Shown here: positions 1 to 7,092 of the stretch, one piece after another
How positions within the stretch are numbered: position 1 is the first letter of the stretch
How the letters are laid out: every line of letters starts with the position of its first letter
Source: a virus
Lineage: Duplodnaviria; Heunggongvirae; Uroviricota; Caudoviricetes
Virus record (IMG/VR): IMGVR_UViG_2529292836_000020
Direction: 5' to 3' (one strand)
DNA length: 7,092 nucleotides
The notes under the pieces: model-generated
Databases searched by the model: none
What the model was told of the DNA's origin: nothing
What the model saw: only the letters and a program-made list of their open reading frames with translations
Program-made: the position numbers and the translations under genes

Positions 1-1131
1 TCAAATGACCAGTTTTTTCCACTCCTTACCGCGTACATCGTTGTAAATATCGGTCATTTTTTGATTCGAATGACCTAGCAAAATTTTGGTATCAACCCCC
101 TGCTCTCTGAACAATCGCTCTGATAAAGATCTCTGCTCATGGAAAGAGGGTGGGGTGCCATTAGCACGCCAGTTGTAATCCACAGAATCCCGGGCTTTTT
201 TAAATGCAACTGTTAATGTTGCTGGCTTAACCATCCCGCCGCGCTTAGCTGTCCCTTTCGCGTGATGGTGGTGCAATAGCCACGGACTAAGAACACAATC
301 GCGGCAGGATGACACTACATCATCCAGGGTGAGATTTAATTTATCGCAACGCAGAGCCAGAGGGATGGCAATCCGGGTTCCTGTTTTTTGCTGTTCGACA
401 TGAAGATAACCATCCCGGATATCCGAAAATTGCATTTTGCAAATATCTGAAAGGCGCTGGCCTGTCATCAGTGCCAGCAGCATACCGCGCTGTAAAAAGT
501 AACCATCCTTTTCCGCTGCGTTATAAATCATCATCCACTCATCAAAAGTCAGTCGCTGTCTTGATATCCGCACCTGCGGTTTTTTTGCCGATTCTGCAGG
601 GTTAAAGCCTGGCGGGACATCGCCCGTTTGCTGAGCTTCCCGGAAAACATCGATCAGTACCTTCCTGAAAATTTGTCCCATTCTGTTATGTCCTCTGGCC
701 TTGTACTCTTCCAGTACTGATACCACATCTTTTACGGTTATGGCATCTAACGGTCTGGTGCCAAAACGTTCATCAAATACCCTGAGAGGGGCCGCTTTCT
801 GTTTCAGCGTGTTGAGTTTGATCTCGCCGTTTTCATATCTTTCCTGTTGAATTTTTCTGTAATTATTCAGAAAAATGGTAACGGTTGATGAACCGCCGGT
901 ATCACTAATAATTTTCTCCTGCAGACTGAGCATTTGTTCCATTTGCTGCCGGGCAAGACGGCTGTTCGCTTCTGCTGCAATAGTTTCTGCCAGTTTCTGG
1001 TCAATACTGCCGAGACCGTGATTTTTGCCTGTTATGGGATGCCTGTAACGCCAGTAAACTTTGTTATTTCTTTTGTCAAAATACGGAGATAATCCCGGAA
1101 CATTGGTTTTATATTTTCGCGGGCGCGCCAT
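1..1131 (-). CDS. int: Phage integrase, tyrosine recombinase (lambda Int family), 376 aa, complete
   Basis: ATG at 1131..1129 preceded by GAGGA 9 nt upstream; stop TGA at 3..1. C-terminus SFHEQRSLSERLF...LLGHSNQKMTDIYNDVRGKEWKKL closely parallels the lambda Int catalytic C-terminus (H-x-x-R box, LLGH and catalytic Tyr motif); R in ALMTGQRLSDI fits box I. Confidence 0.93.
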   Translation of the reverse strand: MARPRKYKTNVPGLSPYFDKRNNKVYWRYRHPITGKNHGLGSIDQKLAETIAAEANSRLARQQMEQMLSLQEKIISDTGGSSTVTIFLNNYRKIQQERYENGEIKLNTLKQKAAPLRVFDERFGTRPLDAITVKDVVSVLEEYKARGHNRMGQIFRKVLIDVFREAQQTGDVPPGFNPAESAKKPQVRISRQRLTFDEWMMIYNAAEKDGYFLQRGMLLALMTGQRLSDICKMQFSDIRDGYLHVEQQKTGTRIAIPLALRCDKLNLTLDDVVSSCRDCVLSPWLLHHHHAKGTAKRGGMVKPATLTVAFKKARDSVDYNWRANGTPPSFHEQRSLSERLFREQGVDTKILLGHSNQKMTDIYNDVRGKEWKKLVI

Positions 1132-1357
1132 CTTCCAGTATCCTCTTCAAAGCAGGGTGATCTGTGGCGATCACCTCCGGCTTGTTTACCATTCCGACAA
1201 AGCGAGCTTGCGGATCCACTCGCCAGCGTCTTCCAACTTTTTTGGGGAGAGGAAATATCATTCCGGCTTTAGCGTATTTACTTAACGTACTCGGAGTTGG
1301 GACCGGTTCACTGAATTCCTCTTTTGCCCACTCAGTGAGCAGAATAAGTCTTGCCAT
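1109..1357 (-). CDS. xis: Excisionase (lambda Xis-like), 82 aa
   Basis: Small ORF directly upstream of int whose 3' end overlaps the int start by 23 nt, as in lambda xis-int. Translation MARLILLTEWAKEEF...IFPLPKKVGRRWRV resembles the lambda Xis pattern (LTLQEWNARQ...IFPPPVKDGRE). No strong SD, so the exact start is uncertain. Confidence 0.75.
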   Translation of the reverse strand: MARLILLTEWAKEEFSEPVPTPSTLSKYAKAGMIFPLPKKVGRRWRVDPQARFVGMVNKPEVIATDHPALKRILEDGAPAKI

Positions 1358-1421
1358 GAGCGTCGTTCGCTAATCATGGTCGCCGCCACTATAGCTGGTG
1401 GGCAACGACCGGGGTTGAACA

Positions 1422-2738
1422 TTAAAAATCAGCCTGATTCGGGATCAGTTTTTGCCAGATAACTGAAACGTATTTTGCCTGGTAACGGGCGTCATCAAGT
1501 GCATTATGGCGCTCACCTTCGAATGGAATAGCCGTTCTGGCATCGAAGTCTATGGCTTTCCCCAGCTCAACGATTGTGCGTACATCGCGATCGTTGTAGT
1601 AACGCCACGGGCAGGGGATCCCCTGCCGTTCGTATGAACGGCGCAAAATCGTGTTGTCGAAGTTGGCTCCATTTCCCCAGACCTGAACAAAAAATTCACC
1701 GGAGTTTTCGTCGATAAATTCCCGCAATTGTAACAGTGCATCATCTAACGGGATTTCATCGGTCATAATGGCAGACTGCGCTTCACGTGATTGCTTCAGC
1801 CACCTTTTAATGACGTCACGATCAATGACTCCGCCAGCAGTTTCCAGATCGATAGTCTTACTAAATTCCGGTCCCATATCTCCGGTTTGCGGATCGAAAA
1901 ATATTGCACCTATTGAGATAATCGGAGCATCAGGATTTTTTCCCATGGTTTCAAGGTCGATCATTAGATGGTCACACGTCCTACTGGCGGATGTGATTTC
2001 GTGATGACTGTTCACCTTAATTGAGTGATCTGCCGTCTCGCCAGTTTCATTATCGCTATTGTGATGCTGATCGCTACCAGCATTCTCCTTGTGTGGATGT
2101 TCAGCGCCTTCCATTTCCTTCGGATCATTTTCCTGAACTTCAACCTGATACTCTTCATCGAATGTTTCCTGGTATGTTGCGTCGCCCATCACCGCGCCAC
2201 AATCAGGGCAGTTGCCGCCGCCGGTCTGACCGCAGGCGGTGCAGATCTTTTCCGGTTCCTGTTGCACTACTGGTTCAGGTTGTTTCGTTTCTGGCTCGTT
2301 TTGTAACGCATTTGGGCTGTTTTGTTCCGCTTTCTGGTCGTTCTGTTCCGATTCTTGCTGGTTCTGGTTCACAGAATCGCGGGTTTCAATCCCCTTCACC
2401 CATTTCGGATCATTCGGGTCGCTAATCCCTGCAACAAATTCTCCGCGAGAGGCAGCAAGCAACTTATCGGCGTCAGGCTGGCTGATATTGGCTGCCTGCA
2501 TAATTTTGTTTACTTCGTCAGCGGTAACTTTTACCGGCTCTGGTTGTGCGGTCGTGTCAGATGCACCAGTATTTTGTTGTGAACCTGAGTATGTACCGTT
2601 TTTGCGGGCGAAATATTCTTCTTTCGTGATTTCAGTAGCCCCGGCAGCCAGCGCCTTATTCCAGACCAGAAAGTTTGTTTGCGCGACCGTATTTTTCGCC
2701 ATCCTTGTCGGTGAAGAGGAAGTAGAACGGCCCTTCAC
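1422..2738 (-). CDS. Intact C-terminal ORF of the exonuclease VIII-like gene (438 aa from GTG at 2738; contains the DEDDh 3'-5' exonuclease domain)
   Basis: Longest uninterrupted ORF in the window. Listed separately because an annotation pipeline may call it as a stand-alone exonuclease. First in-frame ATG at 2702 has no spaced SD. Confidence 0.55.
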
Positions 2739-3389
2739 GCTCTACAGATGGTTCGACTTCCACTTTGCATTCGGTTTTTTCGTTGTCCGGAATTGCCGTT
2801 TCCACTGCATCAGTTTCTGGTACTGGCGACGAGAGAGTATCAGTTGCGCTCTGATTTCTTCCTTCATCTTCAAACACGCCCTTTGTAGTCAGGTATTCAG
2901 TAATGTATTTGTTCAGTGCCACAGGGTCTTTGTGAATGTCGATCGGACGTTCACGGACAAGGCCAAAAATAGTCTGGCGGTCGTAGCGAAGGGCATCAGG
3001 CTGTTTGCGCATTGATGCCGAGATACGCTTCCAGTCTTCGCGTCGTTGTCGATAACTTCATTTTTTGCCCAGCGATGGATGCTGCCGTCAATGTTTCCGG
3101 CATCCACATCACCAGGCCAGAGAGCGTAGGCCAGTTCGTCATCCAGTGTTTTCCATGTCTGCTTGTATTCGCGATGAGTGGCAGCAATGACCGGGCTGAT
3201 TTTTCCTGTTGAATTTCAGTGTTCTGTTGATTGGCTCTGGCGCGGGCGAGATCAACAACAGACGTGTATTTTCCGGTTTCCTTGCGTTCACCTTCGCGAC
3301 GTTTTTTCCAGATGCGCATCTCTGCCTGAATTTCGGGCCATTTGGCACCAGGCTTACATTTATGCTTAACCCACCCGATGGCATGCAGC

Positions 3390-3887
3390 TTAAGTCCGGA
3401 TACATGGCGTTAACTTCTGCATTTTCATCAACGCTTCAACGATATGTCCGTCGAATGTTGCCATGTCTTCCTGCAACATTCCTGGCCTAATCACCATATC
3501 AACGGTGATGTTTTCACATGTGTCGAACTTAACCATGACAGCGTTCTGTACTTCAGGGGCCAGCTTGTCAAAAGTGACGTTCATCGGATCTGATTCAGTC
3601 TCAACCGGGACAAAGGAAGCTGACTCCTCATCCCAGCGGTTTTCCTGCATATATTCAGCATCCCAGGAATCGAGGGCAGGGCGGGGTATACCGGGTTTAT
3701 CCTCGCAAACAAGAAATTTATAAGCGCAGTCCTGAGCAGCCGGATAATGTTCCAGGAATTGCCAGTGAAATTTTGCGCGGGCGCGACGTTCATCACCGGC
3801 TTCAATGGCAGTGGCTACAGCGACTGCACCTTCTTCCTTTATTGCCTGTTCGTCCGGAATAGCGGCGCAAATAAAGACTTTACTCAT
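3390..3887 (-). CDS. N-terminal fragment ORF of the exonuclease VIII-like gene (165 aa)
   Basis: ATG at 3887 with GAGGT 9 nt upstream; ends at an in-frame TAA at 3392..3390 created by the first frameshift. Translation matches my recollection of the N-terminus of K-12 YdfE (unverified). Confidence 0.55.
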   Translation of the reverse strand: MSKVFICAAIPDEQAIKEEGAVAVATAIEAGDERRARAKFHWQFLEHYPAAQDCAYKFLVCEDKPGIPRPALDSWDAEYMQENRWDEESASFVPVETESDPMNVTFDKLAPEVQNAVMVKFDTCENITVDMVIRPGMLQEDMATFDGHIVEALMKMQKLTPCIRT

Positions 3888-3967
3888 GTTGTTTTAACCT
3901 CATTACAGATTTAAGGGTGAACAAATCCCTGCCATTGCTGGCATATAAAAATGAAACCGGATATTAA

Positions 3968-4171
3968 TTACGGTGCTGTTTTAAGTCCTGCCGGGATTTC
4001 GTTATTATCCATGTGAATAACTTTATCGACCGGATAACAGTTACCGGGAATTTTCTGTTCTGCTGCGGCAGCCATGCATTCTTTCATTGAACCGTAAATG
4101 TCAATAACCATGTCAACAGGCTCGCCAGTATTAAGAAAAACAGTCAGAGTGAGGGCAATAGCAGTATTCAT
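3968..4171 (-). CDS. ydfD: YdfD-like small protein (67 aa; Qin prophage lysis protein family)
   Basis: ATG at 4171..4169 overlaps the dicB stop as ATGA, with AAGGA 8 nt upstream. Hydrophobic N-terminus MNTAIALTLTVFLNTG. Position immediately downstream of dicB matches the Qin operon order. The ORF track's longer start at 4225 would overlap dicB by 58 nt and is rejected. Confidence 0.8.
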   Translation of the reverse strand: MNTAIALTLTVFLNTGEPVDMVIDIYGSMKECMAAAAEQKIPGNCYPVDKVIHMDNNEIPAGLKTAP

Positions 4172-4356
4172 TGCCAGTATCCTTTTTGCATCGGGCGTAA
4201 ACGGGCCAGCATTGAAAGAATGCATATTTTATTTAATAGCTCCCGTTCGTATTTTCTCTTATTAATGGCATCTTCAGTAAATACAGGGTTACTGATTCTG
4301 ACACCAATTTCAAAACAACCTTCAGACGTATTGACGTTTGGTAATAACGTTTCCAT
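4168..4356 (-). CDS. dicB: Cell division inhibitor DicB (62 aa)
   Basis: ATG at 4356 with GAGGA 7 nt upstream. Translation METLLPNVNTSEGCFEIGVRISNPVFTEDAINKRKYERELLNKICILSMLARLRPMQKGYWQ is near-identical in length and sequence to E. coli K-12 DicB as I recall it. The GTG start at 4452 in the ORF track lies inside the processing stem and is rejected. Confidence 0.88.
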   Translation of the reverse strand: METLLPNVNTSEGCFEIGVRISNPVFTEDAINKRKYERELLNKICILSMLARLRPMQKGYWQ

Positions 4357-4373
4357 TATCGCGTCCTCAACAA

Positions 4374-4530
4374 TGAATTTTGTGATGCGGTGCCTGGTGC
4401 CTCCAGGTGACGTTAACCAGTTAACAATTAACGCCGGATACAGAGAACCCACCCATAAGCCAATACGGAAGTCAACTGGTTTTAACTGTTCCGCGTGCGC
4501 TCAGCCGCATTCACCGCATCACAAAATTCA
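4374..4530 (-). promoter_or_regulatory. Perfect 19-bp long-range inverted repeat (4374-4392 and 4512-4530) forming a predicted RNA stem that encloses a 119-nt loop; candidate RNase III processing site
   Basis: Plus 4374-4392 tgaattttgtgatgcggtg is the exact reverse complement of plus 4512-4530 caccgcatcacaaaattca. On the minus-strand transcript the 5' arm begins 4 nt after the DicF U-tract and the 3' arm ends 17 nt before the dicB start codon. Confidence 0.5.
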
Positions 4531-4534
4531 CTTT

Positions 4535-4577
4535 AAAAAGGGCGGCAGAGCAGTCACGGAGTAAAACTGATACCGCC
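4535..4577 (-). terminator. Intrinsic terminator-like hairpin plus U-tract at the DicF 3' end
   Basis: Stem GGCGGUA ... UGCCGCC followed by C and UUUUU (plus 4535-4539 is aaaaa). Confidence 0.55.
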
Positions 4578-4592
4578 AAACGTCACCAGAAA
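4540..4592 (-). ncRNA. dicF: DicF small RNA (53 nt; ftsZ-targeting antisense sRNA of the dicB operon)
   Basis: Minus-strand sequence UUUCUGGUGACGUUUGGCGGUAUCAGUUUUACUCCGUGACUGCUCUGCCGCCC followed by UUUUU matches the DicF sequence as I recall it, in the expected position between ydfC and dicB. Confidence 0.88.
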
Positions 4593-4904
4593 ATTGATAA
4601 CAGAGGGCGTTGCAGCGGGGTTGTCACTTAAGCGTATGGTCAACCTGACAACCCGGTGTCCTCAACGGGGGAAGGAATAACCCCGCCATACTTACCGCCG
4701 CACCATTTCGCGGATTGCCACAACCGGAAGCGCACGGTCGACGAAAATTTAACGACAGGCTATCTATGAACCAGCTACCTCGCCGTGCGCTTTCGCGTTA
4801 TGGTCTGACTTTGCAGGGAAATATCCTTTCAGTAAACTGTCTGTGCCGGATGCTCACCCGTGGAGAACTCCTTACTTACCAACCTTAGCTTCGTTGGTTA
4901 GCTA

Positions 4905-5123
4905 TTAACGCGGGTATGTAATCATTCTGGCAATGCTTAATGCCGCTGCTTTTTCCAGATTAGTGATATCCTGCTCCAGAGCGGACAGATTTTCAGCCTG
5001 CTTAGCCCTGGCTTCATTGGCCCATTTCAGATCCTGCGCTGCATTAATTTTCTGGTACGTCCACTCATAAAGTTCATCATCGGTATAGTCTGGCGCGATG
5101 ATGACGGGTTCTCGTTTCTGCAT
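4905..5123 (-). CDS. ydfC: YdfC-like small protein (72 aa)
   Basis: ATG at 5123 with GAGGA 7 nt upstream; stop TAA at 4907..4905. Length and position (third gene of the operon, upstream of DicF) match Qin ydfC. Confidence 0.82.
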   Translation of the reverse strand: MQKREPVIIAPDYTDDELYEWTYQKINAAQDLKWANEARAKQAENLSALEQDITNLEKAAALSIARMITYPR

Positions 5124-5152
5124 ACTGATTCCTCGCGGTGCTGTTTCGCTTA

Positions 5153-5281
5153 TCAGCCGTTAGATTTTGCCGAACTGGAAAGCGCCTGTTTAAATTCGTT
5201 GAAGCTGAGAGCTTCTTCGCCTTCGGCAAGACCTTCGAAGTATTCTTCGTAAGCCTTTTCCATGATTGTGTCGAAATCCAT
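5153..5281 (-). CDS. ydfB: YdfB-like small acidic protein (42 aa)
   Basis: Not in the supplied ORF track (below its size cut-off). ATG at 5281..5279 with AGGTGA 5 nt upstream, one nucleotide after the ydfA stop; translation MDFDTIMEKAYEEYFEGLAEGEEALSFNEFKQALSSSAKSNG; stop TGA at 5155..5153. Fills the gap between ydfA and ydfC; length matches Qin YdfB. Confidence 0.72.
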   Translation of the reverse strand: MDFDTIMEKAYEEYFEGLAEGEEALSFNEFKQALSSSAKSNG

Positions 5282-5282
5282 A

Positions 5283-5438
5283 TCACTCACCTGAGTTTCT
5301 TTCCAGCCAGCGACGGGCACCATTTTCGGTTTTAAACGTTTTGCTTTTGGTATACGTCATCGCGGTGAACGTACCGTCCTGGTTGGGGAACACGCCACAT
5401 ACCAGAGATTCGCTGTTGCCAAGATCGATAGTATCCAT
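5283..5438 (-). CDS. ydfA: YdfA-like small protein (51 aa)
   Basis: ATG at 5438 preceded by GAGG 5 nt upstream; translation MDTIDLGNSESLVCGVFPNQDGTFTAMTYTKSKTFKTENGARRWLERNSGE. The upstream in-frame ATG at 5519 (78 aa) has a weak SD; the true start could be either. Confidence 0.75.
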   Translation of the reverse strand: MDTIDLGNSESLVCGVFPNQDGTFTAMTYTKSKTFKTENGARRWLERNSGE

Positions 5439-5616
5439 GCTGACCTCATTTCCCCTTAACGCCGGGGTAGCGGAACAAAAACCTGCTGCATAGTTATTAA
5501 AGTTGAACCCTGCCGTCATGTTCTTACGCCTCGGGCTGGCTACTTAACCCCTGACCACTGTCTGGTAACTCGAAGTATTGCCCTGCATTCTGTGGGGCGG
5601 GGTGGGTGGCAGGTAT

Positions 5617-5660
5617 ATAATGTACTTTGTGTTCATTGTTGTAAAGTACATTTAGTACAT
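5617..5660 (-). promoter_or_regulatory. Predicted leftward promoter of the dicB operon (-35 TTTACA at 5645..5640, 17-nt spacer, -10 CATTAT at 5622..5617) overlapped by operator-like hexamers
   Basis: Sigma70-like hexamers on the minus strand. Plus-strand TGTACT at 5621-5626 and AGTACA at 5645-5650 and 5654-5659 overlap the -10 and -35; AGTACATTT is a tandem direct repeat. Confidence 0.5.
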
Positions 5661-5735
5661 TTTGTGTGTAAAAAAATGAGATGGGATAAAGTGAAGCACA
5701 AACCCGGAGGAAGGCGCTACCGGATTTATGCTGGT

Positions 5736-6155
5736 TTAAGAGGCTTTTTGTTTTTTCTTTCGTGCTAACTCTTCGTAAATTGCATTGTACTTCTGTTTTT
5801 TCTCTTCAAGAGTTTTTAAAAGTTCATCTGTCTCACTGTCAGGGAGCTCGTCCAGAAGGTCAATGATGATTTTTTGTCTTGGATTTAACTCCTGATAGAA
5901 ACGTACCTGTCCACTTTCTTCTGTGTCCTCTCCCAAAAGATAGGTTGGTGTTGTTCCTATTAGTGTTGCTAATTCCCTTAATTTCTCCCGGCGAGGAATT
6001 GTTTCGCCATTAAACCATTTGCTAACCGCTTTTGGTGTTAATTTCATTCGACGGGCAATTTCTGCCTGCCTTCCATGTTGTTCATAACCAGCGTTTTCAC
6101 AGGCTAGCGCAAGCCTACTGGCGAACTCTTTACGCGCTTTATCTTCATGAACCAT
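5736..6155 (-). CDS. Prophage repressor, XRE-family HTH (DicA/CI-like), 139 aa
   Basis: ATG at 6155, stop TAA at 5738..5736. N-terminal HTH region (GRQAEIARRMKLTPKAVSKWFNGETIP) and C-terminal segment IIDLLDELPDSETDELL resembling the DicA C-terminus as I recall it; divergent from a cro-like gene. Confidence 0.9.
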   Translation of the reverse strand: MVHEDKARKEFASRLALACENAGYEQHGRQAEIARRMKLTPKAVSKWFNGETIPRREKLRELATLIGTTPTYLLGEDTEESGQVRFYQELNPRQKIIIDLLDELPDSETDELLKTLEEKKQKYNAIYEELARKKKQKAS

Positions 6156-6234
6156 AAGTTCAATGATATTCGCTCTTGAATGTACTGTCAGTTCTGTTAT
6201 AGCATGTACTCAAAGTTCACATTGTGAGGGTGAT
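6156..6234. promoter_or_regulatory. Divergent promoter/operator region between the repressor and cro-like genes
   Basis: Minus strand: -35 CTGACA (plus 6186-6191), 17-nt spacer, -10 TATCAT (plus 6163-6168), then 7 nt to the repressor ATG, implying a leaderless or near-leaderless transcript. Plus strand: -35 TTGAAT (6176-6181) and extended -10 TGtTATAGC (6195-6203); SD GAGGG before the cro-like ATG. TGTACT at 6181-6186 and 6205-6210, 24 bp apart. Confidence 0.5.
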
Positions 6235-6489
6235 ATGAACCAGAAAACACTTGAAGATGTAATCAAAACTGTTCGCGTTGCTGTTGTGGCCGACGTTTGT
6301 GGTGTCAGCCAAAGAGCAATCTATAAATGGATGGATAACGGAAAATTGCCTCGCACAGAATATACCGGCGAAACAAATTACGCTGAAAAAATCGCTCTTG
6401 CATCAAACGGATTATTTTCTGCCGATGCAATTTTAACTATTGGCAGGAATAAAACTACTACGAAAAAGCTGATGGGAGTTGATTCATGA
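6235..6489 (+). CDS. Cro-like HTH DNA-binding protein (84 aa)
   Basis: ATG at 6235 preceded by GAGGG; HTH segment DVCGVSQRAIYKWMDNGKLP. The ORF-track start at 6163 lies 7 nt from the divergent repressor start, inside its -10, and is rejected. Confidence 0.8.
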   Translation: MNQKTLEDVIKTVRVAVVADVCGVSQRAIYKWMDNGKLPRTEYTGETNYAEKIALASNGLFSADAILTIGRNKTTTKKLMGVDS

Positions 6490-6911
6490 AAATCAAGCAT
6501 GAACACATCCGCATGGCGATGAATGCCTGGGCGCATCCGGACGGCGAAAAAGTACCGGCTGCGAAAATTACCAAAGCGTATTTCGAGCTGGGAATGACGT
6601 TCCCGGAACTGTATGACGACAGCCATCCGGAAGCCCTGGCTCGCAATACTCAGAAAATTTTCCGCTGGGTGGAGAAAGACACCCCTGATGCGGTTAAAAA
6701 AATTCAGGCGTTGTTACCAGCTATCGAAAAAGCAATGCCACCTCTGCTGGTGGCCCGAATGCGCAGTCATAGCTCAGCCTATTTTCGGGAACTAGTGGAG
6801 ACGCGGGAACGACTGGTGAGAGACGCTGATGATTTTGTCGCAGTGGCGATCGCTGGTTTCAACCAGATGAATCGTGGTGGCCCTGCAGGAAATATTGTGG
6901 CTGTGCATTGA
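6486..6911 (+). CDS. YdaT-like (CII-like) regulatory protein, 141 aa
   Basis: ATG overlaps the cro-like stop as ATGA (6486-6489). N-terminus MKIKHEHI and position right after the cro-like gene fit the YdaS/YdaT-type module; family assignment is from memory. Confidence 0.75.
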   Translation: MKIKHEHIRMAMNAWAHPDGEKVPAAKITKAYFELGMTFPELYDDSHPEALARNTQKIFRWVEKDTPDAVKKIQALLPAIEKAMPPLLVARMRSHSSAYFRELVETRERLVRDADDFVAVAIAGFNQMNRGGPAGNIVAVH

Positions 6912-6982
6912 CTCGCAATATTCATACCGGATCGCTTCCGGCAATTTGTGAGTAAAAAGATTCGGTATCAAAAGAGGTGAGT

Positions 6983-7092
6983 ATGGCTAACGCCTGGCTC
7001 AGATTATGGCATGACATGCCAAATGACCCTAAGTGGCGAACAATTGCCAGGGTGTCAGGGCAGCCAATTGCAACAGTGATGGCAGTGTATAT
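6983..7092 (+). CDS. 5' end of a replication-region gene (possibly YdaU/DUF1376-like), truncated by the window edge
   Basis: ATG at 6983 with AAGAGGTGA SD at 6972-6980; open to the window end, translation MANAWLRLWHDMPNDPKWRTIARVSGQPIATVMAVY. Family assignment is tentative. Confidence 0.5.
   Translation, partial: MANAWLRLWHDMPNDPKWRTIARVSGQPIATVMAVY

Follow-up and report, generated by a model that had tools for sequence, protein, structure and literature searches.

The question raised by this locus is whether a prophage exonuclease gene has been broken into pieces in the bacterium that carries it, or only in the sequence that was deposited. The window, meaning the whole stretch of 7,092 nucleotides that was analysed, comes from a Rac-like lambdoid prophage beside ompW, of which it forms the left arm. 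In this stretch the reading frame of the exonuclease gene hops five times, as the original prediction had claimed, while an N-terminal ORF (3390-3887) and a C-terminal ORF (1422-2738), both on the minus strand, stay open at either end. Two readings had been put forward at the time: decay of the gene, or an artefact of homopolymer indels limited to one region. The comparisons described here, which are comparisons of sequence, point to a different origin. The frameshifts are very probably collapsed-repeat consensus errors in the draft assembly GCA_000354895.2, produced from two near-identical prophage copies of the gene, and reflect neither a pseudogene nor a homopolymer error.

Besides the genes collected in Table 1, the prophage arm in the window holds homologues of ydfD and dicB, and its cI-like and cro-like regulators form a divergent pair. 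A full-length gene for the DicF antisense sRNA is found at 4540-4591 on the minus strand (Rfam RF00039, 76.7 bits against a gathering score of 48). It sits between the dicB-side genes and ydfC, as it does in the Qin prophage of K-12.

Some 3,500 complete E. coli genomes contain most of the exonuclease segment and have it annotated as an exonuclease gene, and every relative examined has an uninterrupted ORF of 2472 nt (823 aa). In the related complete genome of NCCP 13717 there are two such intact 2472-nt copies, one in the ompW prophage (copy 1) and one in a prophage at potC (copy 2). Copies 1 and 2 of the gene are about 95% identical in closely related genomes. Each of them is nearly invariant over independent assemblies, with 0-2 differences in 3.4 kb, and in a collection of about 15 billion proteins the copy-1 and copy-2 proteins are found on up to 43 and 28 contigs, respectively.

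Table 1. Features of the window and single-base events in the exonuclease gene, in window coordinates; copies 1 and 2 are the ompW-prophage and potC-prophage versions.
Feature	Position	Strand	Remarks
Integrase	1-1131	-	ompW-site prophage; single-copy sequence identical to relatives
Excisionase	1109-1357	-	ompW-site prophage; single-copy sequence identical to relatives
Two-copy zone	1413-4476		about 93% of aligned columns identical between the ompW and potC copies; alternating patchwork in the window
Exonuclease gene	1422-3887	-	2466 nt in the window, 2472 nt (823 aa) intact; from alignment to intact genes of six genomes
Three separate 1-nt deletions within 11 nt	3477-3487	-	relatives AGCGCGCAGGAATTG, window AGGCCAGGAATG; net -3, in frame, ISAQEL to IRPGM
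1-nt deletion, frame hop 1	3419-3420	-	missing base is at a position with T in copy 1 and C in copy 2
1-nt deletion of G, frame hop 2	3394-3395	-	GGAGCTT to GGACTT; site invariant in all alleles examined
1-nt deletion, frame hop 3	3214-3216	-	A4 to A3 on the gene strand; relatives have A4
1-nt deletion, frame hop 4	3042-3043	-	missing base is at a position with T in copy 1 and C in copy 2
1-nt insertion of A at 2659/2660, frame hop 5	2656-2660	-	makes a TAA stop at 2656-2658
Single-copy prophage sequence (ydfABC, cI-like and cro-like regulators, ydaT)	4600-7092		identical to relatives

The indels were placed by nucleotide alignment of 1422-3887 to six intact 2472-nt alleles. Compared with these, the gene in the window is 6 nt short and differs by eight single-base events. 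That the pieces belong to one gene, as had been supposed, is borne out by the translation: when the frame is followed from piece to piece, it matches the copy-1 protein with 100% amino acid identity over residues 285-412 and 95.6% over residues 413-823. The hops expected near 3421, 3394 and 3043 were correctly placed, and the alignment puts them at 3420/3419, 3395/3394 and 3043/3042. The other two were not. The hop near 3200 had been blamed on a T5 run at 3200-3204, and this run is identical in all relatives; the true site is 3214-3216. The loss near 2695 had been assigned to a second T5 run at 2693-2697, which is unchanged as well. The true event is an insertion at 2659/2660, so both the site and the sign were wrong: the sequence at this point is GGAAAAAG in copy 1, GGATAAGG in copy 2 and GGAATAAGG in the window.

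With the insertion in place, the frame hops are -1, -1, -1, -1 and +1. Because they sum to -3, the two outer ORFs lie in one frame (3887 and 2738 are both 2 modulo 3). The idea that every junction is a 1-nt loss fails on the same arithmetic, since five losses could not return the outer ORFs to one frame, while -4 + 1 = -3 does. The in-frame trio of deletions at 3477-3487 was absent from the earlier list. The trio was also considered as a natural in-frame allele, and this was rejected: none of the complete genomes searched has these deletions, and the best of 6,607 places in 3,875 genomes aligns at 95 of 98 columns with no mismatch and still shows all 3 gaps.

In GenBank the gene is split into four CDSs, EMW84118-EMW84121. 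They are named "hypothetical protein", "putative exonuclease VIII...", "putative exonuclease" and "exonuclease family protein", and all are singletons in protein databases. One could suppose that such pieces are separate functional proteins, or that they are joined by programmed ribosomal frameshifts, and the open N- and C-terminal ORFs are what this idea has in its favour, and nothing else. It is barely credible here: the five hops have no common slippery motif, the relatives that were found have an uninterrupted 823-aa ORF at these sites, and the broken state is private to one draft assembly.

That assembly can be named exactly. The fragment ORFs are exact matches to EMW84118-EMW84121 of E. 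coli 2731150, each found on one contig only, and the window makes up the final 7,092 bases of contig AQEB01000098.1 (89,607 bp) of E. coli ETEC 2731150, GCA_000354895.2. The contig ends one base further. Its end falls about 180 nt after ydaT, within the prophage gene that follows, which in relatives is a hypothetical gene of 1071 nt, and an end at this place past ydaT suggests another repeat boundary, common to a second prophage. Strain 2731150 is a Bangladeshi ETEC isolate of ST3931 (AQEB00000000, reads SRR446754), and its genome belongs to a set for which 100-bp reads from the Illumina HiSeq 2000 were assembled by Celera Assembler (PMC5469772). The authors of that study remark that Celera Assembler treats contigs of anomalous coverage specially, and they describe a re-assembly with SPAdes (PMC5469772). 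Exact-protein look-ups with the copy-1 and copy-2 proteins returned other strains and assemblies only, and no second assembly of 2731150.

The platform bears directly on the reading that invokes homopolymer indels of the 454, Ion Torrent or Nanopore style in a stretch of low coverage. This reading can point to one indel that shortens an A4 run and to two others that, relative to copy 2, are readable as CC to C. Against it stands the use of the Illumina HiSeq 2000, by which a homopolymer-prone platform is excluded. Of the eight indels, a single one, at 3214-3216, lies in a run of at least three identical bases, so the claim of a short homopolymer or doublet at every junction is only loosely true, and the suspected T5 runs are intact. 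Moreover, the roughly 10.9 kb of single-copy sequence around the two-copy zone contain no indels, and the errors co-localise with that zone and with its variant sites. Platform error is therefore very improbable. What survives of the earlier suggestion is that there is an artefact and that it is confined to one region; its homopolymer nature does not survive.

Central to the question is the composition of the gene itself. Between 1413 and 4600 there are 199 substitution-type columns at which copies 1 and 2 differ, and the window has the copy-1 base at 78 of them, the copy-2 base at 116 and neither base at 5. A three-way alignment resolves the gene into 16 alternating tracts of copy 1 and copy 2. 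Further along the window, the ydfD (DUF1482) and dicB region at 3825-4476 is the copy-2 version almost throughout, and copy 1 resumes at about 4479. A 9-nt stretch at 4467-4475 in the window is a copy-2 feature that is missing from copy 1.

This patchwork was looked for elsewhere and was not found. Over 1850-2650 the best match among 5,426 complete E. coli genomes is 97.1%. Over 2600-3560 the best complete E. coli genome matches at 99.0%, which is about what eight gap columns alone would cost. Four repaired versions of the mosaic protein have no counterpart among the roughly 15 billion proteins, and a search of the phage collection for an identical record gave 96.8% at best. The possibility that the mosaic is a natural circulating allele was rejected on the 97.1% figure and on the absence of the repaired proteins. 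As for the allele of 2600-3560 that comes closest, it lies in a prophage at a tRNA-Ser site in the complete genome of E. coli CE0007a. The integrase of that prophage is annotated as frameshifted, an unrelated case in which the frameshift may be real or artefactual.

The private changes were then set against the map of the two copies. All eight indels fall within the two-copy zone, and seven of them lie in an 839-nt stretch where the copies are most alike (10 differences). The deletions at 3420/3419 and 3043/3042 fall exactly on columns where the copies differ (T versus C), and the insertion at 2659/2660 is exactly at a point where the window switches from copy 1 to copy 2. Of four private substitutions in the zone, three (2397, 4061 and 4124) show a third base, found in neither copy, at columns where copy 1 and copy 2 disagree; these look like consensus miscalls that would alter the called proteins. 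Altogether, about 6 of 12 private events are on or at variant columns, where 7% would be expected (binomial P ~1e-4). Third bases and bases lost exactly where the parents differ point to a consensus of mixed reads, since recombination would follow either parent. The indels at 3395/3394 and 3214-3216 and the trio at 3477-3487, which make up five of the eight, are at sites that are identical in both reference copies.

Outside the zone the sequence is clean. The relatives used for the flanks were the ETEC O25 genomes F5505-C1, ATCC 43886 and NCCP 13717. Positions 1-1800 and 4600-7092 of the window show no differences from relatives (F5505-C1 is identical over 1-1800), and all differences are concentrated in 1800-4600. 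The chromosomal flank, 6.6 kb long, has 2 substitutions and 0 indels relative to these genomes.

It is on this evidence that gene decay has to be judged. Resident lambdoid prophages recombine with one another, and in a real pseudogene the ompW-prophage gene would have been patchily converted from the potC copy, with the eight 1-nt indels arising then or simultaneously and leaving the gene dead. Such a history would fit the fact that the indels are present in the deposited sequence, and it would fit the known recombination between resident prophages. It could also take in the five indels at copy-identical sites, which do not obviously come from a mixture of reads. Even so, it is unlikely. Indels make up about one tenth of spontaneous mutations, and at that share the tally in the gene, 8 private indels to 1 private substitution, would have P ~8e-8. 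In their single-copy flanks the window and its relatives are identical, and therefore there has been almost no time for decay. The conversion would require 16 tracts in 2.5 kb, and private third bases exactly at copy-variant sites are not a product of recombination. Finally, nothing of this kind is shared with any other assembly, among 5,426 complete genomes and 15 billion proteins. The earlier suggestion of decay is thus not upheld.

A related case is that the sequence is correct as deposited, and that patchy gene conversion between the prophages came with miscorrections and 1-nt indels in a single burst, both at heteroduplex mismatches and close to them. This is quite improbable. If the deposited sequence were true, it would document a natural case in which recombination between diverged repeats was mutagenic and killed a prophage gene in one step. 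That would be an unusual instance of recombination-associated frameshift mutagenesis, and the evidence is strongly against it.

The preferred explanation, a consensus drawn from two collapsed copies, would work as follows. Celera Assembler is an overlap-layout-consensus assembler that tolerates a few percent of mismatch, and it may have piled the 100-bp reads of both copies, which are ~1-5% apart, into one layout. A consensus taken column by column would then pick whichever copy dominates at each variant site, and a patchwork would result. If the layout spread a mismatch over two half-gapped columns, or if the pile was otherwise inconsistent, the call would be a gap, a surplus base or a third base. 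In the cell, both copies of the gene would most likely be intact. The exonuclease gene is probably not the only chimeric part of the contig. The second copy appears in the window as copy-2-specific bases at 116 sites, and the potC copy is known as a separate locus from the related NCCP 13717.

Mixing of the two copies accounts for the two deletions at variant sites, for the insertion at the junction and for the third-base calls. The main gap in this account is the five indels at copy-identical sites. They are not directly explained, and would need a third copy, another copy-2 allele in this strain or a poor local layout. Stripped IUPAC ambiguity codes were considered as a source of the bases lost at variant sites. 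They are possible for 3420/3419 and 3043/3042, and were rejected as they leave the remaining six indels unexplained, along with the numerous variant sites that have an ordinary base call.

The method does not lead to collapse in every case, since copy 2 came out intact in sibling assemblies made with the same pipeline. Three drafts that apparently come from the same sequencing project, judging by the accession series, have an intact copy 2 (GCA_000356785.2, GCA_000356945.1 and GCA_000356765.2). In them, contigs end 1.4-1.9 kb (GCA_000356945.1 and GCA_000356765.2) or about 4 kb (GCA_000356785.2) upstream of the copy-2 gene. With contig ends so near copy 2, the repeat family fragments those three assemblies and does not collapse in them.

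In practical terms, EMW84118-EMW84121 are four bogus CDSs that most likely stand for a single intact prophage exonuclease of 823 aa, and pseudogene counts or inferences about prophage decay would be wrong if they were based on this draft. The case also provides a signature of collapsed-paralog errors that can be read without the reads: a private mosaic of two copies, indels and third bases on paralog-variant sites, and flawless single-copy flanks. This is almost certainly an ordinary assembly error of low biological interest, and the suggestion of an artefact was right for another reason than the one proposed.

What the intact protein would do is a separate matter, and the label "exonuclease VIII-like" given to the gene holds only in part. 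The disrupted zone covers approximately residues 134-412, upstream of the exonuclease domain. That domain is a full-length Rv2179c-like DEDD 3'-5' exonuclease domain (PF16473) at residues 642-813 of the intact protein, scoring 213-215 bits against a cut-off of 27. The NCBIfam model for exodeoxyribonuclease VIII, NF007259, gives the intact protein 284 bits against a cut-off of 1269, and the match is limited to model positions 260-603 of 877, from protein residues 237-626. Pfam reported no RecE-type nuclease domain in the intact protein at E<=0.001. The YdfE_N and YdfE_C families (PF27430 and PF27432) appear among precomputed Pfam matches as N-terminal domains in the 165-aa fragment and in intact homologues; hmmscan against a local Pfam copy reported neither. 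The middle of the protein does resemble RecE, as the label implied. By its predicted catalytic domain, the protein is a DEDD exonuclease of the Rv2179c-like type and not a true member of the RecE family.

Three known systems are useful for comparison. The first is RecE of the Rac prophage. The gene in the window holds the same place in the early-left operon of a Rac-like prophage, and the middle of its protein is like the non-catalytic middle of RecE. The two part at the C-terminus, where the nuclease part of the RecE model is unmatched by the window protein. The RecE nuclease has 5'-3' polarity and a fold different from that of DEDD exonucleases, whereas the catalytic domain predicted here, PF16473, is of the DEDD 3'-5' type, with another fold and polarity.

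The second is the 823-aa exonuclease of ompW-site prophages such as PPompW (WP_074504043.1 and WP_276377066.1), the N-terminal part of which is YdfE-like. Here the order of the locus is the same, with int, xis, exonuclease, ydfD and dicB by ompW, and the Rv2179c-like C-terminal domain is shared with the window gene. The difference is that eight 1-nt indels interrupt the window version, which is also a mosaic with the copy of a second prophage.

The third comparison is with collapsed or chimeric near-identical repeats in short-read drafts, and it is the one that speaks to the question of the broken frame. As in such drafts, the window alternates between two lineage copies that are about 95% identical, its errors stay within the repeat, with an excess at paralog-variant sites, its single-copy flanks are clean, and its contig ends nearby in prophage sequence. 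It differs from them in that five of its eight indels fall where the two known copies agree.

Follow-up and report, generated by a model that had tools for sequence, protein, structure and literature searches.

The DNA analysed here (the window) is a stretch of 7,092 nt that forms the left arm of a lambdoid prophage inserted beside ompW. Its genes are arranged in the order int (1-1131), xis (1109-1357), an exonuclease gene (1422-3887), ydfD, dicB, DicF, ydfC/B/A, a repressor gene, a cro-like gene and ydaT, and the intact orthologue of the exonuclease gene that served as our reference lies in an identical context (ompW-int-xis-exo-ydfD-dicB-DicF). The DicF sRNA gene, between dicB and ydfC at 4540-4591 on the minus strand, is matched over its full length by Rfam RF00039 (76.7 bits), a placement that is as expected for a Qin/DicB-type immunity-left region. 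It is the sole Rfam match in the window, and the scan returned no RNA element inside the ORF described below. The exonuclease gene fills the slot adjacent to xis-int that is taken by exo-bet-gam in lambda and by recET in Rac, here without an annealase; recT is absent next to the gene both in the window and in annotated relatives (int-xis-exo-ydfD-dicB), compared with the recE-recT arrangement of Rac-SA53. The end of the window at position 7092 is also the end of the 89.6-kb contig AQEB01000098.1. This break lies about 180 nt past ydaT, inside the prophage, and is consistent with a repeat-induced assembly break.

The exonuclease gene occupies 1422-3887 on the minus strand and is the orthologue of WP_074504043.1, an 823-aa prophage exonuclease that is matched end to end by phrog_2082. 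In the closest complete genomes it is an uninterrupted CDS of 2472 bp encoding 823 aa, which PGAP labels 'exonuclease' or '3'-5' exonuclease' (WP_074504043.1). Other orthologues include WP_001507240.1, older labels are 'exodeoxyribonuclease VIII' and 'exonuclease encoded by CP-933P', and the intact gene is present in viable phages such as mEp460. The C-terminal part is matched in 4,728 of 5,426 complete E. coli genomes (∼87%), with a median of two and a maximum of nine copies per genome. The family is thus already annotated in thousands of genomes and is not a new discovery.

In the window the reading frame of this gene is broken up. The native start, ATG 3887, is preceded by the SD-like sequence TGAGGT at a spacing of 9 nt and opens an N-terminal fragment of 165 aa (3390-3887, minus strand) to which precomputed Pfam hits assign YdfE_N and YdfE_C. 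A model of this YdfE-like module (133 aa, from an alignment of 19 sequences) has a pLDDT of 45.4, too low for a usable fold. The C-terminal part is an ORF of 438 aa at 1422-2738 on the minus strand, which has a GTG start and whose coordinates include the stop codon, as given in the ORF list; the draft's own annotation has a 426-aa product from ATG 2702. Its first 27 codons (2658-2738, minus strand) are out of frame with the ancestral protein and form a leader that contains both candidate starts, GTG 2738 and ATG 2702. The remaining 411 codons (residues 28-438) correspond to ancestral residues 413-823 and are 95.6% identical to the intact orthologue.

The original prediction was that this ORF carries a complete and uninterrupted DEDDh 3'-5' exonuclease domain with the motifs DLET, NGANFD and HNALDDA. 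The ORF and all three motifs are present, and the domain is identical to that of the intact orthologue at 182 of 182 positions. A Pfam profile search, the check that had been suggested for the assignment, matched residues 257-428 (1455-1970, minus strand) to PF16473, the Rv2179c-like 3'-5' exoribonuclease domain, here of a DexA-like kind, with 214.7 bits (E = 9.7e-64) against a cut-off of 27 bits, the match covering positions 2-177 of the 177 in the profile. Exo I (DLET, residues 261-264; 1947-1958, minus strand) contributes the catalytic residues D261 and E263, Exo II (NGANFD, residues 356-361; 1656-1673, minus strand) contributes D361 and Exo III (HNALDDA, residues 411-417; 1488-1508, minus strand) contributes H411 and D416, all three being assigned by motif and alignment. 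A second DLET at residues 297-300 is non-catalytic. The five catalytic residues are invariant in the 31 homologues that were aligned, and D7, E9, D119, H186 and D191 of DexA align with D261, E263, D361, H411 and D416 of the ORF, respectively.

The fold agrees with this assignment. The AlphaFold model of the domain (pLDDT 83.9) has a DnaQ/RNase H-like fold, and its best Foldseek match is T4 DexA (PDB entry 8KEL; E = 7e-11, TM score 0.72-0.74); RNase T, a Cas-associated DnaQ domain and the Orn/REXO2 oligoribonucleases come next, and the top PDB matches all have a probability of 1.00. DexA was also the only match in a sequence search for solved structures. Sequence and model together predict a complete DEDDh 3'-5' exonuclease at the C-terminus.

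Among solved structures, T4 DexA (exonuclease A; PDB entries 8KEL and 8KEN) is therefore the nearest in sequence as well as in fold, with aligned catalytic residues, and differs in being a stand-alone protein of 227 aa with extra loops and only ∼25% identity. Closer in sequence are stand-alone PF16473 genes of 183-190 aa, for example the 189-aa Salmonella protein P0137, which share 58-76% identity and the same invariant catalytic residues. These prophage genes occupy the same slot just upstream of xis-int and have their own starts, and they are without the YdfE and RecE-like modules. In Salmonella prophages (L009-L011: 3743-5570) the 189-aa homologue lies between a DndB-family gene (PF14072), which directly precedes it, and xis-int; this pairing with a DNA-modification-related protein might be a hint at function. 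The founder of PF16473, Rv2179c of M. tuberculosis, is a 3' exoribonuclease of roughly 170 aa. It belongs to the same Pfam family, whose profile is matched end to end, and is not among the top 50 Foldseek matches of the domain model, where DexA, RNase T and Orn lead. According to its cloning primer, the E. coli protein EcD (HAK9828821.1) begins with MIDTET and is thus another member of the family (Kang et al., 2025; PMC12153337).

Upstream of the DEDDh domain, residues 59-240 of the ORF (2019-2564, minus strand) form a non-catalytic segment that is homologous to the middle region of RecE. The RecE equivalog model NF007259 scores 245.4 bits with the ORF and 283.8 bits with the intact orthologue, far from its cut-off of 1269, and residues 237-626 of the intact protein align only to residues 260-603 of the 877 in the model, i.e. 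to the non-catalytic part. In a BLASTP comparison with RecE of Rac-SA53 the identity is 74% over 153 aa (residues 474-626), and the match stops immediately ahead of the DEDDh domain. Within the region common to both proteins is a CxxC-x9-CxxC motif (2196-2243, minus strand), which is conserved across both protein families and, to judge from its sequence, may be a zinc ribbon.

In RecE itself, residues 564-866 at the C-terminus form the nuclease, a PD-(D/E)XK domain of 5'-3' polarity, and no function is known for the N-terminal part (PMC11611040). No such PD-(D/E)XK domain is found in the 823-aa protein, as its match to the RecE model extends no further than residue 603 of 877. RecE of Rac and the present protein take the same slot in a lambdoid prophage, have a common middle region and both carry the nuclease at the C-terminus of a large protein; RecE is paired with RecT and has a 5'-3' PD-(D/E)XK nuclease, whereas the 823-aa protein has a DEDDh nuclease of opposite polarity and no annealase. 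Since the similarity to RecE ends at the nuclease domain, the protein is best described as a scaffold of the RecE type that carries a DEDDh 3'-5' cassette where RecE has its 5'-3' nuclease. The view that the protein differs from canonical RecE, as had been proposed, is thus correct on three counts (a score below the cut-off, an alignment restricted to the non-catalytic part and the lack of an adjacent recT), and its non-RecE status is already reflected in the current annotation. As a whole the 823-aa protein is modular: a YdfE-like module at the N-terminus is followed by a non-catalytic middle, which RecE also has, and the DexA-like DEDDh domain forms the C-terminus.

If the domain behaves like other members of its superfamily, it would hydrolyse nucleotides off free 3'-OH ends through a two-metal-ion mechanism, with D261, E263, D361 and D416 as Mg2+ ligands and H411 as the general base. 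By analogy, DNA is a more likely substrate than RNA because DexA is the closest solved relative; RNA is possible, as the name of the Pfam family refers to an exoribonuclease. The position of the gene in the early-left operon suggests that its most likely role would be the processing or degradation of DNA 3' ends during lytic growth, which could comprise end processing, support of recombination or replication, or DNA scavenging as for DexA. We found no experimental characterization of the full-length protein in the literature searched. The protein occurs in ∼87% of complete E. coli genomes and joins a RecE-like scaffold to a nuclease that would work in the opposite direction, with no annealase; its function is a legitimate question, albeit not a new one.

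The original prediction also held that the gene is interrupted upstream of the ORF, and in the sequence as presented it is. Relative to the uninterrupted orthologue of 823 aa, positions 2658-3487 contain eight 1-bp indels, of which seven are deletions and one is an insertion. The insertion, a private additional T at 2658..2659 (minus strand), creates the TAA that ends a fragment of 118 aa. The seven deletions, likewise private, lie within 3042-3487 on the minus strand: three at about 3478-3487 and one each at 3419/3420, 3394/3395, 3213-3217 and 3042/3043, corresponding to nucleotides 402, 405, 412, 472, 498, 677 and 852 of the reference. The 836 nt that hold the indels contain no substitution relative to the intact orthologue. 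No specific error mechanism was identified, because only two of the eight indels fall in same-base runs (the TT pair at 3478/3479 and the A run at 3213-3217); for the same reason homopolymer errors of the 454/Ion type are not favoured as their cause. At 3478-3487 (minus strand) the three 1-bp deletions within 11 nt restore the frame, changing VISAQELLQ to VIRPGMLQ, and this triple deletion looks like a local consensus misalignment and not like three independent mutations.

These lesions are confined to a single record. Proteins corresponding to the frameshift fragments occur in public data on one contig only, AQEB01000098.1, which belongs to the draft assembly of E. coli 2731150 (GCA_000354895). 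The lesions recur in none of the 5,426 complete genomes, of which the best matches at 98.9%. The window copy is the same gene in the same position as the 823-aa lambdoid-prophage exonuclease and differs from it by the eight private 1-bp indels and by a patchwork of alleles from two paralogues. Relative to ETEC O25:H16 strain F5505-C1 there are no substitutions and no indels in 1-1750 and 4501-7092, and all differences lie within 1751-4500. A contig of generally poor quality is rejected as an explanation because these two flanking regions are identical to a complete genome.

The nature of the divergent stretch is revealed by a three-way alignment of the window with the ompW-side copy of F5505-C1 (copy 1; L003) and the potC-side copy of NCCP 13717 (copy 2; L007), a strain that also holds an ompW-side prophage. 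At the variable sites the window agrees with copy 1 at 128, with copy 2 at 136 and with neither at 18, and it changes from one to the other 23 times. Nearly all of the columns that agree with neither copy are the indel lesions, four of them arising from the alignment of the deletion cluster at 3479-3487; the others include three isolated substitutions (2397, 4061 and 4124). Two lesion clusters fall on allele-switch points, and the T insertion at 2658..2659 sits where the sequence switches between copy-2-like and copy-1-like. The indels make up eight of ∼11 private differences, which has a probability of about 1e-6 if indels are assumed to be 10% of mutations, the share taken from mutation-accumulation studies. 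The mosaic of paralogues reaches past the exonuclease gene into 3800-4500, where ydfD and dicB carry almost only copy-2 alleles of the potC-side prophage, and the sequence returns to 100% identity with copy 1 at about 4500, just before DicF.

In other drafts there are thousands of 'partial' fragments of exactly this 823-aa gene on contigs of 0.5-1.2 kb or at contig ends, and the gene is thus a repeat that is not resolved by short-read assemblers. On these sequence comparisons the broken gene is probably an artefact of a consensus that collapsed two paralogues and not biology, so that the earlier description of a formally broken gene is not supported: the lesions are private to one draft contig and lie in a stretch in which paralogue alleles alternate. 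In such a scenario the draft assembler would have merged reads from two paralogous prophage copies, which would produce the consensus errors. The ORF is the C-terminal half of a common prophage exonuclease gene, whose upstream frameshifts are probably errors of the draft consensus. In the real strain the gene would then probably be intact and translated from ATG 3887, and an internal start is not needed.

Besides the small share of indels in same-base runs, three points count against an artefact. The contig AQEB01000098.1 is listed under three samples, which weakens this explanation if they are independent assemblies. Recombination between prophages is a second consideration, as real mosaicism is common and could give rise to the allele switching. 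Finally, true frameshifted alleles exist: in finished genomes of PPompW/Stx2a phages at ompW, from EHEC, the gene is annotated as a frameshifted pseudogene (L001: 1676-4143), and natural inactivation of the exonuclease gene therefore does occur.

Among the alternatives to a consensus artefact, the one that survives best is that the frameshifts are real, making the gene a strain-private pseudogene and the C-terminal ORF a silent remnant that is still free of further lesions and is not meaningfully translated. We consider this unlikely. The gene is evidently dispensable in prophages, the annotated frameshifted alleles of the PPompW phages provide a precedent, and start signals for the ORF are absent (see below). 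Another E. coli has a broken copy in which only a C-terminal ORF of 180 aa (P0070) was called; with 2 kb of uncalled DNA upstream, P0070 is the remainder of a second broken long gene, and we rejected it as a bona fide stand-alone gene. Against a pseudogene, eight 1-bp indels with almost no private substitutions are unlike pseudogene decay, the lesions are confined to one draft, and the stretch that holds them switches between paralogue alleles ∼23 times. A biological pseudogene would show its lesions again in independent assemblies or relatives and would contain more substitutions than indels. Here the lesions do not recur, and the eight 1-bp indels compare with about three private substitutions. 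Clusters of 1-bp indels without substitutions in multi-copy prophage genes of draft assemblies should not be taken as pseudogenization.

A second alternative accepts the gene as intact and differs on its function: the full-length protein would be a prophage defence nuclease (long-form HREX) that acts against phages with modified DNA and protects the lysogen. DexA homologues are widespread in E. coli, and defence by one of them has been published, EcD protecting against T4 (Kang et al., 2025; PMC12153337). That most E. coli genomes retain the gene, and often more than one copy of it, would fit such a role, but the high copy number merely follows the number of lambdoid prophages. The early-left operon of lambdoid phages is repressed in the lysogen, and the gene lies at the distal end of this operon, beside xis-int. 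Furthermore, the residues that characterize EcD-type proteins are not carried over. Of the residues reported for 5hmC recognition, DexA W152 is replaced by Tyr and D169 by Ala, the latter in a loop where the alignment is uncertain. The tetramer-contact Asp (DexA D90), which is Ala in EcD, is retained here as an Asp within PLDDALL. A PADLOC search for membership of a known defence system gave only a weak generic DEDDh match (E = 5e-6). We consider a defence function improbable.

The original prediction went further and suggested that, in a formally broken gene, an internal start near 2702-2738 could still yield a stand-alone 3'-5' exonuclease. Candidate starts for such a DEDDh protein are GTG 2738, ATG 2702 and ATG 1964, and the product would be of the same kind as EcD or the proteins of the 183-190-aa prophage genes. 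Biochemically this is reasonable. The domain is undamaged and does not differ at any residue from that of an orthologue that looks functional, stand-alone homologues begin at the methionine of MIDLET or four residues before it and are bona fide genes in Salmonella prophages, and the draft annotators called a 426-aa product from ATG 2702. DexA and EcD are active as small proteins (PMC12153337), and in genetic tests full-length RecE can be replaced by its nuclease domain alone (PMC11611040).

The sequence around the candidate starts does not provide the necessary signals. Within the 20 nt upstream, the duplex with the anti-SD sequence is worth -2.1 kcal/mol for GTG 2738 and -2.6 kcal/mol for ATG 2702, compared with -5.8 to -7.8 kcal/mol for the genuine starts in the window (int, the native start at 3887 and ydaT), and the SD-like bases near both codons are only 0-2 nt from the start codon. 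The best-scoring in-frame ATG is that at 1964, the methionine of MIDLET, where an AGGA 14 nt upstream is too far away. No in-frame start before the domain has an SD at a workable spacing, and a scan of 1300-4700 on the minus strand found no σ70-like promoter site. GTG 2738 is in addition sequestered in a hairpin with an 8-bp, GC-containing stem at 2745-2722 (minus strand), GTAGAGCG...CGTTCTAC. A terminator scan flagged this hairpin; in the intact gene it falls within coding sequence and is therefore probably not a terminator. The stop codon of the 118-aa fragment is 44-80 nt past the candidate starts, and translation of the upstream fragments, this one included, would depend on serial reinitiation.

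An internal start near 2702-2738 thus lacks the expected signals, and of the proposed stand-alone exonuclease the biochemical part stands, as small relatives work alone, while its expression is without sequence support and its premise is probably false. With a truly broken gene being an unlikely starting point and the reported 5hmC-recognition residues not being carried over (W152 to Tyr, D169 to Ala and an Asp at the D90 position), we regard the proposal as very improbable, and the specific combination of real frameshifts with a DEDDh domain made from ATG 2702 or 1964 as slightly more so. Were it true, a decaying gene of the recombination slot would be turning into a stand-alone DexA/EcD-like exonuclease of use to the host, for example against phages with modified DNA.

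Shortened versions of the 823-aa gene are found elsewhere. Proteins of ∼210 aa (P0105, P0108 and P0078), present on 10-19 contigs, combine YdfE_N (PF27430) with part of PF16473 and seem to derive from the 823-aa gene by internal deletions and to recur in several assemblies.

Follow-up and report, generated by a model that had tools for sequence, protein, structure and literature searches.

The 7092-nucleotide stretch of DNA analysed here (the window) carries an ordinary, complete copy of the phage-derived dicB/DicF cell-division-inhibitor operon, in a common type of E. coli prophage at ompW that has been described before. With high confidence, we assign it to a lambdoid prophage of the PPompW family, as the early-left (PL-type) operon of that prophage, which is inserted in a draft E. 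coli genome (AQEB01000098.1) at the ompW 3' end; we propose a mechanism for the operon below. The dicBF operon, its occurrence in several prophage copies per E. coli genome, the ompW-integrating family, and the excision of that family have all been published already. For each part of the window, an almost identical counterpart has been annotated. The window contains the following features.

1-1131, minus strand: int, a lambda-type tyrosine integrase of 376 aa with the Pfam domains Arm-DNA-bind_1 (PF09003) and Phage_integrase (PF00589)
1109-1357, minus strand: xis, an excisionase of 82 aa (Pfam PF07825)
1422-3887, minus strand: gene for a YdfE-type 3'-5' exonuclease, between xis and ydfD, 823 aa in relatives
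3968-4171, minus strand: ydfD, 67 aa, 70% identical to K-12 YdfD (DUF1482, Pfam PF07358)
4168-4356, minus strand: dicB, cell-division inhibitor, 62 aa, 87% identical to K-12 DicB
4357-4538, minus strand: spacer between DicF and dicB, with a perfect 18-bp long-range stem pairing 4512-4529 with 4375-4392
4539-4591, minus strand: DicF sRNA with intrinsic terminator, matching the full model of Rfam RF00039
4592-4904, minus strand: structured spacer between ydfC and DicF, 96.8% identical to K-12 except for a 29-nt deletion and a 1-nt insertion
4905-5123, minus strand: ydfC, 72 aa, 97% identical to K-12 YdfC (phrog_1744)
5153-5281, minus strand: ydfB, 42 aa, 98% identical to K-12 YdfB (phrog_2061)
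5283-5438, minus strand: ydfA, 51 aa, 96% identical to K-12 YdfA (DUF1391, Pfam PF07151, 96.2 bits)
5615-5660, minus strand: PL-like early-left promoter, TTTACA-17-CATTAT at 5645-5617 in a promoter scan
5736-6155, minus strand: CI-like repressor, 139 aa, matching HTH_3 only (Pfam, PHROGs)
6147-6218, minus strand: OR-like operator cluster with three GAACN5GTACAT-type sites and a promoter-like site, between the repressor and cro-like genes
6235-6489, plus strand: Cro-like HTH gene, 84 aa
6486-6911, plus strand: YdaT/CII-like gene, 141 aa

All elements of the operon (ydfA, ydfB, ydfC, DicF, dicB, and ydfD) were found on the minus strand within 3968-5660, and the six are co-oriented in the K-12 order, confirming the initial annotation of a complete dicB-type operon with Qin-like gene order. 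In the blastp comparison proposed there, YdfA, YdfB, YdfC, DicB, and YdfD were 96, 98, 97, 87, and 70% identical, respectively, to the proteins of K-12 MG1655. Pfam matches were full-length for DicB (PF05358, 127.9 bits, residues 1-62 of 62), for DUF1391 in YdfA, and for DUF1482 in YdfD, and the 4-nt overlap of dicB and ydfD is the same in K-12. RefSeq uses the same ydfA/B/C and ydfD names in a 98%-identical relative. The ydfB gene is missing from the ORF track supplied with the window, but RefSeq relatives routinely list it, and the source assembly has it as a called gene. An in-frame ATG upstream of ydfA at 5519 would give a 78-aa ORF; similarity to K-12 upstream of ydfA starts only about 40 nt before the start codon of the 51-aa form. 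With its end initially set at 5660, the annotated stretch includes, besides the genes, the promoter-like site and the operators (5615-5660). A 1-nt difference at 3982 from the ompW prophage of another strain, L001, raised a frameshift artefact as the source of the 67-aa YdfD, but the 204-nt gene is also annotated in NZ_CP115984, and this length is a natural allele.

The DicF sequence scored 76.7 bits against Rfam RF00039 (gathering score 48; E = 4e-16) and was identical to K-12 dicF at 53 of 53 positions. In K-12, the DicF precursor has its processing sites for RNase III and RNase E in the equivalent of the spacer between ydfC and DicF (PMC10448788), and a DicF precursor may be processed likewise from the operon described here. 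The entire spacer from ydfC to dicB folded with a z score of -4.3, and the predicted 18-bp stem downstream of DicF stops just 5' of the dicB RBS. Positions 4379-4528 gave a sub-threshold match to Rfam STnc100 (38.5 bits against a gathering score of 47). We did not detect a structured or put/nut-like leader at 5439-5612, where the fold was no better than those of shuffled sequences (z = +1.36) and no Rfam family matched.

Both int and xis are complete ORFs with DNA identical to genes that PGAP calls intact in NZ_CP024257, and no IS lies within the window; in K-12 Qin, ydfE is cut by IS2 and intQ is a pseudogene. The initially annotated integrity of int and xis and lack of IS insertions were thus upheld. 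The operon, initially placed next to these genes, is not directly adjacent to them: a 2.5-kb exonuclease gene, present as four ORFs in this record, lies between. The integrase has the arm-binding domain and the R-K-H-R-H-Y catalytic set of a lambda-type tyrosine integrase. In an alignment spanning lambda Int 12-354, its R226, K249, H331, R334, H354, and Y363 aligned to lambda R212, K235, H308, R311, H333, and Y342 (5j0n). Membership in the PPompW family is defined by an integrase more than 90% identical to that of PPompW (PMC8112680), and the integrase in the window was identical to IntE of PPompW_132418 at 374 of 376 positions (99%), with Xis 100% identical to XisE. Judged by these sequences, the element belongs to the published PPompW family.

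The 3' end of ompW and the att repeat lie just beyond the window edge at the int side, and ompW adjoins int in both the source contig and the closest complete genome. This junction matches the attL side of PPompW. The other att copy would fall past the end of the contig, which stops 1 nt past the window, inside the prophage. No tRNA genes were found in the window. PPompW prophages excise and circularise after mitomycin C and are packaging-defective (PMC8112680). The excision competence suggested initially is plausible. For this particular copy, attR and the remaining prophage sequence lie off the contig.

The immunity region differed from that of K-12. Two operator-like sites, at 5620-5634 and 5646-5660, overlap the predicted PL-like promoter, and GAACN5GTACAT matched five times in the window against 0.28 expected, with all matches in the two intergenic regions flanking the repressor gene. 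A variant of this motif with a 6-nt spacer had no matches. The region upstream of ydfA was 98% identical to phage Tritos (prophage 3 of AIEC LF82; OV696610), while the promoter/operator DNA did not align with that of K-12 (53% over a gapped alignment); a DicA-repressed promoter with DicA operators is absent from the window, the other operator motif standing in its place. The repressor was 29% identical to DicA, its counterpart in Tritos is annotated as 'CI repressor', and the Cro-like protein showed no similarity to DicC. These comparisons suggest that the promoter and repressor are likely functional analogues of dicBp and DicA, but of a different immunity type, with 5615-5660 predicted to serve as the dicBp analogue through a different operator sequence. 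Since the repressor and operators are unlike DicA and dicBp, the regulation of the operon, including its inducer and antirepressor, may differ from that in K-12. Pfam matched no peptidase domain in the 139-aa repressor, which makes direct SOS cleavage doubtful. Beyond the OR-like cluster, the Cro-like and YdaT/CII-like genes (6235-6911) form the start of the early-right operon.

Considering these features together with published work on K-12 and PPompW, we propose a model where, in the lysogen, the 139-aa CI-like repressor would occupy GAACN5GTACAT operators on either side of its own gene and keep the leftward promoter (about 5617-5645) silent. Derepression would then produce a single transcript running through ydfA-ydfB-ydfC-DicF-dicB-ydfD and onward to exo-xis-int. 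From this transcript, DicF would pair with the ftsZ and manXYZ mRNAs, among others, and DicB would bind MinC and target it to ZipA, which would block Z-ring formation. DicB may also inhibit ManYZ-dependent phage DNA entry, and YdfD may act as a lysis protein. Integration and excision by Int and Xis would take place at a 121-bp att repeat within ompW. In this model, excision, repression, RNA processing, and the activities of the proteins are each carried over from K-12 and PPompW by analogy. In K-12, DicA repression, processing by RNases III and E, the targets of DicF and DicB, and lysis by YdfD have been described (PMC10448788, PMC6832061), and cell-division inhibition and phage exclusion upon induction likewise come from K-12 experiments (PMC6832061, PMC10448788).

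In this record, four ORFs (3390-3887, 2996-3319, 2656-3012, and 1422-2738) take the place of a single exonuclease gene. An intact 823-aa orthologue is present in L001, and the 1-nt indels that split the gene are private to this record and probably a draft-assembly artefact. We consider it fairly probable that the window is in part an assembly chimera, in which the draft assembly combined reads of two co-resident dicB-bearing prophages, one located at ompW and the other near potC. The dicB-ydfD allele and the exonuclease frameshifts would then be artefactual, and the real ompW prophage would have an intact exonuclease gene and possibly another dicB-ydfD allele. Between 1980 and 4480, we observed more than 20 switches between the ompW-prophage allele of L001 and the allele of a potC-side prophage (L006, from related ETEC genomes). 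Differences private to the window comprised about six indel events against four substitutions, and three of the indels lie at or directly beside positions where the L001 and L006 alleles differ. Furthermore, none of the 4011 complete genomes carrying the mosaic segment reached 99% identity, the best match (98.9%) spanning 6 nt more than the query, and the source sequence, a draft contig, stops within the prophage. However, real gene conversion among co-resident lambdoid prophages could also yield fine mosaics, and L001 and L006 come from other strains, so that they may differ from the true parental alleles. A chimeric origin would leave the identity of the operon unchanged, since dicB-ydfD occupies one position in the two parental types alike. 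With the dicB-ydfD segment being the allele of a different prophage, the precise join seen in this record may have been created by chimeric assembly.

A true pseudogene is a less likely explanation, in which the prophage would be decaying from its middle with int, xis, and dicBF still intact. Four ORFs replacing one 823-aa gene would fit such decay, the same exonuclease gene is annotated as frameshifted in PPompW records of STEC O145:H28, and relatives contain other pseudogenes, but several frameshifting indels with almost no private substitutions would be unusual for natural decay, and the indels coincide with the allele-switch points. If the fragmentation were real, polarity on xis and int expression from PL would be conceivable. 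We regard as slightly more doubtful still that the fine ompW/potC mosaic across exo-ydfD-dicB is real and arose by repeated gene conversion between co-resident dicB-bearing prophages. Such exchange would imply that a DicB/YdfD allele was swapped into a prophage that kept a K-12-identical DicF while its exonuclease gene decayed. The record illustrates how paralogous prophages in draft assemblies can yield apparent pseudogenes.

It is very improbable that the element is a less-decayed, excision-competent Qin itself, of the same lineage, integration system, and immunity: four of the five operon proteins are 87-98% identical to K-12, DicF is identical, K-12 ydfE, cut short by IS2, corresponds to the N-terminus of this 823-aa exonuclease with 96% identity, and K-12 has IS2 and the intQ pseudogene where the window has xis and int, yet Int has no significant similarity to IntQ, the repressor, Cro-like protein, and promoter/operator DNA diverge from the K-12 immunity region as described above, and insertion is at the ompW 3' end instead of ydfJ, where Qin sits (PMC8112680). 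The element has neither the IntQ-type integrase and ydfJ insertion nor the DicA/DicC immunity region that mark the Qin (PPydfJ) lineage. The initial description as a less-decayed relative of Qin was therefore abandoned. To call the prophage of this genome "less decayed" would also be premature, with a contig that stops 1 nt past the window and an exonuclease gene that is fragmented in this record. In the closest complete relative, the 47-kb ompW prophage has IS21-like and IS66 insertions and frameshifted gpJ, tape-measure, and DUF968 genes. In these sequence comparisons, Qin has only the dicBF-exonuclease module in common with the element, a pattern usual for the mosaic genomes of lambdoid phages.

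The layout recurs widely: of 5426 complete E. coli genomes, at least 830 contain 80% or more of the window. The dicB-ydfD segment is found in 4558 of the 5426, with a median of two copies, and this set of genes already has RefSeq annotation in hundreds of genomes. The dicBF operon is a mobile module of lambdoid early-left operons that is found with different immunity regions and integrases, so that results on DicA/Rem regulation in K-12 are not automatically transferable to such copies. For the role of dicBF in a working phage, Tritos is already available for study.

The operon shares with that of K-12 Qin the six elements, their order and strand, the dicB/ydfD overlap, and a YdfE-type exonuclease gene next to it. 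It differs by the 29-nt deletion between ydfC and DicF, a 9-nt insertion between DicF and dicB, and a YdfD that is 4 aa longer. Where K-12 has IS2 and the intQ pseudogene, xis and a lambda-type int lie downstream in the window, and the upstream promoter/operator and the repressor belong to a different type of immunity, with no DicC homologue.

PPompW prophages (Nakamura et al. 2021, PLoS Pathog, PMC8112680; e.g. LC567822) were 95.9% identical in DNA over window positions 1-5123 and share the insertion at the ompW 3' end, the att-side sequence, and the int-xis-exo-ydfD-dicB order. In contrast, PPompW_132418 has a dicA/dicC-type immunity region, is annotated with other genes in place of ydfA and ydfB, and bears T3SS effectors as cargo. 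It also has a 21-bp secondary attB, for which a search of the window was negative. The present host falls among relatives of the ETEC O25 type and not with STEC O145:H28.

Tritos, a functional temperate phage that forms plaques on MG1655 hsdR- (PMC9928086), was 94.5% identical over 1414-7092. It shares the block of exo-ydfD-dicB-DicF-ydfC-ydfB-ydfA and the CI-, Cro-, and CII-like genes, with DicF annotated, and has the same immunity region, and its gene layout also starts with int-xis before exo. However, the nucleotide match does not extend to its integrase (1281 nt) and excisionase, which are different ones, and its dicB/ydfD allele is K-12-like.

The integrase is also a homologue of lambda Int and retains every catalytic residue. 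The lambda PL operon, which includes kil and int-xis, matches in position and logic, being an early-left operon under a CI-type repressor that has a host cell-division inhibitor on board and xis-int at its end. The window is not known to contain homologues of lambda N, gam/bet/exo, or kil. Inhibition of division, the task of Kil in lambda, would fall to DicB and DicF in this element.

A complete dicB-type operon, which the initial annotation had placed at 3968-5660, was confirmed there by comparison with K-12 and by Rfam and Pfam matches. An ORF listing together with Rfam gave the following components, starting from the promoter side, with identities to the corresponding proteins of Qin, a cryptic prophage of K-12 MG1655.

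Components of the dicBF operon
5283-5438, minus: ydfA, 51 aa, 96% identity
5153-5281, minus: ydfB, 42 aa, 98% identity
4905-5123, minus: ydfC, 72 aa, 97% identity
4539-4591, minus: DicF, Rfam 76.7 bits (gathering score, 48), 53/53 nt identical to K-12 dicF
4168-4356, minus: dicB, 62 aa, 87% identity
3968-4171, minus: ydfD, 67 aa, 70% identity, overlapping dicB by 4 nt

Pfam families DicB, DUF1391, and DUF1482 were matched over their full length in the operon proteins, and YdfD at 67 aa represents a natural allele. An in-frame ATG upstream of ydfA (5439-5519, minus) would produce a 78-aa form, which is the one chosen in the gene calls of the source assembly and of Tritos, a plaque-forming phage. 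Because this extension is not conserved in K-12, the 51-aa start is better supported. In a three-way DNA alignment, the window, K-12, and Tritos were nearly identical over a stretch that begins about 40 nt ahead of the ydfA start and runs through dicB. Within this stretch, the window has 29 nt deleted from the ydfC-DicF spacer, 9 nt inserted between DicF and dicB, and one further 1-nt insertion. The 29-nt deletion relative to both K-12 and Tritos (window ~4846-4865, minus) is flanked by two CACGGGTG copies, and the closest complete relative has it too.

Folding analysis indicated that the spacer between ydfC and dicB is strongly structured (z=-4.3), and a fold test of the leader that precedes ydfA detected no structure. 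A perfect 18-bp long-range stem (4512-4529 with 4375-4392, minus) brackets the DicF-dicB spacer and stops just upstream of the dicB RBS, with G-C pairs at two places where K-12 has G-U wobbles. An Rfam match to STnc100 at 4379-4528 fell below threshold (38.5 bits; gathering score, 47).

Upstream of the operon, the genes and sites around the repressor are arranged as in a lambdoid immunity region, with OL and OR, in which dicBF is the early-left (PL) operon.

Immunity region
5736-6155, minus: HTH repressor, 139 aa (Pfam, PHROGs)
6235-6489, divergent from the repressor: Cro-like gene (Pfam, PHROGs)
6486-6911: YdaT/CII-like gene (Pfam, PHROGs)
5620-5660 and 6147-6218, flanking the repressor gene: GAACN5GTACAT copies (motif search)
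5645-5617: promoter-like site among the left-hand copies (promoter scan)

Five copies of GAACN5GTACAT were found where 0.28 would be expected, all of them in the two intergenic regions beside the repressor gene. The two clusters probably represent OL and OR, the operators of an immunity type that Tritos also has. Taking the regulation, processing, and targets of K-12 dicBF as a model (PMC10448788, PMC6832061), the window copy likely works by homologous steps. The repressor would keep the leftward promoter off, and derepression would yield a polycistronic RNA from which RNase III and RNase E would free DicF, with its 3' end at its own terminator. DicF would repress the ftsZ and manXYZ mRNAs, DicB would divert MinC to the septum and also block ManYZ-dependent phage DNA entry, and YdfD would serve as a lysis protein. 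Because an HTH was the sole domain that Pfam matched in the repressor, this protein, like DicA, probably escapes direct SOS cleavage, and an antirepressor may be needed for induction.

Downstream, past ydfD, the order is an exonuclease gene, then xis, and then int.

Genes downstream of ydfD
1422-3887, minus: YdfE-type 3'-5' exonuclease gene, present here as four ORFs
1109-1357, minus: xis
1-1131, minus: int, with lambda arm-binding and catalytic domains (Pfam)

As originally described, int and xis are uninterrupted; both are whole, and their DNA is identical to that of the strain F5505-C1 genes, which are annotated as intact. Int aligned with lambda Int over residues 14-375, with all six catalytic residues conserved (R226, K249, H331, R334, H354, and Y363). 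The window also lacks IS insertions, in contrast to K-12 Qin, in which IS2 interrupts ydfE and intQ is a pseudogene. The proposal that the element is a less-decayed relative of Qin failed, however, because Int, the repressor, the Cro-like protein, the promoter/operator DNA, and the insertion site all differ. Protein comparisons found no significant similarity between Int and IntQ, none between the Cro-like protein and DicC, and 29% identity between the repressor and DicA, and the promoter/operator DNA did not align with that of K-12. Qin occupies ydfJ (PMC8112680), whereas the window element lies at ompW. Its only Qin-like portion is the dicBF-exonuclease module, and K-12 ydfE is the IS2-truncated N terminus of the same 823-aa exonuclease (96% identity). 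By these sequence comparisons, the element is another lambdoid prophage with the same accessory module as Qin.

The exonuclease is encoded by a single 823-aa gene in relatives but by four ORFs in the window. We compared the region with the ompW prophage of F5505-C1 and with a dicB prophage on the potC side in a related strain (NZ_CP115984), a second dicB prophage type in related ETEC genomes. Between 1980 and 4480, the window switches more than 20 times between the alleles of these two prophages, and the following differences, private relative to both, split the gene.

Private differences in the exonuclease gene
2658: 1-nt insertion
3041, 3213, 3394, and 3418: 1-nt deletions
3479-3486: scrambled stretch

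The alternation suggests either a chimeric consensus or inter-prophage gene conversion. A draft-assembly chimera, with 1980-4480 as the collapsed-repeat consensus of two paralogous prophage copies, fits better than natural decay: private differences are mostly indels (with only four private substitutions across these ~3 kb), three indels lie at or adjoin sites of allele difference, and none of the 4,011 complete genomes carrying the segment reached 99% identity to it (best match, 98.9% and 6 nt longer than the query). Real gene conversion together with pseudogenisation of the exonuclease gene is a less likely alternative. In the potC-side prophage (~6600-6700 of L006, our extract), dicB and ydfD are kept, but the aligned sequence diverges where DicF would lie, such that a canonical DicF may be missing from this prophage.

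A single recorded contig, AQEB01000098.1 from draft assembly GCA_000354895.2, contains the 165-aa exonuclease fragment, and the window corresponds, in reverse complement, to the terminal 7,092 nt of this contig less 1 nt at the contig end. The contig stops 1 nt past window 7092, ~110 nt into the replication-gene region, so that it covers only the int-side part of the prophage; the break probably falls at a repeat common to other prophages. On the other side of int, ompW, yciC, yciB, and yciA follow in the contig, and the int-side junction sequence matches the attL side reported for PPompW prophages. Nakamura et al. described these as ompW-integrated, lambda-like prophages with a 121-bp att, which excise and circularise after mitomycin C, as detected by attP PCR, and are packaging-defective (PMC8112680). 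Int and Xis of one member, PPompW_132418, are identical to the window proteins at 374/376 and 82/82 residues, and a series of PPompW records share 95.9% identity with window 1-5123. In the closest complete relative, the 47-kb ompW prophage (NZ_CP024257, 2974349-3021845) has been hit by two insertions, IS21-like and IS66, and by frameshifts in three genes (gpJ, tape-measure, and DUF968). Because of these lesions in the relative, a viable phage does not follow from intact int and xis; excision of the window prophage is plausible, and virion production is doubtful. Cargo of the relative's prophage includes hokD, iss, an Ail/Lom-family outer-membrane protein gene, and iraM.

Tritos, a spontaneously induced, plaque-forming prophage of AIEC LF82 (PMC9928086), matches the window in the immunity region and the whole exonuclease-to-CII-like block (94.5% over window 1414-7092; 98% upstream of ydfA), and DicF, DicB, and YdfD are already annotated in its record. 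Of 5,426 complete E. coli genomes, 830 contain at least 80% of the window and 4,558 contain the dicB-ydfD segment, for which the median copy number is two; the carriage of several dicBF-bearing prophages by many strains has been noted previously (PMC6832061). The content of the window is already known, with a published or annotated counterpart for every part.

Follow-up and report, generated by a model that had tools for sequence, protein, structure and literature searches.

In the 16S and 23S pre-rRNA stalks, flanking sequences form a long-range helix, and RNase III cuts both of its strands and frees the enclosed RNA. RNase III cuts between cistrons also affect the stability or translation of the flanking messages. 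Intercistronic or phage sites of this type, listed in part in a 2009 review (PMC2777011), include T7 early mRNA, the lambda N-leader and sib, rpsO-pnp, and metY-nusA, and the same review places the dicF-dicB intergenic region among the RNase III substrates. For the dicB operon of E. coli K-12, RNase III processing goes back to Faubladier, Cam, and Bouché (1990, J Mol Biol 212:461), whose work is taken here from two papers that cite it, Balasubramanian et al. 2016 (PMC5069750) and Ponath et al. 2022 (PMC9438474); according to these, RNase III cuts the full-length transcript and thereby produces the 3' end of a 72-nt DicF. Two papers that map RNase III targets globally add no more than a citation of the 1990 work. 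Ragunathan et al. 2023 (PMC10448788) reported that RNase III makes the 5' end of a 190-nt DicF, and a downstream site is unmentioned in that paper. STnc100 and PasD, in turn, are prophage sRNAs; PasD was found on Hfq by RIL-seq and has the antiterminator Q gene and lpxR as common neighbours, and a copy of STnc100 lies 75 nt downstream of stx2 (PMC12370729).

The DNA analysed here, referred to as the window, is a stretch of 7,092 nucleotides from a Caudoviricetes virus (IMG/VR record IMGVR_UViG_2529292836_000020). It holds the locus of the E. coli K-12 dicB (dicBF) operon, with the element in the same position, and is approx. 94% identical to K-12 across the region. Its Pfam context is Qin-like (DUF1482/YdfD, DUF1391/YdfA, an HTH repressor, a YdaT-family protein, and an integrase). 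Between DicF and dicB, two arms, which in K-12 read UGAAUUUUGUGAUGUGGUG and CACUGCAUCACAAAAUUCA, can pair over a long range. The K-12 arms form 17 Watson-Crick and two G·U pairs, whereas the window allele forms 19 Watson-Crick pairs.

The DicF-dicB interval and its inverted repeat

All features of the interval are encoded on the minus strand, and in the mRNA they follow each other in the order DicF, UUUUUAAAG, 5' arm, 119 nt, 3' arm, UUGUU, GAGGA, and the AUG of dicB:

4725..4795, minus strand: separate hairpin upstream of DicF (inverted repeat I21, arms 4783-4795 and 4725-4737; present in MFE and centroid folds)
4540..4592, minus strand: DicF sRNA, 53-nt form (5' end at 4592, terminator stem end at 4540; the K-12 53-nt annotation aligns to 4592-4540)
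4531..4539, minus strand: DicF terminator U-tract and spacer UUUUUAAAG (from the sequence and the folds)
4512..4530, minus strand: P1 5' strand, the distal arm, UGAAUUUUGUGAUGCGGUG (repeat search, consensus fold, covariation)
4493..4508, minus strand: P2a, a small hairpin, GCGGC / GC(A)CGC (RNAalifold consensus)
4482..4488, minus strand: junction CAGUUAA, candidate pseudoknot partner of the P3 loop (7-bp complementarity to UUAACUG, 4418-4424)
4436..4492, minus strand: P2 domain (closed by GGA, 4490-4492, paired with UCC, 4436-4438; apical region hypervariable)
4409..4435, minus strand: P3 hairpin GGCGUUAAUU / GGUUAACGUC with loop GUUAACU (consensus fold; holds the TTAAC repeats)
4393..4407, minus strand: P4 hairpin CCUGG-AGGCA-CCAGG (consensus fold; identical with the CCTGG/CCAGG mini-palindrome)
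4374..4392, minus strand: P1 3' strand, the proximal arm, CACCGCAUCACAAAAUUCA (repeat search, consensus fold, covariation)
4354..4368, minus strand: dicB ribosome-binding site (Shine-Dalgarno GAGGA 4368-4364; AUG 4356-4354)
4168..4356, minus strand: dicB coding sequence, 62 aa (PF05358 DicB, 127.9 bits, full length)

DicF itself was identified with the Rfam model RF00039 at 76.7 bits, against a threshold of 48, over 4591-4540 of the minus strand (model positions 1-52 of 52). The dicB Shine-Dalgarno sequence starts 5 nt past the end of the 3' arm at 4374; these coordinates agree with the initial annotation, which had placed the arms just 3' of the DicF U-tract and just 5' of the dicB Shine-Dalgarno sequence. 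The P2 variable domain is 9 nt longer in the window than in K-12.

The repeat search found 4374-4392 (TGAATTTTGTGATGCGGTG) and 4512-4530 (CACCGCATCACAAAATTCA) to be 100% complementary over 19 nt with 119 nt between them, and this arm pair is both the longest inverted repeat of the window and its sole perfect long one. The 19/19 complementarity had already been noticed in the initial annotation and judged to be far beyond chance in 7 kb, with which the statistics concur. None of 200 dinucleotide-preserving shuffles of the window contained a perfect 19-nt inverted repeat, the maximum reached in the shuffles being 17 nt at any spacing and 15 nt within 300 nt, and the analytic expectation for a perfect 19-mer inverted repeat is 9e-5 at any spacing and 8e-6 within 300 nt. 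A chance origin of the repeat is ruled out by the shuffles together with this expectation.

Perfect pairing is nonetheless one allele of several. Among the matches listed, 81 copies are of the dicB type; 14 of these pair 19/19, 40 contain one G·U pair, and 17, K-12 being one of them, contain two, so that 71 of the 81 are fully paired when G·U is allowed, while 9 of the remaining copies carry one mismatch and 1 is decayed. Nearly all arm polymorphisms in E. coli are C/U changes that create G·U pairs on the mRNA strand and would create A·C mismatches on the opposite strand. The element region was matched in 4649 of 5426 complete E. coli genomes.

Helix P1 and RNase III processing

When 4340-4600 and 4365-4539 of the minus strand were folded as RNA, the arms paired in both the MFE and the centroid structures (z = -5.6 and -6.3), and the long-range duplex foreseen in the initial annotation was thus recovered. 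The AG of the spacer UUUUUAAAG can add a G·U and an A-U pair to the 19 Watson-Crick pairs, by which P1 reaches 21 contiguous bp, a length that corresponds to the helix of about two turns (roughly at least 20 bp) used as a criterion for RNase III.

Comparative support comes from a pattern scan of IMG/VR that matched at least 120 stretches, and 69 distinct element versions among the matches listed were combined in alignment A2. The RNAalifold consensus of these 69 copies contains P1, P2a, a 3-bp P2 that closes the hypervariable domain, P3, and P4. In P1, 94.7% of cells are paired, and 8 of the 19 pairs show changes in both partners; for the whole named structure, again among the matches listed, 96.9% of cells pair and 15 pairs change on both sides. 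Shuffling gave 7.6 ± 1.9 covarying pairs, against the 15 observed among the matches listed, and none of 500 shuffles reached 15; in slid controls, 32-41% of cells were paired. In a scan of one genome per species, the element was matched in E. coli, E. albertii, E. ruysiae, and Shigella and also in Citrobacter, Klebsiella, Raoultella, Enterobacter, and Pseudescherichia. In these further genera, Citrobacter, Klebsiella, and Raoultella among them, different sequence stands in the outer half of P1, yet approx. 19 bp are kept; for example, the arms of a Citrobacter sp. (CAGGCUUUAAGGUGCGGUG / CACUGCACCUUAAAGUCUG) and those of Raoultella (CAGGCUUUGCAAUGCGGUG / CGCCGCAUUGCAAAGUCUG) both pair 19/19. 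Cognate arms have a mean duplex energy of -27.3 kcal/mol vs. -17.5 kcal/mol for non-cognate arms, and the corresponding means for the outer halves are -11.5 vs. -6.0 kcal/mol. These comparative data show selection on the element at the level of RNA, and the retention of a length of approx. 19 bp while the sequence changes is a good argument for the double-stranded helix as such being the feature under selection. An RNase III substrate would be expected to show just this, selection for approximately two turns of helix whatever the sequence.

The position of the reported DicF end leads to the same helix. In K-12 (locus L009), the 53-nt DicF occupies 1770-1822 and the 5' arm 1832-1850, and the 72-nt RNA as given in the citing papers ends at 1841. 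Counted from the DicF 5' end, nt 72 coincides in both K-12 and the window with the 10th position of the 19-nt arm, which in the window is position 4521; this position is arithmetic on the K-12 size quoted by those papers, and gel sizes may err by 1-2 nt. As the end lies mid-arm, a shift of a few nt would leave it within the 5' arm. Counting back 190 nt from the terminator leads instead to approx. 4724-4729, in the 3' strand of the separate hairpin at 4725-4795, which is thus a candidate RNase III site for the 5' end of the 190-nt DicF. The arms of this upstream hairpin (4783-4795 and 4725-4737) are complementary at 12 of 13 positions, and the pairing is longer in the fold. With the 72-nt end in the 5' arm and the 190-nt end in the upstream hairpin, two RNase III-type helices flank DicF, and the 19-bp repeat is the downstream one. 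The initial annotation, which had regarded the repeat as the RNase III site of the published processing, therefore holds for the 21-bp size, for the place, and for the 72-nt end at 4521 as cited in the later literature, but not for the recently confirmed event, since the 5' end of the 190-nt DicF belongs to the other site at approx. 4725-4795. Overall, the RNase III reading of the helix is supported and, for the K-12 orthologue, has been known since 1990 according to the papers that cite the original work.

On this basis, we propose that in transcripts that read through the DicF terminator, 4530-4512 would pair with 4392-4374 to form a P1 of 19-21 bp, which would close a conserved, folded core of 119 nt made up of P2a, P3, P4, the short P2 helix, and a probable pseudoknot. 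RNase III would cut P1 near its middle, giving the 72-nt DicF that ends at approx. 4521, and the cut on the second strand would fall at 4382/4381 if the rule of a 2-nt 3' overhang is applied to the 4521 end. Such cleavage would part the ydfABC-DicF portion of the transcript from a dicB-ydfD mRNA starting at approx. 4381 with a 25-nt leader; a literature search returned no published 5' end of the dicB mRNA. The core would be released as an RNA of approx. 139 nt (4520-4382), with the 9 innermost pairs of P1, GAUGCGGUG / CACCGCAUC, as its closing helix. These inner 9 bp are the sole part of P1 that is kept in the copies of P7 and D6 (8-9 bp there), and the 8-bp P1 of canonical STnc100 occupies the same place. 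Copies of the P7/D6 type, with a P1 of only 8-9 bp, indicate that the long helix is unneeded for whatever the core does, and the outer half of P1 might be an excision signal that was added where the RNA sits inside an operon, as in the pre-rRNA stalks. The helix, its covariation, its position, and its modular conservation come from the present analysis and the 72-nt end from the literature at second hand; what we infer is the cut on the second strand, the freeing of the core, and whatever function it may have. Considered jointly, these lines make it probable that read-through RNA folds P1 around a conserved STnc100-like core and that RNase III cuts P1 in mid-helix.

Compared with the systems introduced above, the pre-rRNA stalks are similar in that a long-range helix surrounds a structured RNA within a polycistronic transcript, and the core here would be excised in a like manner; they differ in that 1.5-2.9 kb are enclosed there and 139 nt of a putative RNA here. 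With T7, lambda, rpsO-pnp, and metY-nusA, the DicF-dicB site shares the cleavage of a phage or operon transcript by RNase III between cistrons. However, the T7, lambda, and cellular sites are local irregular hairpins that are often cut on one strand, whereas the DicF-dicB helix closes a conserved domain with a candidate pseudoknot and travels before other genes as well.

The enclosed core and its gene contexts

The initial annotation had described the 119 nt between the arms as a loop that contains three TTAAC repeats and a CCTGG/CCAGG mini-palindrome. These elements are present; however, they are strands of the conserved hairpins P3 and P4, and the 119 nt form a multi-helix core rather than a loop. 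In alignment A2, among the matches listed, P2a (columns 36-40 with 46-51) has 99% of its cells paired and is nearly invariant, with hardly any covariation evidence, and two of the three pairs of P2 (columns 52-54 with 113-115) change on both sides, while its apical part varies between copies. P3 consists of 10 pairs, four of which changed on both sides, with 99% of cells paired, and in P4, which has five pairs, a U-A pair is replaced by G-C in seven sequences (both among the matches listed). The G·U pairs of the internal hairpins are sensible only on the mRNA strand. The junction CAGUUAA (4482-4488) and UUAACUG (4418-4424) of the P3 loop are complementary over 7 bp and invariant within the subfamily. 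At the equivalent places, an E. coli/Shigella variant has AAGGUUG/CAACCUU and canonical STnc100 has AUCAGC/GCUGAU, which can likewise pair (loci compared include L132, L166, and L212). These pairings are suggestive of a conserved pseudoknot that joins the P3 loop to the junction, the comparison being semi-quantitative because the automated extraction of P3 loops misfolded 4 of 16 representatives.

A permissive Rfam scan aligned 4379-4528 with STnc100 (RF02076) at 38.5 bits (E = 3.8e-7), with P1, P3, and P4 in register. Membership of the Rfam family was rejected, as this score lies below the gathering score of 47 bits, which was reached neither in the window nor in 8 related loci. The STnc100 architecture of P1, small hairpin, P3, and P4 is nonetheless shared with the element according to both the cmscan alignment and the independent RNAalifold consensus; the registers of the small hairpin differ, two of its pairs being non-canonical in the Rfam alignment. 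The two RNAs have in common the helix order, that is, P1 with GGUG/CACC, AAU, the small hairpin, the variable domain, P3, and P4 CACCNGGAGGCACNNGGCACC, the last being the segment closest to the STnc100 consensus. In both, the junction can pair with the P3 loop, and both are prophage-borne. In contrast, canonical STnc100 has an 8-bp P1 (GCAUGGUG / CACCAUGC), is a free-standing unit with its own rho-independent terminator approx. 25 nt downstream, and belongs to the late region, whereas the DicF-dicB element has a P1 of 19-21 bp, lacks such a terminator, the dicB ribosome-binding site following its 3' arm, and lies between cistrons of the early-left operon. Thus, the element is a distant relative of STnc100/PasD and not a member of the family.

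It is possible, and we put it forward tentatively, that the DicF-dicB spacer, like its copies before kilR, tciA of P1/P7, and the isrK-C4 antirepressor unit, encodes a distinct, unannotated pseudoknotted RNA of the STnc100/PasD superfamily. Where P1 is long, RNase III would excise it (approx. 139 nt) from early-operon transcripts, and it would have its own role, be it that of an sRNA acting in trans or as a sponge or that of an RNA that binds protein. The literature search found no RIL-seq-style names for the leaders of dicB or kilR. A small peptide starting at the AUG of GAAUGCGG, considered on account of seemingly synonymous CUN, CGC/CGU, and GGA/GGC variation, was rejected; the variation falls in the P2a loop, in P2a as a G-C pair turned into G·U, and in P2 as a compensatory pair, the length and sequence of the ORF vary between copies, and its AUG is buried beside P1 with no usable Shine-Dalgarno spacing.

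The core and its arms also occur as a module outside the dicB operon. A distant BLAST against phage genomes gave partial hits confined to the arm-bounded segment, in which both dicB and the 5' part of DicF were missing. The module is found approx. 20 nt upstream of kil/kilR in Rac-SA53, Shigella phage 75/02 Stx, and others (loci L003, which is Rac-SA53, L002, L006, and L008), upstream of terB/tciA within the tRNA-ban operon of the P1-like phages P7 (L001) and D6 (L004), and in a Klebsiella phage; in a further class (L013), it is followed by isrK, the C4 antisense RNA, and a Rha-type antirepressor ORF. Among the matches listed, 72 distinct versions (not 69, the de-duplication window being slightly different) precede dicB (39), kil (15), the isrK-C4 unit (9), tciA (3), a 40-aa Klebsiella protein (3), and other genes (3). 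Several of the downstream genes are known or annotated cell-division inhibitors, namely DicB, Kil, and, by annotation, TciA.

Several further observations concern these contexts. Two kil-type loci (L002 and L003) have a terminator hairpin and U-tract resembling the 3' half of DicF (…CUGAUGUCCGCCCUUUUU) approx. 60 nt upstream of the module, and by sequence the same DicF-like hairpin occurs in other kil-type loci. Rfam gave no DicF hit at gathering score in L002 and L003, the two kil-type loci that the scan covered, and the upstream hairpins may be diverged DicF-like sRNAs. In the Klebsiella-type copies (L005, L138, L012, and L091), a conserved 40-aa protein, MKDFARVPTGNQATRLNWFEVRLRQLCYLLAQKGNPEAEA, takes the position of dicB, and its gene is followed by an ORF that by eye resembles DUF1482/YdfD. 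Some prophage copies (L040, L049, and L062) retain just the module's 3' half, UAUCCGGCG and what follows it (with P3, P4, and the 3' arm), joined to unrelated upstream DNA; P1 is impossible there for want of the 5' arm, and these loci look like products of recombination or deletion. MG1655 records contain two matching places, the second of which may be a copy of the module at Rac kilR.

Alternative readings and significance

The initial annotation also held that the duplex could control dicB translation, and a reading in which this is its main role, either hiding or crowding the ribosome-binding site until RNase III cuts or keeping that site open, has in its favour that the 3' arm ends 5 nt from the Shine-Dalgarno sequence. 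In MFE folds, weak pairs of the U-tract can extend the helix onto UUGAG, so that the start of GAGGA is touched. The remnant UUCAUUGUUG that the putative cut would leave could pair with CGAUAAUGGA, which would bury the dicB AUG and place the Shine-Dalgarno sequence in a loop; this hairpin (4354-4381) and P1 are mutually exclusive, the hairpin competing with outer P1, and a polymorphism of codon 2 (GAA in the window, AAA in K-12) preserves the pairing as U·G or U-A. However, the covarying helix includes neither the Shine-Dalgarno sequence nor the AUG. Opening the region from the one to the other is computed to cost 3.8 kcal/mol in the RNA from DicF to dicB, 6.8 kcal/mol in RNA from the U-tract, and 7.8-8.3 kcal/mol after the putative cut, which, small as the differences are, is the opposite of cleavage freeing the site, and the idea that the stem hides the Shine-Dalgarno sequence until cleavage is unsupported by these values. 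Moreover, the distance from the module to the start site ranges from roughly 14 to over 30 nt before kilR, tciA, the isrK-C4 unit, and others, so that the closeness to the Shine-Dalgarno sequence is specific to dicB and not a conserved feature of the design. Translational control as the main role is therefore unlikely, while a modest effect on dicB translation, in either direction, is conceivable.

The structure might instead act on transcription, as a second terminator or attenuator, or as an RNA that modifies RNA polymerase or blocks Rho loading before toxic genes. In most lambdoid copies, the element directly follows DicF or a DicF-like terminator, its invariant loops and pseudoknot suggest a specific binding partner, and one of the downstream genes, kilR, is silenced by Rho. 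The 3' arm itself was rejected as a terminator, given that no U-tract follows it and that the terminator scan was empty there. The element also lies downstream, not upstream, of the terminator that accompanies it, Rfam gave no sequence or structure match to a known antitermination RNA, and a role in transcription would leave the helix length of approx. 19 bp and the reported RNase III end unexplained; we regard it as very improbable. Perfect 19-bp inverted repeats around a 119-bp insert, and a bounded segment found in several unrelated gene contexts, would also be expected of a DNA element between dicF and dicB, with the arms as terminal inverted repeats of a miniature transposable element or as a protein-binding palindrome. 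Yet the arm polymorphisms are strand-specific G·U pairs, which are mismatches in DNA, the internal hairpins covary with G·U pairs that fit the mRNA strand only, and no direct repeat flanks the segment (AAAG before, TTGT after). In addition, the boundaries of the segment shared with P7 and D6 fall within the arms, of which only the inner 8-9 bp are conserved, and the 19-bp arms therefore do not bound a mobile unit; other genera replace the outer arm sequence while keeping the pairing. On the strength of the strand-specific G·U pairs, the unduplicated flanks, and the boundaries within the arms in P7 and D6, a DNA palindrome or miniature transposon was rejected, and such an origin seems to us hardly credible. 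The reading in which RNase III cuts a long P1 around a conserved RNA core is the one we retain.

The processing of this duplex is part of a literature that, judging from the papers citing it, dates from 1990, and to this the window adds only a cleaner allele. The duplex explains how one operon transcript yields the DicF regulator and a separate dicB message, and as DicF and DicB are both toxic and block cell division, this processing matters for the balance between prophage and host. What is new is the comparative view, in which the length of the helix is kept across Escherichia, Citrobacter, Klebsiella, and Raoultella, and in which the enclosed 119 nt appear as a conserved, modular, and apparently pseudoknotted relative of STnc100/PasD that has no database annotation at this locus. 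The modest novel part is thus an unannotated STnc100-like RNA that RNase III may excise. Should the core be set free and have a function, an overlooked RNA would be present in well-studied E. coli strains with the module, K-12 included. Prophages of the dicB form, by sequence including the Qin prophage of K-12, would then carry an unannotated functional RNA beside the gene of a cell-division inhibitor, and the STnc100 family would gain a route of biogenesis and a new genomic context.

Follow-up and report, generated by a model that had tools for sequence, protein, structure and literature searches.

The window, by which we mean the whole 7,092-nt stretch of viral DNA analysed, carries on its minus strand, in this order, a CI-like repressor gene, ydfA, ydfB, ydfC, dicF, dicB, ydfD, an exonuclease gene, xis and int (Table 1). 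A first-pass annotation made from the letters had placed a DicF small RNA inside an operon. All of its neighbours do lie on the minus strand, in the order ydfA-ydfB-ydfC-dicF-dicB-ydfD, and the expectation that DicF would anchor the annotation of the small ORFs around it was borne out, the flanking ORFs being ydfA, ydfB, ydfC and ydfD. The same annotation had proposed a two-pronged division-inhibition module, DicF RNA plus DicB protein, and its protein half was confirmed: over the full 62 residues DicB scored 127.9 bits against the Pfam model (cut-off 27) and 130 bits against the NCBIfam model (cut-off 100), and its identity with the DicB of K-12 is 87%. ydfA has an alternative longer reading of 78 aa with a start at 5519. 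ydfD overlaps the dicB stop by 4 nt, and its C-terminus is frameshifted, a 1-nt deletion at 3982 relative to the related locus L002 being accompanied by a 4-residue extension.

Table 1. Features of the dicF locus, with positions in the window and the basis of each assignment
Feature	Position	Strand	Basis
CI-like HTH repressor	5736..6155	minus	Pfam HTH_3; phage Tritos annotates 'CI repressor'
Two further operator-like copies of ATGTACTNNNNGTTC	6180..6218	plus	In the divergent repressor/cro intergenic region
Candidate early-left promoter with two operator-like 15-mers	5617..5660	minus	Promoter scan, repeat count
ydfA (DUF1391)	5283..5438	minus	Pfam PF07151, 94.5 bits; homologous annotations
ydfB	5153..5281	minus	Homologous annotations in L002 and K-12; PHROG 2061
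ydfC	4905..5123	minus	Homologous annotations in L002 and K-12; PHROG 1744
boxA-like motif GUGCGCUUCC, directly 5' of the closing helix of the leader module	4726..4735	minus	
Conserved structured leader module	4603..4733	minus	Our own covariance model R1, 147.6 bits
AU-rich linker CUGUUAUCAA, directly 5' of DicF	4593..4602	minus	Identical in K-12
Mature 53-nt DicF sRNA	4540..4592	minus	RF00039; 100% identity to K-12 dicF b1574
Unpaired 5' region, DicF nt 1-15	4578..4592	minus	Predicted fold
DicF terminator hairpin, DicF nt 16-52	4541..4577	minus	Predicted fold
DicF loop nt 29-37, UUACUCCGU	4556-4564	minus	Holds anti-Shine-Dalgarno CUCC
U-tract of the DicF intrinsic terminator (UUUUU)	4535..4539	minus	Direct reading; identical in K-12
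dicB, 62-aa division inhibitor	4168..4356	minus	Pfam PF05358; NCBIfam NF049927
ydfD (DUF1482)	3968..4171	minus	Pfam PF07358; PHROG 1092; alignment to K-12, L002 and Tritos YdfD

An Rfam scan of the whole 7092-nt window gave a single match above its gathering threshold, to RF00039 (DicF), at 4591..4540 on the minus strand, with 76.7 bits against a gathering score of 48 and E = 4e-16. The match spans model positions 1-52 of 52 and is not truncated. The 5' bound of the 53-nt RNA was set one base 5' of this match from the annotation of the K-12 Qin reference, where ncRNA dicF b1574 stands at 2883-2935 of the fetched locus; in alignment to Qin no differences were found over the 53 nt, nor in the U-tract or the 18 nt that follow it. 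Read on the minus strand, region 4535-4592 is UUUCUGGUGACGUUUGGCGGUAUCAGUUUUACUCCGUGACUGCUCUGCCGCCC, then UUUUU. The earlier assignment of this region to DicF and its U-tract, for which a minus-strand covariance-model match above threshold had been expected, thus stands, both on the Rfam score and on base-for-base identity with K-12. The minimum-free-energy fold, the centroid and the Rfam consensus structure agree (-15.9 kcal/mol), with 15 nt single-stranded at the 5' end followed by a bipartite terminator hairpin. Compared to shuffled sequences the fold has a weak z-score, -1.39, so the call rests on the covariance-model score and the sequence identity and not on folding energy. The DicF terminator was missed by a consensus terminator scan of the window, its loop being longer than that scan allows. 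The locus shows three features by which DicF is recognised, namely the Rfam score and length, the single-stranded 5' end with terminator and U-tract, and the position between ydfC and dicB. DicF derives from the ydfC 3' UTR, and we regard it as almost certain that the minus strand at 4540-4592 holds a genuine dicF gene in that 3' UTR, within the early-left operon of a lambdoid prophage. The identification fixes the annotation of the RNA and of the surrounding ydfA, ydfB, ydfC, dicB and ydfD ORFs, and the window can be read as the early-left arm of a lambdoid prophage with an RNA-plus-protein division-inhibition pair.

The dicF gene found here is an already described and very common element, not a new one. 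Of 5426 complete E. coli genomes, 3969 (~73%) carry the DicF 58-mer (RNA plus U-tract), with up to 7 copies per genome, which shows that the element was already known; 3055 records match it at an identity of at least 99%. An annotation of dicF was absent from 15 of the 15 RefSeq records among the matches listed, and dicF is likewise missing from the feature table of L002. Sequence scans thus bring out a genuine feature that can be absent from standard annotation. According to a 2016 paper, neither dicF nor dicB was carried by any phage sequenced by then (PMC5069750). Records of phages with canonical DicF now exist; 17 phage records match the stretch from the leader module through DicF at an identity of at least 95%, and phage Tritos annotates a 'DicF antisense sRNA' at the homologous place, where Rfam confirms canonical DicF.

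The whole window is 98.1% identical, over 100% of its length, to prophages of ETEC O25. In one of these strains, F5505-C1 (O25:H16), the integrase abuts ompW, and the PPompW prophages of STEC and phage Tritos also match the window. Judged by these alignments, the window belongs to a lambdoid prophage of the kind that adjoins ompW in the closest genomes. The ompW-adjoining phages and prophages (STEC PPompW, Tritos, ETEC O25) have the same layout from int to a cII-like gene, at 94-98% identity, but their exonuclease is intact, a single 2472-nt CDS, whereas in the window it is split by 1-nt indels into five ORFs. The window diverges from the closest genome only within 1751-4475 and aligns without differences on either side, a pattern suggestive of a recombination patch; compared to the relatives, the part at 4001-4475 with dicB and ydfD stands out as divergent. 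The segment 4476-7092, which includes the repressor, the operators, the promoter region, ydfABC and dicF, aligned to the F5505-C1 prophage with no differences. The disrupted exonuclease gene means that the prophage may be decaying, and dicF might then be a silent relic, structurally intact but never transcribed in its host. The adjacent 2.5-kb exonuclease, in five ORFs through single-base indels relative to the closest genomes, would fit such a relic, as would the frameshifted ydfD C-terminus and the repression of the operon expected in lysogens. This explanation is, however, scarcely credible given that the control region, ydfABC and dicF are without differences from the F5505-C1 prophage, that the int, xis, dicB and repressor ORFs are intact, that the indels could be sequencing errors, and that DicF is expressed in stationary phase even from Qin, a truly defective prophage (PMC10448788).

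[quoted passage not shown] Upstream of DicF, a stretch of ~190 nt that takes in the precursor region is ~97% identical to Qin, with 3 differences and a 1-nt insertion. After ydfC the window is without 29 nt that are present in Qin, its dicB leader has a rearranged stretch ~9 nt longer than that of Qin, and its int and xis are intact, whereas Qin has an intQ pseudogene and an IS2 fragment. The repressor gene occupies the position of dicA, but orthology with DicA was rejected, since the protein is 29% identical to DicA and scored 56.8 bits against the NCBIfam DicA model NF007257, below the cut-off of 101. The intergenic region between the repressor gene and ydfA is unrelated to K-12 dicBp until ~50 nt before ydfA. 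By sequence comparison, the locus is not a Qin copy, and only the ydfABC-dicF-dicB-ydfD cassette is common to both.

The control region contains a promoter-like site, TTTACA-17-CATTAT at 5645..5617, found by a scan whose total number of sites was no more than that expected by chance. The window holds 4 copies of the operator-like 15-mer where 0.06 would be expected, a count not reached in any of 200 shuffled sequences. The transcript carrying DicF likely starts at the candidate promoter, and the prophage's own CI-like repressor would control DicF through the OL- and OR-like operators. Regulation of the Qin operon by DicA and Rem has been described (PMC10448788). Because the control region differs from that of Qin, DicF may not respond here to what induces it in K-12 (DicA, the Rem antirepressor, stationary phase), and with the cassette under a non-DicA repressor the conditions of Qin induction need not apply.

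Previous work on K-12 showed that two DicF species come from the dicBp transcript, a 53-nt species that needs RNase E and a 190-nt species that needs RNase III, and that the 190-nt species accumulates on RNase E inactivation (PMC10448788). RNase III also makes a 72-nt form, on read-through transcripts (PMC5069750, PMC10448788, PMC9438474). The 3' end of the 53-nt species arises by rho-independent termination at the U-tract (PMC5069750; PMC9438474), and DicF in K-12 binds Hfq (PMC5069750). By analogy, the AU-rich linker at 4593..4602 is likely the RNase E entry and cleavage region that makes the DicF 5' end. Operation of the locus can be pictured as follows. In a lysogen, the CI-like repressor, bound at the operator repeats over the promoter near 5617-5660, would keep the operon off. 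On transcription of the operon, a fraction of the polymerases would terminate at 4535-4577, where the DicF hairpin and U-tract lie, RNase III would cut a long upstream helix to give a precursor of ~190 nt, and RNase E would cut the AU-rich linker, at ~4593-4602, to give the 53-nt Hfq-binding sRNA, as is expected for these three steps from identity with K-12. The DicF loop and 3' half would pair across the ftsZ Shine-Dalgarno region and block translation, while the DicF 5' end would pair with xylR mRNA, as shown in K-12 with the exact sequence. Read-through polymerases would express DicB, which inhibits FtsZ ring assembly through MinC and ZipA; DicF RNA and DicB protein would hit one target at two levels.

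We infer the pairing of this DicF with ftsZ mRNA from its identity to the experimentally tested K-12 RNA (PMC5069750). In that work the pairing was proven by compensatory mutations, different ends of DicF were found to serve ftsZ and xylR in an Hfq-dependent manner, nt 1-15 were found to be the xylR seed, and pykA was found to use another part of DicF than ftsZ does (PMC5069750). The manX and pykA mRNAs are further targets in K-12, and pchA is activated by DicF in EHEC; DicF has been reviewed (PMC9438474). Our energy calculations used the K-12 ftsZ leader, from which that of the window's own host may differ. The duplex energy of DicF with this leader is -38.5 kcal/mol; since 105 of 1000 shuffled DicF sequences did equally well or better, it is uninformative and was dropped as evidence of pairing. 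In cofolding the net energy was -13.9 kcal/mol; DicF nt 26-36 pair with ftsZ -12..-2, and the paired stretch includes DicF nt 32-36 (CUCCG) against ftsZ -12..-8 (CGGAG). The cofolding energy was matched by 3 of 300 shuffled targets but by 67 of 300 shuffled DicF sequences, and the cofolding model thus weakly favours ftsZ pairing. The longest contiguous complement to the ftsZ initiation region is likewise uninformative for canonical DicF, whose pairing is discontinuous. As a separate observation, the longest-complement test flagged a hairpin variant, L042, the loop of which is perfectly complementary over 11 nt to the Shine-Dalgarno region of E. coli ftsZ, a result matched by 0 of 200 shuffles.

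The newest possible reading of the locus concerns not DicF but the leader module upstream of it. The module is roughly equivalent to the additional ~137 nt by which the published 190-nt precursor exceeds the 53-nt DicF. No Rfam family matched the module stretch in the window at E <= 10, and membership in the C4/IsrK-type antisense RNAs or another known family was rejected on that ground. A covariance model, R1, was built from 23 aligned representatives differing by more than 4%, with five helices proposed, and the structure was tested on 98 loci aligned to R1. In this alignment, which was fitted to the model and is made up of related sequences of modest diversity, 95.0% of cells were paired, as against 37-57% when the partners were slid by 1-3 columns. 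Changes on both sides were found for 8 pairs (shuffle mean 4.6; 8 was reached in 6 of 500 shuffles) and two-sided changes for 38 cells, a number seen in 0 of 500 shuffles. The covariation score was 0.141, compared to 0.097 for the shuffles, none of 500 reaching the observed value, and to 0.079 or less for the slid structures. The compensatory changes lie in three helices: the closing helix; hairpin A, which has a UCCUU-rich loop; and stem B, which closes the invariant loop GGUUGACCAUACGCYURAG. By eye, hairpin A is CCCGGG/CCCGGG in Trabulsiella and CAGGG/CCCUG in Erwinia, and stem B is GGAUUGUCA/UGGCAAUCC in Citrobacter. There is moderate evidence, then, that the module is a structured RNA.

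A distant BLAST search of the ydfC-dicF spacer against phages gave matches to the upstream stretch only in P1, P7, cdtI, Stx2c-converting phages and 2H10, and to a longer stretch in an Actinobacillus phage. RF00039 had no match at E <= 1 in these module-bearing phages (P1, P7, cdtI, Stx2c, 2H10, Actinobacillus). An exact-pattern scan with the invariant core GGTTGACCATRCGCYTRAGTG found it in at least 120 viral contigs, and among species-representative genomes in Escherichia, Shigella, Citrobacter, Trabulsiella and Erwinia. The pattern was also present in a few MAG bins, which are probably contaminated; a match in Erythrobacter, GC-rich and without the surrounding module sequence, was rejected as due to chance. 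A terminator hairpin follows the module in the representative variants examined. Among the matches listed, canonical DicF follows it in 59 of the 101 unique variants, and at least six other types of terminator hairpin follow in the remainder.

On a rival reading, the DicF hairpin and U-tract would act mainly as an attenuator or terminator within the operon, limiting read-through into toxic dicB, and the 53-nt RNA would be a by-product with little regulatory effect in this host. The element is a textbook intrinsic terminator between ydfC and dicB; the main transcripts in K-12 are ydfABC-dicF, ydfABC-dicFB-ydfD being rarer (PMC10448788); and related phages hold other terminator hairpins, with different loops, at the position of DicF, which suggests that termination is the conserved function. 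Against this, all 53 nt are identical to those of K-12, the unpaired 5' 15 nt and the loop included, an identity that a mere terminator does not need. Further, canonical DicF recurs behind the module at the frequency just given, the regulatory activity of the exact RNA has been proven (PMC5069750), and the termination and regulatory roles are compatible. We consider a role chiefly as attenuator very unlikely, and retain the identification of a genuine regulatory RNA gene.

In P1 and P7 the module lies in the ban operon leader, the 'dicF-like region', directly downstream of the Pban promoter and the C1 operators and ahead of tRNA genes and ban. As in the window, the module (R1 99.6 bits in P1) is followed by an intrinsic terminator, but the P1/P7 hairpin is short and unrelated to DicF, with no RF00039 match at E <= 1. 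The P1 record itself annotates part of the matching stretch as a 'dicF-like region', and Faubladier and Bouche, in 1994, reportedly found dicF-related prophage sequences to be widespread. From the P1 annotation and the 1994 paper, the homology of the module was apparently noticed long before the present work. In the literature text searched we found no structure or function assigned to the module, and its 14-nt core had no match there.

Directly 5' of the closing helix of the module is the motif GUGCGCUUCC, which we take to resemble the boxA consensus. Variants of this motif elsewhere are GTGCTCTTTCC, GTGCTCTCTTC and GTGCTCTCAGC, with TGCTCTTTCC in Trabulsiella, and most lambdoid variants carry such a motif. 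In cdtI-type phages the cI repressor gene lies a few hundred nt upstream of the module. The 5' strand of the module has an alternative in the minimum-free-energy fold, where it can pair into a long upstream helix, ~4716-4803, and this predicted helix could be an RNase III substrate.

A tentative proposal, to which we give somewhat less than even chances, is that DicF is one of several interchangeable 3' cassettes carried on the ~130-nt leader, and that the leader is a general cis-acting device of phage early operons. Such a leader could work in either of two ways. It could be a maturation scaffold that places RNase III and RNase E to release the terminator-hairpin sRNA that follows; this reading is suggested because the 190-nt species accumulates without active RNase E, because a terminator hairpin follows the module, and because of the possible RNase III helix. 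Alternatively, it could direct boxA-linked processive antitermination, with polymerase reading through the terminator into dicB, kil or ban; this reading is suggested because the module lies upstream of an intrinsic terminator in an early operon, near a repressor gene in cdtI-type phages and a repressor-controlled promoter in P1, and with a boxA-like motif in most lambdoid variants. No N-like antiterminator protein was found near the module, where PHROGs gave only families of unknown function (cdtI orf39, YdfA, YdfB and YdfC). Likeness to the HK022 put RNA is positional and conceptual only, both being structured early-operon RNAs upstream of intrinsic terminators. put is about 70 nt long with two stems (PMC9378689), whereas the window's module is ~130 nt with a multi-helix junction, and a put-like identity was rejected, R1 having found nothing in HK022 at E <= 10 and BLAST nothing either. 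If the proposal is true, a conserved leader with interchangeable sRNA hairpins would explain how prophages diversify their host-targeting sRNAs, and the module would offer a concrete way into the making and use of the 190-nt precursor.

The Rac-type phage Rac-SA53 is arranged as is the window, with a terminator-hairpin sRNA, an STnc100-like leader and a gene for a small FtsZ inhibitor, and Shigella phage 75/02 Stx and Actinobacillus phage pPE4 have similar layouts. The Rac-type phages carry Kil (kilR) where the window carries DicB. With 41.1 bits, the hairpin RNA of Rac-SA53 falls short of the DicF gathering score (48), and neither Shigella phage 75/02 Stx nor pPE4 gave a DicF match at E <= 1. 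In the window, the dicF-dicB spacer, that is, the dicB leader, matched STnc100 (RF02076) at 4379..4528 on the minus strand with E = 7.7e-7, a partial match over model positions 21-154 of 206 which, at 38.5 bits against a gathering score of 47, shows relatedness to that family but falls short of membership in it. STnc100 also matches at the same place in Tritos, and upstream of kil in Rac-SA53, Shigella phage 75/02 Stx and pPE4. The matches upstream of kil genes suggest a leader common to small FtsZ-inhibitor genes.

Directly 5' of DicF on the minus strand is an RNA module of ~130 nt that is conserved and structured, with covariation in support of its structure. No Rfam family matched the module, which approximately matches the portion that the published 190-nt precursor of DicF has in addition. 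The module is also present in phages P1 and P7, where it lies in the ban leader, in phages cdtI, Stx2c and 2H10, and in prophages of Citrobacter, Trabulsiella and Erwinia. There, DicF is replaced after the module by other terminator hairpins. Module and DicF sequences of enterobacterial or P1 type were also found, nearly unchanged, in three MAG bins (L143, L144 and L149). These bins are labelled Bacillota, Veillonella parvula and Collinsella; mis-binning of Escherichia phage contigs is the likeliest cause of their presence there. At the 5' side of the module's closing helix is a motif with a presumed resemblance to Nus-factor boxA sites. Variants of this boxA-like motif (GTGCTCTTTCC, GTGCTCTCTTC and GTGCTCTCAGC) occur at other loci, and it is missing from the module variants of P1, P7, pPE4 and two further loci, L020 and L065.

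Features of the dicF region and of a related hairpin locus
Feature	Position	Strand	Remarks
Conserved structured RNA module, ~130 nt	4603-4733	minus	directly 5' of DicF
boxA-like motif GUGCGCUUCC	4726-4735	minus	next to the closing helix, on its 5' side
L042 hairpin variant in the DicF position	~5530-5600 of IMG/VR contig 3300036778_000215		loop AGUUUCUCUCC
STnc100-like match, dicF-dicB spacer	4379-4528	minus	Rfam, partial, sub-threshold
Exonuclease gene	1422-3893	minus	five ORFs
ATGTACTNNNNGTTC copies	5617-5660 and 6180-6218		two promoter regions, either side of the repressor gene
'Toxin YdaT family' protein (Pfam, RefSeq name)	6486-6911	plus	

The hairpins found in the DicF position differ among loci. 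At L042, the loop of the hairpin contains an 11-nt perfect complement to the Shine-Dalgarno region of E. coli ftsZ (0/200 shuffles). Judged on contiguous complementarity, the L042 RNA would be a better anti-ftsZ RNA than DicF itself. A longer hairpin follows the module in L152 (Erwinia tracheiphila), in L138 and L150 (both Trabulsiella) and in L057. The terminator stem of each contains a GGAGG that resembles a Shine-Dalgarno sequence, with ATG or GTG after it, and may thus hold a mini-ORF or encode a leader peptide.

The spacer between dicF and dicB gave a match to Rfam STnc100 at 38.5 bits (E = 7.7e-7), short of the gathering score of 47. STnc100 also matches the same place upstream of the kil genes of Rac-SA53, Shigella phage 75/02 Stx and Actinobacillus phage pPE4. 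The occurrence of these matches upstream of both dicB and kil genes suggests that small FtsZ-inhibitor genes have a common leader. On the other side of dicF, the ydfC 3' UTR lacks 29 nt present in K-12 Qin, at about 4853/4854 on the minus strand, just past the ydfC stop codon.

DicF RNA can escape standard annotation. The dicF sequence in the closest-genome reference (NZ_CP024257.1, strain F5505-C1) and in the RefSeq E. coli records listed is identical to K-12 dicF. The feature table of NZ_CP024257.1 has no dicF, and dicF annotation is absent from all 15 matching RefSeq E. coli records listed.

With only 29% identity between DicA and the repressor encoded at 5736-6155, the dicF operon would here be under a different immunity system. 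The 15-mer ATGTACTNNNNGTTC occurs four times in the window, with 0.06 copies expected by chance, and the copies are arranged like OL and OR operators. The protein named as a YdaT family toxin has a hit (E = 3.5e-45) to PHROG 163, 'CII-like transcriptional activator', and its gene follows a cro-like gene, the place expected for cII; the 'toxin' name may be misleading.

When the window was aligned with the F5505-C1 genome, all 143 differing columns fell within 1751-4475, and none in the flanks, 1-1750 and 4476-7092. The differences are most concentrated across dicB and ydfD (4001-4475); among them is an insertion of 9 nt at 4467-4475. From the alignment, 1751-4475 looks like a recombination patch. 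In phage Tritos and in the closest genomes, the exonuclease gene is one CDS of 2472 nt. In the window, single-base indels at 2658, 3042, 3213, 3394 and 3419 break it up into five ORFs, which reflects either pseudogenisation or sequencing error. The gene also has an in-frame 3-nt deletion at 3486, and a further 1-nt indel lies at 3896, just upstream of the start. In ydfD (3968-4171, minus strand), one nucleotide that the closest genome has is deleted at 3982, and the protein is four residues longer as a result, with the C-terminus ...PAGLKTAP rather than ...PAGL.

Follow-up and report, generated by a model that had tools for sequence, protein, structure and literature searches.

The 312 nt that separate ydfC from the small RNA DicF in a Qin-like prophage are best explained as the 5' two-thirds of a modular RNA-processing cassette, in which a domain of about 120 nt (module B) constitutes the conserved body of a phage RNA family; we give this reading as a whole a probability of about 0.6. 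The gap is non-coding and modular, and module B is conserved, covarying and invariably linked to a terminator. We are confident that the gap is a non-coding, structured precursor of DicF, and it is very likely that module B is a real conserved RNA domain. The leader itself was already known, as the "long untranslated region containing dicF" or the 3' UTR of ydfC. The fold of module B, its independent conservation and its spread appear to be new: we found no description of it in the literature on the dicF-like region, ydfC/dicF, STnc100 or the 190-nt species, the literature on put-like RNAs being covered in part.

A long untranslated gap in a Qin-like early operon

The window, i.e., the whole stretch of 7,092 nt analysed here (IMG/VR record IMGVR_UViG_2529292836_000020), carries on its minus strand the early-left (PL-type) operon of a Qin-like prophage. 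The gene order is DicA-type repressor, ydfA, ydfB, ydfC, DicF, dicB, ydfD, exonuclease, xis and int. The window is 89% identical to the Qin prophage of K-12 across the region, and 89-98% identical to K-12 and other E. coli prophages taken together. The equivalent gap in K-12 MG1655 has 340 nt and no RefSeq annotation. The features described below are collected in Table 1. As a side observation, the exonuclease VIII-like gene (1422..3887, minus strand) contains two frameshifts, near 3042 and 2658, and a tblastn search with the intact homologue of NZ_CP024257 recovers it in three pieces, in frames -2, -1 and -2; it is either a pseudogene or the product of sequencing errors.

A previous reading of this DNA from the sequence alone had noticed about 310 nt of apparently non-coding leader between ydfC and DicF, without a minus-strand ORF of credible size. 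Both statements hold, as the gap spans 4904..4593 and its longest minus-strand ORF encodes 31 aa from a GTG start (4735..4640). The accompanying remark that all other gaps of the operon measure 1-30 nt was too strong, because the interval between DicF and dicB (4539..4357, about 183 nt) is likewise untranslated and structured. The gap and DicF are on one strand, the gap adjoining the 5' side of DicF, and the ydfABC-dicF-dicB operon that contains them is a homologue of the one in K-12 Qin. It is not DicF itself: the 52-nt covariance model RF00039 matches only just outside it, which makes the gap a flank of DicF. No Rfam 15 family matched within 4593..4904 at its gathering score or at E<=10, the other sub-threshold matches lying outside the gap. 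Transfer RNAs and tRNA-like genes were sought with ARAGORN, which reported none in the window, and with Rfam, which gave none in the gap. In MFE folds the region has stability z-scores of -3.0 (391 nt) and -4.8 (514 nt).

The available text of Ragunathan 2023 (PMC10448788) confirms two DicF species first found by Faubladier 1990. A 190-nt form is lost without RNase III and accumulates upon inactivation of RNase E, and a 53-nt form needs RNase E (PMC10448788). The same work found no internal promoter in the dicBF operon, in agreement with our simple consensus scan, which detected no promoter-like site on the minus strand in 4100..5400. Together with the position of DicF, these published data bear out the proposal that the gap is the leader of the DicF precursor.

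Over 120 IMG/VR contigs and annotated phages, when compared with the window, revealed sharp homology breakpoints at window positions 4862, 4802 and 4724. These breakpoints indicate that the gap is built from successive RNA modules, namely a junction piece, module A, module B and a linker.

Table 1. Features in and around the ydfC–DicF gap (window coordinates, written 5' to 3' along the minus strand).
Feature	Position	Strand	Basis or remark
ydfC	5123..4905	-	72 aa; TAA stop at 4907..4905
Junction piece	4904..4863	-	Varies with the upstream gene
6-bp hairpin ACCAAC/GUUGGU, 9-nt loop	4898..4878	-	Read from the sequence; directly after the ydfC stop
AAGGAG motif	4873..4868	-	Within conserved junction GGUUGGUAAUUAAGGAGUUCUCC
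Module A	4862..4727	-	Defined by breakpoints; ends in a long hairpin
Module A, 5' part	4862..4804	-	Small hairpins of GCCGGA..UCCGGC type and CUGAC..GUCAG; alignment
Module A, long hairpin	4803..4718	-	About 21-bp stem; MFE folds and RNAalifold
Module B	4724..4604	-	Four-helix-junction RNA, about 120 nt; alignment and covariation
P0	4724..4718 with 4615..4609	-	Closing helix of module B
P1	4713..4709 with 4702..4698	-	Hairpin of module B
P3	4685..4681 with 4670..4666	-	Hairpin of module B
P4	4654..4646 with 4626..4618	-	Hairpin of module B
Possible pseudoknot	4691..4686 (GUAUGG) with 4639..4634 (CCAUAC)	-	Module B; 3' partner in the P4 loop
Linker hairpin	4602..4581	-	UGUUAUCA (4602..4595) with the DicF 5' seed UGGUGACG (4588..4581); MFE folds
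DicF small RNA	4591..4540 (4592..4540 per K-12 annotation)	-	Rfam RF00039, 76.7 bits, E 4e-16
Module C	4528..4360	-	Long hairpin, closing stem of about 21 bp; MFE fold; outside the gap
dicB	4356..4168	-	

Module B occurs with and without DicF

The distribution of module B suggests that it is an independent module, separable from DicF. BLAST searches of phage records matched window 4724..4601, unaccompanied by DicF, in phage cdtI, Stx2c phages, 2H10 and Salmonella phage F1055. In P1, P7 and the plasmid prophages related to them, the match covered window 4713..4616. At least 120 contigs with module B came from a pattern scan of IMG/VR. Diverged copies, for which a scan of one genome per species was also used (it gave chance matches in unrelated phyla too), occur in Escherichia albertii, E. 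ruysiae, Citrobacter, Trabulsiella, Erwinia, Izhakiella and Serratia symbiotica. From the lambdoid prophages of several genera to the P1-type plasmid prophages, identity ranges from 75 to 100%.

Module B is present in 4,415 of the 5,426 complete E. coli genomes (81%), at 9,436 places (480 on plasmids) and in up to 8 copies, and in 4,314 genomes a copy spans 80% or more of it. By comparison, DicF plus linker occurs at 7,244 places. Among the matches listed, none of the module B places in complete E. coli genomes carries an annotation. Of the 14 scanned loci with module B, a single one has an Rfam match to DicF after it (a fifteenth scanned locus, L008, is without module B). The covariance model of module B gives a single match in each of the P1, cdtI and 2H10 loci (6-10 kb around module B searched) and in the complete genome of phage Tritos, whose PR operon has none.

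The so-called dicF-like region of P1 (L003 3053..3154) is overlapped by the match of the module B model. It resembles the 3' half of module B, which lies upstream of DicF, followed by an unrelated terminator; it does not resemble DicF, which Rfam does not detect in the P1 locus.

We also asked whether module B mimics a host RNA. The nhmmer search gave two weak matches, both at the 5' end of pre-23S RNA (E 0.5 and 1.2), which we treated as chance. The weak similarity between window 4604..4726 and rrnB (L175 2329..2426), which involves CGGGUUGUGAGGUU and AAUCUGCGAUAAGCGUCGGUAAG, is not significant: the local score with pre-23S is 23 against 16±2 for shuffles, and another rrn window reaches 22.

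Fold and covariation of module B

The fold of module B was derived from an alignment of 74 distinct sequences, and a model-based realignment of 79 sequences gave the same picture. Standard pairs fill 94.6% of the paired cells (94-95% over both alignments), against 92.3% after shuffling and at most 57% in slid controls. The signal is clearer in the pairs that changed on both sides: there are 11 of them, against 4.5±1.5 in shuffled alignments (mean of 4.3-4.5 across both alignments; 0 of 500 shuffles reach 11) and at most 5 in slid controls. Compensatory changes affect 6 of the 9 pairs of P4, where GGGUUGUCA/UGACAACCC becomes GGGUAACCA/UGGUUACCC in Izhakiella and GUUGCCA/UGGCAAC in P1. The window scores 148.7 bits with the covariance model of module B (R1). 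Since P0, P3 and P4 contain G-U pairs, which would be A-C on the other strand, the structure lies on the strand of the operon.

An isolated module B sequence folds no better than its shuffles (z = -0.3), and it is thus the covariation, not the folding energy, that carries the case for the structure. The patterns used to gather the sequences fixed much of the junction and of the P4 loop, so that the invariance of these parts is partly imposed. P0, which competes with the base of the module A hairpin, shows only one-sided, wobble-compatible changes. The possible pseudoknot is weakly supported: one compensatory event (U-A to C-G) speaks for it, and among five true copies with variants of GUAUGG, found in three targeted scans, one is wobble-compatible, four are mismatched and none is compensated. 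The invariant unpaired bases of module B suggest that it probably binds a host factor.

The earlier suggestion that the gap may hide an additional small RNA is thus right in the sense of a covarying domain of about 120 nt that occurs with and without DicF, a sense that could not be seen from this sequence alone.

Processing of the DicF precursor

Module A precedes module B. Homology to the window starts at 4862 in 30 loci, which points to a mosaic breakpoint at this position, and at 4802 in 25 loci. The stem of its long hairpin, in which CCAUAAC-GC-GAAAGCGCACGGCGA... is paired with ...UCGACCGUGCGCUU-CC-GGUUGUGG, has 21 pairs according to RNAalifold on 32 distinct relatives, with solely one-sided, wobble-compatible changes. 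Its 3' strand includes the 5' strand of P0. A 190-nt RNA sharing the 3' end of DicF would begin at about U4729, some 137 nt upstream of DicF and inside this 21-pair stem. From this coincidence we infer that the module A hairpin is the RNase III substrate that makes the 5' end of the 190-nt species; the cut would be placed by the published size, and the dependence on RNase III comes from K-12 data (PMC10448788). The sequence-only reading had suggested that the leader may carry the RNase E sites that define the 5' end of DicF. An RNase E cut fits at the very 3' edge of the gap, whereas the 5' end of the long form is attributed to RNase III and not to RNase E.

In the linker hairpin, the loop AUUUUC contains the predicted RNase E site 4593|4592 (CAAU|UUUC), which fits the preference RN|WUU. 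Other versions have the variant linker/seed pair AUCAC/GUGAU. The 3' end of DicF results from termination at the terminator that follows module B (PMC9438474). Beyond DicF, module C has a stem formed by AGUGAAUUUUGUGAUGCGGUG and CACCGCAUCACAAAAUUCAUU and lies directly upstream of the ribosome-binding site of dicB. It has a partial match to STnc100 (4528..4379, 38.5 bits), below the gathering score of 47. As modelled, module C is likely the RNase III site behind the published 72-nt DicF 3' end. A homologue of module C precedes kil in PhiR5_2 and in an Actinobacillus phage, and terB/tciA in P7 and P1.

These elements can be assembled into a model. A transcript from the DicA-repressed promoter would run through ydfABC into the cassette, where the module A hairpin would fold first. 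A cut by RNase III near U4729 would leave a 5'-monophosphate end and produce the 190-nt "long DicF". This cut would also release GUUGUGG, allowing P0, the outer helix of module B, to close and complete a four-helix junction, possibly with the P4 loop docked onto the junction via the pseudoknot. The linker would then hold the 5' seed of DicF paired until RNase E cuts in the AU-rich loop at 4593|4592, yielding the 53-nt DicF that ends at the terminator. The family as a whole would consist of module B, a variable spacer or loop, and an intrinsic terminator, in RNAs of about 175-245 nt expressed from repressor-controlled early promoters. DicF would be the member that has a seed region between module B and the terminator.

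Terminators, apparent absence of N, and what module B may do

In each of the 86 distinct sequences downstream of module B there is a hairpin followed by a U-tract; random pieces have one in 29% of cases. The terminator stems are of at least six unrelated sequences, and neither stems nor spacers are related between types. The spacer between module B and the terminator is variable (12 to >100 nt), and the cdtI-type versions have nearly none, which means that module B cannot in general serve as a short-sRNA precursor. We tentatively propose that it is a structured 5' pro-domain, which would stabilise the long form and govern its maturation.

Some of these loci have additional features around module B. 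In Salmonella F1055 (L005 2620..2720), the hairpin of the terminator contains AGGAG, an AUG or GUG, and then UUCU(A/G)CCG in the loop and 3' arm. The same type of hairpin follows module B in Serratia, Trabulsiella, Erwinia and Izhakiella (L147, L163, L166, L170), and a small ORF could start inside this terminator. Rfam matches to isrK and C4 antisense RNA lie 300-400 nt downstream of module B in two loci (L095 1171..1359, L063 4732..4920), and in cdtI they are on the opposite strand, beyond cro (L004 40..228). Also in cdtI (L004 2485..2772), a perfect hairpin of about 18 bp follows the terminator, and the 5' flank of module B, GUGCUCUCAGCGUUGUGG, with a boxA-like UGCUCUY, repeats the 3' strand of this hairpin in degenerate form. 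The resulting layout, X'-B-terminator-X-loop-X', allows alternative pairings. A flank-to-flank duplex around the unit of module B and terminator was significant in 5 of 10 cases among cI-type phages, but their 3' flank also forms a perfect local hairpin, and we do not claim this duplex.

The position of module B in phage operons raises the question of termination control, in which it would be a cis-acting RNA altering RNA polymerase at terminators, either as an RNA-only antiterminator like put or as a local tuner of the terminator. The genes beyond the sRNA terminator (dicB, exonuclease, xis and int, or ban in P1) would then be expressed without an N protein. Module B always lies in the sense direction of an early operon under repressor control; an intrinsic terminator follows it, and there are long operons beyond. 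In the leader of the ban operon of P1 and P7, the match of the model begins about 30 nt past the annotated -10 of the C1-controlled P1ban promoter (in P1). In cdtI it begins about 290 nt past the -10 of a strong PL-like promoter, a distance comparable to that of putR (PMC9378689).

In addition, phages with module B seem to lack N, as judged from two N types and from annotation. A PHROG scan of their PL-proximal ORFs gave no N-like protein, the N of PhiR5_2 hitting phrog_271 as a positive control. Searches with tblastn gave no homologue of the two N types in any B-carrying locus examined (149 instances of module B, 122 with at least 2 kb upstream), and N is absent from the annotation of the full Tritos genome and of the 5-10 kb around module B in cdtI and 2H10. 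PhiR5_2, which encodes N and has modules A and C, is without module B and without the sRNA terminator. Termination control accounts equally well for this N-less context and for the operons beyond the terminator. HK022 putL and module B have the words GCGCGGCGG and ACCAUGCG in common.

However, these words come in a different order and could be due to chance. The covariance model of module B gave no match in the HK022 regions, including putL, and its nhmmer profile none in putL. The architecture is unlike put, with a four-helix junction of about 120 nt against two stems in about 70 nt. Each phage has a single copy, and the PR operon of Tritos is without one. A processive antiterminator does not need an adjacent terminator, yet module B always has one. 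The 3' end of DicF arises at precisely this terminator (PMC9438474), which implies that read-through is incomplete. Finally, N families beyond the two tested may be present in these phages. We therefore regard termination control, the main rival reading, as an unlikely role for module B. Similarly doubtful is the broader proposal that module B defines a new phage RNA class whose target is a host machine, be it RNase E/Hfq, RNA polymerase at terminators or a further RNA-binding factor, with DicF as its passenger. Such a host-machine RNA would be common to N-less lambdoid prophages and P1, and its most striking version would be an RNA-only termination control in early operons with a fold unrelated to put.

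The other three alternatives are less likely than termination control or are contradicted. Module B could be a riboswitch-like sensor, whose ligand or factor decides between termination, giving the sRNA only, and read-through, giving the sRNA and the downstream genes. The layout is indeed the classic one of aptamer and expression platform: a terminator of variable sequence comes after a conserved junction of several helices, in which many unpaired bases are invariant. Yet inspection of six terminator types revealed no alternative pairing with module B: the stems differ wholly while module B is constant, and the spacer length varies widely. Besides, no Rfam riboswitch matches, and the flanking hairpins of RNase III type point to an excised RNA rather than to a leader switch. 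We consider a riboswitch quite improbable.

Junction piece and small open reading frames

The 6-bp hairpin ACCAAC/GUUGGU after the ydfC stop is present as described earlier, to within 1 nt (ACCAAC at 4898..4893, GUUGGU at 4883..4878). It is part of the ydfC-specific junction piece. Relatives with other upstream genes have a different small hairpin (CCCUC..GAGGG) at this position, and no compensatory change was seen; taken alone, the hairpin is a weak feature. The AAGGAG motif was also correctly described as having no properly spaced ATG, but a GTG at 4857, with a spacing of 10 nt, had been missed.

This GTG opens a 19-codon ORF (4857..4798), and together with the 31-codon ORF in module B it provides the support for a hidden small protein gene or micro-ORF. 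Neither survives the comparison. Most relatives have ACTGACAG, with a TGA after 5 codons, where the window has ACAGACAG. In several K-12-type relatives the start itself is GUA, GUC or GUU, which excludes AAGGAG as the ribosome-binding site of a conserved ORF. In the longer K-12-type version, a hairpin CUCCAC/GUGGAG around the position of the GUG is kept despite these changes. The 31-codon ORF lies inside the structured module B, whose length varies from 121 to 127 nt among the 74 distinct sequences, with differences of 1-6 nt that include non-multiples of three. Stops occur in all three frames in 67 of these 74 versions, and variability is equal across the three codon phases (0.101, 0.101 and 0.094). 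The check proposed earlier, covariation against codon-like conservation, therefore comes out on the side of covariation for module B and shows no codon periodicity, and the idea of a micro-ORF can be set aside.

Compared with K-12 and most relatives, the window is without 28-29 nt (CACGGGTGAGGTGGAGTGCGTGCGCCGGA) near 4862, owing to a deletion between two direct repeats CACGGGTGAG. This deletion takes out the small hairpin CUCCAC/GUGGAG. The mosaic structure of the gap, its sharp breakpoints and this deletion might suggest that phage modules are here separated by a neutral spacer, or by a scar of recombination, that has no function of its own. This view, and with it the "no conservation at all" of the sequence-only reading, is contradicted by the identity of module B between lambdoid and P1-type prophages, its compensatory changes and its presence, to at least 80% of its length, in most complete E. 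coli genomes.

Significance

DicF belongs to the bacterial small RNAs that have been known longest, and so far its long precursor was regarded as no more than a leader. If module B is functional, one of the commonest unannotated RNA elements of E. coli, found in 81% of the complete genomes, would gain a role, and the dicF-like region of the P1 ban operon would be explained. It would also provide testable handles on two questions: how N-less temperate phages pass an sRNA terminator that lies within the early operon, and by what means a toxic prophage sRNA is kept in an inactive long form. If module B is merely stabilising, the analysis still gives a cleaner map of the untranslated region of dicBF, with hairpins A and C for RNase III, a linker that masks the seed, and a loop for RNase E.

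Comparison with known systems

The closest system is the DicF precursor of K-12 Qin dicBF, which is the same RNA at the same locus: the last 137 nt or so of the gap correspond to the 5' part of the 190-nt species. The available text on this precursor (PMC10448788) gives the sizes and the nuclease dependence of its products; the fold of module B, its conservation independent of DicF and its presence in P1 and in phages that lack DicF are not described there.

The put RNAs of HK022 and module B are alike in being structured sense RNAs upstream of terminators, in the repressor-controlled early operons of N-less temperate phages. They differ in that put (PMC9378689) has about 70 nt, two stems and one copy per early operon, whereas module B has about 120 nt, four helices and one copy. 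A place of module B in the put family was rejected after locating putL with the primer given in PMC9378689, as neither the covariance model nor the nhmmer profile matched it. A nut site (boxA and boxB with N) was likewise rejected: the boxA-like UGCUCUY is confined to the 5' flank of versions of the cI type, where the window has GUGCGCUU, and N was not found. STnc100/PasD (RF02076; Zhu, Shabalina and Storz, bioRxiv 2026) is a prophage RNA resembling module C, to which its sub-threshold match is confined; Rfam finds no member of this family in 4593..4904.

The long, near-perfect stems A and C, of about 21 bp each, bracket the released unit in the manner of the RNase III stalks of pre-rRNA, the lambda N leader and T7 early RNA. 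Unlike these stalks, which pair flank to flank, each of the dicBF stalks is a local hairpin; a flank-to-flank duplex is possible in the cI-type phages, where it competes with the perfect local hairpin. Finally, DicF resembles CpxQ, SroC and SdhX (PMC9438474), terminator-ended sRNAs that are also cut from a longer mRNA at an AU-rich site beside a structure. The upstream part of these three is ordinary mRNA, whereas DicF is preceded by a conserved, mobile, structured domain and a hairpin of RNase III type, and this domain is better conserved than the seed.

Follow-up and report, generated by a model that had tools for sequence, protein, structure and literature searches.

Candidate HK022/933W-type operators in the immunity region of a prophage with a Qin-like dicB operon

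Two intergenic regions of a 7,092-nucleotide stretch of tailed phage DNA (the window) carry the hexamer TGTACT or its complement AGTACA at 5621, 5645, 5654, 6181 and 6205, and the question raised by this locus is what unit of protein recognition these hexamers belong to and which type of repressor reads it. A sequence-only reading placed them on PL of the ydfA-dicF-dicB operon and on the divergent repressor/cro promoters, and assigned them to operators of the adjacent 139-aa repressor. The coordinates are exact, both placements are supported by the sequence comparisons given here, and the hexamers of the pairs 5621/5645 and 6181/6205 are indeed offset by 24 bp; that reading assigned no role to the 9 bp between 5645 and 5654. 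The hexamers are very probably, on comparison with related phages, the GTAC-type halves of five 15-bp dyad operators of the HK022/933W CI family.

The hexamers and their partner half-sites

TGTACT lies on the plus strand at 5621-5626, 6181-6186 and 6205-6210 and on the minus strand (AGTACA on the plus strand) at 5645-5650 and 5654-5659. There are 8 copies of TGTACT/AGTACA in the window versus 1.86 expected, a number reached in 0 of 200 shuffles, and the 7-mer ATGTACT occurs exactly five times, each time at one of the reported hexamer sites. The remaining three hexamer copies (702, 3547 and 5786) are in coding DNA. The last of these, a lone TGTACT at 5786-5791 within the repressor gene, was considered as an extra operator and rejected; it has no partner half-site, and a match of at least 9 bits is found there in 0 of 80 related loci.

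At 9 bp from each hexamer is a partner half-site that was missed earlier, AGTTCA, AGTTCT or TGTTCA, the GAAC/GTTC form of the half-site to which the hexamers themselves conform. The dyad consensus is TG(A/T)ACT-N3-AG(A/T)(A/T)CA with a 3-bp centre. The 15-mer TGWACTNNNAGWWCA, used as a query with up to 2 mismatches, gives 14 strand matches (7 sites) in the window versus 2.7 expected, 14 being reached in 0 of 200 shuffles, and all four sites with no more than 1 mismatch fall in the two intergenic regions. The earlier proposal of 6-bp half-sites separated by an 18-bp gap is thus mistaken in its unit, which is a 15-bp dyad, and the arrangement described as unlike that of lambda is in fact lambda-like in layout, 24 bp being the centre-to-centre distance of neighbouring operators. 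The seemingly unusual design of hexamers 24 bp apart is apparently the ordinary lambdoid one, recognized by only its most conspicuous half-sites.

Support from outside the window comes from a weight matrix derived from 11 operators that all belong to HK022, Klebsiella phage 2b or the 933W-type phage 24B, the window sites being excluded. The five sites are the top five in the window by this matrix, at 13.4-19.9 bits, and shuffled windows yield 0.10 matches per shuffle at 13.4 bits or more; the same top five are returned when the matrix is built from just the three operators annotated in 24B. The 11-operator matrix also finds HK022 OL3 (53 bp from OL2) and the HK022 far-right operator downstream of cro, at positions that agree with the description as summarized in PMC8053113. 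Equivalents of OL3 and of the far-right operator were not found in the window or in the 80 loci.

Table 1. Candidate features of the immunity region in window coordinates; mismatches are to TGWACTNNNAGWWCA and bits are from the 11-operator matrix
Feature	Position	Strand	Sequence	Basis or score
PL-like promoter, ydfA-ydfB-ydfC-dicF-dicB operon	5617-5645	-		consensus scan
OL1-like operator	5621-5635		TGTACTTTGTGTTCA (- strand TGAACACAAAGTACA)	1 mismatch, 13.4 bits
OL2-like operator	5645-5659		AGTACATTTAGTACA (- strand TGTACTAAATGTACT)	2 mismatches, 13.6 bits
Stable hairpin, candidate terminator between repressor gene and OL/PL	5695-5732	-		-19.2 kcal/mol, z-score -4.7
Repressor gene, 139 aa	5736-6155	-		Pfam HTH_3, E 1.8e-9
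OR3-like operator	6148-6162		TGAACCATAAGTTCA (- strand TGAACTTATGGTTCA)	1 mismatch, 19.9 bits
PRM-like promoter	6163-6191	-		consensus scan
PR-like promoter for cro	6176-6205	+		by eye and alignment to annotated 24B pR
OR2-like operator	6181-6195		TGTACTGTCAGTTCT	holds hexamer 6181; 1 mismatch, 15.8 bits
OR1-like operator	6205-6219		TGTACTCAAAGTTCA	holds hexamer 6205; 0 mismatches, 17.9 bits
Cro-like gene, 84 aa	6235-6489	+		60% identity to HK022 Cro

The three OR-like sites are ordered with respect to the repressor start codon. OR1 is centred 57 bp upstream of the ATG, just past the PR -10 and over the expected PR start. OR2 is 24 bp closer to the ATG, its centre 33 bp upstream of it, and overlaps the -35 of both PR and the PRM-like promoter; it is matched in alignment by HK022 GGAACTGATAGTACA and by the site annotated as OR2 in phage 24B. 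OR3, absent from the earlier account, is the best matrix match in the window, is identical in sequence to HK022 OR3, and spans the repressor start codon, with the A of the ATG at its centre. On the other side of the repressor gene OL1 holds hexamer 5621, covers the PL spacer and -10, and aligns with HK022 TGAACTTTAAGTACA inside a 61-bp block of 80% identity. Both halves of OL2 are hexamers (5645 and 5654); OL2 is 24 bp from OL1, ends on the first T of the PL -35, and aligns with HK022 TGTACTATTGGTACT. The window form of OL2 is a minority variant, since most of the 80 loci have TGTACT(T/A)AAAGTACT.

Promoters and a short chimeric repressor

The predicted PL matches consensus with a -35 TTTACA (5645-5640), a 17-bp spacer and a -10 CATTAT (5622-5617), and the HK022 PL region has promoter hexamers at the same positions. 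The predicted PRM has a -35 CTGACA (6191-6186), likewise a 17-bp spacer, and a -10 TATCAT (6168-6163), and PR a -35 TTGAAT (6176-6181) with a candidate -10 in the OR2-OR1 gap, either TGtTATAGC (6195-6203) or TAGCAT (6200-6205). The earlier statement that the hexamers overlie promoter elements holds as to overlap, but the overlap is marginal when the bare hexamers are considered, with promoters placed by a consensus scan and, for PR, by eye. The predicted PRM start coincides with the ATG or falls no more than 3 nt from it, which would make the repressor mRNA leaderless or almost leaderless, and no Shine-Dalgarno sequence precedes the repressor ATG. In the phage 24B record the annotated OR3 covers the cI ATG and the pRM start is marked 1 nt ahead of that codon, and HK022 carries a "PM -10" label directly upstream of its cI ATG. 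The candidate terminator hairpin, just past the repressor stop codon, is not called by a consensus terminator scan. Rightward of the operators, the Cro-like product is related to HK022 Cro (E 1e-33) and to the Cro of Klebsiella phage 2b (59% identity), shows no similarity to DicC, and is followed by a CII-like (YdaT-like) gene.

By its sequence the 139-aa repressor is chimeric, residues ~1-80 being an HK022/933W-type HTH domain and ~85-139 a DicA-like helical tail. In tblastn comparison with phages the DNA-binding domain is 47.5% identical to HK022 CI, 50.7% to the 933W-type CI and 62-64% to Klebsiella phage CIs; the recognition helix TPKAVSKWFNGE is identical in Klebsiella 2b and one residue off that of HK022. 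Residues K42, S45, K46, W47, F48 and N49 are invariant in the repressor alignment, among them K42 and K46, which contact bases in the 933W repressor. The kinship with DicA suggested earlier is borne out, at 29% identity over 112 aa (E 5e-15) and for the tail alone at E 2e-8. Escherichia phage Tritos has a "CI repressor" with 100% identity to the whole protein; a literature search returned no mention of this phage and no relevant tie between HK022 and dicB.

In lambdoid CI repressors an S24-type C-terminal domain provides dimerization and cooperativity. No Pfam match to an S24 domain is found in the window protein, which ends at residue 139, and its binding mode and stoichiometry could consequently differ from those of HK022 CI. 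A sequence search of solved structures with the whole repressor returned only the P22 C2 N-terminal domain (E 0.006), and with the tail alone no significant match, the hits being designed helical proteins at E >0.1. An AlphaFold model from the single sequence has low confidence (pLDDT 53) and gives a weak sign of a helical tail.

By analogy with its relatives, dimers of the 139-aa repressor would bind the five sites through the HK022/933W-type HTH. Occupied OL1 and OL2 would cover the PL -10 and -35 and silence the ydfA-dicF-dicB operon; on PR, OR1 and OR2 at a distance of 24 bp would do likewise for cro and the ydaT-like gene; and OR3 on the repressor ATG, 33 bp from OR2, would provide negative autoregulation of the leaderless or near-leaderless PRM transcript. 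Through these sites the repressor most likely silences both lytic promoters, PL and PR. Since OR2 is directly over the predicted PRM -35, its occupancy may either activate or repress PRM. The analogous switches further suggest that the sites may fill in a set order, that PRM may be activated from OR2, that binding may be cooperative over the 24-bp gaps, and that OL and OR may be looped together. The HK022-like Cro would be expected on the same operators in a different order, a sharing that belongs to this model and is no rival to it.

As the repressor is without an S24 domain, its release is probably brought about by an antirepressor, as for DicA (PMC10448788), and not by RecA-stimulated cleavage, and the repressor is probably SOS-insensitive. 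It is a tentative and rather doubtful extension that a domain swap, if the tail keeps cooperativity or looping, has produced an SOS-insensitive, antirepressor-controlled and possibly HK022-homoimmune prophage. Were this true, the host would be protected from HK022-like phages with dicB and dicF kept silent.

Conservation among relatives and other explanations of the repeats

Relatives were drawn from viral contigs; a scan of species-representative genomes with the full repressor gave one locus only, a single 100%-identical copy in Shigella flexneri. The first viral scan yielded 80 window-type loci in which the DNA-binding domain is identical to that of the window, so that these report polymorphism only and not divergence, and a second set comprises 73 distinct HK022-/Klebsiella-type relatives, making 153 related upstream regions in all. 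Site centres at 0, -33 and -57 from the ATG are common to the window, HK022 and Klebsiella 2b, and this layout recurs in 73 of 73 distinct relatives (sites at -33/-34 and -57/-58), which show no further match of at least 9 bits in the 120 bp. All 80 window-type loci have sites at -57, -33 and 0, and 79 of 80 have them at +503 and +527, that at +527 (+/-1) being OL1. The OR3 site is at offset 0 in 153 of 153 related upstream regions.

Polymorphism in the OL region (42 haplotypes) is distributed as expected for sites of this type. The number of variant haplotypes per position averages 0.25 at half-site positions 2-5, 7.0 at positions 6/10, 5.5 in the centre and 1.95 in the flanks. This pattern fits the measured base preferences of the 933W repressor, for which positions 2-5 are critical, positions 6-8 are loose, and T at position 3 gives more than 3-fold better binding than A (PMC3317979).

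The same data bear on whether the repeats could be due to chance or to the -10/-35 composition of promoters. Short hexamers in AT-rich intergenic DNA dense with promoters would allow for this, but such an origin is scarcely credible in view of the shuffle statistics for the hexamers, those for the 15-mer and the fact that a matrix from other phages puts the five sites first, and because position and spacing are kept in diverged relatives while centres and inter-operator gaps vary. It is also very unlikely that the functional unit consists of two 6-bp half-sites with centres 24 bp apart, bound by one repressor oligomer in a non-lambda architecture. The exact 24-bp distance in both pairs would suit such a unit, the unusual DicA-like tail might form higher oligomers, and the functionally analogous PaaR2 is octameric in solution (PMC8630535). 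However, the conserved partner 9 bp from each hexamer, a spacing that also separates hexamers 5645 and 5654 from each other, completes a 15-bp dyad, and binding of the 933W repressor to single 15-bp sites is established by experiment (PMC3317979). Moreover the paired hexamers are inverted in OL and direct in OR, which only independent dyads would tolerate, the 5645 hexamer is AGTACT rather than TGTACT in most relatives, and OR3, the top-scoring and most conserved site, contains no TGTACT at all.

The sites might instead be used mainly or only by the Cro-like or the YdaT/CII-like protein and not by the 139-aa repressor. The closeness of the Cro-like protein to HK022 Cro, the sharing of CI operators by Cro in lambdoid switches, and the presence of a CII-like gene after cro all lend this some substance; it is nonetheless judged very improbable, because over the 153 loci the operators track the repressor DNA-binding domain family, the repressor's own first codons form part of OR3, and the base-contacting lysines of the 933W repressor are kept. 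As to YdaT, its characterized site TTGATT-N6-AATCAA differs (PMC9986795), and nothing in the window comes within 2 mismatches of it. Recognition of 15-bp dyads by the adjacent repressor is accordingly the preferred reading, and it supplies precise, testable operator positions in a type of prophage carried by about one in five complete E. coli genomes. It would mean that the dicB operon is found under two unrelated operator/repressor specificities, that of Qin DicA and that of the HK022 type, and that an HK022-type switch can work with a short repressor without a cleavage domain; both bear on the prediction of prophage cross-immunity and of induction routes.

Comparison with known systems

Among known switches lambda resembles the window only in layout, with 24-bp OR1-OR2 spacing and three OR sites, and its 17-bp OR1 type (TATCACCGC) has no window match at up to 4 mismatches. 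The Qin prophage of E. coli K-12 carries downstream genes ydfA-ydfB-ydfC-dicF-dicB 91.6% identical to those of the window, and DicA is, like the window repressor, short and without a cleavage site, with a homologous C-terminal tail, whereas DicC of Qin is unrelated to the Cro-like protein of the window. The DicA operator Oc is TTGTTAGTCATAACTAACAA (PMC3441716). Sites of its type, a 20-bp inverted repeat TTGTTAG-N6-CTAACAA, have no match in the window at up to 4 mismatches, and the same search does find Oc in Qin; since Oc is absent and the DNA-binding domain is of the HK022/933W type, the hexamers do not follow a DicA-operator pattern, as had been supposed.

CP-933P, to go by its published description, has in PaaR2 a short CI-like repressor with a leaderless mRNA, as proposed for the window, together with a YdaT-type CII analogue downstream of cro and operators in OR-like and OL-like regions (PMC8630535). 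Its repeats are four 18-bp palindromes set at equal distances, with half-site GTTTAGTAA (PMC8630535), which has no exact match in the window, its 1-mismatch matches all being in coding DNA far from 5600-6240. The paaA2-parE2 toxin-antitoxin pair of CP-933P is absent from the window locus.

Phages 933W and 24B share with the window 15-bp rotationally symmetric operators with G(A/T)AC at positions 2-5, and a similar layout with OR3 over the cI ATG and a PRM transcript that is leaderless in the former and predicted to be so, or nearly so, in the window. They differ in that the 933W-type sites mostly begin with C (CGTACT), residue 41 of the repressor is S rather than the P of the window and HK022, and the 24B spacings are 24-25 and 31-32 bp (25 and 31 as annotated in the record) versus 24 and 33 in the window. 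The 933W repressor, which binds non-cooperatively (PMC5977221, Koudelka laboratory), is a long S24-type protein, unlike that of the window. Klebsiella phage 2b has operator spacings of 24 and 33 bp, as do the window and HK022.

The HK022 immunity region operators are reportedly treated by Carlson and Little in 1993. The region comprises CI, Cro, OR1-3, OL1-3 and OFR, according to the summary in PMC8053113. HK022 has the same half-site, TG(A/T)ACT-N3-AG(A/T)(A/T)CA, OR geometry, OR3 sequence and 24-bp OL1-OL2 distance as the window and the same PL -35, TTTACA, and nucleotide identity reaches 72% over cro, OR and the N-terminal part of cI (window 6330-5995) and 80% over OL/PL (window 5676-5616). 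However, its CI is a 235-aa protein with an S24 self-cleavage and cooperativity domain in place of the DicA-like tail, and the 73 HK022-/Klebsiella-type relatives all have repressors of 235-236 aa; it has OL3 and a far-right operator for which the window has no equivalents, its PL serves nun rather than a Qin-like dicB operon, and its cro is followed by HK022 CII rather than by a YdaT-type CII analogue. The window repressor thus stands apart from the lambdoid self-cleaving CI proteins, which have an S24 domain and undergo RecA-stimulated cleavage. It is in the dyad form, in the three OR and two PL sites, and in the cognate HTH with K42 and K46 that the locus agrees with HK022 and 933W, and the five sites add a member to an already known operator family.

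Fifteen-base-pair dyads at both promoter regions

The hexamer TGTACT or its complement occurs at 5621, 5645 (-), 5654 (-), 6181 and 6205, exactly as located in the sequence-only reading. There are eight copies in the window against 1.86 expected, a count reached in none of 200 shuffles, and the 7-mer ATGTACT is present five times, solely at these five sites. Every reported hexamer pairs with a GAAC/GTTC variant half-site 9 bp off, and the units are thus 15-bp dyads, TG(A/T)ACT-N3-AG(A/T)(A/T)CA. Consequently 24 bp is the centre-to-centre distance of adjacent operators (OL1-OL2, 5628 to 5652; OR2-OR1, 6188 to 6212), and the architecture first proposed, of 6-bp half-sites separated by 18 bp, is incorrect. 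A fifth operator overlooked in that reading, OR3, has the A of the repressor ATG at its centre, 33 bp from the centre of OR2. A degenerate 15-mer search allowing up to 2 mismatches yields 14 strand matches (7 sites) vs 2.7 expected, which 0 of 200 shuffles attained, and the sites with at most 1 mismatch are all intergenic. At the sequence level, the proposal that the hexamers are parts of predicted operators for the adjacent repressor, in both promoter regions, is upheld.

The first codons of the repressor (6148-6155, ATG GTT CA, Met-Val-His/Gln) also serve as an OR3 half-site; of the 153 related loci examined, essentially all preserve the ATGGTTCA repressor start.

Features of the window, with predicted operators and promoters
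Feature	Position	Strand	Details
Integrase gene	1-1131	-	excisionase next
recE-like exonuclease gene			between excisionase and ydfD/dicB
ydfD, dicB			dicB ORF end at 4168
DicF sRNA gene	4540-4591	-	Rfam RF00039, 76.7 bits
ydfC, ydfB, ydfA			ydfA at 5283-5438
PL	5645-5617	-	TTTACA, 17 bp, CATTAT; consensus promoter
OL1	5621-5635		+ strand TGTACTTTGTGTTCA; includes hexamer 5621
OL2	5645-5659		+ strand AGTACATTTAGTACA; includes hexamers 5645 and 5654
Helix-turn-helix repressor gene	5736-6155	-	139 aa
OR3	6148-6162		+ strand TGAACCATAAGTTCA; no reported hexamer
PRM-like promoter	6191-6163	-	CTGACA, 17 bp, TATCAT; consensus promoter
PR			-35 TTGAAT at 6176-6181; -10 in OR2-OR1 gap
OR2	6181-6195		+ strand TGTACTGTCAGTTCT; includes hexamer 6181
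OR1	6205-6219		+ strand TGTACTCAAAGTTCA; includes hexamer 6205
Cro-like gene	6235-6489	+	84 aa; divergent from repressor gene
YdaT/CII-like gene	6486-6911	+

Operators of related phages and their conservation

The N-terminal domain of the repressor is 47.5% identical to HK022 CI (residues 4-102), 50.7% to the CI of 933W-type Stx phages (residues 1-73) and 62-64% to the long CIs of Klebsiella phages 2b LV-2017 and Kp4862-1 (residues 1-102), and the cro-cI intergenic regions of HK022-, Klebsiella- and 933W-type phages display the motif and geometry of the window. HK022 OR consists of TGAACTTATGGTTCA, GGAACTGATAGTACA and TGAACTTATGGTTCA, spaced 24 and 33 bp centre to centre, the last site being over the cI ATG; Klebsiella phage 2b has TGAACTGTAAGTACA, GGAACTGATAGTTCA and TGAACATATGGTTCA at the same spacings. 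In phage 24B (933W immunity type) the annotated OR1, OR2 and OR3 are CGTACTTTCAGTACG, TGAACTGAAAGTTTT and CGTACTCATGGTTCA; OR3 covers the ATG, and pRM starts 1 nt ahead of it. The OL/PL regions of HK022 (TGTACTATTGGTACT-TTACA-TGAACTTTAAGTACA) and of the window (TGTACTAAATGTACT-TTACA-TGAACACAAAGTACA) share 80% identity across 61 bp.

A weight matrix derived from 11 sites of HK022, Klebsiella 2b and 24B, with no window sites, ranks the five operators as the top five in the window (19.9, 17.9, 15.8, 13.6 and 13.4 bits); in shuffled windows there are 0.10 matches per shuffle at 13.4 bits or more, and the same five come up with a matrix restricted to the three annotated 24B sites. Since the 11-site matrix also recovers HK022 OL3 (53 bp from OL2) and a far-right operator just downstream of cro, in agreement with the published description of HK022 (PMC8053113), the motif is genuinely that of the HK022 CI operators. 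An everted repeat, GGTTCAGGATGAACG, with half-sites in swapped order, was spotted by eye at 2860-2874 of the HK022 sequence (L007), ~60 bp downstream of OL1. In the window, a further TGTACT at 5786-5791, within the 3' end of the repressor gene, lacks a partner half-site, scores low with the matrix and is probably due to chance.

In 73 dereplicated HK022-/Klebsiella-type upstream regions from viral contigs (-110 to +10 of the ATG, cut-off 9 bits), all matches fall at 0, -33/-34 or -57/-58. Among the 80 loci whose repressor DNA-binding domain is identical to that of the window, all 80 have matches at -57, -33 and 0, and 79 have them at +503 and +527 (+/-1); four others are scattered at +776 and +807/808, and the matrix scan of these loci found no equivalent of OL3 or the far-right site. 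The five recurrent offsets thus define a type with exactly five operators, lacking those two.

Variant haplotypes per position among 42 OL haplotypes number 0.25 at half-site positions 2-5, 7.0 at positions 6/10, 5.5 in the central triplet and 1.95 in flanking DNA. This pattern matches the base preferences measured for the 933W repressor, whose 15-bp site is rotationally symmetric, with positions 2-5 critical, positions 6-8 loose, and T at position 3 bound >3-fold better than A (PMC3317979). In most of the 80 loci OL2 reads TGTACT(T/A)AAAGTACT, nearer the dyad consensus than the form in the window (- strand TGTACTAAATGTACT), whose second TGTACT is therefore a minority variant; this fits a dyad, not a repeated hexamer, and the window copy may bind slightly more weakly.

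A chimeric repressor

The operators had been attributed to a DicA-like repressor, and the C-terminal 60 residues (about 80-139) are indeed homologous to the K-12 DicA tail (30% identity; tail-alone E 2e-8). However, as an account of operator specificity the attribution fails: the DicA operator Oc, TTGTTAGTCATAACTAACAA (PMC3441716), was not found in the window, and the sites are of HK022/933W type. K42 and K46, base-contacting in the 933W repressor (PMC3317979), are both conserved, P41 stands in place of 933W S41, as it does in HK022, and the recognition helix TPKAVSKWFNGE is identical in Klebsiella 2b and differs by one residue in HK022. All 73 HK022-/Klebsiella-type relatives are 235-236 aa long with an S24-type C-terminus, unlike the 139-aa window protein, in which the S24 domain is absent. 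The repressor is thus chimeric, with an HK022/933W-type DNA-binding domain joined to a DicA-homologous helical tail. The Cro-like protein shares 60% identity with HK022 Cro and is not related to DicC. Motif searches of the window also led to rejection of DicA-type, lambda-type and PaaR2-type operator sets.

Prophage setting and predicted regulation

The window comprises the left arm and immunity region of a lambdoid prophage of E. coli. Several E. coli chromosomes carry region 5400-6500 at 100% identity, the prophage there adjoining ompW, and 1047 of 5426 complete genomes cover the region to at least 80%. Escherichia phage Tritos has an annotated 'CI repressor' that is 100% identical to the window repressor. 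A literature search turned up no paper about this specific prophage or its repressor. DNA left of 5476 is 91.6% identical to Qin, where the same operon is under DicA control, and from the presence of the DicF gene it follows that PL, under OL1 and OL2, heads the operon for DicF and DicB. The recE/exonuclease VIII-like gene (1425-3887, -) is frameshifted: the intact protein of strain F5505-C1 (823 aa) aligns to it in frames -2, -1, -2, its first 284 residues being only 75% identical, which suggests that this prophage copy is decaying or that there are sequencing errors. A stable hairpin (-19.2 kcal/mol, z-score -4.7) at 5695-5732 (-), directly 3' of the repressor stop codon, may end transcription of the repressor gene ahead of OL/PL; a consensus terminator scan made no call there.

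OL1 covers the predicted PL spacer and -10 and OL2 abuts its -35; OR2 lies on the predicted PR -35 and OR1 on its start; OR3 sits on the predicted start of the PRM-like promoter, at or adjoining the ATG. On the model of HK022, 933W and lambdoid phages in general (PMC5977221), repressor at OR1 and OR2 would block PR, at OL1 and OL2 it would block the dicB operon, and OR3 would mediate negative autoregulation; Cro would use the same sites. Because OR2 overlaps the predicted PRM -35, its occupancy may or may not activate PRM. Binding across the 24-bp gaps may likewise be cooperative or not: HK022 CI is highly cooperative (PMC8053113); 933W CI is not (PMC5977221). DicA is released by an antirepressor (PMC10448788), and since the window repressor lacks S24, the same would be the likeliest induction route for this prophage.

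By every sequence-level comparison made, the five sites belong to the HK022/933W operator family; the one mildly unusual feature is a domain-swapped short repressor that keeps the full HK022-type operator geometry.
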